DNA of 56,221 nt, from positions 460,084 through 516,304 of the forward strand of contig ML992514.1 of NCBI GenBank assembly GCA_010093995.1, in the 5' to 3' direction. This DNA is from Elsinoe ampelina (lineage: Eukaryota). Numbering within the stretch: position 1 is the stretch's first letter; each line of letters opens with the position of its first letter. Of the stretch, positions 1 through 56,221 are shown piece by piece. The notes beneath the pieces are model-generated. The model did not search any database, was not told the DNA's origin, and saw only the letters and a program-made list of their open reading frames with translations. A program made the translations under genes and the position numbers.

Positions 1-266
1 TGATACTGACTGCTTACAGGGGAAGTCTGGGACGCCGGGAATTGATGATCAATAAACTTTGGTGCGGTGGCGGAGGGGAGAAACATGTGTATGATATGCC
101 TCAATGCGACAGTCGCCGTAGAGAAATACCCTTGAAAAACCACAGATCTCATGCCGCTTGTGTAGCCGTCCTGCTGTCGCCGAACGTGTTGTTGGCCGTG
201 GTGTTGGTCCAAATCGAAGGTCACCCGCAGTGACGAGACATTGGAAAACCTGTGACATTTTATCAT

Positions 267-3200
267 TCACAGCATGGGGGTATCTACAATCGCAAGTTGG
301 CGTCGTTGCGATTCCGCCTCGATCAGCTTCGCCATGTCCTCTGCATCTTTCATTATCGCCACATCCAGCGCTGTGTGCCCGTAGTGGTCTGTTTCGTCTA
401 GGTTCAGGTCTTCTTGACTCAGGAGTAATTGCAAGACAGCGAGAGAGCCGCTGAGCACTGCTCCTATCAAGGGCACGTAGCCTGTTTTCTCGTGTTTGTT
501 GATGTTGCATCGCCATCTCTCTTCCATGGCTAGAAGGTACTTGACGCAGTCCGTTTCTGCTTTCTGGATGCTGAGGATGAGAGCTTCGTCAGATATGTCA
601 GGGGCCGCCCATTCTTTGAGATATAATTTATCTTGTCCGTCCCTCTGGAAATGTCTAAGCGCCTTTCCCGCCAGAGCAACGCTATAGTCTGAACTTAGTA
701 GCGGGGATATGGAAGCAACATCCTTCAAGTGGCGTTCTTGGTATGATAGAGAGGGACAATGCCACTGCGCCTCTTCCCCGCTTCCTCCTAAAAGGAGCAA
801 GATGACTCTGTTTCTCGTTGCCCGTACTTCGTCGGATTTTCTCGAGTGAGCAAGAGCACGCACCAGCATCGGGCGACGAATGTCCGCTCCTACGGCGCTC
901 ATCGTTGAGCACAATGCGTGCTCCTCCTCCACAGTAAGGTTTGAACACAGTCCGGGAAGGCTGTCCAATACACGGACACATTCCCACTGCCAATGACCTA
1001 GAGCCCGTTCAAGCATGCTACAACCATATCTGTCGTTGAGGTTCGCATCGATGTCGAATCGATCAAAAACTATTTTGAGGATTATTGCCCGTGTTTTGAG
1101 GTCTTTCCTGAAGCACGCAACAATCCCAAATGGCAGCTCGGCGTCAATCACAACCTGCCTCAGATCTAGGGGCCCGACTGCAAGCACGTCCAAAAGGTCG
1201 ATCAAACATTCTGCAGCACCAATGGTTTTAGATTCAAGTCTCAGCAGATGCGAGACCACCTCGCGATTGTCCAGGTCCTTTATGACCCGGTCATCCCGCA
1301 GCAGCTGCTTGACTGGGCGATGAAACCCCCAGCGTATACAAGTCTCAAGGACATGAATTGCTGACAGTGACCCTTGTGCAAACCACTCCTCAAGCCTCGC
1401 TGAGACGTTTACTACGTGATTTGGGTTGTCATCTTGCAATGCGATTTGCAAGAGCTGAGCTGCGTTCTCTGCAGAAGCGACGCTTTTGTCAAGGATCGAA
1501 CTCCATTCGAAAAGGGGTCGTTTTCGCAGCTCAGTGTAGAGATTGCTCATACCGTCAGATATGATGCGAAGGTCATCCCTGGCCAGTAACTGGTCGACGA
1601 TTTCATGACGTGCGTTTTCGCAGGCCCAAGTCAGAGCATTCATGTTGCCAAACCTGGGAATGTTAATTCTGTCATTCGTGCCGATGTATCCCAGCGCTAG
1701 GAGGTATGACATGGTCTCATGGAGGCCGTGCTTTGCAGCGCCTCTGATGAGTCCGGCGTTGAATGGCCTCTTTTGTGAGGTCGAATCGACCTGCAACACG
1801 GCTTTTGCGATCGCTTCGGCCCATGAACGTCTTCCTTTGAGCTCAACGAGCACAGCGACTAACTTAGCCTTCTCACAGGAGGCTAAAACGCGAATAGTAC
1901 CACTAAATGTGCGATGATGAGCGTAGGATGGACCCAGCTCAAGGATAGTGGCAAGACAATCAGAGTTGCCAGCCTCGATTGCAGCAGCAAATACTTCCGG
2001 TGGTCCGCGACCAGATTCAGGCAAGTCTATAGTTCCGAGCATCATCAATCGTAGCCTGAACAGACTGTGCAAGTCCCACGCAGCGAACCTTGCTAGATCC
2101 ACAGTGTAACGTCGCCCAACAAAGATTTTGAGTTGGCGATTGAGTCGAACCCATTCGCTGTCGTCAAAGTTCGTCAAGAAATCCGTCTGATCAACACTCT
2201 TGCTTTGTGCAGCATCCGCGTGGCGGTAGAGGAAACCCAGCACATATCCTAGTAAGGCATACCGGGTAAGGTAGCCCGCGAGTTCGGGATTCTTTGCTCG
2301 GCTCTTGATGCCTTCAGCGGACGCTGTCTGGATAGACCTTGGTGGGGGTGATTGGTGTTCGGGAGACGCACGAGGAGTGCTGAGGGGATTGTCCTCATCA
2401 GGAGGGTCGTCTCCGATCTCCCCGTCAGCCACATCAATTGCCCCTAAATTTGGCATTTCTGATCCTGCCCGGGTATCGCAGAAGTTGAGATACTCGATGC
2501 AGCCTGTTTTGATCGCATCGTGACTTCGACCTTCGAAAGTTGTCTTCTCTCCGAATCCATGCTTGTCAAGACCCCCTTTGAAGAAGAATTCTCTGACGGT
2601 CTCATGGATGAATTGTATACTGGATTTCTTCCGGCCGGGCGTCCGTTCCAGTAGTCCTTTGCAAGAGTCTAGTACAAAGCGCTGCATATCATCCTCGGTG
2701 ATATTGTCCAGTGCAGCATGACTGACGTCTCCCAGATCTGTCCCAGATTTGATCGCCCAGTAAAGCTCGGATACGGAGAGTGGTCGCCACGCAAACAGAA
2801 CCCATTGAGCCGACAGTACCATTCGAGCATCGGTATGGACACCTTGAACCATGATCTGTCCGAACAATTCCTCGAGGTCATCAGGGATGTCATGTAATCG
2901 TTGTTTCAGATTGATAATATTTCCCTTATCGTGCTCCTCGTTCAGTATCTTGGTGACAAGAACCACCCACAGAAACACACCGGCTGACCTTTCAAGGACG
3001 GATCTTCTCAAATCCGCGGCGCCCTTTCGTCCTCGCAGGACAAGTCTTCTCTGAATATACCGCTCGATATCAGCTCGGTGCTCGTCTTGGTCTTCGAGGA
3101 CGAGCTCAGTCCCAGCGCGAACGTCGAGATGAGGATAATGGCGACTCGAGAAGAAGATGCTCAGCTGTGGTACTTCTATGTTGTCATCGTCAAGCAATTC

Positions 3201-4003
3201 GTCGTGGAAAGAATCAACCATGTCCTTGACCTCGTCTGCTTTGCATTCATCAAGTGCATCGATGAAGAAGATAATACCATGTTCTTTCGAATTGCCCAGA
3301 GCGGCTCTCAAACTGTCCTTCACGACCTCCAGTTTCCACTGCAGTCCACCAGAATCGTCGCAAGGGAGGCGAATATCGTCGAGAATAGATTGGAGACCAG
3401 GTTCTCGCTCCAAAAGTTTCCAGAGCAATGTCCGCCACATACCAAGTGGTGACTGATCCAGCGCGCTTCCTCGAGCATTGTAGAAGAATGGTATCATTGC
3501 ACAGTCCTTCCGGTGTTTCGCAGTCTGATTGTACAAGTATTTCATCATGGTTGATTTGCCCGATGCTGGTTTGCCCTTCATCCAGATGAGCCTTTGGTCA
3601 CTGGACGCATGTCCACTTCCGGTCCAGGACTTGTATTCTAAACTATCCAGTATCCACGTGCATGTAGTCTTGAGATGCGGTTTGACGTTTTGGACTCGAT
3701 CGTCAAGTGAATCGTACTCCAGAGCTTCCATGTACAGCCTTCTCTTTTCAGCGATGTTAGCATCTCGTGGCTGTTGATCTTGCTGCTCCTGTCCATGGTC
3801 GGTCCACGAACTCGAGTGTCCAGGACCGTAATAGCTGCAATAGCATTAGCTAGCTTCAAGACACGATGATTGCGAGGTACGGACTTGTTCACGGTGCCGG
3901 TGCAGAGCGGTCCATGGTTGGTCTGCCGGACGACCTGGTTTCCGACTGCACCATGGTTGTTGTAGGTGGCGTCGAGAGCACTGTGTGGCCTCTTCAGCGA
4001 CAT
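267..4003 (-). CDS. Fungal NLR-like protein: short N-terminal N/G/Q-rich motif, NACHT domain, degenerate ankyrin repeats (~1228 aa; exons 4003-3885 and 3834-267)
   Basis: Walker A GKPASGKST, Walker B IIFFIDALDEC, FFSSRHYP, winged-helix GVFLWVVLV and IQFIHETVREF, and C-terminal ankyrin repeats (GYVPLIGAV, GHTALDVA). An inferred 50-nt intron at 3835-3884 (GTCCGT...GCTAAT...TGCAG) joins ATG 4003 in frame with the 1154-aa ORF. A TATA-like TATATAAA lies on the minus strand near 4174-4181. Confidence 0.9.
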
Positions 4004-4961
4004 GAAGTCAGGACTTCGCACCGCACGAATGTTGAATGGAGCGATTGCCACGAACGACATGCGGTCTGCTACATACTTGCGCTCCCGAGCTGGCGAAGCA
4101 GCCGTGGCGCAGGCGCCATCATGCAGCTAATATTCGAAGGCAACCAATCGCATGCAGTTAGCCTGTCCTCACTTTATATATTCACGGGCTCGAGACTCTA
4201 CAGTGTAGTGACTCCACGGTCAAGCTTCCCCTCGCTGTTGACAATCATCCACATCGTCTCAGTCCCAAGCGGTCCTTTAGCAGTACGTGCCCCATCAGTA
4301 GAACCGGCAAACAGCGGCAGAGCGCGACACGACTGTTCACTGCAGGAAGCCGCGATTAAGACGAGCACAGGAGGAATGAATCGTTATACAGACTAGAATA
4401 ATGCCAGCGATATTGATGAATGACGAAAGACAGCGGCTCTCAGGGAAAAGGCGTTGTAACTCCTGCGAAAGTTTGGTTCGGAAGCTCCGCATTGAGGGCG
4501 GCGGCCGTTTGGCGGAGTTGCCTCGGTGGTGGGGAAGCATTAGGTACTTAAGAAGACATCTATTGCAAACGAGAACGATAGATCTCGGGTAATTATATTA
4601 CAGTATATACAAGCAAGAGCTATGCATATGACAGCGACATGTGACAACCGTCAATTGAGATTCCTGTTGCCGTCCGGAGCTTGATCCGCAACAAAGAGCA
4701 ACAAGGGCAAGGCCGGACTTCACATGCCAAGCCGGTTCATGTTTCAACTCCGCTCCCTGGGGTGTCAGAGACAGAAGTGTACCCTAAAGTACAACTTTCG
4801 AACACGAGCTCCTTTTCAAACCCTTCGACTCCTTGCGGACACTCTTACTCCACTATTGATACAACAAGATTGTCCTGGACAACGCGACCGCATGAACACG
4901 CGACATTAGACGGCCAGCCTGATCTACCCCATGCAGTGCTGAGCACTTCCTGGCATTGGCC

Positions 4962-7900
4962 ATGTTACGTTACAGGCGCTATCGCGCCTTTTTGGTGTTT
5001 GCCGTCTTCGCCGTCTTCGGTGTGTATTACTATTTTGCAAGCGACGGGTCATGGCAGCCTTCAAGCATATCGACACCCTCCCTGAAACAGCTGGGATCTT
5101 TTGTAGGTGGAGGTCGGGACAAGTCGCAAGCGAAGCTCGAGATCCCGAACAAGGCCAGCGAGGATGGAGAACGACCCATTGATCTCGGTGGAGAACGAAA
5201 ACCAGACTCTGCCGCAAAGCCAAAGAGACCAGCACATCACGTGGACGACGATGAGGAAGAAGAGGAGAAGCCATCTGATCTGCACGGTCAAGAGAAGGAT
5301 CATTCCAAATCCGTCGCTACACCCGGCAAGAATACCAAGGGCGAGTCCGGCAAGGACTCAAGCCAGGGCAAATACCCAGGTGTGGATGATTTGAAGGCCG
5401 GCGCGGGCAAACCAGACCAGCACAAACCAAAGCTCGTGGTTGCGCCTGAATATGAATCGAGCCCTGGATCTGGCAGAAACGACGACGAATACTCGAGACC
5501 ACGACCTGCAGAAACCGTGCACTGGTCCAAGTCGCCCGAGCACTTTCCTGTCTCATCAACCATAAGCCTCCCAACTGCCAGTCCTAAGGCCATCTCAAAG
5601 ATTCAGCACACGTTCAAGAAGGAGACGGAAGCAGAGAAGACAGATCGTTTGAAGAAGTTGTCTGCCATCAAGAAGCTTGCACAACATGGCTGGGCAGGTT
5701 ATCGAGCAGAGGCCTGGGGACACGATGAGGTTCGCCCTATAACAGGAGGTTACAAGAACCCATTCGGAGGCTGGGCCGCGACGCTCGTTGACTCTCTCGA
5801 CACGCTCTGGATCATGGGCATGAAGACGGAATTCGAGGAAGCCGTAGAAAGAGTCGGCAAGATCGACTTTACAGTATGCGAAAGAGAGGACATACCACTC
5901 TTCGAGACGACGATTCGTTACCTCGGAGGCCTTCTCAGCGCCTATGATATCAGTGGTGCGAAGCATAAGATTTTACTCGACAAAGCTGTTGAGCTCGGTG
6001 AAGTTCTTATTGGAGCATTTGACACGCCGAACCGGATGCCAGTTACGTATTACTACTGGAAGCCGGCATATTCGAGCCAGCCTCATCGTGCAGGGACTAG
6101 TGTTGTCATGGCCGAGCTGGGTACCTTGAGTATGGAGTTCACCAGACTGGCTCAGCTCACGAAAGAGAGCAAGTACTACGATGCGGTCGATCGCGTGACA
6201 GACGCATTTCTGGAATGGCAGACAAGGGAGACCAATCAGACCTGGCTACCTGGCATGTTCTCACTCGATGTCGACGCAAGCGGTTGTGATACCCCCCAAG
6301 GAACAAATCCAGGCCCATGGGCTGTCCTGCCGCCGCAAGAGCCGCTTCAGACGGAGAACATGCCCAAAGTGGGTACGCCTCAAGGCGATGCCCGTATGGA
6401 TATGGGTGAGACTGGGCTGAGTCAGAAGCCAAAGAATCTTGACACGACCAAGCGACCGGCTGTGGACGATGGGGATGCCGAGGACACTCTGGATGCATCT
6501 AGCAAGCCGCTGCATATGGGCGAACCTGGTCGATCGAAGATATCCGGCTGGAATGATCCTATCAAAGGAGGTTCACTCGATAGCAAGGCTGCGAAAGAGA
6601 AGCTGCTATCCGGCAAGGAGTCCGAGGTGGGCACTCTGGCAAAGAAGGGCAAAGGTTCTGAGTCTGCAGACAAGACAGCCCACGCAGATGACGCACCCTC
6701 AGAGGAGCTGAAAGCAGCTGTGCCTGTTGCAGTCGACACCAAGCTGGATGAGAAGACTGAGGCAAGCAGACCCAAGGAAGTCGATTCCCTGGACGCTGGG
6801 AGCAGACAGAGGCAGAAGCGGCAGACCTCCGATGACGATGAGGAAGGGCTCTCTGATGCGGCCCCGCCTGCCAAGGACGCTCAAACCATAGCCATCAAGA
6901 AGAAGAAGAAGCCGGCCTCGGAAGGCGAACTCATCTCTGGTGCGAACGACAATGTGCCGGTCGGCGCAGGCGCTGGAGCTCATGGACATGGTCGATTGCC
7001 GCCCGAACCTCTCACCTTTCCCCAAAGCATCGATCCAGGTGTACAAGTGTGCAATCCGCAGAATTTGACATCGAGCGTCAAGGGATATGGTCGGGACAAG
7101 TTCACGTTGGGAGGTAGGGCAGACTCGACGTACGAGTATTTCCCAAAACAGTATCTTTTGCTGGGAGGAGTCGAGGACAAATATCGTACACTGTACGAGA
7201 AGTCAATCGATGTTGCCACGAAGTACCTGCTTTTCCGACCACAAACTCCGGATAACCAAGACATTCTCATGGCAGGCGACTGGGATGCTTGGGTGGAACC
7301 AAGTGGTGAAGTCAATGGCACACTCACTGCTGAATCAGGTCACCTTGCATGCTTTGCTGGCGGCATGTATGCTCTTGGTGCAAAGATCTTCGACAGACCA
7401 AACGATCTCAAGATCGCGGCCAAGCTTACCCAAGGTTGCGTGTGGGCATACGCTTCGACCAAAACTGGCATCATGCCTGAAGGCTTTGAGCTGCTTCCCT
7501 GCGAAAGCAAGACGGATTGCAAATGGAACAAGAAGGCATACTACGAGGCTCTGGACCCCTATCGTGAGTCCAGGGAGGCAATGAACAACGCTCAATCCAC
7601 CCCTTTAACCCCTGCCACTGAGTTTGGAGTGCATCCGGGCAGTGAGAAGACAGGCGAGAAGAAGCCGAATGAGCATTTCGACATGGGCAGTAGCGACACA
7701 CCTACGAAGCAGAAGTCCAAGGCAGAGTCAGATGAGAAGGCTCGTGATAAGACCTTGAGTAAAGCGGACGCCAAGAACCCTCAGAACATCGCCGACGATG
7801 ATGAAGAGCCAACACCGCAGAAGAATCCTCAAAAGATTGCGGACGACTTTGGGTCCAGTCGAAGAAAGCACCGCCGCCAGCTGTCCGAAGACGACGAGCC

Positions 7901-8573
7901 CGAACCCGTTGCACCTCGTGTAGGAGGGACAAAGACAGCCGCCAAGGTCGCCGACGACGATGACGAGGACGAAGAAGATTCCGAACCCGCGACCTTTGAG
8001 AATGACAACGTCCGCCCCGGCAGCTCTGTCAAATACCCCGGCCCCCCCGCCGCCGAACCCGCCGCGGCAGCCACCACCACCGATGCCCTTCCCCCCCCGG
8101 AATACACCCCACCACCCCCGCCCACCCACGAAGAATTCGTCGAATCCCGCATCTCCGAAGAACGCCTCCCGCCGGGCTTCCTCCACATCAACTCCCGCGA
8201 ATACATCCTCCGCCCGGAAGCCATCGAATCAGTATGGTACATGTACCGCATCACAGGCGACGTTCACTGGCGCAAAGTCGGGTGGACCATGTTCACCGCC
8301 ATCAGCGACCACACGAGAGGGGTGTACGGCAACAGCGCGATCGATGACGTGACGAAGAGTTTGCCGATGAAGAAGGATAGTCAGGAGAGTTTCTGGATGG
8401 CCGAGACGTTGAAGTATTTCTTTTTGTTGTTTAGTGAGGAGGATGTGGTGAGTTTGGATGAGTGGGTGCTGTGAGTATTCTACGAGATATGAGTTGGGGG
8501 TTAGGAGCTAATTATTGATAGGAACACGGAGGCGCATCCATTCAGGAGGCCGTTGCCGGGGAAGAAAGCATAG
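4962..8573 (+). CDS. Class I alpha-1,2-mannosidase, GH47 (type II membrane protein with long low-complexity insertions, ~1186 aa)
   Basis: N-terminal TM anchor after MLRYRRYR; GH47 motifs AWGHDEVRP, TLVDSLDTL, FETTIRYLGGLLSAY, GGRADSTYEY, HLACFAGG, YILRPEAIES, ESFWMAETLKY. Intron 8471-8521 restores the terminal LNTEAHPF motif; stop TAG at 8571-8573. Confidence 0.95.
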
Positions 8574-9366
8574 GTTGGTCACAAAGGGAATCGAAAAGTA
8601 AAGGGAAATGGGAACGGATAAGGCAAGCGTCGTTTTTGGCTTGTAGATATGGTTTCACGATGTATGCATACCACACGGATGGTGACTGGGGGTCGTAAAG
8701 GGGGGCGAGCAAGGCGTATTCATACTAAAATTGGAGCATCGCTGTACTGTTGTTGAAGTTGTGTTTGACCATCATTCGTGCACGCGATCCGGCAGTCGTC
8801 GGGTAAGGAGGATCCATCCAGATCCACCAAGAAGTAGATGCCGTCGTGCCAATGCAGATCGGCTATACCATGGTTGCATCTCGGTCCGACATGACTGCGC
8901 TCATACACAACACGCTCAGCGAGCAAGTCGATGTGCTGAGTATCAGAGAACCAGGTTGATGAAGAGAATGGCCTACGGGCTGTCTTCTCACTCGCCGAAT
9001 CGATGGTAAAGTTGTCAGCAGACTGACCAGTCGTCAAATATGTACTCATATCCAACCATGATGCATGACGATGCTTTGTTCCCCACGTTGCCTGCCCCTC
9101 ATTTGACCTTCTGCAGGGTTCGCAATCGGTCCGGCTCCCATCATCGTCCTGTCAATCTCAACCTCTCTCGTCATCACCGCTAGATTTGGTGAGGTGTCTT
9201 GCATGGTTGTACTTGGCTGGTAGAAAGGATAAGTACCAGACTAGGCGAAGTCCCTACATTTTCTCTACCCTCTACCAAGCACACTTGTCGTTGTTGGGTC
9301 TCGTACACAGTGCGGACAGTTGAGGACCGGACACTGGTTGTACAGACGGCGGCTGGCAGACACAAG

Positions 9367-11044
9367 ATGCTGCGACGACTAATACTAGGAGCCATACTGG
9401 CTGCAGGAGCAGTGGCTCAAAGCACGAATAGCACAGCAGGTACCTCATTGAGCTCGACAGCCAGTGCGACTAGCGCAGTCGTCCCTACAGGCACACCAGT
9501 TCCAGGCAACTATGATGGTCCGCTAAGACCACGAGTGCACTTCTCGCCACCAAGCGGCTTCAAGAATGATCCCAATGGACTATTTGCATACAATGGCACA
9601 TATCACTACTACTATCAATACAACCCGACTGCCACAGTAGCTGGCAACCAGCACTGGGGGCATGCAACCTCGACAGACGGATATACTTGGATTAATCAGC
9701 CAATCGCCCTCTTCCCACCAATCAACGAGACATTTGTCTTCAGCGGATCTGCGGTGGTGGACAGCAACAACACTTCCGGCTTCTTCCCTGATCAGGACAA
9801 CGGAGTGGTAGCCATCTACACGTTGGCGAACTATCCTGGAGGGACCCAAGGTCTGCAGACTCAAGCAGTAGCTTACTCTCGAGATGGCGGATACACTTTC
9901 ACTCCGTACGAGAACAACCCAGTACTCGACGAAGGCTCCATCAATTTCCGTGACCCCAAGGTCATCTGGCATGCCCCGACCTCACGCTGGGTAATGGTCA
10001 TCGCCTTCGCCTCCGACTTTGTCATCAGCATCTACACCTCCCCCAACCTCCTCGACTGGACCTTCGGCAGCAACTTCACCCACTCCGGCCTCCTCGGCAT
10101 CCAATACGAATGCCCCAACCTCGTCGCCCTCCCCTTCATCCCAACAACCAACACCTCCATCTCCGCCTACGCCTCTCCCGCCTCCACCCGTACAGACAAC
10201 TACATCATGTACATCTCCATCAACCCCGGGGCCCCCCTCGGCGGCTCCATCGGGCAATACTTCCCCGGCACCTTCAACGGCACCCACTTCCACGCCGACG
10301 ACGCCGCCGCCCGCATCGCCGACTTCGGCAAAGACAACTACGCAGGGCAATTCTTCTTCTCCACCCCGTCCGATCCCGGCTCCACCTCCTCCCTCTCCTC
10401 CCCCTCCACCGCGCAGCTCAGCATCGACTGGGCCTCCAACTGGCAATACACCAACCTCGTCCCCACCGGCCCTCGCGAAGGGTGGGCCTCCCTCGCCACA
10501 GTCCCGCGATCCACCTACCTCACCAGCGTCCCCAACATCGGCACCCTTCTGGTGCGGTATCCCTACAACATCCAATCCATCTTCTCCCGTCCCTTGTACA
10601 CCAACGCCTCCCTAACTAACGCCTCCGTCTCCCTCTCCTACGCCTCCCTCCCGAGCCGCGCCGTCTGGTTCGAAGCAAACATCACGTCCCTCCTCCCCAC
10701 CACCCTCCGCGGATCCGTGAACCTCACCTTCACCTCCTCCCTCTCCGGCGAATCCATCCGCGTCGGCACCAACATCGGCGCCGAAGTCTGGATGACGCGC
10801 AAATCCACCCTCGAGACTTCCGGGCTGGGCGACAACCCGTTTTTCACGGACTCCTTCTCCGCGTCTGGCGTCTACGGCCAGCAAGGGCAGTGGAGCATCG
10901 CAGGGGTCGTGGATCGGTCTGTCGCCGAGGTCTTCTTGAATGGGGGCCAGCAGGTGGGGACGATGGTGTTTTTCCCGCAGAGAGGGCTGGATACGCTCAC
11001 GGTGAGTGTGGGGGGTGTGGCGGGTGGGACGGGGGTGAGTGTTG
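9367..11044 (+). CDS. Secreted GH32 beta-fructofuranosidase/invertase (3' end falls in the assembly gap)
   Basis: Signal peptide MLRRLILGAILAAGAVAQ and S/T-rich linker; catalytic motifs NDPNG, HWGHATS, FSGSAV, FRDPKV, YECPN; C-terminal VDRSVAEVF beta-sandwich. The ORF runs into Ns. Confidence 0.93.
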
Positions 11045-11189
11045 NNNNNNNNNNNNNNNNNNNNNNNNNNNNNNNNNNNNNNNNNNNNNNNNNNNNNNNN
11101 NNNNNNNNNNNNNNNNNNNNNNNNNNNNNNNNNNNNNNNNNNNNNNNNNNNNNNNNNNNNNNNNNNNNNNNNNNNNNNNNNNNNNNNNN
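11045..11189. other. Assembly gap (145 N)
   Basis: Run of N flanked by G-rich low-complexity sequence. Confidence 1.
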
Positions 11190-11468
11190 CTTGGTAGGGG
11201 AAGAAGGGAGGGGGAAAGAGATGGGGTTGCTGATGATGGCAATGAGCAAAAGTAATGCCTGTCATGCTTGTGTTGCACTTTGGATATATAATGGGTTGGA
11301 AGTATGTACAAGAACCCATCCTCCTTCCACTCCTCTCGTCTCTCCATGATCCTGCCCCCCCCCACCTCCAGGCCTCATCACCCTCCGCCAAGCCGCCCTT
11401 TTCACCCTCCCGTCTCCCCGTCCCGTCAGCCCCTTGTCCCATCCTCCCTCCACGCAACGACTACGAGC

Positions 11469-11953
11469 TTAGGTAGAAGTCCCACTGCAGCCCACGAACG
11501 CATTCCCCGACGCGCCAGTATGCGTAATCTGCCCAGCAACCTCGCAGTACTCGTTGAAAATAATCCGATCCGCTCCCGGCGAACCACCAGTGTAAGCCTT
11601 GTTGTCAAGGAGAGGGAACTCTTGCCTGGAAATTCCCGTCAGCGCTGTCCCCCGATCATACGCTGGAGTGAGGAGGGGAAACAAAAAACTTACCATGGTC
11701 CAGGGACATCAAACTCAAACCCCTCGTAGTTGTTGTACTTGTGCGGGTACCCGGACACCGTGGTGCCGGCCTGGTAGCGCTTGCACCCCGCGTTCAGCGC
11801 GAGGGTCACGTCGTTGCGGTCGTAGTACTTTGTGCCGCAGGTGGTTTGGCGCTTCTCGAGGGCGGCGGGGGCGGCGTCCGCGGCGGGGATGGGGCCGGCG
11901 AAGGCGGTGGCGAGGAGGAGGGCTGATGCGAGGAGGGAGTTGAGGTGGAACAT
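11469..11953 (-). CDS. Secreted guanyl-specific ribonuclease, RNase T1/N1 family (exons 11953-11694 and 11625-11469)
   Basis: Signal peptide and pro-peptide ending [16 protein letters not shown] (His40), WQEFP (Glu58, restored by intron 11626-11693, GTAAGT...CTGAC...CAG), SPGADRII (Arg77), [14 protein letters not shown] (His92). Confidence 0.95.
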
Positions 11954-13053
11954 GGTGATGATGGTGGTCTGGGGTTGGTGGTGGGGGGCAAGATGGTAGG
12001 ACGAGAGGGGTTGAGGTGGGAAGATGCAGTAGAGGCGAGAGGCTGCTGGGTAGACAATGGGGGAGGGCGAGAAATGGGTTTATATGCCTACCTCGAAGTC
12101 GAGCATACTGTACCTCGACCGCACCTCTTGGTGGTATCGCATGGTACAGCATATCTTCGCATGGTACATCAACCAAGGTAACCCCCCCGAATCCAGGAAC
12201 AGGCTCGAGCTCGCACCAATCGTCTGTCTCCCTCTCACCGTTCCCGACTTGTTCCTGGCGTGTTCAGGAAGGTGCCCTGCCCAGCTGAACGCTACGCTCG
12301 CTGATCATGTCCTCGTTTCGGCTCCGGTCGCGGTGCAGCCATGAACGAACCGAGCTGCCCTTATCCACCGGAACGAGTCTTCGCGCCGTATCAAACGACG
12401 TGGTCAATATGGGATGGTCCGTGGGAGGAGGTGCGGCTAGGTCTTTACAAGTGAAAGAGTAGGCTAGATAAGCACCCTACTACATTAAGCTAGTATGCCG
12501 CTCTTAGCGGCTTAGGGGTGGGTAAAATAGCAAAAATGATGGGGGTAAATAGCATTTGCCGAAGCTTAAGGGCAGGTCATGGAAAAGGACATGTGCTCGT
12601 TGGTCGAGAGGCGGGATGATCTGCGCCGCACTGCGTTTGATCGTCAGTCCGGGAAGAGTTTACATCTTGCTTGTTTGGCGCATGAGGAAGCTGGGGAGAA
12701 GAGCTCGGACTTCGCCTTTTTATGCTTCTTTGTTAGAGTTGGAGAGGTTATCTAGACTTTTGGGTTAATGGAGGAGAGGTCATAGGGTGCATGAATAAGT
12801 CGTGTAAAACGTGAGGACTAAGGGCATAGAGTCGGAGAGAGGTACGAGTTTAATAATTGTGATTACTATACCAATCCCCATTTCGCAGATCGCCGAATGT
12901 CATGCAGATAGTCTATCATCTCGTCTATATCCTTGTCGCCGACGGGGTCCACGTCGATCGTGCTGGTGATCACCGCCTTAACCGTGCAGGGGTCACTGGA
13001 CTACCCTGTGCTTGTGAGTAGGCACGTGTTCGTGGTCCAGGTCATTCATTTCT

Positions 13054-16000
13054 CTACACTACCGTCTCTTCATTCATGAGGTCCTCAACAAGGTCGCTTC
13101 GGCACGCCTCCAAATCCACAGCCCCCATGCCGTACGTCTTCTCATATGCAGCCATGCTTATCCCGTTGAAGAAGGGCATCAGCACTTGGCGCACAAAGTC
13201 TTCTCGTGCCATGGCCTTTGCATCAGCCGCATCCAATTTGAGCCCTGCCAACATGGGTCTCTTGGATTCAGATCGTTCGGCCTCGCTACTTGTTGTGTTC
13301 AACACAGCCTGGAGCTTGTCGGGACTGTCAGTGCTCGTCGACGTAAGAGCCTCTGCTACCTCATCGACCAGAGCTGTAGACGCTGCCGTTCCTGTGTACA
13401 CTGCATCGATGGTATTTGTGACGAAAATCCACTCGTGGAGCTGAAAGTCATCGGGCTGGAGGGTCGCTAGTAGGTCCAGCAATTTGCACGCTTGCAAGAG
13501 GGAGAGATTGTTGTACGTGTCCTGCTCCGTCCCATCTGGCAGTGCAGACAGAATCGCAGCTTGCAGAGTTGCATTGATGGTCGGCCATAGTCCTGCCAGG
13601 TGGATCTCACTCGTAGACAGAAACAGCGCTCGCCAGAGCATGAAGACTTCCGCTCTTGTGGCGCATGATGGAGAGCTTGATGGTGACGCCGTGCAGAGCT
13701 CGCCAACCTTTGTGTCGATCGTCGAGACTGACGGCACCAGAACATCTAGATCGTTTGCTAGGAGGAGCAACGCTGTACGTCTGAGATTGTGCTGGGCGGT
13801 CCTGTCTGCAGCAAGTCGAGCACTATTGGCGCCCACGCCAAACATCAAAGCGGCCGTCGATGGAGCTACAATTCTTGCCAGTGTATCTGGGACTAACGTC
13901 TTCTCGGTCAGTGACCATTTTCGCAGTAGCGGGAACCACTGTTCGGCCATCATCGGTGCCGAGGTGGAAAAAATCCTGGAGTCGCTGAAGGCATCATTCA
14001 CTTCTCGTTTCCACAACTTCGCCTCTGGTGACTGTGTCGATATCGAAATGACGAGTTGAAGGACTTCAGGCTTGATGTTCTCCGGGAATGCTTTTGCATG
14101 GAAGTATGGTCCAATTGCGTAGGTCGTGATACTGTTGACGGCTTGCAATACCCTATCTGGACTTTCCAAGATGGTCTGCAGCTTGGGAGCTGCCACGACA
14201 AGACTGGCGATGAGATCGCCGGTGCGGCCTTTTGACTTGCCGGCCCTTGAAGTGCTATCGGACGAACCACCCGACGGTCTTGCGGTGAACATGGCTGTGA
14301 GAAGACGAGAGAACAGGTCCTATATAGCATTAGTATCGTTCTCTTGAAGGCTCATTCATGGTCTTACAGCTAATGCACGATGCATCTGTTGAAGCTCTCC
14401 AAAATTGGTGTTGTCAATCTTCTCAGCCAGCAGTGTGATGAACTCCAGCAGCGCAGGAAGGACTTGTCTGTGTGGAAGCGGATTGGAGAGCACATCACGC
14501 AGGAACGTGATGCAATCAGTCCAGACCTCATCAAGTGCGTCATCTTCGATTGTCGAAATGTACTGGAGCAGGAAATCGACTACGTCCATTGCGGCCAGAT
14601 CGCAAGTCAAGGTCGAGCGCCGGCTAAATTCGAGCGCCTCCATGTTCGTCCGACTGTATAGTGCGTTCAAGATCAGAGGAACAGTGTTGCGAGGTCGTGC
14701 TGCTCCAAGCACGTTCAACAAGCTGAAGACGTTGCTGGTCTCGAAGTCAGTCCGAGCTCCATCTCGTGCCCGCACGAACAACGTGGCCATCTTTTCTGTG
14801 CACTCGAGCCCTTCCGCTGCGAACAGATGCTCTAGTATTTTCTTGGTTCTGTTTCGCAACTTGAGTGCATTGAAAGCTGTCGTGGCCGTCGAAGTGGGAT
14901 CGGCTTCATCAGCCTCGCTGCGATAGCTTGCCCATGCCCACATGTTGAAGCAGATCTCTACTGCGTCGTGTACACACAGGATCACGGTCAGCCGACTGTT
15001 CGATCTTGCAGTCTTGTTAGGGTTGCCGATCGGAGACATGATGTTGCTGCCAAACAGCGTCTGTGAGGAAGGTGATGGCCGAGCAGTCGATGGCTCTGGG
15101 GCACTGCTTTCCAACCCACTGTGAGCACTCGCGAGGACCAACTCTAGACCATGTAGAAGCCATGGAATCGAAGAAATTGGTATCTGGTCCTTGGGCGGTA
15201 TTGAAGTCGTTGACATGGTCCGTAAATTCTTGAAAACAATGTTGATTTGACTGCAAAAGCAGCCAACAAGGGGTATCATTGCGCTGAACATGACTTGTGA
15301 ATAGACCGGAAGAACACCTGTGAGAAAACCCATCCAATGCTCGAGGACAACATGAGAATTCGGAGAAGAGATAGCCTCCTTGACACTGTCGAACAAATTT
15401 GCAGGTGGCGTACGTGTCATGTCCGAAGAGACCGGTTTGCTTGCATCGCCGGCTCGAGAAGGGACATCAGCTGCTTGTGAAGCAGAATGCGAGTGAGACT
15501 GTGTTTCCCGAACTCCAAGAGCCTTTGCCAGGGTGGCTAGATAGTCGACCTGCAGGGATCCTTTGCCGTGCTTGATGAGCTCTCGCAGTACTGCTATGAG
15601 AGTATCCTCAATGCTAAGATGTCGTAGCGTCGATGCTTGGTCGCTGGAGAGGAGTAGGTCCAGCAAATGCAGCAGCTGTCTTTGAAGCGTTTCAAATGAT
15701 CGGCAGTCGATGACCTGTAGGATGTCCGTACAGAAGCGAGCCAGAAACTCGGTGCCGGATAGTGCAGGCTTCTCAGACTCCTCTCCTTGCGAGCGTATCT
15801 CGGCCAACACCTTCCACGTCGACTCAGAACCATGCTGTAGAATGTGACTGAGTTTTGTTGCTGACCCCAGTATTGCAGCTATCTGCTCGTGTTGTTCTCT
15901 AGATTGGCGGACGGCAGTATTGTGTGATTTTGCGAGTGCCTTGAAGGTGGTGAAATCGGACTCGATTTGTCCCAACAGACTGGAGAAGATGCGATCTAGA

Positions 16001-18715
16001 CTCGGGAGGTCTCTCAGCCAATCTCTTGAGAAAGCAGACACATCACTCCCGACAGCATGCAGACTGTCAAGAAGGACCATGAGAGGCGTATGAAGACGGT
16101 GTTCAGCTTCGAGATTACTGAACTCAAGAGTATGGGCATACGAACTTGCGCGCCGGATGAGTGAGTTTGCTTTCCGTTCCGTTCGCATTGGCTGATGCTG
16201 GACGGAATGCTCCCAGAGGATAGTGAAACGCTGAAAGTCGCTCAGTTGTGTTTGACTTTTGAGCATTCGCTCAGAAACGAAAGCCTCTATGTCGAAGCCC
16301 CTTGACAATTCTGCAGACAAACGATTCAACCGCCACAATAAGCGAACGGCCTCGACGTGATGCTTTGGGGCATACAGGGATAAGCTTAGCCACAAAAATT
16401 CGGCGGCGTTGATCTCGATTTGTGTGTGATCCATCGGTTCCGCATGGTCTGCTCCAATTATGGTCCAGACATTGATGATGGATGCCGCAAGAAGAAAGTC
16501 ACTGTCCCCTGTCCCCCATTCGCGAGCGACCTTATCGAGACACTGATCCATTGATCTACACAAGCTTGACAGACTGACTCCCTGCATGTCATTAATCTTT
16601 CCAACCAGTCCAATGAATATATCCGCTGTCCGGCTTGCGAGCTGATAGGCATTGGGTTGACTAATGCACTGTACAAACGTTGTCGCCGCAGAAAAGAGAA
16701 GTAGAGCGCTGGTTTTAGGCGGCAAAGAAGCGCTTAGTGGAGTGGGCACCGCGTGGTCCAGATCAGCAGAACTTCGTTTTATGAGCTCCACCGCTGCCAC
16801 ATAGTCCTCCTTGGACACCTTTGACAGGCGACCGAATCTTGCGTCCTCGCTGAAGGCATGAGCCGGAATAATGCTGACAAGCGAGATTATGAAATCGAGA
16901 AGGAGCTGGAGGCAGCCATCTGTTCCAGCTTTGACTATTTCGAGGAGGGTTGAAAGACCCTGAAGTGCCACAAGTGCTGTTCGTGGGATGTGCACTACCA
17001 GCATATCCTCCTCCCGAATGTTGAACTTCGAAATGACGAAGTTGAGAAACTTCAACTGCCTTGCAGCGTTCCGAGTGTCCTCGACTACCCCAGAAAGTGT
17101 AAGAGTGAGCTCGTTGATGATATTCGCCCATATGAGTCCGCTCTCGATGCCGTCGAAGAAGAGGCTCGCACTCCTGAGGACTTCATCGGTGGCATTCTTG
17201 CTGGTTGACTGATGATGCTCGAATGCCGCGACAAGGGCGGGAATGAAAATTGTAGGGACTAGAAAGCCACCGATCTCCCATCTGTCCATCAGTGCTGAAC
17301 AGATTCGAAATGGCTTTGCCTGGTCGGAAGCATCGCCAGAGGACCGAGTGAACATGCCAAGTAAGCAGCGCTGCAGGGAGGGCGCGCCATGTGACCGAAA
17401 GTAAGCAGCTTGATTCGCAGCAGCTGAGTCGACTGTATCGCTCGCGGGAGTCTTTAGACCACTGTCCTCCCCATCCGCATCATTGGCGGCAGGTTCCGGT
17501 CCTAAGAACCATGACCATAATCTACGGTTCAGGCTCATGTCTCTCCGTAGCACGACTGTAACCGCAGCGGCGATTAATATGTCAAGATCTGCTGACTGCA
17601 CGATAAGCTGGAGGAGATCCGAGGGTAGTGGTATGTGGGTGACCAAGAGATCGAGAAATCCTCTTTGGACAAGTATGTTGATGTCGCTTAGACCTGCAGC
17701 AAAGCATCTGATCAACAGGCCAGGCTCCGGACGAATGATATCCCCAGCTTCGGAAGGCAAACCGGGTTCTTGACTTCCTCTGACAGATGCGTGACCATTT
17801 GATTGAGGCCTTGCTCCGAAAACAGGTAGTCGTCTCGATAGAAAAGCCAACGCACCTTGTCGTCGGTTCTCGCTGGTCATGACTGCAAGGAAGAAGCACT
17901 GCCAGAAGAAGCCATCCCCAGAAGTAGGTCCGTTGGCAGGCACGTTGTTCTCGGTCGAGCTAATACGCCTCAGTCGATCAAGAATCTGGATGCCTCTCTC
18001 AAAGTCTTCACTTGTTTCGTCCTCAATACCTGGAAGAAGCCCTAGGATGACGGATTTGAGTGCAGGTCTCAGGCTGGTTTGGTTCACCTTGAGAATGTAA
18101 TCGTCGTAAAGGTCATACACCAGTGGCCTGACTGTAAGTGAGGCAAAGGACAACAGAGGCAGAAGTCCAGGTAGAAACACTTGTAGATCACGACCCAGAT
18201 TCGAGTTCTGTTGATTATCAGCTTGTATTGGACATACCCGCCACCTCTACTCACACCTAGCAGTCCAAACACACTGGCGTAGACATCCAAGGCCTTCTGG
18301 TGAACCCCGGAAGGTAAGGACGGATTCAAGCATTGTGCTAACCTCAAGGACACGAGAGAAGCATGTGGTATGACTTTCGTCTCCTTGGTCGCCTGTATAG
18401 CCTATTCTCTTGCTCAGCTTGATGATGCTGTACCATATACATCCACGTACTCTTAACAGTCGGCCGAGGAAAGCGATATAGTCGGCCCACTCCTGCTGCG
18501 AGGATTCGAAAGAGGCCAGAGCCTTCTCAATACCATTGGCATACCGTCTTGTAGCTTTGTCATTTTTCAACGCTGTGGCCCAGTCAGCGCTTGTCCATCA
18601 GGGAACATGGACGAATCCTACATTCCTCTACCAACCGACCAGCTCGCAAATTGGGTGAAGCACGTCCGGAGACTGGTGATATTGGTCGGTGGGCCAAGCC
18701 AGGCTCAAGGGACAT
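13054..18715 (-). CDS. DOP1: Dopey / Dop1 endosome-Golgi trafficking protein (5 exons)
   Basis: Dopey_N motifs EWADYIAFLGRL, RLAQCLNPSLPSGVHQKALDVY, VVLRRDMSLNRRLWSW. Inferred introns at 18573-18621, 18402-18450, 18208-18254 and 14320-14367 link the ORFs from ATG 18715. Confidence 0.93.
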
Positions 18716-18934
18716 ATTCGTGGTTCGTCTGGTCCATGAGTTGCGACCCAGATGCTCGTCTTTCGGTGACAGGGACGTTGACCAGTGTTACATACGAGAG
18801 AATCATATGAGAGTTTCATTGATGCCTCGCGTATACCACGGAAGTGCCCCGCGCTTCGGACTTCACCTCCTTGCCTTCGCGGCTCTGCTCCTACGTCAAC
18901 CATGGATTCTTACAATCATCGGAATGTATGACTT

Positions 18935-20914
18935 ATGATGTCTGAGGGTGGACATGATCGCGAGAACAATGAACCGCCTTCAACAAACCAAACGGCAAAC
19001 ATGTCACGAGGTGCTGAGGCAGCCCAGACGCAGACTGAGACGGCCCGGATAGACAGCGCGGCGAATAACACTGACGCGGATATACCACAGCCTTTGCGGT
19101 CTGACAATCTTGATCTACTGGACGAACGTGGTGTGAGCCAATTGAAGCTTTCGAAAAGACCCTCGAGACCACATTTGCAAGCAAGGCCGACAACTGCACT
19201 GTCACTTGCGGATACTCAAGTAGACGGACCATCAGACGAAGCTTCGCCCAAATCCTTCATCAAATCTATATCACGTCGACCGAGTCACGCATATCTCGGC
19301 AGAGCCGTCAGTCGTGCAGCAAGCGAAGCCGGAGACACCAGCAGTCTGCTCAGCTATGCCCCAAGTGTCGACTTTGGAGGTCCGACAGAGAGTCTGCTTG
19401 GGGAAATAAGCTCCCATCCTGCCACACCTGCTTGGAGGGCCCTGAGTGCTCAACTAGAGATCGACAATCCTTTCGACCGAATCTTCGCAGAGGACGACAT
19501 ATTCAGTGCCAAGTTCTCGCAGGAGTTCGACGAGGTCGAAGATGTCAACCATGATAGCTCGAATGCGGAACTACTTCTGAATGAGTGGAAGTCGAAGTTG
19601 AAGCATTTCTTCATCTTCTCATCTTCTGGCAAACCCATTTGGAGTCGACGCGGAGATGACCAACTAATCTCGAGCTACATTGGCATCATGCAAACGCTGG
19701 TCTCGTTCTATCAAGGTGCCAATGACGACCTCAGATCCTTCACAGCCGGAGACTCGCGCATTGTCATTGTCTCGAAAGGTCATCTGCATCTGGTCGCTAC
19801 AAGCAAGCTAGGCGAGAGCGACGTACAGTTGCAGACACAGCTGGAATCGCTTTACACGCAAATCTTGTCCACATTGACATTACCTAGCATGGAGAAGATG
19901 TTCTTGAACAGACCTTCCACGGACTTGAGGCGGCCGTTGCAGGGTACGGAAGTCCTTCTTGATGCACTTGCAGATGGCTTCACACGAGGTTCACCTTCCA
20001 CACTCCTCTCATCGTTGGAGTGTCTGAAGCTCCGCAAGTCACACCGACAGATCATCAATAATTCGTTGCTTAGAGTGCGCACGCCGAGTCTACTATACGG
20101 GCTACTTGTGGCAGACGCCAGACTGGTCAGCGTCATTCGTCCCAAGAAGCACTCTCTTCATCCCGGAGATCTCCACCTGATTTTCAATATGCTGTTCGAA
20201 GCTGGATCGGTCAAAGCAGGAGGAGGCGAGAATTGGATTCCACTTTGCCTGCCTGGCTTCAATAATACTGGCTACATCTATATGTACGTGTCTTTTGTCA
20301 ATCCCAACAACATTGCCGAGGCATCAAAGTCGACACCATCATCACCGAACCTCCGACCACCATCTTCGAGTAGCGCACCAAAGCACGAGGATGAAGTTGC
20401 AGTCGTCCTCATCTCAGCAAATAAGGAAGCCTTTTTCGAGCTTCGAGGCATGAGAGATGCCCTACTGAGCCAGATGCAGATCAACAAATCCTTGGCCATG
20501 ATTCAAGCCAGTATGCGTGCCGGACGACCCTCAATCACGTCTCTCGTACCCTCAGCAGTCACAGCCAACCAATCTGTCATCCGCCACTTCCTGTACAAGT
20601 CCAGAGGGAATGTCCAGTACGTCATGCCGTCATATGAGCCACATTTCCATACCCCAGTCGCAAAGCGGAGATTACTGAGTCTTTATGGCGAGCTGAGTGC
20701 GTCTCTCCACGGCAAGACAGGGAAGTGTAAGGTGGTGCACTCAGTCGGGAGGGACGCTGCTGCACTGGCCTGGGAGACACCACTTTTTGAGCTGTATATT
20801 GTGGCGAAGCCGGGCACCGGCCGAGATATGCTGGCAAGAGGCGCTAATCGAGTCGTGAACTGGGTCCGGAGAGAAGAGGAGAGAGTCTTCATAATTGGCG
20901 GGGCGGTGTTTTGA
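18935..20914 (+). CDS. MON1: Vacuolar fusion protein Mon1 (Mon1-Ccz1 Rab7/Ypt7 GEF subunit)
   Basis: KHFFIFSSSGKPIWSR, DLRRPLQGTE, HSLHPGDLHLIFN, ENWIPLCLPGFN, C-terminal WVRREEERVFI; single 659-aa ORF. Confidence 0.95.
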   Translation: MMSEGGHDRENNEPPSTNQTANMSRGAEAAQTQTETARIDSAANNTDADIPQPLRSDNLDLLDERGVSQLKLSKRPSRPHLQARPTTALSLADTQVDGPSDEASPKSFIKSISRRPSHAYLGRAVSRAASEAGDTSSLLSYAPSVDFGGPTESLLGEISSHPATPAWRALSAQLEIDNPFDRIFAEDDIFSAKFSQEFDEVEDVNHDSSNAELLLNEWKSKLKHFFIFSSSGKPIWSRRGDDQLISSYIGIMQTLVSFYQGANDDLRSFTAGDSRIVIVSKGHLHLVATSKLGESDVQLQTQLESLYTQILSTLTLPSMEKMFLNRPSTDLRRPLQGTEVLLDALADGFTRGSPSTLLSSLECLKLRKSHRQIINNSLLRVRTPSLLYGLLVADARLVSVIRPKKHSLHPGDLHLIFNMLFEAGSVKAGGGENWIPLCLPGFNNTGYIYMYVSFVNPNNIAEASKSTPSSPNLRPPSSSSAPKHEDEVAVVLISANKEAFFELRGMRDALLSQMQINKSLAMIQASMRAGRPSITSLVPSAVTANQSVIRHFLYKSRGNVQYVMPSYEPHFHTPVAKRRLLSLYGELSASLHGKTGKCKVVHSVGRDAAALAWETPLFELYIVAKPGTGRDMLARGANRVVNWVRREEERVFIIGGAVF

Positions 20915-20979
20915 CAGCAGCCTGGCCCGAAGCAATGTATATACACCCTGTACATGATGGTAATGACCAGATGAAAGCC

Positions 20980-21300
20980 TCATCTTTTAACCCCAGTGCT
21001 AGCGTTCTTCTTGACTTCCGACATGAACTCTCGCAGAAAGGATGGTCGCTGGGTATGGTGGATGTCTTCTGCGTGCGGCGCTGGTGATTGCTTCAATTTT
21101 TGGTCGAGTCTTTGCCCAAGACGGCCTTGTTCTTTACCAGCGATACCAGTTTGCTCTCTTAATTGTTCGATCAGATGCTTGCCGTAGCCGTGCTTGAGCT
21201 CCTGCACGCCACCGTGGACTTTTCGCACCATGCCGTGGAAAGCTTCACTGCGGAGAAGCGCCTGAACGGCATATGCTTCTAGAACTCTGACCCAGATCAT
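20980..21300 (-). CDS. Small protein resembling the fungal MIOREX component Mrx7 family
   Basis: 106-aa ORF; the N-terminus VLEAYAVQALLRSEAFHGMVRKVH and C-terminal FLREFMSEVK resemble Mrx7-like proteins. Recognised from memory, not searched. Confidence 0.6.
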   Translation of the reverse strand: MIWVRVLEAYAVQALLRSEAFHGMVRKVHGGVQELKHGYGKHLIEQLREQTGIAGKEQGRLGQRLDQKLKQSPAPHAEDIHHTQRPSFLREFMSEVKKNASTGVKR

Positions 21301-21902
21301 GCCTGCAACAAGAAATTGCTCCTACGATGGAAGCTTCGCCGATGCGTGATGGATTGATATCGTTGATGTTCTTGAAGAGGAATGTAAGTACAGTAGGGAT
21401 CAGTGGCAATCCAGTCTGGACGCTTCCGGTCCGGGCTGACAAACGGCACATTCGATGCCCACTGCCGCAGATTACTGTATCACCGTTCAGGTTGACCTCT
21501 CACGCGAAAGAACAGTCGACAGGTTTCTCGGCAACATTTCTGGACCTGTCCCATTGACGTCCCGCGACGACTTCTTTTCACCGGAATATCCCCTGCAACG
21601 ATTTCGCGATCGCATTGCACCACCATCACTGCTGACGACAACCCCGCTATCGCACATCCCACTTCCGCACCTGCGACACGCACGCCTTCATTTGCGCGAC
21701 CTGAGACATTCACCCGGGAAAATCAAGTGACGGCCTCGGCACATCGACGTGGTACAAGGAGTCGCCCCGGTCTGTCTCCAGTTCGCCAGTATGATAGGAC
21801 ACCGGTAGTCAAGAGTGGGAATTCAGGCACGCGACAGCGCCTACTTTCATGGGCTTTGCAACCCTCGTGACCCGCCGGGGACGAGACCGCGATCCTTCTT
21901 CT

Positions 21903-23194
21903 ATGGCCGCATCGAGGTCACCGAGTCCTCTCAAGATACCCAAGATTGCACGGAAGTTGTCTTGGTCACCTATGCGGTCGCCCGCCAGATCAGTATCAGC
22001 CATGTCGGACGCCTCATCTGTGGCCGCGGACACAGCCAGTGATACCGGGAATGCGCCGCTTCCTCCCTTTCTGAAGCAGACAAAAGCCGGTACGCGGGGC
22101 CTGCACACATGCAAGGAGTCACTAGCTGACAGGATAATCCAGAGATTCTTGATCGCTTCGTAGACCTAGAATGGCAACAACGGAACAGACTTGCAGCTGG
22201 CCTGCAACAATCCGACCCTCCCTCACAATGGGCCCGCACCCTCGGCGGCGGCGACCCACTTTCACGTAATCGCTATCTTAATATCGAAGTCTTCGCCAAC
22301 AACCGCATAAAACTCAAAGTAGAAGAAGGAGGCAACGATTACATCAACGCCAGTCCCATCGTCCTCGGCAACAGACGCTACATCTCCACCCAGGTACGCC
22401 TCATCCCCCTCCCCCATCACGCCCCCCTGCTAACCCCTCTCTAGGGTCCCAAAGAAACCTCCGTCTCCCACTTCTACCGCATGCTCGCCACCGAAACCTC
22501 CACCGTCGCCGTCGTAATAATGCTCACCCAAACCCACGAAGCCGGCCGCGAGAAATGCTTCCCATACTACCCCGACGACGCCTCCATCCCTCTCGAGATC
22601 CGCCCTGACAACGGCGACCCCGAACCCTCCGGCTTCGAAGGCACCGTCACCCTCCTATCCACCACCGAAGACCCAAAAGCCCGCTGCACAGTCCGCCACC
22701 TCAAACTGCGCTCGCGCGTCCGCACGAAAGACGGCACAGGCGACGAAGCCTGGTCTGAGAAAGAAGTATACCACCTGCTCTTCGGGGCGTGGCCGGATTT
22801 CTTCGTGCCGGAAGGGGAGGACAGAAAGGCATTGGTGGAGCTGGTGAGCCTGTCGCGGCGGCTGAACAAGGATGCGCCCGCGCCCGTGAGCTCGAGTTTT
22901 GCGCCGACACTGAACGGGTTGCGCGGGGAGCAGGCGGAGATGAACCCCAGGGTGGTGCATTGCTCTGCTGGCGTGGGACGATCGGGGACGTTCATCGCGC
23001 TGGATCACCTGCTCACGTTGCTGGATAAAGGGGAGTTGGATGAGGTGGAGGCGGCGCGGGATCCGATTGCCGAGACGGTGGATCGGTTGAGGCAGCAGCG
23101 TATGATGATGGTGCAAGGGGAGAGCCAGTTTGGGTTTTTGTACGAGGTTTTAAGGGAGGCGTGGGTGGAGAGGTGGAGGGAGAGGGGGAGGTGA
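21903..23194 (+). CDS. Classical protein tyrosine phosphatase (Ptp1-like; 3 exons)
   Basis: RNRY, DYINAS, YISTQGP (across intron 22394-22444), WPDF loop, HCSAGVGRSG P-loop, QRMMMVQ. First intron at 22090-22142. Confidence 0.93.
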
Positions 23195-23454
23195 CTTGCG
23201 GGACGAGGAGTGAGGAGGGTTGAAGGGGCGGTGTGGAGGCGGAGGAGGAGTCATGTGCTTGGGGAGGGGAGGAGGTTGTCTTGATATCGGGGAGAGAGAG
23301 ACTGGGAGGGAGAAGGGGTGATGATGCATGCCTGGCTTCGACTTGGGCGCATGAATGTTACGACAGCATGGTGGTTTTTTGGGCCGTGTGGATGAGGAAT
23401 AGAGGCACTGGATCATGGCTGTAGAAGGGAGTCGCATATTGTATAAAATCATCT

Positions 23455-24639
23455 TCATCTGGTCACTGACAGTCCGAGGGCGTGCAGTGCTTCTTCACGG
23501 TCTAGTTCATCGTTCCTCACTTTCTCCCATGTCTGGTCGTCGATGCGCTCGCCGGGATCGAGTATCCGCCAGTTCGGACTTGCACCTGCCCCGACCCAGT
23601 CAAAGTCTTTGACGTCTTGCCACTGCTGGTGCGCACTCTGCTTGGAGTCGAGAACGCCAGGGAGCTCACCGAACCTGATGGTCTGGCAGTCCTCGATGAT
23701 GGGCTCGCTGCTGCATGAGAGGTACACATCCACGTCTTTGCTTTCGTGCATTCTGAATTGCCGACATGATACGGCCACTCTGCAGGTATTCAGACCGGTG
23801 ATATGGACTGCACCGTCGATGTGGCCTAGAATGAGCAGTGAATCTGAGATGTCCTTTGCTGATAGACTGGAGAGGGCCTTTTGAGGCGATGAGCCGGGGG
23901 CCAGGTTGACGACGCTGCGTTCTAGTGATAGAAGCGTGCCTGTCTTCCCATCAACCTGAGCGTTTGGGGAGAGCGAGAGGTGCACATCGCTGTGATTTGC
24001 TATTCGTACAGGACCATTCGAGAACGAAGCTCGGCGAATCATGGGTGCGTGGGAGGCGGGAAATGCCGGCTCTGGAGTTGGCTGTGATATGTCTATTGGA
24101 CCTGCGACCCTCTCTGAGCTCACCGTTGTGGTCGGACCAGAGTTCTCGGGCTCCGCAGTGCTTTCCGGTGGGCCATGATCTGATTGAGGTGGGGGCGGGG
24201 TAGACGCGGCGGAGGCATTGGAGGTGGCGGACTTTTGGAAACTGAACTTTTGTCGCGGTTTTATCTTAGACTTGAGGAAGTCATGCTTGGATGTGAGTGT
24301 TTCGACTTTCTGCACGGGAATTAGCACAGCGGTGACTTGCGATGGTCGCTATTGGTGGTGCACCTCTTTTATCCTCTTTTGGCCATGCGGAGGCAGAGTG
24401 GCGACGAACTGGTCGCGTGATCTAATGAGTGCGGCATAGTCTCCGGAGAGAGCGTTGAAATCGTTCTGTAGGTCCGGGATTCTCTTTTGGCCTGCTGTGT
24501 AATCGTCTTGCATGCTCTGCAGTGATCGCTGCAAGACTGCACTAGTCAGTCTCCCTTCTGCCGGGGCATGGTTGTATGGTCTTGTACTACCGTCTGCTTT
24601 GGAGAACCAGACGTCCTCGGGAGTATTATCGGTCCCCAT
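23455..24639 (-). CDS. Tubulin-binding cofactor C (TBCC/Cin2-like)
   Basis: C-CAP/TBCC domain GAVHIT...VSCRQFRMHES...PIIEDC...WQDVKDFDW and KPRQKFSF linker. The upstream exon (LPPHGQKRIKE) joins through a GTGCAC...GCTAAT...GCAG intron; the start at ATG 24639 is inferred. Confidence 0.85.
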
Positions 24640-24872
24640 AAATTGCAATTTGGAATGTGGAATGAAAGATTGCCAGGATATGTTCAGATTGAAAAGTGAA
24701 GCATGCGTTAGTAAAGTTGTTCGAGAGGGTTGAAAGCAGCGACGCGAATGCTGACCCGAGCAGAATTCCGAGCGTCGGAGTCGAGGATTCTTGTCATGGA
24801 CTCAATCGTCCGAACGAGCAGTGGCGTATGATTTGTCATGGAATGGTATGTTTATTGCTACATGAACATCCT

Positions 24873-25617
24873 CTATTGGATTGAGATCGACTTCTGCGGC
24901 ACCTCGATGCCGTACTTCTCCTTCAACAGCTCTGCCCTTCTCTCCGGATATCCTGCACCGTATACACCTGGAAGCTGTCATTAAGTGTGTTGCTCAAAGC
25001 CTTTAAAAAGCAGCATACCTCGTCCCTCGCCAATCTCTGCGATAGTGTCCTCGACGGGTCTCCGTCTGTTCTTTCGCAACGCAACCTTCCGCTCGTACTC
25101 ATCGACCGCCGGATCCCTCTCATAGCCTGACATCTTCCCGCCTGTGTAGTTGAAAGCGGCCAACACAACTGCTGAGAGCGTGCCATACCCGAAAACTGCT
25201 GGTAATGTTCGGACTGGAATCGCTTAGTGTCCTGCCTTGTGATCACAAAGGCGCTTCTTACACCGTAGTCCCAACATTGTGCCGGAGAAGAAACCTCCAA
25301 TGGTCGGGTTCCAGATGTCGTCCTTCTCTCGCAGGTTTGCCGAAGCCAGTTTTGCGAATTCGTACACACCTCCCATTGCGCCTTGGCCAGATTAGCAGAC
25401 CTTTTCTCATTGCCGCGAGAAATCCAATACCGAAGATGGCGATTGTCCCTCCCGTTCTTGTCACGAACCCCATTGCCCCTATGTTCTGCCGGTTCAGGGT
25501 GTTCTGTATCGTCGACACAAAAGCTCCAGCGCCGGATGTGATCATTGTCGCTTTGATTGCCGATCCAATGGCGTCTTTCGGATGGTATTGACCATCATGT
25601 GAATCGTCCGAAGCCAT
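24873..25617 (-). CDS. NADH:ubiquinone oxidoreductase 21.3 kDa subunit (NDUFA11, Tim17-like; 4 exons)
   Basis: YHPKDAI, GGVYEFAKLASANLREKDD, RKNRRRPVEDTIAEIGEGRGVYGAGYPERRAELLKEKYG, assembled across three short GT-AG introns. Confidence 0.9.
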
Positions 25618-25956
25618 GACTGCTGATGGTCAAGCTGTCATGTGCCGTCAAAGGCGTGTAACGAATTTAGAGCGGAGATGATTGGGCGGAGGAAGACATG
25701 AGGTCGGCGGCATCTTCAAAATGGTTGGTCCAAGCGCCCGAGCTGTGGTTCATGCAGGCGGGCAGAAATGCTTCATCCTCCCCAAGGCTTCCATGTTTCC
25801 AGAAACACGCGTCCCTCCTTGTCATTTCCCGGTCTGAAGAGCTTCCAAATGCTTCTCCATGTCCAGCTATTCATACAGTACCGGTAACGATGGTTTTCGC
25901 ACCTCCAGAATTCAATGCGGACCACTTCACCGGACAAGGCATTACGACGTCACGCA

Positions 25957-28900
25957 TGTCCAAGCCAGGTATGAATTGCTCACTTCACCGGCAGACCGGT
26001 CTTCACTGACCGCTCGACCAGGCAAGACAGCACCCCGATTGCTTCATGATGCTGTATTGCTAGACGTTCATCATTCCACCAGATACTTTGACATTCTTGC
26101 CGACCCTGCACCACAATATCTCAATGGGAAAGATTACCCTGCCGCTCGGCCTGCTCAGGCATGCGATCACAACTATGCGCTCAACCTTTCAAGAACAAAG
26201 TTGCCTGGGACCGACTATCGACCGGCAGCAGGGGATGCTTTCTGGGTACAAGCCGTCTGCCGCAAATGTAGAGGTCACATCCACATCGATCTGAAGTACA
26301 GCCCCACCGGACGAAGGCCGTGTCCGAACAACGACTATCCGCTGCATCACTTTGTGCGCCAGCATGCTGCGACAGGATCGGAATATACCTTCCTGTGCTC
26401 AAGCCCAGACTGCGGAGCTGTTGTCAACCTCAAGTATCTTCAACGACTCGTAACTGATGAAGATGTCGATTTGATCACAAACCCCAAATTCCTTCGAAAG
26501 CGGTACGATGATGCAATAGAAAAGCATGGTGCACATCGGGGTTTCATACTGGCTACAGAGGTGTCGACGTTGTGGAAGCTGCGGCGATACGTCCGCGACT
26601 CATTGAAGCCGGACGGGATCGAGAAGCGAGTGCCTTTGGAGAACAAGCGATACCTCGAATCATTTGCGGCCGATTGCGATGAGATATTTGAGCGCCTAGG
26701 GTTCAAAAAGGAAGTCCAGGAGGATGATGTGGTATGGGCCCTTCCGCAGACAGATCCTGAGGGTATGGACGGACACCGAGTTTACCTGGAGAATTGGGAT
26801 ATGGAGCTACAGATCCTGATCGACCAATTTGTCGAACGCTTCAAAGAGCTACATCCTTGCGCCGATTATGTCTGGCACGATGCGCGTCCAGAAATGTCGA
26901 GGTTATTGTCGACCCAATCTTATAGCAGATCTGCATCATCCAAGCTAGAAGAAAACCCAAACGGCCAGGATCACCCATATTATGCAAGTCTCGGCGCGAT
27001 GAGGGACTTTGGCGACGATCTCATCATTTTTGCATATGAACGCCAAGTCGACTGCGATCCGCAAAATGGCGCTTACTACTTCGACTGCCTGCAGGACCTT
27101 GCTCATGGGCGTCAGAGCGAACAAATGGTCATGAAGACGTCTTTCCTAGAAGAACAAGGCGTTGTCGGGCAGAAAGCGATTGCAGAGGCCTATGGCTTCT
27201 TCTCGATCGACACCAAGTCAAATTTGACTGATCAAATGATCGTTGACAGGTACAAATCAAGGATGGAGGACACAGCAGCGTCTCAGCGCCCAGTGGCTCG
27301 CACAATGCTAAAACGTATCGGGACCCTTCGAAATTCTCGTCTGCTCCTTGACACAGCTTCGGACAGTGGGTGCATTGATTAGCGCATACCGTGCATTCCT
27401 AACATTCTCAGCGATCGATAATTACGAGCAGGCACTATCGTGGCTGGGAGCTGAGAAGAGCTATCCAGACGACTCGATTCTGACGCTGCATACTGCCAAG
27501 GTGGCCGACAACCCCGACGCCGTCGCTCTGGCCAGGAAAGCGGTGGAGATCATCGCCGAAGAACGAAACAGTGATCCTCTAAGGAGTTGGCTAAGTACTG
27601 GCGAAATGCGTGACTCCAAGATGAGCGTCGACGATGCGTGTGCGCATCTCAAAATCAGCCTGAAGGATGTGGATGAGACTATGCTTCAAGTGGTCTTCGA
27701 AAATGCAAAGTCCGACAATCCTGGGTGGAAAACAGATCAAGCGATTGAGACGGTCACCAAGGCATATCAGAAACCACAAGAAGGACCCAAGCATGATCCA
27801 GCCAGTTGGCCTGTTGGTCTGACCAGCCACGGCAACACATGCTATCTGAACAGTCTCCTGCAATACTACTTCACCATCAAGCCTCTTCGCGATCTGGTTC
27901 TGGACTTTGATCAATACAAACATGACCTTTCCAGAGGCGGCAAAATCGATCGAGTGGGAGCACGGAAGGTTACCACGTTGGAGATTCGTGCCTATCAGAA
28001 ATTTGTGGGCGATCTACGCCACTTGTTCGAGCGCATGATAAGAGATCGAGGACCCTCCGTGAAGCCTGAAGCTGATCTAGTCTGTCGAGCTTTTCTGAAG
28101 GCGGAAGATACGGAGACTCAGACTGCCACACCTAGCAGGGCAGGGTCACCTCCTGCAGACATTGGCATTGAACAGCCACCAGAGAAGCCTCCACGACCAC
28201 ACAGCTCACAGATGGAGAATGCTCCTCCGGCCATGCCGCCTCGACCACCGAAGCTCGCTGATGAGGCATCTGATGCTAGCTCCAAGACGATGGGAAGTGA
28301 TAGTAGTTCTGTCACGCTGGGGGACGACCATGCAGAGCACAACGTCTTATCTAACCATCCGAAAGATATCGAGATGCAGGAATCTACTGTGGTGATCAAT
28401 CAGGCCACACCACCGGACTCTCCGACAATACCTTCGACGATACACGACACTGATACGCTGGACATTCCTCCACTGCCTCCTAGGCCTAGCCCAACGCCGG
28501 TCCACCAACAGACAAATCTCGCAAAGGCTGAAGAAGCAGCAAGGCAGCAGCAGGACGTGACTGAAGTCATGGATGAAATTCTTTTCCGGCTTCGATGTGC
28601 TATAAAATCTGAAGGTATGGATCCTCAAGAAGAACAGCTCGACGCTTTCCGCAAGATCTTCTACATGAGGACATCGGAAAAGACACTGGGCGAAGGTGGC
28701 AAGGTTACTTCTCGCGAAGACTCGGCGCAGAATATTCTTCTCAATATCCCCAGTCAAGAGACCGACATATATGCCGCACTTGACGGGATCTTTGAGCTGC
28801 AGACAATCGAGCACGGCGACAAGAGACTTAAGCAATACAAAACGCTACAGTCTTTGCCGCCGATCCTGCAGATCAACATTCCTCGTAATACCTATGACCG

Positions 28901-29756
28901 CAACACGGGTCGTGGAGTCAAGATTGAGAGCAAAATTCATCTCGAGGAAACGCTTTACATGGATCGCTACTTTGAGTGGCAAGATACGAAGGTCATGGAC
29001 CGACGCAAGGCGACCTGGGGCTGGCGACAGCGTCTTGACCAGCTCAGGGCGCAGAGAGATCTCATCAACTCAAAGGAAAGGAAGGATGGAAAGGCGTCAC
29101 AACCGGACATTGATGGACCGACAAGACTTCAAGCTGCGGCCAAATTCATCAGAGCTGTTGCAAGGAACAACGAAGCTTTGGCTTCTCTGGACTTACCACC
29201 TGTCGAGCTCGACGAGAGTATTGCCAAGGATCTCGATGCACTCGCCGAGGCTCAACGCATTCAGCTCAATACGATCGAAGAAGAGATGACGGCCCTGCAA
29301 ACACGGATTTCTACCAATTTTGAAGATCTGAAGGAAATCAAGTACAGGCTCTTCGCTGTCTTCTTCCACCGCGGGGGCTACGGTCACGGTCATTACTGGA
29401 CGAATATCAGAGACTTCCAGAACGATACCTGGCGTCAATACAACGATGAGAAGGTGGAGGAGTTCACCAAGCTGAACGAGATCTTTGATGCCAAAGACTG
29501 GCAGCATGGCACGCCAACATACGCCGTGTACGTCAAAGAAGATGAGGATATTGCACAACTTGTTCAGCCAGTCTGCCGCGAACCCGAACAGCCAATGAAC
29601 ATGAAGACCGAGGCAAGGGAGGAGCCCGTCGACGAAGTAATGCAAGATGCGCCACCATCTGCGCCGCCTCCACCGAATTATCCACCGCCGAAGCCCCAGA
29701 CCGACGGCAACACCAAGATGGAGAATGGAACTTCACATCAAGACACCAAATGGTAG
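25957..29756 (+). CDS. UBP2: Ubiquitin carboxyl-terminal hydrolase, Ubp2-like (3 exons)
   Basis: Cys box GLTSHGNTCYLNSLLQ, QQDVTE, His box FFHRGGYGHGHYW, YNDEKV. Introns 25970-26021 and 27366-27411 give the start MSKPGKTAPRLL and join the two long ORFs. Confidence 0.9.
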
Positions 29757-30199
29757 GAACGACGACTTGTACTAGTAGTGAAGGAGTCCGCAAAGGGATT
29801 GAACTCGTAGCATCGATATTGTGAGCATTTTCGAGCAAAGGCGCTGAGAGACGAGGCACGATTGATACCCCGTTCGTTTACATCGGCATTCGCAGTTTAA
29901 GCATGGATGGGTGGTCTGACGGTGGCATAGCTGGTAGCAGGTACATAGCTGTCTCGTACAAGGATTGATGAATCACCGCAAAATTGTGCCCTGGCTTGTG
30001 CACGCTTTCACCTCTTCGAGATCGTCTCGCATTGCCGGTTTTGCTCGGCTTCAGATTGGATGCTGGAATTTCCCCTTTGGGAACTGTCCATGAAATTTCT
30101 CCCCGAGCTTCCCAGCATCTCGGCACGTCTTCGCGACCACACATTATTTCCTAGCGCTTCGATTTTGGTCTAGTAGAGTGTGGAGTATAGCACAGAAGT

Positions 30200-33100
30200 A
30201 TGAAGCGCCACATACGATTAAAGGTACTTGGGCCCTCGACTGTGGGAATAGCTTCAGCTGACCAAATGCAAGACGGCCTCGGATAGCCTTTGTGTATTCT
30301 GTGCCCACCGACTTGCACCAGTCACGACATTTGTACGTACACCCCCGAGGACTAATGTACGTATACAACGGCGAGGTCTCCGCTCCTCCACCGTCTATTC
30401 TCGAGCAGCAGAAGCGGGACCGTCCACGCAGCAACAGGATGACCCCTTCGATCCTTTTGGCCAGCCACTACCAAATCAATTCGTCAACCCGGAAGAGGCT
30501 GCTAGAGCAAACGTCGCCAGGCTTAAGGAGCAGCGCGCGGAAGAGGAGCGGATCCGGTCGGAAGAGGAGCGAATACGGAGGGAAGAGCGGACGAAGAAGC
30601 AGCAGGAATTGGAATCAAAGTCTATCTTCCACTCCGACCCCCAAGAATCGATAGCTCTACCTTCAGCCGATGTATCGGGCGTTAGAGACAAGCATCTGCG
30701 GCTGAAGGATGCCCGACAACGGACGCATGCTGCGAAGGAGCAAAGTGCGGCGCCGACCACCACAGAATCTACCACCGAGGGCCATGGCCCCGACTCCGTC
30801 CCTCAGCAGCAGGGTCGCCGTACTCCAGACCAACGACCAGATGGCACCGCCGGTAGCCAAGACCAGCAAGAGAAGGCGGATCAAGTACGTATCAGGTCAA
30901 CTTGGGCCGGGATGGAGGGAAAGGGAAGACACAAGGCGCGCCTGTTGGCGGATGAGAAAGACAGGAGGGAGTCGAATGCGCTCTTCAATCAACCCGCCGT
31001 GACAATGTCCCGACGGACTACGACAACAGACGGACATAGCACGACGACGGGGCCCGACCGCAATTCTGCAACAATCGGGAGATCATTGGCTGATGCGGTC
31101 GGGGCACGCCGAACAGATCGGAATGGCAGACAAGGAGACCGCGTGCAGAACAAGCTATCATCAAGGGAGCAAGCGATCGCAGACATCACAGAAAATATGA
31201 ATATGAAGAGTATGCCTAGACTGGACAGGGAGCGACCGCAGCGACAAACGAATGCCCTGATACGGAACACGAAGACGTCCGCATTCCCAGTCTTTGGTGA
31301 AGCGAAGCCCTCTTTCCCCTCCTTCGGTGGAGAGGCGCAGACAGACGGGACGGTAGGCAAGGATGCTTCGGAATGGACTCATTCTGACGTTCCTGAAATA
31401 CCGCCCGAGATACAGGCTCGGATCGACGAAGAGAAGAGGCTCGCGGAAGAGCGACGAATTGAAGAAGAGAGAAGGCTAGAAGAGGAGAGAAAGGTCGCTG
31501 AAGCACGCAAAGCTGAGGAGGAGCGACTGGCAGAAGAAAGACGCAAGGATGCCGAGCGAAAGGAGTCCGAACGTCGACTATTGGAGGCACATCGGAGAAA
31601 GATTAAGCAGGAGGAGGAGGCACGGCAGATTGCAGAGACAGCTAGGCTGAGTGCTCAGCAGAAGGAGCAAGCTCGACAGGCTGCAGAAGCAGCACGATTA
31701 TATGCTCAACAACAGGCTCAATTGGCATCTAATCAATCGATGGCGGACATTGCTTACGGTCAGGAGGTTTCAATTCAGCAGGAGGGCCGGACATCTCAAT
31801 CCGCACAGGCCGGTCCAACTACACACCAACCGGCGGCCCGTGACGAAGGTCTTGGTGGTCTTTCACTCTCCACCGAGGAGCTTGACGAGATGACCGAGGA
31901 GGAAATTGACATGTACTTCAAATTGCTGAAGAAAAAGATGGCAAGACGGGCAAAGGCTCGCGAGGAAGCGATGTCGTCACCGACCAATCCAGGAACGCCT
32001 TCAGCGAAAAGCGAAGCATTCGGAAACTCTTCAACATCAACACAAGCTGCGTCCCAAAACCTACCACTGAGGTCCACACCAAGCAAGGACCAACCTACCC
32101 AACCACAATTTTCCGAGGCTGCTTTGGAGCCAGGCAGGGCGTCAGCGTCTGATTGGCAACCACAAAGTGCGCAGCAGGTGCAAGCAGGAGACCGTGGTTA
32201 TTCGCCATTAAATGTGACCGCAGATGATACGTCCATGGACGGCATGTCAGATCTGATGAGGCAGGGCATGCTAGCTGGAGCAGCGTATCGCAGCGCGCCT
32301 AAAGATCAGACCAGTGACCTTACAGGAGCGCGATCTTCAGATGAGCAGCACTTCCAACGCGATACTACCTTGGACCGAGAACCTCCTAAAGCTAGGTCAA
32401 GTGGCAGCTCGTCACCGTTGTTACCTTTTGATCCCGCCTTGACTTCAAAGTGGAATCTACTCAAAGCTCCAGGCAGGAGGTCCGATCCACCAGCGACTAG
32501 CCCGGCTCGAAGTTCGACTCAATTCGCTCCACGAAACGTCGAGGGAGCATCAGGACGTCAAAATTTTCCTCAAATGAGAGAAGGTCTATCAGCAGAAAGG
32601 CCAGCCGACGATCCTTTCACTCCTGTCGGGAGATATGATGGACCTAGGAAGGAAACCAGAACTTGCAATATCTGTGGACAACCTGGTCATATCTCATTCT
32701 TTTGCCCCGAGAGAAAGGTCAGAACGCCTCATCCAACTATAACGGAAAATGCTGAGAGGTCTAGGCGCCCTCAACCGAGAACCTCTAAATCTGCCGATCC
32801 GAACGACCGGTCCAGTAGTGAAGCTGGTCCTACGGGTGCGCGGGAACCGGACGCGTTTGATCTGCTAGAGCAATCTGAGGAGCCGCAAAGACCTTTGGTC
32901 AGACGTATCGCTATCGGCGAGGAGGAGACCGCACTGCTCCCTGAAGTCGATGAACTCGATGCAATCAAGGCAAAGGAGCGCGATTCCACGAAGCGTTTTC
33001 GGTCTGCTTCCCGAAACATAGATGTCGATGATCGGCCCGCCAGACAAGCGAGATGGCAGGATGATATCGATGAAGACGTGGATGAAGAGGAGGTCAAATT

Positions 33101-35415
33101 ACGTGTCAAAGCAAGATCCGACAGATTCGCCGATCCAGAAGAGGACGAGCAGGAACCTCGAATTACCCTGAGGTCTCGAAAATTCGCCGAACCAGAAGAG
33201 GATGATCGTCCTCGCAAAGCTGGTCGGAGACGGTCGCGGGACGACGATGACGACCTTGATGAAGACGTTGGACGCCGCCGTGGAGGACGCAGGTCTTCTA
33301 TGCGTGACGAGGATGATGAAGACGATGTAACTCCTCGACGTTCACGCCGAAGAGATCGCGACGAGGATGACGTGCTCGACAATTTGTCTGGTGTGTCCAA
33401 GATCCGTGACAAGCGACAGCGCGAGCGGGATGAACGACGGACAATGGCTCGCAAAGAGCAAGAACGCAAGCTCGCCATCTCTGCCAAACGGGCTCGAGCC
33501 GTGACGAAAATCACACTGCCGCAATTCATCACCGTCTCCAACCTTGCTCAAGCACTGGACGTCAAGCTAGACCCGTTCATCCGCAGACTTGAAAGTCTTG
33601 GCTTCACCGCGATGGGTCACGATCACGTACTGACAGCCGAGAATGCCTCTATGATTGCTCTTGAGTACAACTACGACCCAGTCATTGGTGCCGACCTCGA
33701 AATTCACGATCGTGACCTCAAACCTCGTCCCGAGCTCGAGGATAAATCTGATCTGCCATCTCGTCCACCAATCGTCACAATTATGGGACATGTTGACCAT
33801 GGAAAGACTACAATTCTCGATTACCTCCGCTCATCCTCAGTCGCCGCAACTGAGCATGGTGGTATCACACAGCACATCGGTGCCTTCTCCGTCAACATGT
33901 CCGGTGGTAAGACAATTACCTTCCTGGATACGCCAGGTCACGCTGCCTTCTTGAGCATGCGCAAGCGCGGTGCGAACGTCACAGATATCGTCATTCTCGT
34001 CGTAGCAGCGGACGATAGTGTCAAGCCGCAAACGCTGGAAGCATTGAAGCACGCCAGAGAAGCCAAGGTGCCAATTCTTGTCGCAGTGAACAAGGTCGAC
34101 AAACCCGAGGCGGACGTGCAGAGGGTGAAAAACGATCTTGCTCGACACGGTGTAGATATTGAAGACTTTGGAGGCGAAGTACAAGTCGTGCCTGTCTCCG
34201 GCAAGACTGGTGAAGGTATGGACGATCTCGAAGAAGCAGTAGTCACTCTCGGTGAGATCCTGGACCATAGAGCCGAACAGACCGGTGGCGTCGAAGGCTG
34301 GGTCCTCGAAGCCACCACCAAAGCCGCCGGACGAGTAGCCACCGTACTCGTCCGCAGAGGTACCCTTCGCACCGGCGACGTGATCGTCGCAGGCCAAACC
34401 TGGACCAAAGTCCGCACCCTCAAAAACGAAGCCGGCATCGAAGTCCCCGAAGCCGGCCCCGGAACCCCCGTCGAAGTCGACGGCTGGCGCGACCAACCCG
34501 TCGCAGGCGACCTCGTCCTCGAAGCCGTCAGCGAGCAAAAAGCCACCGACGTTGTGTCCTACCGCGAAGCCATCTCCGACCGCGCCAAGCTCGCCGAAGA
34601 CGTCGAAGCCATCAACGAATCCCGCCGTCTCGAGCAAGAAAAGCGCGACAGAGAAAAGGCCGAAGCCGAAGCCAAAGCGTCCGGCCAAGACGTCGCCACC
34701 GACGTCGCCCCCAAGTCCGCCTCCACCCACCAAGAAGTCCCCTTCATCATCAAGGCCGACGTCTCTGGCTCCGCGGAGGCAGTCGTCGGCTACCTCCAGC
34801 AACTCATCAACCCGCTCGTCTCGCCCCGCATCCTCCGCAGCGGCGTCGGTCCCGTCAGCGAATTCGACGTCGAGCACGCCGCCGCCGCCAAGGGACACAT
34901 CATCAGCTTCAACCAGCCTGCGCCGGTGGATGAGATCGCGGGGCTGGCGCAGCATAACAAGGTGAGGGTGATTGAGCAGAACGTCATTTACCGGCTGCTG
35001 GAGCAGGTGAAGGCTGTGCTTGAGGAGAAGTTGGAGCCGGTGAAGACGCAGCGCGTGATTGGGGAGGCGGAGGTGTTGCGCAGTTTTGATATCGGGGTGG
35101 GAGGGAGGAGGAAGTTGAGGATTGCGGGTAGTCGGGTGAGGAATGGGGAGGTGAGGAGGGGGAGTCGGGTGAGGGTGATGAGGGAGGGGAGGAAGGTTTA
35201 TGATGGTGAGTTTCCCGTCGGGTTGGGAGTGAGAAGGGTGGAGCTAATGTGGCGCAGGCATGATTAATTCGCTGAAGAATGTGAAGAAGGATGTCACGGA
35301 GATGCGAAAGGGGACGGAGTGTGGGATTGGGTTCGAGGAGTGGACGGATGCGAAGGAGGGTGATCAGATTCAGACGTATGAGGAGATTGAGGAGAAGAGG
35401 TCGTTGCCGATATAG
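30200..35415 (+). CDS. IFM1: Mitochondrial translation initiation factor IF2 with very long N-terminal extension (~1704 aa, 3 exons)
   Basis: RPPIVTIMGHVDHGKTT, GGITQHIGAF, FLDTPGHAAF, VNKVD, IIKADVSGSAEA. Intron 35206-35257 restores SLKNVKKDVTEMRKGTECGIGF. Inferred first exon MKRHIRLK and intron 30224-30272 give an Arg-rich presequence. Confidence 0.92.
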
Positions 35416-35557
35416 GGATTGGAGGCAGTGTAGATTACGGCATGTGGGAAGGTGTGTACATATAGTTCTGCATGGTGGGGCAGCATGTGGATAGAGTTTA
35501 GACATTGTAGAATACACGCTTTTTGGCAGGCGCTGATGCTGATGATGCTGCTATGTG

Positions 35558-36549
35558 CTATACTGTTTTTCGTAGCTGGACGCCGGCCCATAATACAGGC
35601 GCTAATGATTTGGGGAGGTTGAAGCCGAAGAGGCTGATGATCCAGAAGATGCCGGTCACGACTATTGGTGATAGTAATAGCTCCGTGTGATGCAGAAAGG
35701 GTAGAGCTGGATTGTGTGTCAGCTTGTGTAGACCGCAGTCGTGGGGAGAGACACACCATTGTACCCTAGAAACGTGATGACAAAGTAGTATCCAAAGGCT
35801 AAAAAGTACAAGGAGTTGCCAAAGAACTCCGAGACCCAGTAGTCGCGTGATATGACTGGCATGAGCAGGAATTGTATGACATATAGAAACACCCAGACCG
35901 GGAAGAATGCTCGTATTGATACCTGTAGTCTGTCAGCTTGGTGCTTCGATCCACGACGTAGATCTGGCTCACATCGAAGCAATAGCCAAACTCCAACTGC
36001 TCGCCCGGGCTGCCCGCGGAAGGTCCGAAAAGTCCAGCTCTTCTGCTCCGTCCAGGTAGTCCTGCCACGCCGGGTCCAAGGAACTTGCCCACTAGGAAAT
36101 ACATTGCCGTTGATACAAAGAGAGACGACGCTAGAAAGTGCCCAAATATGAATACAAGAACAATTTTTATTGTCCGCGAGACGCCGTCGGCATATGCTAG
36201 TCCCCAAGCGAGCGCTGTGAGAAGGAGGAAGAAAGAAAGGAGGTAGGTGAAGGATGGATCTGGCCGGTGCCACGTATTTCGTGTTTCTGTTGGGATCAGT
36301 ACTTGAATATACCGTGGGCGCCTGCGCATGCTTACGCTTCTGGTAATACACAGATCGAAAGACCTTCTTCGGACCAATGATCAGAGTCGTCATCTCCCAG
36401 ATTGCCATTTCAAAGTCCATTTGCGGGAACTTGAACAGTCGCTTGAAGAAGCGAGGCATGCGTAACGACGTTTGCCGCCGCGAGGAAGAGACACCGCCGA
36501 AGTTTGAGGCATTGGAGTTGTGTCGCGGGAGGGATATGGTCGGGTTCAT
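35558..36549 (-). CDS. GMH1: UNC-50 / Gmh1 family Golgi membrane protein (4 exons)
   Basis: FKRLFKFPQMDFEMAIWEM, TRNTWHRPDPSF, LEFGYCFDVSIRAFFP, YFVITFLGYNALPFLHHTELLL, assembled across three introns. Confidence 0.92.
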
Positions 36550-37031
36550 TGTGTCGAGTGAGGAGAGCAGCCGCAGGCCGATGTCTGTCTGGACATGCGG
36601 CTTCTGCTGGTTCAAGATTGCATGTGATCTCAACTGCGTGCAGAGAGTAGTCCTGGTCCGGCGGAGCTTGTGCGAGATCCGACGCAAATGTATTGGTTGG
36701 GAACAAAGGTATCGAGATCTATTGAAGGTCGACGTCGGAGGTCTTCACTTGCTCTCCGACGCGATGAAAAGAGCCGCATTTGAGCCGCGCTGAAGCAGCT
36801 TGAGCCGCAGTCTTGGCATTACCGAGTGAAACCTAGCTTCGCAAACTTGTGCTCGGTTCTCAATTCAACATTTCACTCACCCCTTCTATTTGCACTCATT
36901 CTAGGCCGATATTCTTCCTTCGAAGGTCATCCAAGGTATCCTTGAGTCAATATCAATCTGGTCAGCGATATTTGCACCGAGTGAATTCTTGCACTTGAGC
37001 TCGGAGGTCTTCCGTCCGCCCAACCTCCGAG

Positions 37032-40000
37032 ATGGAGGGCGAAGACGCCTTTCTTGCTGCGATGGACGGCGTGGAAGATCCTTCAGCGAACGCCGAATCA
37101 GAGCAGCCTCAAATTGAGGACGATGACGACGAAGATTACGACCCAGCTGCGCCATCTGGAGATACCCTGAACGCTGTCGAAGCGGCCCCTGCGACACTCG
37201 AGGTTCCAGCAGAGCAGCCTTCCCGCACAGCTTCACGGACGTCCCAGAAGCAGACGACTATCGGTGGTTTCGTCGCTGAAGATAGTGATGAAGATGAGGA
37301 AGAGGTGGTTGCACAAGACACACAAACAAATGGAGCTGTAGCTTTAGAGACTGCGAACACGGCATCTCCAAAACCAGGTTCCTTACCACAGTCCCCTGCT
37401 TTACCTGTTCCTTCCCAAGATCACACGGCGAATGGTGATACCACACCTCGAGCGAATGGTGCAGTCGCCGAATCCCCAGCAATCACACAAGATCTTTCCG
37501 TCAAGTCACCAGTGACAGTGACCTCGATCGATCGTGCTGGCGGCGCTTCGTCTGCTCAGCCGTCTTCTGCAGTTCCAAGTGCTGTTCCCTCTGTTCCAAA
37601 GTCTCGTTTGCCAAATGACATTATCGGGCAGTTAGAGGATAGGATAGCCGAAGATCCAAAAGGAGATGTAGAAGCTTGGTTGGGATTGATCGCTCATCTG
37701 AGATCAAAGGGAAAATACGACGAAGTCAGGAAGGTTTACGGGCGATTTTTCGAGGTGTTCCCAAGCGCGGTGAGTATCTCGTCCGAGTGGAAAGACTTTA
37801 CCTCTAACACATACACAGGCTGAACAATGGGTGGCTTATGCTCGTATGGAGCTGGAGCTGGACGATCTACCGCGGCTGGAGGCCATCTTCAACTTGGCTC
37901 TACTCAAAGTGCAAAGCATCGACTTGTGGAACATTTACCTTGCCCACATTCGCCGCCGCAATGACGTCGCCACTGACGCGACCGGACAAGGCCGGACAAT
38001 AGTGTCACAGGCATACGAGTTCGTCATCAACCAGGTCGGTCAAGACAAAGACTCTGGTCAACTTTGGCAAGACTACATCAGCTTCATCAAAGCGGGACCT
38101 GGAGTACCGGGTGGCACGGGATGGCAAGACGCACAGAAGATGGATCTACTCAGAAAAGCTTATCAACGCGCGGTCTGCGTTCCCATGTCGGCAGTGACGA
38201 ATCTCTGGAAGGAGTACGATTCTTTCGAAATGGGTCTCAACAAGATGACTGGTCGAAAGTTCTTGCAAGAGAAGTCTCCGTCATATGTCACAGCTCGCAG
38301 CTCATACACGGCACTATACAACATCACCCAGCACCTCAGACGCGGGGGTGTCCCTCGACTACCACCACATCCTGGTGCTTACGGCGAAGAAGACTTCCTT
38401 AGCCAGGTGGAGATCTGGGAGAAGTGGATTTCATGGGAGAAGGAAGACCCACTGGTACTGAAGGAAGAGGATGCCCAGGCGTTGCAACAGCGTATCCTTT
38501 TCGTCTACCGACAGGCTGCAATGGCATTGAGGTTCTATCCAAAGCTGTGGTTTGATGCCGCTCAATGGTGCTTCGACGAGGGTCTTGAAGCGGATGGCAC
38601 GTCGTTCCTGGATCAAGGACTGGAAGCCAACCCCGAAAGCTGCTTGCTTGCATTCAAGAAGGCGGACCAGCTTGAGAGGACTATGCCTTCCGATGACGGG
38701 GAAGACAGCATGGTCTCTCGCGGTAAGGCCGTGCGAGCTCCTTTCGACGGAGTCCTGGACCACCTCTACAAACATATCGAAGCCATCCAGAGCCGAGAGC
38801 GAGCGGACCTGGCACAGATCGAGGCAAAGTACGAAGCCATGTCGCCAGATTCACGCGGAGGAACACCAGAGGTAGCAGCGGACGACAACGACGATGAAAA
38901 CATAAACACGAACAAGCCACTCACGAAAAGGCAGCGCAAGGAGAAGGAGATCGCCGATCGTAAAGCCGAAACGCTCACACAGACGAAGCTGACCTCAAAG
39001 ACGATCACATACGTTTGGATAGCGTTGATGCGTGCCATGCGTCGCATCCAAGGAAAAGGCAAGCCTGGCGATGCGGTGGGAGGAATGCGTGGCATATTCA
39101 AGGACGCTCGTACAAGAGGACGCCTGATGGCGGATATTCATGTCGCCACGGCACTTCTTGAGCACCATGTGTACAAGGATGCGGCGGCGGCGAAGATCTT
39201 CAATCTCGGAGCGAAGCTGTTCCCAGAGGACGAGAACTTTGCGCTGGATCACATCAAGTTCCTGATCTCCGTGGGCGATTCGACCAGTAAGCTCCACCGC
39301 AATCACAATTCATTGAAGGTATCTCTAACTTTGCACAGACGCCCGAGTCGTGTTCGAGACCACCGTGTCCAGAATCACAGCCAAGCCCGAGAATGCGCAT
39401 CGAGCAAAGAATTTGTACGCTTTCTTCCATGACTGGGAGTCTAGATTTGGCGAGCTTGCCCAGGTCACCAAGCTCGAGAAGCGAATGGCGGAGCTCTATC
39501 CTGACGAGAACATTTCGACCCTATTCTCCCGCCGTTTCGGAGCTTCGGCAGTCATCCCTCCACCATTCGATCCATGCACTGTTTTGCTCGTGCTCAGTCC
39601 TACCCAGTTGAGGTCAAAAGCGGCAGTTCAAGGGATCATCCCCAGCATCGAGACCACAGAGCCAGCGCAGCCAGGTCCATTCGGGTACTTGCAGTCACCT
39701 AAGCGCCCACTCGACGACTCTGACGCAGAGCTGCCAGCGAGGAAGCTTCTTCGTGGTGAGTCTCCACTCAAGGGAGCGGCAGGAAGGCGCCAGCAGCAGC
39801 GTCAAGCCAGAGAGCTCGGTCATCAGTCAACACCATCTGGACCCAAGCCTCTGCCACAAGCTGTGTACCAGCTCCTCAGCATCATCCCACCTTCTCGACA
39901 GTGGAACCAGACTTTGTTTGACCCAGCGAAAATGGTGGACCTCATCCGTGCTACTGATATGACGAGAGCAAGACTGCCGGATACAGGCGGGCAGTACGGT

Positions 40001-40069
40001 AAGCCAATGATCATAATGAGATGACGAATTCGTCTGACATGCTTTGCAGGCTATGGTTTCAACCGGTGA
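37032..40069 (+). CDS. RNA14: mRNA 3'-end processing protein Rna14 / CstF-77 (HAT repeats; 4 exons)
   Basis: RLPNDIIGQLEDRIAEDP, WQDAQKMDLLRKAYQRAVCVP, WISWEKEDPL, VWIALMRAMRRIQGKG; introns 37770-37818, 39287-39338 and 39999-40049. Confidence 0.94.
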
Positions 40070-40650
40070 TAGCTCGAGAACACAAGAGACGATGCCAGCG
40101 TTTTCATCACATCTACGACCAAGCAAAATGATGGAGGGAGAGGGGCAAATTCCTGGTGGCTTGGTCTCCCTTGCATGGTCACACGCACCACTGATTTTGG
40201 AGGGGCAGGGTGGGTAGCACAGCTGGGCGTTGAGGCGAAATAAATACCAGCACTTTCAAGGTGAAGAGTGCTTTTGATGTCTGCATTTCATAAAGAGCGT
40301 TCAAATCGTTACTTTACCCGCTGTCTTCCTATATCAAAAAGATGATTTGGTGTCTCTGACCTGGTCAAAGCCAAGCAACATCAAGATACGGCAACGCTTC
40401 TACCTCTCGACACGCACTCGCCGATTGACGCAACATTCAAAAAATATTACCCAGAACGGCAGCTCCCTCGCGGCAATCCGTGTTTTCGGGTATCGCGCTT
40501 GACACGACGTCGCATCCCGCTGTTTTTCCACACTCCTCACCTCAATCTGAAGCTCTCCCACTTCAACACAACACTCTACACCCACCACCAAACATCCTTC
40601 TGCCTACCACTTGCCTCAAATTCCACCATATCGCAGGCTTGCTTGCAAAG

Positions 40651-41004
40651 GTCAGTCCCCTTTTTCGCTTCTCACATGCCAAGCATCTGAACCCCGCCAT
40701 CCTCGTCACCGCTGTCATCACCACCACCTTCACCACCACCTTCTCCAGCATCACTCTCCTCCTCACCACCGCCCTCACTACACTCCACGTGCCTCTTCCT
40801 CGTCGCACGTGCCAGCTCCGCCCCGCTGCTGCCTACGCACGGTCCACCTCTCCAGATATATATACTTCCTCACCCCCCGCCACCAACCTTCCTCCAAACA
40901 CTCCACTCCTCCACCTCTTCTGCCCTTCCGCCTCTTGCCTTTGCCTTTTGGCCTTTGCCTCTTGGCTCTCGACCTTCTACTCACACATACTCACCATCCA
41001 TCAG
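40651..41004 (+). promoter_or_regulatory. Putative 354-nt pyrimidine-rich 5'-UTR intron of the Argonaute gene
   Basis: AAG|GTCAGT donor at 40651, branch-like CTCAC at 40990-40994, CAG acceptor ending at 41004, about 30 nt before the ATG. Confidence 0.45.
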
Positions 41005-41033
41005 TTCCCCACTGATTTCTCCTCACTCTCAAC

Positions 41034-43928
41034 ATGTCCGGCGCTCAAAAGCGTCGCGGCGAGAATCGACCTTCGCCGGATCGCTCCTCCGCCGGGAGCT
41101 CATCCGGCCGTCACCTCACCACCTCGACTCCGATCACCTCACTGTCACAGTATGACGGTAATCGTGATGAAGGCAGCAAGGCTGTCATCCCGATCAACAA
41201 GAACATCGATATGAGTGTCACTATGTGGAATCATGTCAACGCAGAACCCGTCGCCATTCAGAAGCGTCCAGCCCCGATCAAGCTGGGTCGCGAGGTCCAG
41301 GTCAAGTTGAACACTTGGGACGTCTCAAAGCTCCCGACCGCACCCATCTACCAGTACGACGTCCTGGTTGGCAAGGGCGACGAGAATCGCGGCCTCATCA
41401 GAAAGGTGCTCTCTTCCAAGGCTCTTCTGCAGGGTCTTCCCAACGGCCATCGTTGGATCTTCGATTCCAACAAACTTGCCTGGTCCGTCGAAAACGCTGA
41501 CCGTGAATTGCGCATCTCTGTCGACCTCGACGCCGAGCAGAATCGCCAGCCCAACCCAAAGAAGCCGAACGTCCATTACGTTATCATCAAGAAGTCAACC
41601 ACAATCAAATTCGACACTTTGACGGCATACCTCGAAGGCAAGGGTGATTTCGACCAGAAGGGTCTCGAGACGATCAATTTCTTAGATCACCTTCTTCGCC
41701 AGGGGCCCTCCAAGAACCTTACAGCTATCAAGCGCAACTTCTTTCAAAATGGAGGTGGACAACGATTCCAGCTCGGTGGAGGTCTCGAGGCAGCTAAGGG
41801 TCTTTACCAGAGCATGCGCATTGTCCACGCCGCGAATGGTCGCCACAAGTTGAGCGTCAACGCTGACGTCGCTAATTGCGCTTTCTGGATCCCTGGTCCA
41901 CTGTCCAATCTGGCGGCGGCTCTTCTCAACTGTCGTGGCGAGGCTGACATTGCACGCATGGCCTTCGGACCCGCTGCTGCTTTCCGCCTGCGCCTCCTCA
42001 AGAGGGTTCACGTCGAGGCCAAGCATCGTGGAGAGATCGATTACTACACCATCGACCGGTTCACCGATATTCCTGCCAGCCAGCAGAAGATTCCCGACGG
42101 TGACCACAAAGGCCAAACTGTGGCGGAGTATTTCCGCAGGAAGTACAACATCACCTTGCGGCACCCAGAGTGGCCATTGGTTAAGATGACCAAGGGAAAG
42201 AACACCGTCGTCCCGCTTGAGGTGCTTTCAGTCGGTCATAACGAGCGGTTCGCCGGCAAGATTGACGAGCGCCAGACAGCCAACATGATCAAGATGGCCG
42301 TCACTCTCCCAGCCCAACGCTGGGGCGACATTCAGAACGGTCTGTCTATGGTCAACTGGGCTCGTGATCCATACCTGAACGGATATGGTTTGCAGATCAG
42401 CACTGAGCCTGTCGTCGCCAAGGGTCGTCTGTTGCCCAACCCGAAAATCATGTACGCCAACGGTCCGGTCGATCCCAAGACCTTTGGGCGATGGAGGGTC
42501 GATGGCAGGAAGTTTCTGACTCCCAATAAGCTTCCACTGAGCTCATGGGGTGTTTGCGTTGTTCCAGACAACCATGTTCGTGCTCAGAAGCCTGACAAGG
42601 CGACCATTGACAAATTTGTCAACGAGTTCATCAAGATTTACACTGGTCATGGAGGAAAGGTAGAGGTTAAGACACCTTTCATGTATCTATCTCCGCCAAA
42701 CTCGGAACCCCAGGACATCGTCAAGAACGCCTATCAAGGAACCGGTATGCACTTCAAGAAGGATCCGCAGCTCATCTTCTTCGTTCTGCCATCCAAGGAT
42801 GCTATGCTCTACGGTAGGATCAAGAAGAACACCGAGTGTCGCTTCGGTGTCCCCTCGCAGTGCGTGCAATTCGCCAACGTCCAGAAGGCTCAGGCTCAAT
42901 ACATCTCGAACGTCTGTCTCAAGGTACACATGAAGTTGGGCGGAACCATCGCTCGCGCCGCCGGTCCAGTCACAGGCAAGGGCGATACCAGCATCTTCAA
43001 AGTTCCGACCATGATTGTCGGAGCGGACGTCACTCATCCACCTCCCATGTCTCAGGGCATCCCGATCGACGAGCAGACTGGATCTATTGCTGCAATCACT
43101 TGCAGCATGGACAAGGCTGGTATTCGCTACGTCGCCGACACCCAGACCAACGGCTGGCGTGTTGAGATGATCCAGACGGATAACTTCACCAAACTTTGGA
43201 AGCCTATGCTCCAGCGCTGGATGACTCAAGTCGGTGGTGGCCAGTTTCCCAAGCACATATACTACTTCCGCGATGGTGTCTCTGAGGGTCAATTCGCGTC
43301 TGTTCTCAACCAGGAGGTTCGCGACATGAAGGCCATCATCAAAACCGTCAATCCGAAGGCCGATGTCAAATTCGTCGTGATCATCGCCACTAAACGTCAC
43401 CACGTTCGCATGTTCCCGAATCCCCAAGACCAGTCGTCTTCCGACAAGAACGGCAATCCTCTCCCGGGTACCGTGATCGAGACCGCGGTCACTCACCCCT
43501 ACGAGAACGATTGGTTCATGTGCAACCATGTCGCACTCAAGGGTACAGCGCGCCCGACCCACTATCACTGTCTCGTCAACGAGCCAGGCATCAGCAACGA
43601 GGACTTGATGACATTGATCTACGAACACTCCTATCAGTTCGGCCGTGCCACCACGCCAGTATCTCTGTTCCCAGCATGCTACTACGCAGACATTGCTGCC
43701 CTTCGTGGCAAGTTCCACGACTCCAAGTTCGGGTCCAACCCTGTCGGACAGTCTCATCCAGCCCGTGGCCGAGAGGAATCGTCACGTCCGACTGGGTCTG
43801 CCAGCCCTGCCCGCGCCGGCTCTCCATCCCGTACCAAGACTGGCTCCTCCAACAGTGCTCCAAGTACCGTTCCCGAGCTTATGCCGCTCAAGACTGCTGT
43901 CCTTGCGGAGACTATGTGGTGGGTCTGA
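41034..43928 (+). CDS. Argonaute (N-L1-PAZ-MID-PIWI), 964 aa, intronless CDS
   Basis: TVAEYFRRKYNITL (PAZ), GVPSQCVQ and KLGG (MID), VGADVTHP, RVEMI, YFRDGVSEGQF, KRHHVRMFP, GTARPTHY, RATTPVSLFPACYYAD, C-terminal TMWWV. Confidence 0.97.
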   Translation: MSGAQKRRGENRPSPDRSSAGSSSGRHLTTSTPITSLSQYDGNRDEGSKAVIPINKNIDMSVTMWNHVNAEPVAIQKRPAPIKLGREVQVKLNTWDVSKLPTAPIYQYDVLVGKGDENRGLIRKVLSSKALLQGLPNGHRWIFDSNKLAWSVENADRELRISVDLDAEQNRQPNPKKPNVHYVIIKKSTTIKFDTLTAYLEGKGDFDQKGLETINFLDHLLRQGPSKNLTAIKRNFFQNGGGQRFQLGGGLEAAKGLYQSMRIVHAANGRHKLSVNADVANCAFWIPGPLSNLAAALLNCRGEADIARMAFGPAAAFRLRLLKRVHVEAKHRGEIDYYTIDRFTDIPASQQKIPDGDHKGQTVAEYFRRKYNITLRHPEWPLVKMTKGKNTVVPLEVLSVGHNERFAGKIDERQTANMIKMAVTLPAQRWGDIQNGLSMVNWARDPYLNGYGLQISTEPVVAKGRLLPNPKIMYANGPVDPKTFGRWRVDGRKFLTPNKLPLSSWGVCVVPDNHVRAQKPDKATIDKFVNEFIKIYTGHGGKVEVKTPFMYLSPPNSEPQDIVKNAYQGTGMHFKKDPQLIFFVLPSKDAMLYGRIKKNTECRFGVPSQCVQFANVQKAQAQYISNVCLKVHMKLGGTIARAAGPVTGKGDTSIFKVPTMIVGADVTHPPPMSQGIPIDEQTGSIAAITCSMDKAGIRYVADTQTNGWRVEMIQTDNFTKLWKPMLQRWMTQVGGGQFPKHIYYFRDGVSEGQFASVLNQEVRDMKAIIKTVNPKADVKFVVIIATKRHHVRMFPNPQDQSSSDKNGNPLPGTVIETAVTHPYENDWFMCNHVALKGTARPTHYHCLVNEPGISNEDLMTLIYEHSYQFGRATTPVSLFPACYYADIAALRGKFHDSKFGSNPVGQSHPARGREESSRPTGSASPARAGSPSRTKTGSSNSAPSTVPELMPLKTAVLAETMWWV

Positions 43929-44544
43929 GGGCCCTTCCACACATCAACATCTGAGTTTCACTCAGCCAGCTTTGAGCTTTTCACTTCACGACTGCAACGA
44001 CAAATAATGATACGACACTGAAACGAGAAAACATTACCAAAAAAAAAAAAAGAATCTGCTTTTCCGCGCTTGTATACTAGATCGACATCGACATGGCTTT
44101 CTCAAGGGAGCTCCGGGAGGAATTGGGACAGCGAAGGACACGTCACGGACCTTCCGATAGCAATTGCAGCTCTACGCCACGTAGCTACAAATCGTCGGAA
44201 TGTATTATATGTAAAATACTTACTGTGCCCTTGTGCTTGTGCTTGTGATCATGACTGTGACCCTACCTCTGACTTCAGATCGCCGAGTATTAGCAGAATA
44301 TCTAAGAGTAGACTTTCGAAATGATCATGCAGATGGTAAGAGCTTTGACTTGGTATTCGCTTGCTTCCGAACATGCTCGTCTGGTTGTGGTACAGTCTTC
44401 AACTTCCCAGTGAGTCTCTGCCTGCCTTCTTTTGGCCCCTCATCCTTCCCTCTCCGACTCGTGGTCACTCTACCTCGGATCCTCCATCCTCAAGTTGTGT
44501 TGATGCGAGTTCCAACGCAGTACTGCTCCGCCCGTCCGCACCCT

Positions 44545-45000
44545 CTACTTCTTCGTCACGCCCACCTTCTCCTCCAAGCTCTTCACATATCCTTCTACCC
44601 GCTGCACCGCGTTTTGAAGGGTCTGCATCCTATCAGTCGCTGTCTGATTGATTCCAACTAGCCTGAACTCACATAGATATCCTCGGTCAACAGCTGGTTC
44701 GAGACCTTGTACTCATCGATCACATAGTAGTAAAGAGCCGAGCCAGCAAGTGTCGAGCCCAGAAGAAAGCCAAGTAGACTGTTCGTTGTCAATACACCTT
44801 CTCTTCCAAACCTCCACAACACATGGACATGCGACATACCCTCCTCTAAAAGCTCCAACGGGTTTCCGTACCGGCACAGGAGCAACGATCGGTTCTCTCC
44901 GCGCCGCCGACACAGAGAAGTTGCGCACTCCAGCCATTGACATGACTCCAGATTGTCTCGTAGGGCCACGCGCCAATTGCAAAAGTATCCTGCTCGACAT
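44545..45000 (-). CDS. Small fungal mitochondrial single-TM protein with coiled-coil tail (3 exons), function unknown
   Basis: Presequence-like MSSRILLQLARG...RNFSVSAARR, RKPVGAFRGG|LLGFLLGSTLAG, EYKVSNQLLTEDIY|TLQNAVQRVEGYVKSLEEK; two GT-AG introns restore the frame. Confidence 0.8.
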
Positions 45001-45361
45001 TGTGTGTGATGTGCTGTGTTTCAAGCTGTCAAGGCCCCTCGTGCTCATTCGAAGAAGCTCTGGAGTCGCTCCGCACGCTTCCTCAAGCAAGTCCAGCCGA
45101 GCAACCCCAACCTCGGCCGGCAAGTCTAAACGCGATCCAGGTTGAAACACTTCCTTGCTCCAAAATGCTGGCAATCTCTTGGTACTGAGCCGCTCTTTAT
45201 CACACTCCTTTTCCTTCTTCGTAAACTTCAGGAGATGCTTTTTTCTGGCGTTACCTGGCGACGGAGAAAACGGAAAGATCCAATTCTTTCACCCTAGACT
45301 CACGACAGACGACAGCAGCCACCCCCCCAGATATCTCAAACTTTGATACAGCCTCGCCACC

Positions 45362-47668
45362 ATGACAGACGACAACATCTCCTGGCTCAACCGCGCCACG
45401 ACCTGGGCCACCCGCCGCAGCTCCGACGACAGCCGCGCCTCCCGCAACGCATTCGGCGGGCGCCACATCACGCTCAACACACCCAATGGCGGGACGATAC
45501 GCCGTCCACACGTCGAGCGGGAGCAGAGCAGTCGCAGCATCTCCGAGGCGATGAGGATGCTGCGATCGAGCGAGGAGCAGCAGACCCTGTTGGGGGATGA
45601 CGAGTTGGCGGACGACGATGGGTGCTTCCCGCCGCGGAAGAATGATGATCCTCATGCGGAGAATCCACATGCGGATTTGCCGGTGTATACGACGATTCAT
45701 AGGATTAGGAGGTTGGTGATTGCTAGTATTGGTGAGTCGGTGGCCAATGGGGGAGGGGGGCGTAGGGGCTGACGAGGGACAGATGATCCGTATGATAGAG
45801 CGATGTTGATGTCGCCGAGGGTGAATGTGGCGATTGTGAGGCCGTTAGTGGACCATCTTTACGACCCAGATGATGTTTCGATTGTTTATTGTTTGTTGGT
45901 CAACAGGGTGCAGTTTCTCCGCGAGCAGGCGTATCAGGCGCATCATCAGACTGTGAATGTCACGAGGGCGAATTTGTGCGAGATTGTGGCCGCGAGGATC
46001 TTGCGCAAGTATGATGATGATCATACCGGACGGTCGGGCTTGCTGGGGCTGGCAAACGTTCTAGTCGCGGGTTTTGGACCGTTTCAAAATGCGCCGGCAG
46101 AGGTCATGGTTGATCGGAGACAGCACACGTGGGCGATTGAATCGTTACTGGATCCGACCAAGAAGCGCACGCTGACGGCTCTCGAAGTTGCGATTGTTTC
46201 AGAGAGTAAGGTCTTCCTCGCCACTACAGCGTGCCAGAAGGTCGTCGATGCTGTCTGGAGAGGTCGAATCACTTACACACCCGATTCCTGGCTGGATCTG
46301 GTCCCTGATCGGTATAAGCGCCGCAATATCAGTCTATACGATCCACGAAGGGCACCACTTCTGAATCAATATCGCCTCGTTGTCCCTCGTGTACGCAACA
46401 TTATAGAAACAGCACAATTTCTTATCCTCTTTGTATTGTACATCTTAGCTATGGCCAACAAAGCACATACCATCGGACCCACACATCTACAATTCACGAC
46501 AGAAGAGCTACTCTTCACCATCTTCGGCATGGGCTGGGTTCTCGACGAATTTGCCTCTGTCCTCGAACACGGCTGGAGTGTTCACACCGAGAATCTCTGG
46601 TCATTCCTCGACCTTACCTTTGTAGTCATCTACTCCACCTACTTCGGCCTCCGCATGCACGGCCTCGCCACCAACAGCGGCGCCCTCGGGAAGCAAGCCC
46701 TCGACGTCCTCGCTCTCGCCGCACCCATCCTCCTCCCCCGCCTCGCCTTCTGCCTCATGTCAGAAAGCATGCTCTTCATCGCCCTCCGCGCCATGATGGC
46801 CGACTTCCTCTTCCTCACCGTTCTCGCAGCCTGGTGCTTCGGGGGCTTCCTCCTCGCGATGCGCTGGCTCAACGAATCCCAAGAAGGCTTCGCGTCACAC
46901 AACCCCATCGACATTGCCAAATGGATGGTCTACCTCTGGTTCGGCCTCGACGGGACGGGGATCCAAACATCGCCTGAATTCCACCCCACCCTCGGCCCTT
47001 TGTTAATGGTAACCTTCACCTTCCTCGGCAACTCGCTCTTCCTCACCATCCTCGTCGCCATGCTGTCGGACACATACAGCAAACTCGCCGCGTCCGCGAC
47101 GGCCGAGATCCAATTCCGGCGCGCAGTCCTCACCTTCGAAGGCGTCAAAGCCGACGCCCTCTTCTCGTACCCGCCGCCCTTCAACGTGGTCTTCCTCTTC
47201 GTCCTCCTCCCGCTCAAACTCGCCACCACCCCGCGGTGGTTCCACAAGCTCAACGTCTCGTTCGTGCGCGTCCTCAACGCGCCCGTCCTGCTGCTCATCT
47301 CGCTCTACGAGCGCAGGTACCTCTGGAAGCGAGGCGGCGCGGACAACCTGCGCGGCCGCGGGGTGTGGGCTAGTTTCTGGGAGGGGTTCGGGGCCCACGC
47401 GGATTTGCAGATGGTGTTTGAGCAGGAGCCGCCCGAGGAGGTGGCGGAGCGTATGGATGAGATGGATCAGGCTTTTACGGATGAGCTGTGGGAGAATGCG
47501 GAGGGGTGGGTACAAGGGGGTGGGGTGAGGGGGGGTTTGGGGATAGGGTTGGCCGGGGCTGGCAGGGGGAGAAGGGGGAGTATGAGCGTTAGTGAGGCTG
47601 GGAGTGTTTTTCCGAGGGTCAAGAGGGTGATGAGTGCGAGGGAGGGGGTTGGGCCGCCGGGGGTGTAG
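45362..47668 (+). CDS. TRP-like non-selective cation channel (Yvc1-related family; 2 exons)
   Basis: HRIRRLVIASI|DDPY (intron 45732-45782), VYCLLVNRVQF, TALEVAI, RLVVPRVR, several TM helices, FLGNSLFLTILVAMLSDTYSK, EIQFRRAVLTFEGVKADALFSYPPPFN. Confidence 0.88.
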
Positions 47669-50600
47669 ATAGAGATGGGTATGGCATTGTTGAACAAGTT
47701 AAGGGACGTGCCTGTGTTTGTGAAGCGGTGTGATTGTCAATGACGAGGTGCAGTCTATGGATACATGGGATTGCAGGATTGGTCAGGTGAGGAGCTTTCA
47801 GACTTGACCGAAAGCATCATGAAGAGCCGCCTGCATGTGCGGCATGTGTGAGAGAGGATGGAGAAGTACGCAGGGCCATCTTTGAGCCTACCGGGAATTC
47901 GTCCGCGAGCTTGTGTCAAGGCTTCACGTTAACGTAGGACGGGCAACGCTCGGCCATGTGGGCTTTGGTGTGACAGCGGGTATAGCAATCAAGTGTTGTT
48001 ACCGTGGGCGATCGACCTTACCTCTGTAGATCATCGCGATGGTCGCGAGTGTAAGCACAGTAGTGCGCGCCCAACCTTGAGCCGTGTTCATCCCTACCCA
48101 GGGACGAGGCGGTGGCGTTCGTAGTTCGCCGTTCTGTGAGGGCGAGCTCTAGCAGCCACGTTGCTGGTCTCGTTAGGCACCAACATCGGTGTGACGTGAG
48201 AAACAACCACGAAGAAGGCCTGGGCCCGTTGTGGAGAGAGTTTGCTTCTGTAGATGATGCTGTCTTTCGTCAAGGGCAAGTAGATGCTGTGGGGTAGTCG
48301 TTGAGTGATGCTGTTGCGGCGAACAAGCTCTGAAATAGTCGATAAGTATTTGTGATGGTGATTCTGCATGTCAAAGGTAGCTTCCGACGTGCGGCTCTAG
48401 GGGAGGTTGTCACTGCTTGATTAGGAAAGAGATGCGGGTCGAGAATGGTTGAGAGGATGCGTAATATGGCCGCCGTTCTTCGTGGTGTCTTGGGACGTCA
48501 AATTGGGTCATTCACCTTGCATGCAAATCACCTCTGCTAGTTGTGCTGACTGCACATGCTTGCAATACATTTGGTCAGTGATCCCTGTTTTCCGTCACAG
48601 ATCCATCCAGTCGCTAGGTTGTTTGGGGGCGGAGAGCAAGTGAGGAGCTGTTGGTCCAGACACGCGGGACATCCAAGGTCTTGGAACCAGCAAAATCAGG
48701 GGAGATAGGATTACCTATATTTACAAGCACGATCAAGCACTCGCCTTGTCATGGTCATGCGAACCGGGCAGCAGTATGTCGCAAGTGTTGTCTGATGTTC
48801 GGACAGAAAGGTGTGGTGTATATTGTGTGGATCGGGGCTTGGAATGTGGCTTGCGCATAAAACTTGTGCATACGCGTATAAGTTTTCCGGTATGCGCGCG
48901 CGCGTATTCGTCGCAAACTACGCCAATCGAAAAGCCCCATCCTTCGAAAGTCGTTGCGTGCTGCCTGTTAGTGATCGCACCAGAGCCAAGACACGTGTAC
49001 CATTGGCCAAAAATGCGATGAATCTCAACGCGGACCTGATAGTGCCGTAGCCATGGCAGGCGAAATGAAGAAAGGCAGCTACAGTGGAGTTGTTGTACAC
49101 ACATACTTCTCAGCCCTCGACTTCCAAGACAACCGTCGCTCGGACAAGAGCGTGGGAAAAGGCCTCTATTTCGTTGAGCGCCAAGGCCATGGGTCGGCCG
49201 GGCCGAGATTCACGGACATCAGGGCTCGAGACACGGCCTGCGCTCGTGCACTGGTTCGCGCGTGACTTTTGATTTGGTATGAGTCGATGACACTTCTACC
49301 AGAAGACGGAGACAAGAATAATTCCGATCGCTGAAGGATTTACCTCAAGCTCCTTCCGCATATGATCTACCGATAATAATCAGGAACCCAATATACCATG
49401 GCTTGGCTGATGTCGAGTGTCAATGAAGGTTTTTATGAAAACCACGCGGCATGTCAAGTGACTTTTGCTGCGCCTGAAGATTGCGAAGACGATACCGTTC
49501 GAACCCACCGCTCTCGGATGTTTGGTGCGAATGGTTATTCCCGGACGGCATTGCAGATCCTTTTACGTTGATCATAATGCTAGTATGGCCGATGCAAGCC
49601 ACGCGCAATCGCTGGGTAGCAAAGTATTAGGGCATGTCTAGCCTCGAAGACAACACGACGACCAGTGGTAGGAGACATGGCATTGTCTGAGACCTCAACC
49701 CGAACCGTGGTGATAGAGCCACCACCACTCAGAGAGAGCCAGAACCCAAAGAGCAGAAACGCTTCATTGCCTAGCACAATAGATCCGGAGTTTATGCATG
49801 CTATGGTCCTTGAGTTGAGGCCGTGGCTGAGGTCGGTAGCACTTTACCTCCGTCGACCGCCATTCAATTATGTTTTAGTCTTTACGGCTCACTGACCCGA
49901 ACGATGAAATGATTGTCCATCTGGAACATGCCGACCAGTCTTGTAGCTAGCACCCCTGTCAATCGAAGCAAGGGATGACGTTGACCTACCAGCAGACTTG
50001 CAATAGTCTGAACGATGCGTTCGAGAGCAAAGCTGGTGCACAACATCATGACCGATGCAGACTTGCATCAGTCGACGGCGCCGGAATCACAAAATACAGT
50101 GTGAGCTGCATGTGTTTTGGCAGGGTTGGTCCTTGCTCTGGTTGGCCAAAGTGGAACCACAAGCACGTCGGCGATCGTCAACGTCACTCTACAACGGTAC
50201 TCGTCCTTGACTCTATGCGACAGGAATACTCGTACGTTTGGGGCTCGCGCGTATAGAGAAAGGATGGGAATCGTGGCTTCTTCTATGCATGGCAACTTCC
50301 AGACAGTACCCTTCTCATGTCTATACATAGCCAATGTTCGACACGTATCAACCTCCATAGTAGTGACTGTTAGCAAGTACCATTCGGTCGGATTTTAGAA
50401 GATAATGTCCTAGACGGAGCAACGGACGAACCGACCCACCGACCCCGCTCATCTCCCATGACTCGATCCAAGAAAAACATCCGAGTGCTGACACAACATC
50501 CTCGCATAGTTTCCGCTCGTTTCTGCTCTGGCTCTGACCAAACCTGACCCAGTCCTGAGTAATCTTTTCGGGGGATCAACCAATCATCACCCCACGTCCA

Positions 50601-51319
50601 TCGAACGGCGCCAGGTAGACCTTCGTTACTCATGGCTCACAAGCAGAGCACCTCGTGCCGGACCCTCACCTCTCATCATCCGTCCGAGCCACCACGCGCG
50701 TCTGCCTCTGCACTCGTCAAAGAAATGCATCTTCCGTCCTCCGAGTCTCCACCTGGCAAAGCTTTTTGGCGCGCTTGGTATCGCTCGTGGCATGCCCTGG
50801 AGTCCTGGACCTGACCTTGGGTTCCGAGAACCGTTGGGTTTCATGCACAAGTTGTTGCATTTTGTATAAACCCACCACCACATTTCGATCCACTCTGTCG
50901 TTAGGTTTCCTGCCTTTCCATATAACAATCCCTCCCCCTTTGGTTTCCACGCTAAGCAAGACTTGTCAACATTTCACCTACTCTGAAATCACACTAACGT
51001 CGAGGAACTCGCCACTACACCTACCTCTACTGCGCTCACCAAATATATCGTCATCAACGACATCGGCCCAGCTTTAATCATCATCACCAAATTTGCTGAC
51101 ATTACCGCTGCTGTTGGTCTCGCGAGATAATACTGCCTTATCGAGTCCTGTGGCTGCATCCTTCTTCCCTATTCGGTTTTGTCAGCTTAGATCACTCCGA
51201 CCCCGACACAAGTACCAGGCCACCTCCTACTAAGACACAACACTGCCTCGTACCACCATATTAAACTACAACTTGCAGTCGCTCCCCAATAATATTATTC
51301 GTGCTGCTACATACAAGAC

Positions 51320-52348
51320 ATGTCGTCGGCACCAGCGCGGACGCCGTCCGACAGTTCACAACATGCAGACAACCTTCGCAAGCGAGTCGGCAAAGCTTGC
51401 GATCGTTGCCGCCTGAAGAAGTCAAAGTGCGATGGTACTAGTCCTTGCTCTCGGTGTAGAGCCGACAATGCCATCTGCGTTTTCGGAGAGAGGAAGAAGG
51501 CTCATGATAAGGTCTACCCAAAAGGGTATGTTATTCGTTGCCACCGCCGGATTCATCTCTAATTCATCTTCAGCTATGTTGAGATGCTTGAGCAACAACA
51601 GAGTCAGCTCGTTGCTGGTCTTCAAGAGACGTATCGCCGTCTGCTAGCCGCCAACCTCTGGCCAGGCTCCGCCCTGGATGAGAGAGAAGGTCATCCATTG
51701 ACTCACGACATCCTCTCCGCTCTTGGCATCATACACCACAAGTCAGATGGATCGCTTGACATGTTCGAAGAGGATCCCGAGAAGCTACAACAACGCTTGG
51801 TCGCTCATGGCGCCCCGTATATGCACAGACGAGGATCTGTCAGCTCCGATTCTGACCACAGCACGACCCACAGCCACAAGCGCCCAAGGTCAATGATCGA
51901 TTCTCCCATCTCCTCACCCGCTCAGTCTTCTTTCCGGAAGAGCTTCGACCACGATCGGAGTACTGCTTCTCCAGTGAGCGCACACCATGCGCAACTCCCC
52001 AACAAGTCGCGGCATCCTCACAGGCCATCACCGCTTCACACCGAGTCACCTGTCATTGAGAATTTGCCCAACATGGAAGAGGACGCTCTCATGTCCGCCT
52101 GGTCATGGCAGGATATGCCTTCCGACACTCTGCCATCACAAGAGCCACAATTCACTTTCCCGCCGAACCAGAACTTCAACATGCTCGACACCTGGCCAGG
52201 TATGGGAGCTCAAGGTTTTGACCCGACATTCATGGCACAATATCCTGCTGGACTGCCGACCAACTTTGACTTTACTAATCTACAACAAATACAAAAAGAG
52301 CCAATGGATCTCGACTTGAGCCGATATATGCCAGTCGCTTCTTCTTAG
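51320..52348 (+). CDS. Zn(II)2Cys6 transcription factor (Fcr1-like; 2 exons)
   Basis: RKRVGKACDRCRLKKSKCDGTSPCSRCRADNAIC; intron 51526-51573 restores YPKGYVEMLEQQQ...GLQE...GHPLTHDIL. Confidence 0.92.
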
Positions 52349-53267
52349 ACCTCCACTTGGAGTAACAACAACCTTTTCTTCTTGTACGATACATACGAAA
52401 TAATGCAAGTCGCTCCGTCGACACCATGGTGCGCTTTATCTTTTGGGAAGCAAATCGTGCAGGATACAAGCCGGCGCTGAACACTGTACGAATACGAATA
52501 TGGATGGGCACGAATGCAAGAGCTTGTTGGACTGCTTAGACGTTTGGATAGAATACACGTAGACACCGAGGCCACCCAGCCCAAATTTTCGATCTTCCTC
52601 TACTCTTCAGCTTCATTTTGCGCATGCCGTTGAAAGTGCACATGTTTGTCCGACTCTTTCGGCCGAGAGCTTATGTCGGGCCGAATGTTTTTTTGACGAC
52701 AGTTGTAGTAATCACGCATGAGTGGATTACACATCACGTCTGGTGATCCCTCACGTTATTGCTCATCACGAATAACTAATCATTACTAGCAACACATGCA
52801 ACGACTCTCATCCATCCCGAATGCACCTTCATACCAAGCAGACTAAAATCAATGCCGAGCTTGCATCTTGATCACACGGTACACACCCTTGTCCACATGA
52901 CACGTTTTCGTCGATCATGAAAATTGAATGAACCACATTCGAGGAACAGATCGACATCCCTTCTAGAAGACGTCTAGAAAAACTCTCTCTTCTTCTGGGT
53001 AGAGATGCGGCTCTGTTTCGGGTCGGACAGATCAGCCAAAATTCCATCGACGATGCCCTTTTGCCGCCAGTCTTCGCCTGACCTTTGCCCCGCCATCTGT
53101 CCTGAGGGGCAGAAGAGCTTCATTTTATCCGGTGGGGGTTGAATTCGCACTCCATCCTTGTCAAAGAGGAGATCTGCTCGTCACAGGTAAACCGCGTAGG
53201 TCTTCATTTCTCCATCTTTACAGCCTTTTTCGTCTACATCTCCGCAGCCTCACACACCACCGCCAAC

Positions 53268-54299
53268 ATGTCGAAACCCTCCATCTCCTTCCTTCCGCTC
53301 GGCGCCAACCTCTTCGAATACACCGTCGGGTCCATACCACTCGTTCTGTCCCTTCCCAACCAGCACGCCTATACCAGCACCACCAACCCGGCCTTTTTCG
53401 GCGAGACCATCGGCCGCGTCGCCAACCGCACAAAGTCCGGCCTGCTCAACCTCAACAACAAAACCTACCAGCTGCCCAAGAACAACGGGCCCAACTCGCT
53501 CCACGGCGGCCACAAAGGCTGGGGCAAACAACTCTGGTCCGGGCCTTTCCCCGAGAATCGTCGAGGCGCAGAAGGTGTTCGCTTCGAGCTCACGAGCAAG
53601 GATGGAGACTCAGGCTACCCCGGTACCGTCCTGGCCAAAGCATGGTACATCGCCCGCGAGTCCAACAACAACAAAGTCGAGCTCGAAGTCGAATACGAAT
53701 GCGCATTCGCCTCGTCCACCTCGGAAACAGGCCAACAAGGCGAGACCATCTCCGAAACCGCCATCAACATGACCAACCACACGGCCTTCAGCATCGGCCC
53801 GGTCCCCGCAAAAGGCACCTCCCGCAGCATCGCCGGCACACAAGTCACCCTCTTCACCGACCTCCGCCAGGAAGTCGACGACGAAGCCATCCCCACGGGC
53901 AACGTGACCAAGCACCCCGGCGTCAAAGTCGGCGAACCCATCACCCTCGGCCCCGCGGAGCCGAAATTCGACGACTGCTTCGTGCTCCCCCTCGACCCGT
54001 CATCTATACCCCTCGACACGCGCGGAGGCGAGATGCGGAAGTTGGCGAGTTTCTGGCACCCGGAGACGAAGGTGAGGTTCGAGGTGGAGAGCACGGAGCC
54101 GGCGTTCCAGTTTTACACGGGCGAGTTTATTGATTTGGAGTATGAGGGGGAGGTTTTCAAGAAGAGAGCGGGGTTTTGTGTCGAGGCGAGTAGGTATATT
54201 GATGCGGCGGGGAAGAAGGAGTGGGAGGGCATGGTCAAGGTGAAGAGGGGGGAGGTGTGGGGTAGTAGGACTGTTTATAGGGCTTGGAGGGAGGAGTAG
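53268..54299 (+). CDS. Aldose 1-epimerase (galactose mutarotase)
   Basis: FGETIGRVANR, NSLHGG, DGDSGYPG, INMTNH, FDDCF, EPAFQFYTG, GFCVEASRY; the ATG at 53268 has good context (gccaacATG). Confidence 0.95.
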   Translation: MSKPSISFLPLGANLFEYTVGSIPLVLSLPNQHAYTSTTNPAFFGETIGRVANRTKSGLLNLNNKTYQLPKNNGPNSLHGGHKGWGKQLWSGPFPENRRGAEGVRFELTSKDGDSGYPGTVLAKAWYIARESNNNKVELEVEYECAFASSTSETGQQGETISETAINMTNHTAFSIGPVPAKGTSRSIAGTQVTLFTDLRQEVDDEAIPTGNVTKHPGVKVGEPITLGPAEPKFDDCFVLPLDPSSIPLDTRGGEMRKLASFWHPETKVRFEVESTEPAFQFYTGEFIDLEYEGEVFKKRAGFCVEASRYIDAAGKKEWEGMVKVKRGEVWGSRTVYRAWREE

Positions 54300-54722
54300 A
54301 GGCCGGAATGACGTTTGGGATATGGAAGGGAGTGGATCTTCGTGTAGATAGTAAAATCGGGCGTTTTGAACATAGATCACATGATCGTAGCGGGACTCTT
54401 GCGGATGATGTGGCTTATCCATGTCTTCCATCACGCCCACAGACAACGACAAGACTCGCAAGCCTCCATGTCAACTCACAACTCGATACTGGGTGTCGAG
54501 TTTCCATGTGTGCTCAGCCAATTATCGCCTGCCATGTCTTGTCCTCCAGCTGAACGAGCTGGACTGTCTGATTGGCTAGAAGCTATGCCTCAGGACTCGG
54601 ACAAGCGCCGCACCATCCTGGGCGCACGCATGAGCCGAGAAGGTCTTCGTTCTGCTTCGAAACTCATCACTCAAGCGGGACTCTTCTGCTGGATGGGCTT
54701 CTCTGCAATGCCATGAACAGAC

Positions 54723-55920
54723 ATGCCGCCGCGACCACGACCAAGGGGTCGATCAGACTTCGAAATCGCCATCATTTGCGCTTTGGTGCACGAAGCCAAC
54801 GCCATTGAAGATGCCTTCGACCATATCTGGGAGGACGAGGATGATTTCGGTTATGCTCCCGGGGATCTCAATCAATACACCACCGGCATGATCGGTAAGC
54901 ACAATGTCGTACTGGCGTACATGCCCGACATGGGGAGCGTCAGTGCCGCAAACGTGGCGACGAGTCTTGCGATGAGCTTCTCGAATATTCACCTTGCCAT
55001 CGTGGCTGGAATATGCGGCGGTGTGCCACAGCCCACAAACCACGACAAGGAGGTTTTCTTGGGAGATCTCGCGATAAGTACGGCTATCGTGCAATACGAC
55101 TTTGGTCGGCAGTATCCAAAAGGCTTCGAGAAGAAGATCGGCGTGCTAGAGAATGCAAGTCGGCCGGGACGACAGCTGAGGGCCTTCATCAACAAGATGC
55201 AGAGCAGACGATACTACCAGAGCATGCAGCAAGACCTCGTCGACATCATGGGTCAGCTGCAAGAGCTCTCGCCCGACGTGGCATATCCGGGCATCGAGAG
55301 CGATATGCTATTCCAACCTGATTTTCTACACAAGCATCGAAGCTCAGGGAGTCTCGATTGTGAATGCGGTCAAGGCGCGGAAGAGATCTGTCAGGCAGCT
55401 CATTCATTGGCATGCAATGCACTGGGTTGCAACGGAGCTACCGTCAATGGGAGACAACGACCAAGGACATCTCACTTGGACCTCACACCAGAGACGCATG
55501 CGCCTGCAATTCACTTCGGCACAATCGGGAGTGCTAACACTGTGATGAAGTCCGGTCGCCATCGAGAAGAAGTGGCCCGGGCCCATGGACTCATCGCCCT
55601 AGAAATGGAAGGTGCTGGCATTTGGGAGACCTTCCCGTGCTGCTTGGTCGTCAAGAGTGTCTGCGACTATGCGGACAGTCATAAGAACAAGATCTGGCAA
55701 ACATACTCAGCTTTCATCGCAGCCGCTGGTGTGAAGGCCCTTCTTCGTAAGTGGGAGCCGGTCAAGTCAGAACAAGAGGGTAGGTACTCTTGAACGATTT
55801 GTGATCAGATTATAGCTGACCATTACAGACTCCCGGCGAACGTTGAACAAGTACTGGATGGTGCAGCGACCCATCAGTACACGTTTCACGGGCAGAAGTG
55901 CCGAAATGACCAAGATTCAG
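54723..55920 (+). pseudogene. PNP_UDP-domain NLR gene, interrupted by an LTR insertion just before the expected NB-ARC/NACHT P-loop
   Basis: PNP_UDP_1 motifs FEIAIICAL, YTTGMIGKHNVV, AGICGGVP, VQYDFGRQ, IHFGTIGSANTVMKSG, ALEMEGAGIW, VKSVCDYADSHKNK. After intron 55780-55828 the frame reads KYWMVQRPISTRFTGRSAEM, the usual pre-P-loop motif, then meets the LTR edge. Confidence 0.8.
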
Positions 55921-56221
55921 TGTTGTAACTGGCAAATCGGATCGAGAGACGTGTGTTTTATTCAGAGAGTTACAATAACCGATTTATCTACTGTGTGTGC
56001 GCTGACTTATTAGTACCAGTTCTTTAGTACTAGAGAAGCTATACTAGCCTTCTATTATAACACTCCCCCTCTAGTATAGATTATTAAAGCTAGAGAACTG
56101 TCCTATTATATGTAAGTAAAGTAATTAGCTTATTACTTTATCTCTTTATAATTGCTTATAATTGTTAGTGTTAGCTAATTATTAGTAAGAATTTACTATT
56201 AGTTTAGCTTATAATTACTAG
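55921..56221 (-). mobile_element. 3' end of an LTR retrotransposon, probably Ty1/copia type, in reverse orientation and RIP-degraded: LTR 55921-56062, PPT 56063-56072
   Basis: On the minus strand, the PPT AGAGGGGGAG is followed directly by TGTTAT...ACAACA, a 142-bp LTR with TGTT/AACA inverted termini. The interior is AT-rich and TpA-rich with no ORF. Confidence 0.8.

Follow-up and report, generated by a model that had tools for sequence, protein, structure and literature searches.

Fungal NLRs can be coupled to a separate effector protein by a short amyloid signalling motif. In the NWD2/HET-S system of Podospora anserina, NWD2 oligomers are described as nucleating an amyloid fold that templates HET-S. 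HET-s, PP, PUASM, BASS1, and BASS3 are the tested members of this layout, and the passages compared here report them as amyloid or prion-forming. The sections of PMC9815663 used here present PUASM peptides as fibril- and prion-forming, and the NLR12 class as one in which several non-adjacent receptors are tied to one PNP_UDP effector. The same sections describe a scan of all NLR N-termini with 16 motif profiles, PP included. The signatures found in written form there and in related papers are NxGxQxGxN for PP, G-hydrophobic-Q-hydrophobic-G for RHIM/PP/BASS3, and FxGxGxQxxGxGxF for PUASM; passages of PMC5485727, PMC13449251, bioRxiv 2020.01.06.895854, and 2020.07.22.215483 also served for the comparisons. 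Few amyloid signalling motif families have been described in ascomycetes, and surveys based on large clusters or adjacent gene pairs overlook motif families that are genus-restricted and dispersed.

The window analyzed here is a stretch of 56,221 nucleotides of Elsinoe ampelina (contig ML992514.1, C14 below, positions 460,084 to 516,304). A preliminary description, made from the sequence alone, proposed that a hidden first exon gives a NACHT-ankyrin receptor in this stretch a candidate amyloid signalling motif in place of an effector domain. The receptor gene lies on the minus strand. It consists of a 119-nt exon beginning at ATG 4003 and an open frame of 1192 codons, which are joined once 3835-3884 is removed. 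The product of this transcript, started at Met 4003, is 1228 amino acids long. The features of the gene are as follows.

4004..4556, minus strand: transcribed leader with 10 upstream ATGs; 4556 is the end of a contig and not a mapped start site
4004..4060, minus strand: in-frame upstream extension of 19 codons, included in the public gene model
3885..4003, minus strand: first coding exon (119 nt, phase 2, beginning at Met 4003), encoding the bulk of the motif
3885..3967, minus strand: portion of the candidate amyloid signalling motif that lies in exon 1 (residues 13-40), matching the C-terminus of a PNP_UDP effector
3835..3884, minus strand: intron, 50 nt, GT-AG, phase 2, with a GTCCGT donor, a GCTAAT branch-like site, and a TTGCAG acceptor; read-supported
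3828..3834, minus strand: end of the motif in exon 2 (residues 40-42); the effector alignment crosses the splice junction
267..3834, minus strand: exon 2, with linker, NACHT, winged helix, ankyrin region, and stop
3141..3665, minus strand: NTPase of the NACHT type, containing sequences like Walker A and Walker B (Pfam NPHP3_N, E 3.6e-26)
2565..2807, minus strand: winged-helix-like region (GPIID_WHD, E 0.00039, below the curated cut-off)
321..1643, minus strand: ankyrin-repeat region with Pfam matches at both ends (Ank_2, E 2e-15)

Numerous alternative GT-AG pairs preserve the frame; hence, reads were needed to settle the intron. The joint 3834/3885 was present in the assembled contigs of three of four runs (X1, X2, and X3, from two studies), and the fourth run, X6, had nearly no cover over it. 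Intron 8471-8521 of a neighbouring gene, used as a control, was spliced in all four runs. None of the runs is recorded as RNA; the RNA origin is deduced from the spliced joints in the two genes. The receptor gene is transcribed: a single X1 contig covers 272-4556. The 50-nt joint was the sole splice joint observed within it. A transcript start at Met 3731 was ruled out because the contig extends to 4556, and splicing to another exon was ruled out because no joint other than the 50-nt one was observed. The intron proposed earlier is thus real, and the N-terminus read from Met 4003 is exactly as first written.

The word 'hidden' applied to the first exon in one respect only. ORF-only calling does miss it, and relatives P0008 and P0125 accordingly begin directly before NACHT. 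The public model KAF2219993.1 (Elsinoe ampelina, 1247 aa), which represents the same gene, already includes the intron and starts at the in-frame ATG 4060. Orthologue P0007 and paralogue P0134 start near the position equivalent to Met 4003. By these two models, Met 4003, the start chosen in the preliminary description, is a plausible alternative to ATG 4060. The 10 upstream ATGs in the leader 4004-4556 could hold the translation of an immune-type receptor low.

Pfam assigned only NPHP3_N/NACHT, the winged helix, and ankyrin repeats to the protein, and exon 1 had no Pfam match. No N-terminal effector domain was found by Pfam, as had been claimed. The ankyrin region (321..1643) is presumed to be the sensor.

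A search of the 28.3-Mb genome with the exon-1 peptide returned one non-self place, C2:1891631-1891714 (E 3.8e-5). The reverse search, with the tail of the protein encoded there, returned the window exon alone (E 9.5e-6); both searches score just the candidates from a loose first look, and weaker copies escape them. The gene at this place (C2:1890650-1891732) is intron-free and encodes a stand-alone PNP_UDP_1 protein of 360 aa, KAF2226877.1, which carries one motif copy at its extreme C-terminus. Residues 13-42 of the receptor align with this tail ungapped, with 18 of 30 residues identical, and none of 1000 shuffles scored as high. The two copies therefore occupy the two ends expected of such a pair, the receptor N-terminus and the effector C-terminus.

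Of the 25 PNP loci in the genome, one has the motif. The effector matched 23 of them by tblastn and missed the two strongest Pfam matches, which are taken to be housekeeping enzymes. According to the preliminary description, no effector with a matching motif was visible in the window, and any partner would lie to the left of position 1 or elsewhere. The first statement stood, since the PNP_UDP gene within the window (54717-55793) lacks the motif and was rejected as a partner. Of the two places named in the second, 'elsewhere' proved right: the 10 kb examined to the left hold genes that read as housekeeping, none of them motif-bearing, and KAF2226877.1 lies on another contig. It is one of the kinds of protein for which a proteome search had been suggested, a separate PNP_UDP-type effector with a similar C-terminal motif. 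A second effector was also sought. A degenerate DNA pattern with up to three mismatches gave five places in the genome, the known two and three unrelated chance matches, and the candidates were dropped.

Adjacency of the receptor and effector genes is usual, and not universal, in fungal NLR amyloid signalling. The receptor gene of the window does not adjoin the effector gene; a repeat-less paralogue, KAF2226876.1, does. About 0.87 kb separates this NACHT gene from the effector gene downstream, the classic arrangement of an adjacent pair. The NACHT product is 482 aa long, lacks a repeat domain, and has a variant motif; tblastn finds no remnant of repeats. The KAF2226876.1 motif scores 44 against the effector tail versus 108 for the window copy, which is the best match among all six receptors found in the genome and is also transcribed and spliced. 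The window copy differs at three effector-invariant positions, with Val for Gly after Q-V and Cys-Thr for Tyr-Phe, and could be weakened by these departures.

All 48 NPHP3_N matches and all 21 NB-ARC matches of the genome, two partly overlapping sets, were examined for the motif. It stands at the start of four of the 48 NACHT-type loci, on C14 (the window), C8, C9, and C2, and all four are rows of the alignment from which the motif profile was built. Two tandem NB-ARC-TPR genes on C15, neither of which was used to build the profile, also carry it, with the motifs 3481 bases apart. The first copy is clear (21.8 bits, iE 4.3e-5 over 5704 segments) and the second is weak (8.8 bits, iE 0.48). In a comparison with the five effector tails described below, no more than 2 of 1000 shuffles attained the score of either C15 copy; both copies had, however, been selected by the profile beforehand. 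A genome search with the first C15 motif returned its twin alone and not the effector.

A phase-2 intron of 42 nt is predicted in the first C15 gene; it interrupts, after Val-Asn, the very Asn codon that is also interrupted in the window and C8 genes. The C9 model has a phase-2 intron some codons further on, and the C2 gene and the second C15 gene lack an intron at this place; among the introns compared, that of the window is read-supported and the others are predicted. Because the same intron position precedes two NTPase types, NACHT and NB-ARC, the gene structures suggest that the motif exon moved as a unit between receptor types.

Further observations were made on the NACHT genes of this genome. 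The motif-bearing genes on C2 (L020:4337-5785) and C8 (L022:6663-8570) are short, 482 and 617 aa, with no Pfam repeat domain, and may be decayed genes or sensor-less helpers. Some 200-300 bases upstream of its NACHT match, another NACHT gene (L014; C1 near 2236900) carries a G/Q/N-rich stretch of a different sort. The profile does not score this stretch, which is possibly another amyloid-like motif.

The motif was then followed in other species. Among the best 120 of 414 NACHT homologues, seven carry it, the window protein included, and six of these are assigned to Elsinoe. Against the effector motif, the carriers score 47-108; none of the other 112 homologues that could be scored, which include many PNP fusions, exceeds 30. 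A motif profile was built from an 11-row alignment in which a single row represents the effector side. Against 6393 candidates it gave 16 matches (3 PNP_UDP, 12 NACHT, and 1 NLR N-terminal fragment), 14 of them from Elsinoe. Against 1.84 billion representatives it gave 26 matches, of which 12 were full single matches; the remaining 14 were dropped as repeat proteins that sum partial matches, each of at most 12.6 bits. Of the 13 receptor-side proteins, ten served as training rows for the profile and three are closely related to such rows; hence, the independent evidence consists of four effectors, the 56-aa fragment, and the NB-ARC genes.

These four further effectors, recovered by the profile, are E. 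batatas KAG8627710.1, E. australis PSK59456.1, E. fawcettii KAF4555592.1, and one more. In all five effectors the motif directly follows the PNP domain via a short linker. Seventeen alignment columns are invariant over the five, although the PNP domains of the other effectors are just 56-68% identical to that of KAF2226877.1. The E. batatas effector and the window motif share 19 of 28 residues. The effector side occurs in four Elsinoe species and the receptor side in the same four. Of the conditions named beforehand as refuting the idea, none that could be checked on sequence was borne out. No carrier was assigned outside Elsinoe, with the reservation that, in so large a library, a profile of 34 positions must reach about 35 bits and distant members could escape it. 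Metagenome and prokaryote collections gave two loci and one locus, all partial and in short or antisense frames, which were taken as chance. PDB sequences gave no match to the profile, and the ESM Atlas gave no usable feature match for the receptor or effector motif, a result that bears on neither novelty nor absence.

In a NACHT tree of 131 rows (quick method), a branch with support 96 separates the 11 motif rows from 109 other homologues; P0006 and P0137, in which the Walker A pattern is unmatched, are omitted, and the root rests on long branches, so the tree does not show a single origin. P0017, a NACHT-ankyrin homologue that neighbours the motif rows in the tree, has a different G/N-rich N-terminal stretch unmatched by the profile. 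In the closest homologue, P0006 (E. batatas KAG8629851.1; 87% over the matched part), the gene model begins beyond Walker A, and annotation has probably missed the first exon and the motif. In E. australis the orthologue appears split into a 120-aa motif piece, PSK53960.1 (P0139), and a NACHT piece, PSK53961.1, and TKX24551.1 is whole; a presence/absence polymorphism or an annotation split is possible. The effector models P0144 (E. australis) and P0145 (E. fawcettii) extend 60-75 residues beyond the motif, and the other three do not; the added residues may be genuine or an artefact of the gene models.

The effector-side pattern is NN-x-G-x-[VI]-G-x-Q-[VI]-G-x-QT-x-x-GP-x-YFGTV. The motif is composed of 36.5% N+Q+G and 6.7% charged residues, versus 12.9% and 24.9% in the rest of the same NLRs. 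It had been suggested beforehand to be PP-like but divergent, and possibly unclassified. The NxGxQxGxN core of PP was found in none of the 5 effectors and none of the 13 receptor-side proteins. G-hydrophobic-Q-hydrophobic-G and the PUASM pattern FxGxGxQxxGxGxF were each absent from all 18 copies. The looser GxQxG occurs in 5/5 effectors, with Val or Ile after Q, and in 0/13 receptor-side proteins. 'PP-like' thus drew weak support, from this looser form on the effector side. The 11 alignment members matched no Pfam family at E up to 10, HET-s included. PF17046 (PP) and PF17106 (sigma) had no match anywhere in the genome, and PF11558 (HET-s related) had one weak match (E 0.58) located elsewhere than the motif. 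The sigma motif is about 40 residues of repeated sub-motifs.

The strongest test of family membership is an indirect one, from published data. The E. australis carriers PSK59339.1 and PSK60658.1 are listed in PMC9815663 S1 Table as not clustered and 'noasm', with no NLR07/NLR39, NLR28, or NLR12/13/40 call; the Elsinoe motif thus sat in a published data set, scored as absent. The effector PSK59456.1 does not appear in the supplementary material of PMC9815663 that was searched. Six short words sought in the cluster alignments of that paper were found in none of the rows listed, the alignments being gapped. The GDQN motif, as given in the part of PMC12261475 compared, is absent from the copies here. 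Searches of the literature on Elsinoe NACHT/NLR proteins and on PNP_UDP amyloid NLRs, which covered few subscription journals, gave no report of the motif. Judged by written patterns, Pfam, and the 'noasm' status of two carriers, the best reading is that the motif is a family of its own outside the described classes.

A strongly diverged PP/RHIM-type or PF01048_015-type motif would leave the amyloid signalling and the effector as they are and would rival the family claim, not the mechanism. The GxQxG of all five effectors, with its Val or Ile, is what a diverged PP or RHIM motif might retain, and PP motifs also occur with PNP_UDP effectors in the sections of PMC9815663 compared. The full cores NxGxQxGxN and G-hydrophobic-Q-hydrophobic-G, each at 0/18, speak against it, as do the empty Pfam searches of the 11 members, the genome without PF17046 or PF17106, and the 'noasm' status of PSK59339.1 and PSK60658.1 under 16 profiles that include PP. 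The receptor side of PF01048_015 in Fusarium has, by eye, a G-x-N/Q-V-V stretch and an N/G/T-rich make-up in common with the Elsinoe motif; the QT-x-x-GP-x-YFGTV half is absent from its receptor sequences compared. We regard this explanation as rather unlikely and prefer a separate family.

The gene would then encode a NACHT-ankyrin NLR whose first exon specifies an amyloid signalling motif of about 30 residues. By the NWD2/HET-S paradigm, ligand binding would cause the NLR to oligomerise, the clustered N-terminal motifs would nucleate a cross-beta fold, and this fold would template the effector tail and thereby cluster the PNP_UDP enzyme. By analogy with the fungal NLR PNP ATP nucleosidase, the clustered enzyme would cleave ATP, leading to arrest or death of the cell compartment. 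One effector would serve four NACHT receptors and, probably, two of the NB-ARC-TPR type, with adjacency not required. Amyloid signalling from the receptor to KAF2226877.1 is, in our judgement, probable.

The effector keeps Glu/Asp at the positions aligned with MTA/SAH nucleosidases, which we take to be the catalytic positions of those enzymes. The PADLOC 'Effector PN-superfamily' model matches 5/5 effectors. The PNP domain of the effector is close to the PNP domains of fused PNP-NACHT-ANK proteins and is up to 54.5% identical to PNP domains fused to NLRs. The NLR PNP domain of Hyaloscypha variabilis was toxic in E. coli and cleaved ATP, as described in the passages of 10.1101/2023.01.24.525353 compared here. 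An ATP-cleaving output of the Elsinoe effector, a further step along the same analogy, is probable. The isolated fungal PNP domain in those passages was active and toxic by itself; a stand-alone copy would have to be restrained in some way, a point against the mechanism. Single-sequence AlphaFold2 of the effector gave a pLDDT of 34, and a complex prediction with three plus three motif copies scored 0.03 against a mark of 0.34; the former was set aside and the latter speaks neither for nor against the pairing.

The shared peptide could instead be a docking or scaffolding segment that is not amyloid, pairing receptor with enzyme or receptor with receptor by ordinary beta-strand contacts and having no self-templating fold. 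All the pairing and conservation data are compatible with any homotypic contact, the motif contains a conserved Gly-Pro, and the sections of PMC9815663 compared propose a scaffold role in NLRs for internal amyloid-like motifs. Its position at the NLR N-terminus and the effector C-terminus, its length, and its N/Q/G composition fit the described amyloid systems, and the tested members of that layout (HET-s, PP, PUASM, BASS1, and BASS3) are reported in the passages compared as amyloid or prion-forming; we consider a docking role improbable. Still less can be said for a relic, namely a linker duplicated at both ends when a PNP-NACHT fusion split or a decayed window copy that no longer signals: it would suit the closeness of the effector PNP domain to fused PNP-NACHT-ANK proteins, the two short motif-bearing NACHT genes among four (482 and 617 aa, no Pfam repeat domain), and the loss of the YF pair from the window copy, and it is quite improbable given the low scores (30 or less) of the 112 other NACHT homologues with their many PNP fusions against 47-108 for carriers, the 17 columns kept invariant while the PNP domains diverged, the motif on NB-ARC receptors, and a window copy that is the best match of all six, transcribed, and spliced.

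Beyond amyloid signalling itself, a wider reading is offered tentatively, as a possibility short of an expectation. A genus-restricted amyloid 'plug', carried on a small phase-2 first exon and shuffled among NACHT and NB-ARC receptors, might connect six or more dispersed sensors with one ATP-destroying enzyme that is gated by amyloid. If true, such a fungal immune network would have a single metabolic kill switch. The shared NACHT/NB-ARC intron position would be a concrete route to the domain mixing of fungal NLRs. The motif would link fungal amyloid signalling with immune ATP cleavage, which are kept separate in the literature compared, and the defined receptor/effector peptide pair lets the amyloid switching of an enzyme, rather than of a pore, be tested.

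One observation concerns the end of the window. At 54717-56221, after a PNP_UDP_1 exon come an intron-like stretch, a short frame resembling an NB-ARC start, and then AT-rich, TpA-rich DNA. GC is 0.20-0.36 from 56001, in the vicinity of a gene-poor stretch of the contig. This region is probably a PNP-NLR interrupted by RIP-like repeat DNA.

The kind of system is known; this instance combines a motif sequence outside the described families, dispersed many-to-one wiring, and a hint of exon shuffling. The following comparisons refer to the parts of the cited papers used here. The PUASM/PNP_UDP two-component systems (NLR32; Wojciechowski et al. 2022, PMC9815663) are likewise ascomycete and pair an N-terminal motif on a NACHT NLR with a C-terminal motif on PNP_UDP. 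They differ in the motif, the PUASM pattern being found in 0/18 copies here, and in that the Elsinoe receptors mostly lie at a distance from the effector and include NB-ARC-TPR proteins. In NLR12 (HRAM3-like; PMC9815663), too, a PNP_UDP effector bears one motif copy and is served by several receptors, and the genes are mostly not neighbours, whereas the E. australis carriers are unmatched by the NLR12 profile and no HET-s Pfam match occurs here. PP (PNT1/HELLP/SBP), RHIM, and BASS3 resemble the Elsinoe motif in the G-x-Q-[VI]-G of the effectors, the N/G/Q-rich composition, and the layout. The Elsinoe motif differs from them in having no NxGxQxGxN, a polar residue before Q, receptor copies without the second Gly, and about 30 rather than about 20 residues. 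PF01048_015 (PMC9815663, S5 Table) is also a minor PNP_UDP-associated class outside the 16 receptor profiles. Its rows compared here come from Fusarium, Verticillium, and Torrubiella NB-ARC receptors and one Pseudogymnoascus NACHT, and its Fusarium receptor lacks the QT-x-x-GP-x-YFGTV half; compared by eye only, it may be a distant relation. The Cap17-like immune ATP nucleosidases, including the Hyaloscypha variabilis NLR PNP (10.1101/2023.01.24.525353), are of the same NLR-associated PNP_UDP_1 type, and the acidic positions appear intact in the aligned Elsinoe effector. In those enzymes the domain is fused to the receptor, and amyloid is unmentioned in the passages compared. NWD2/HET-S of Podospora anserina differs in using a HeLo pore-former with two repeats, where Elsinoe has an enzyme with one copy, and shows no sequence match; it is nevertheless the mechanistic model for the present pair, in that the N-terminal motif of an NLR templates the fold of a separate effector.
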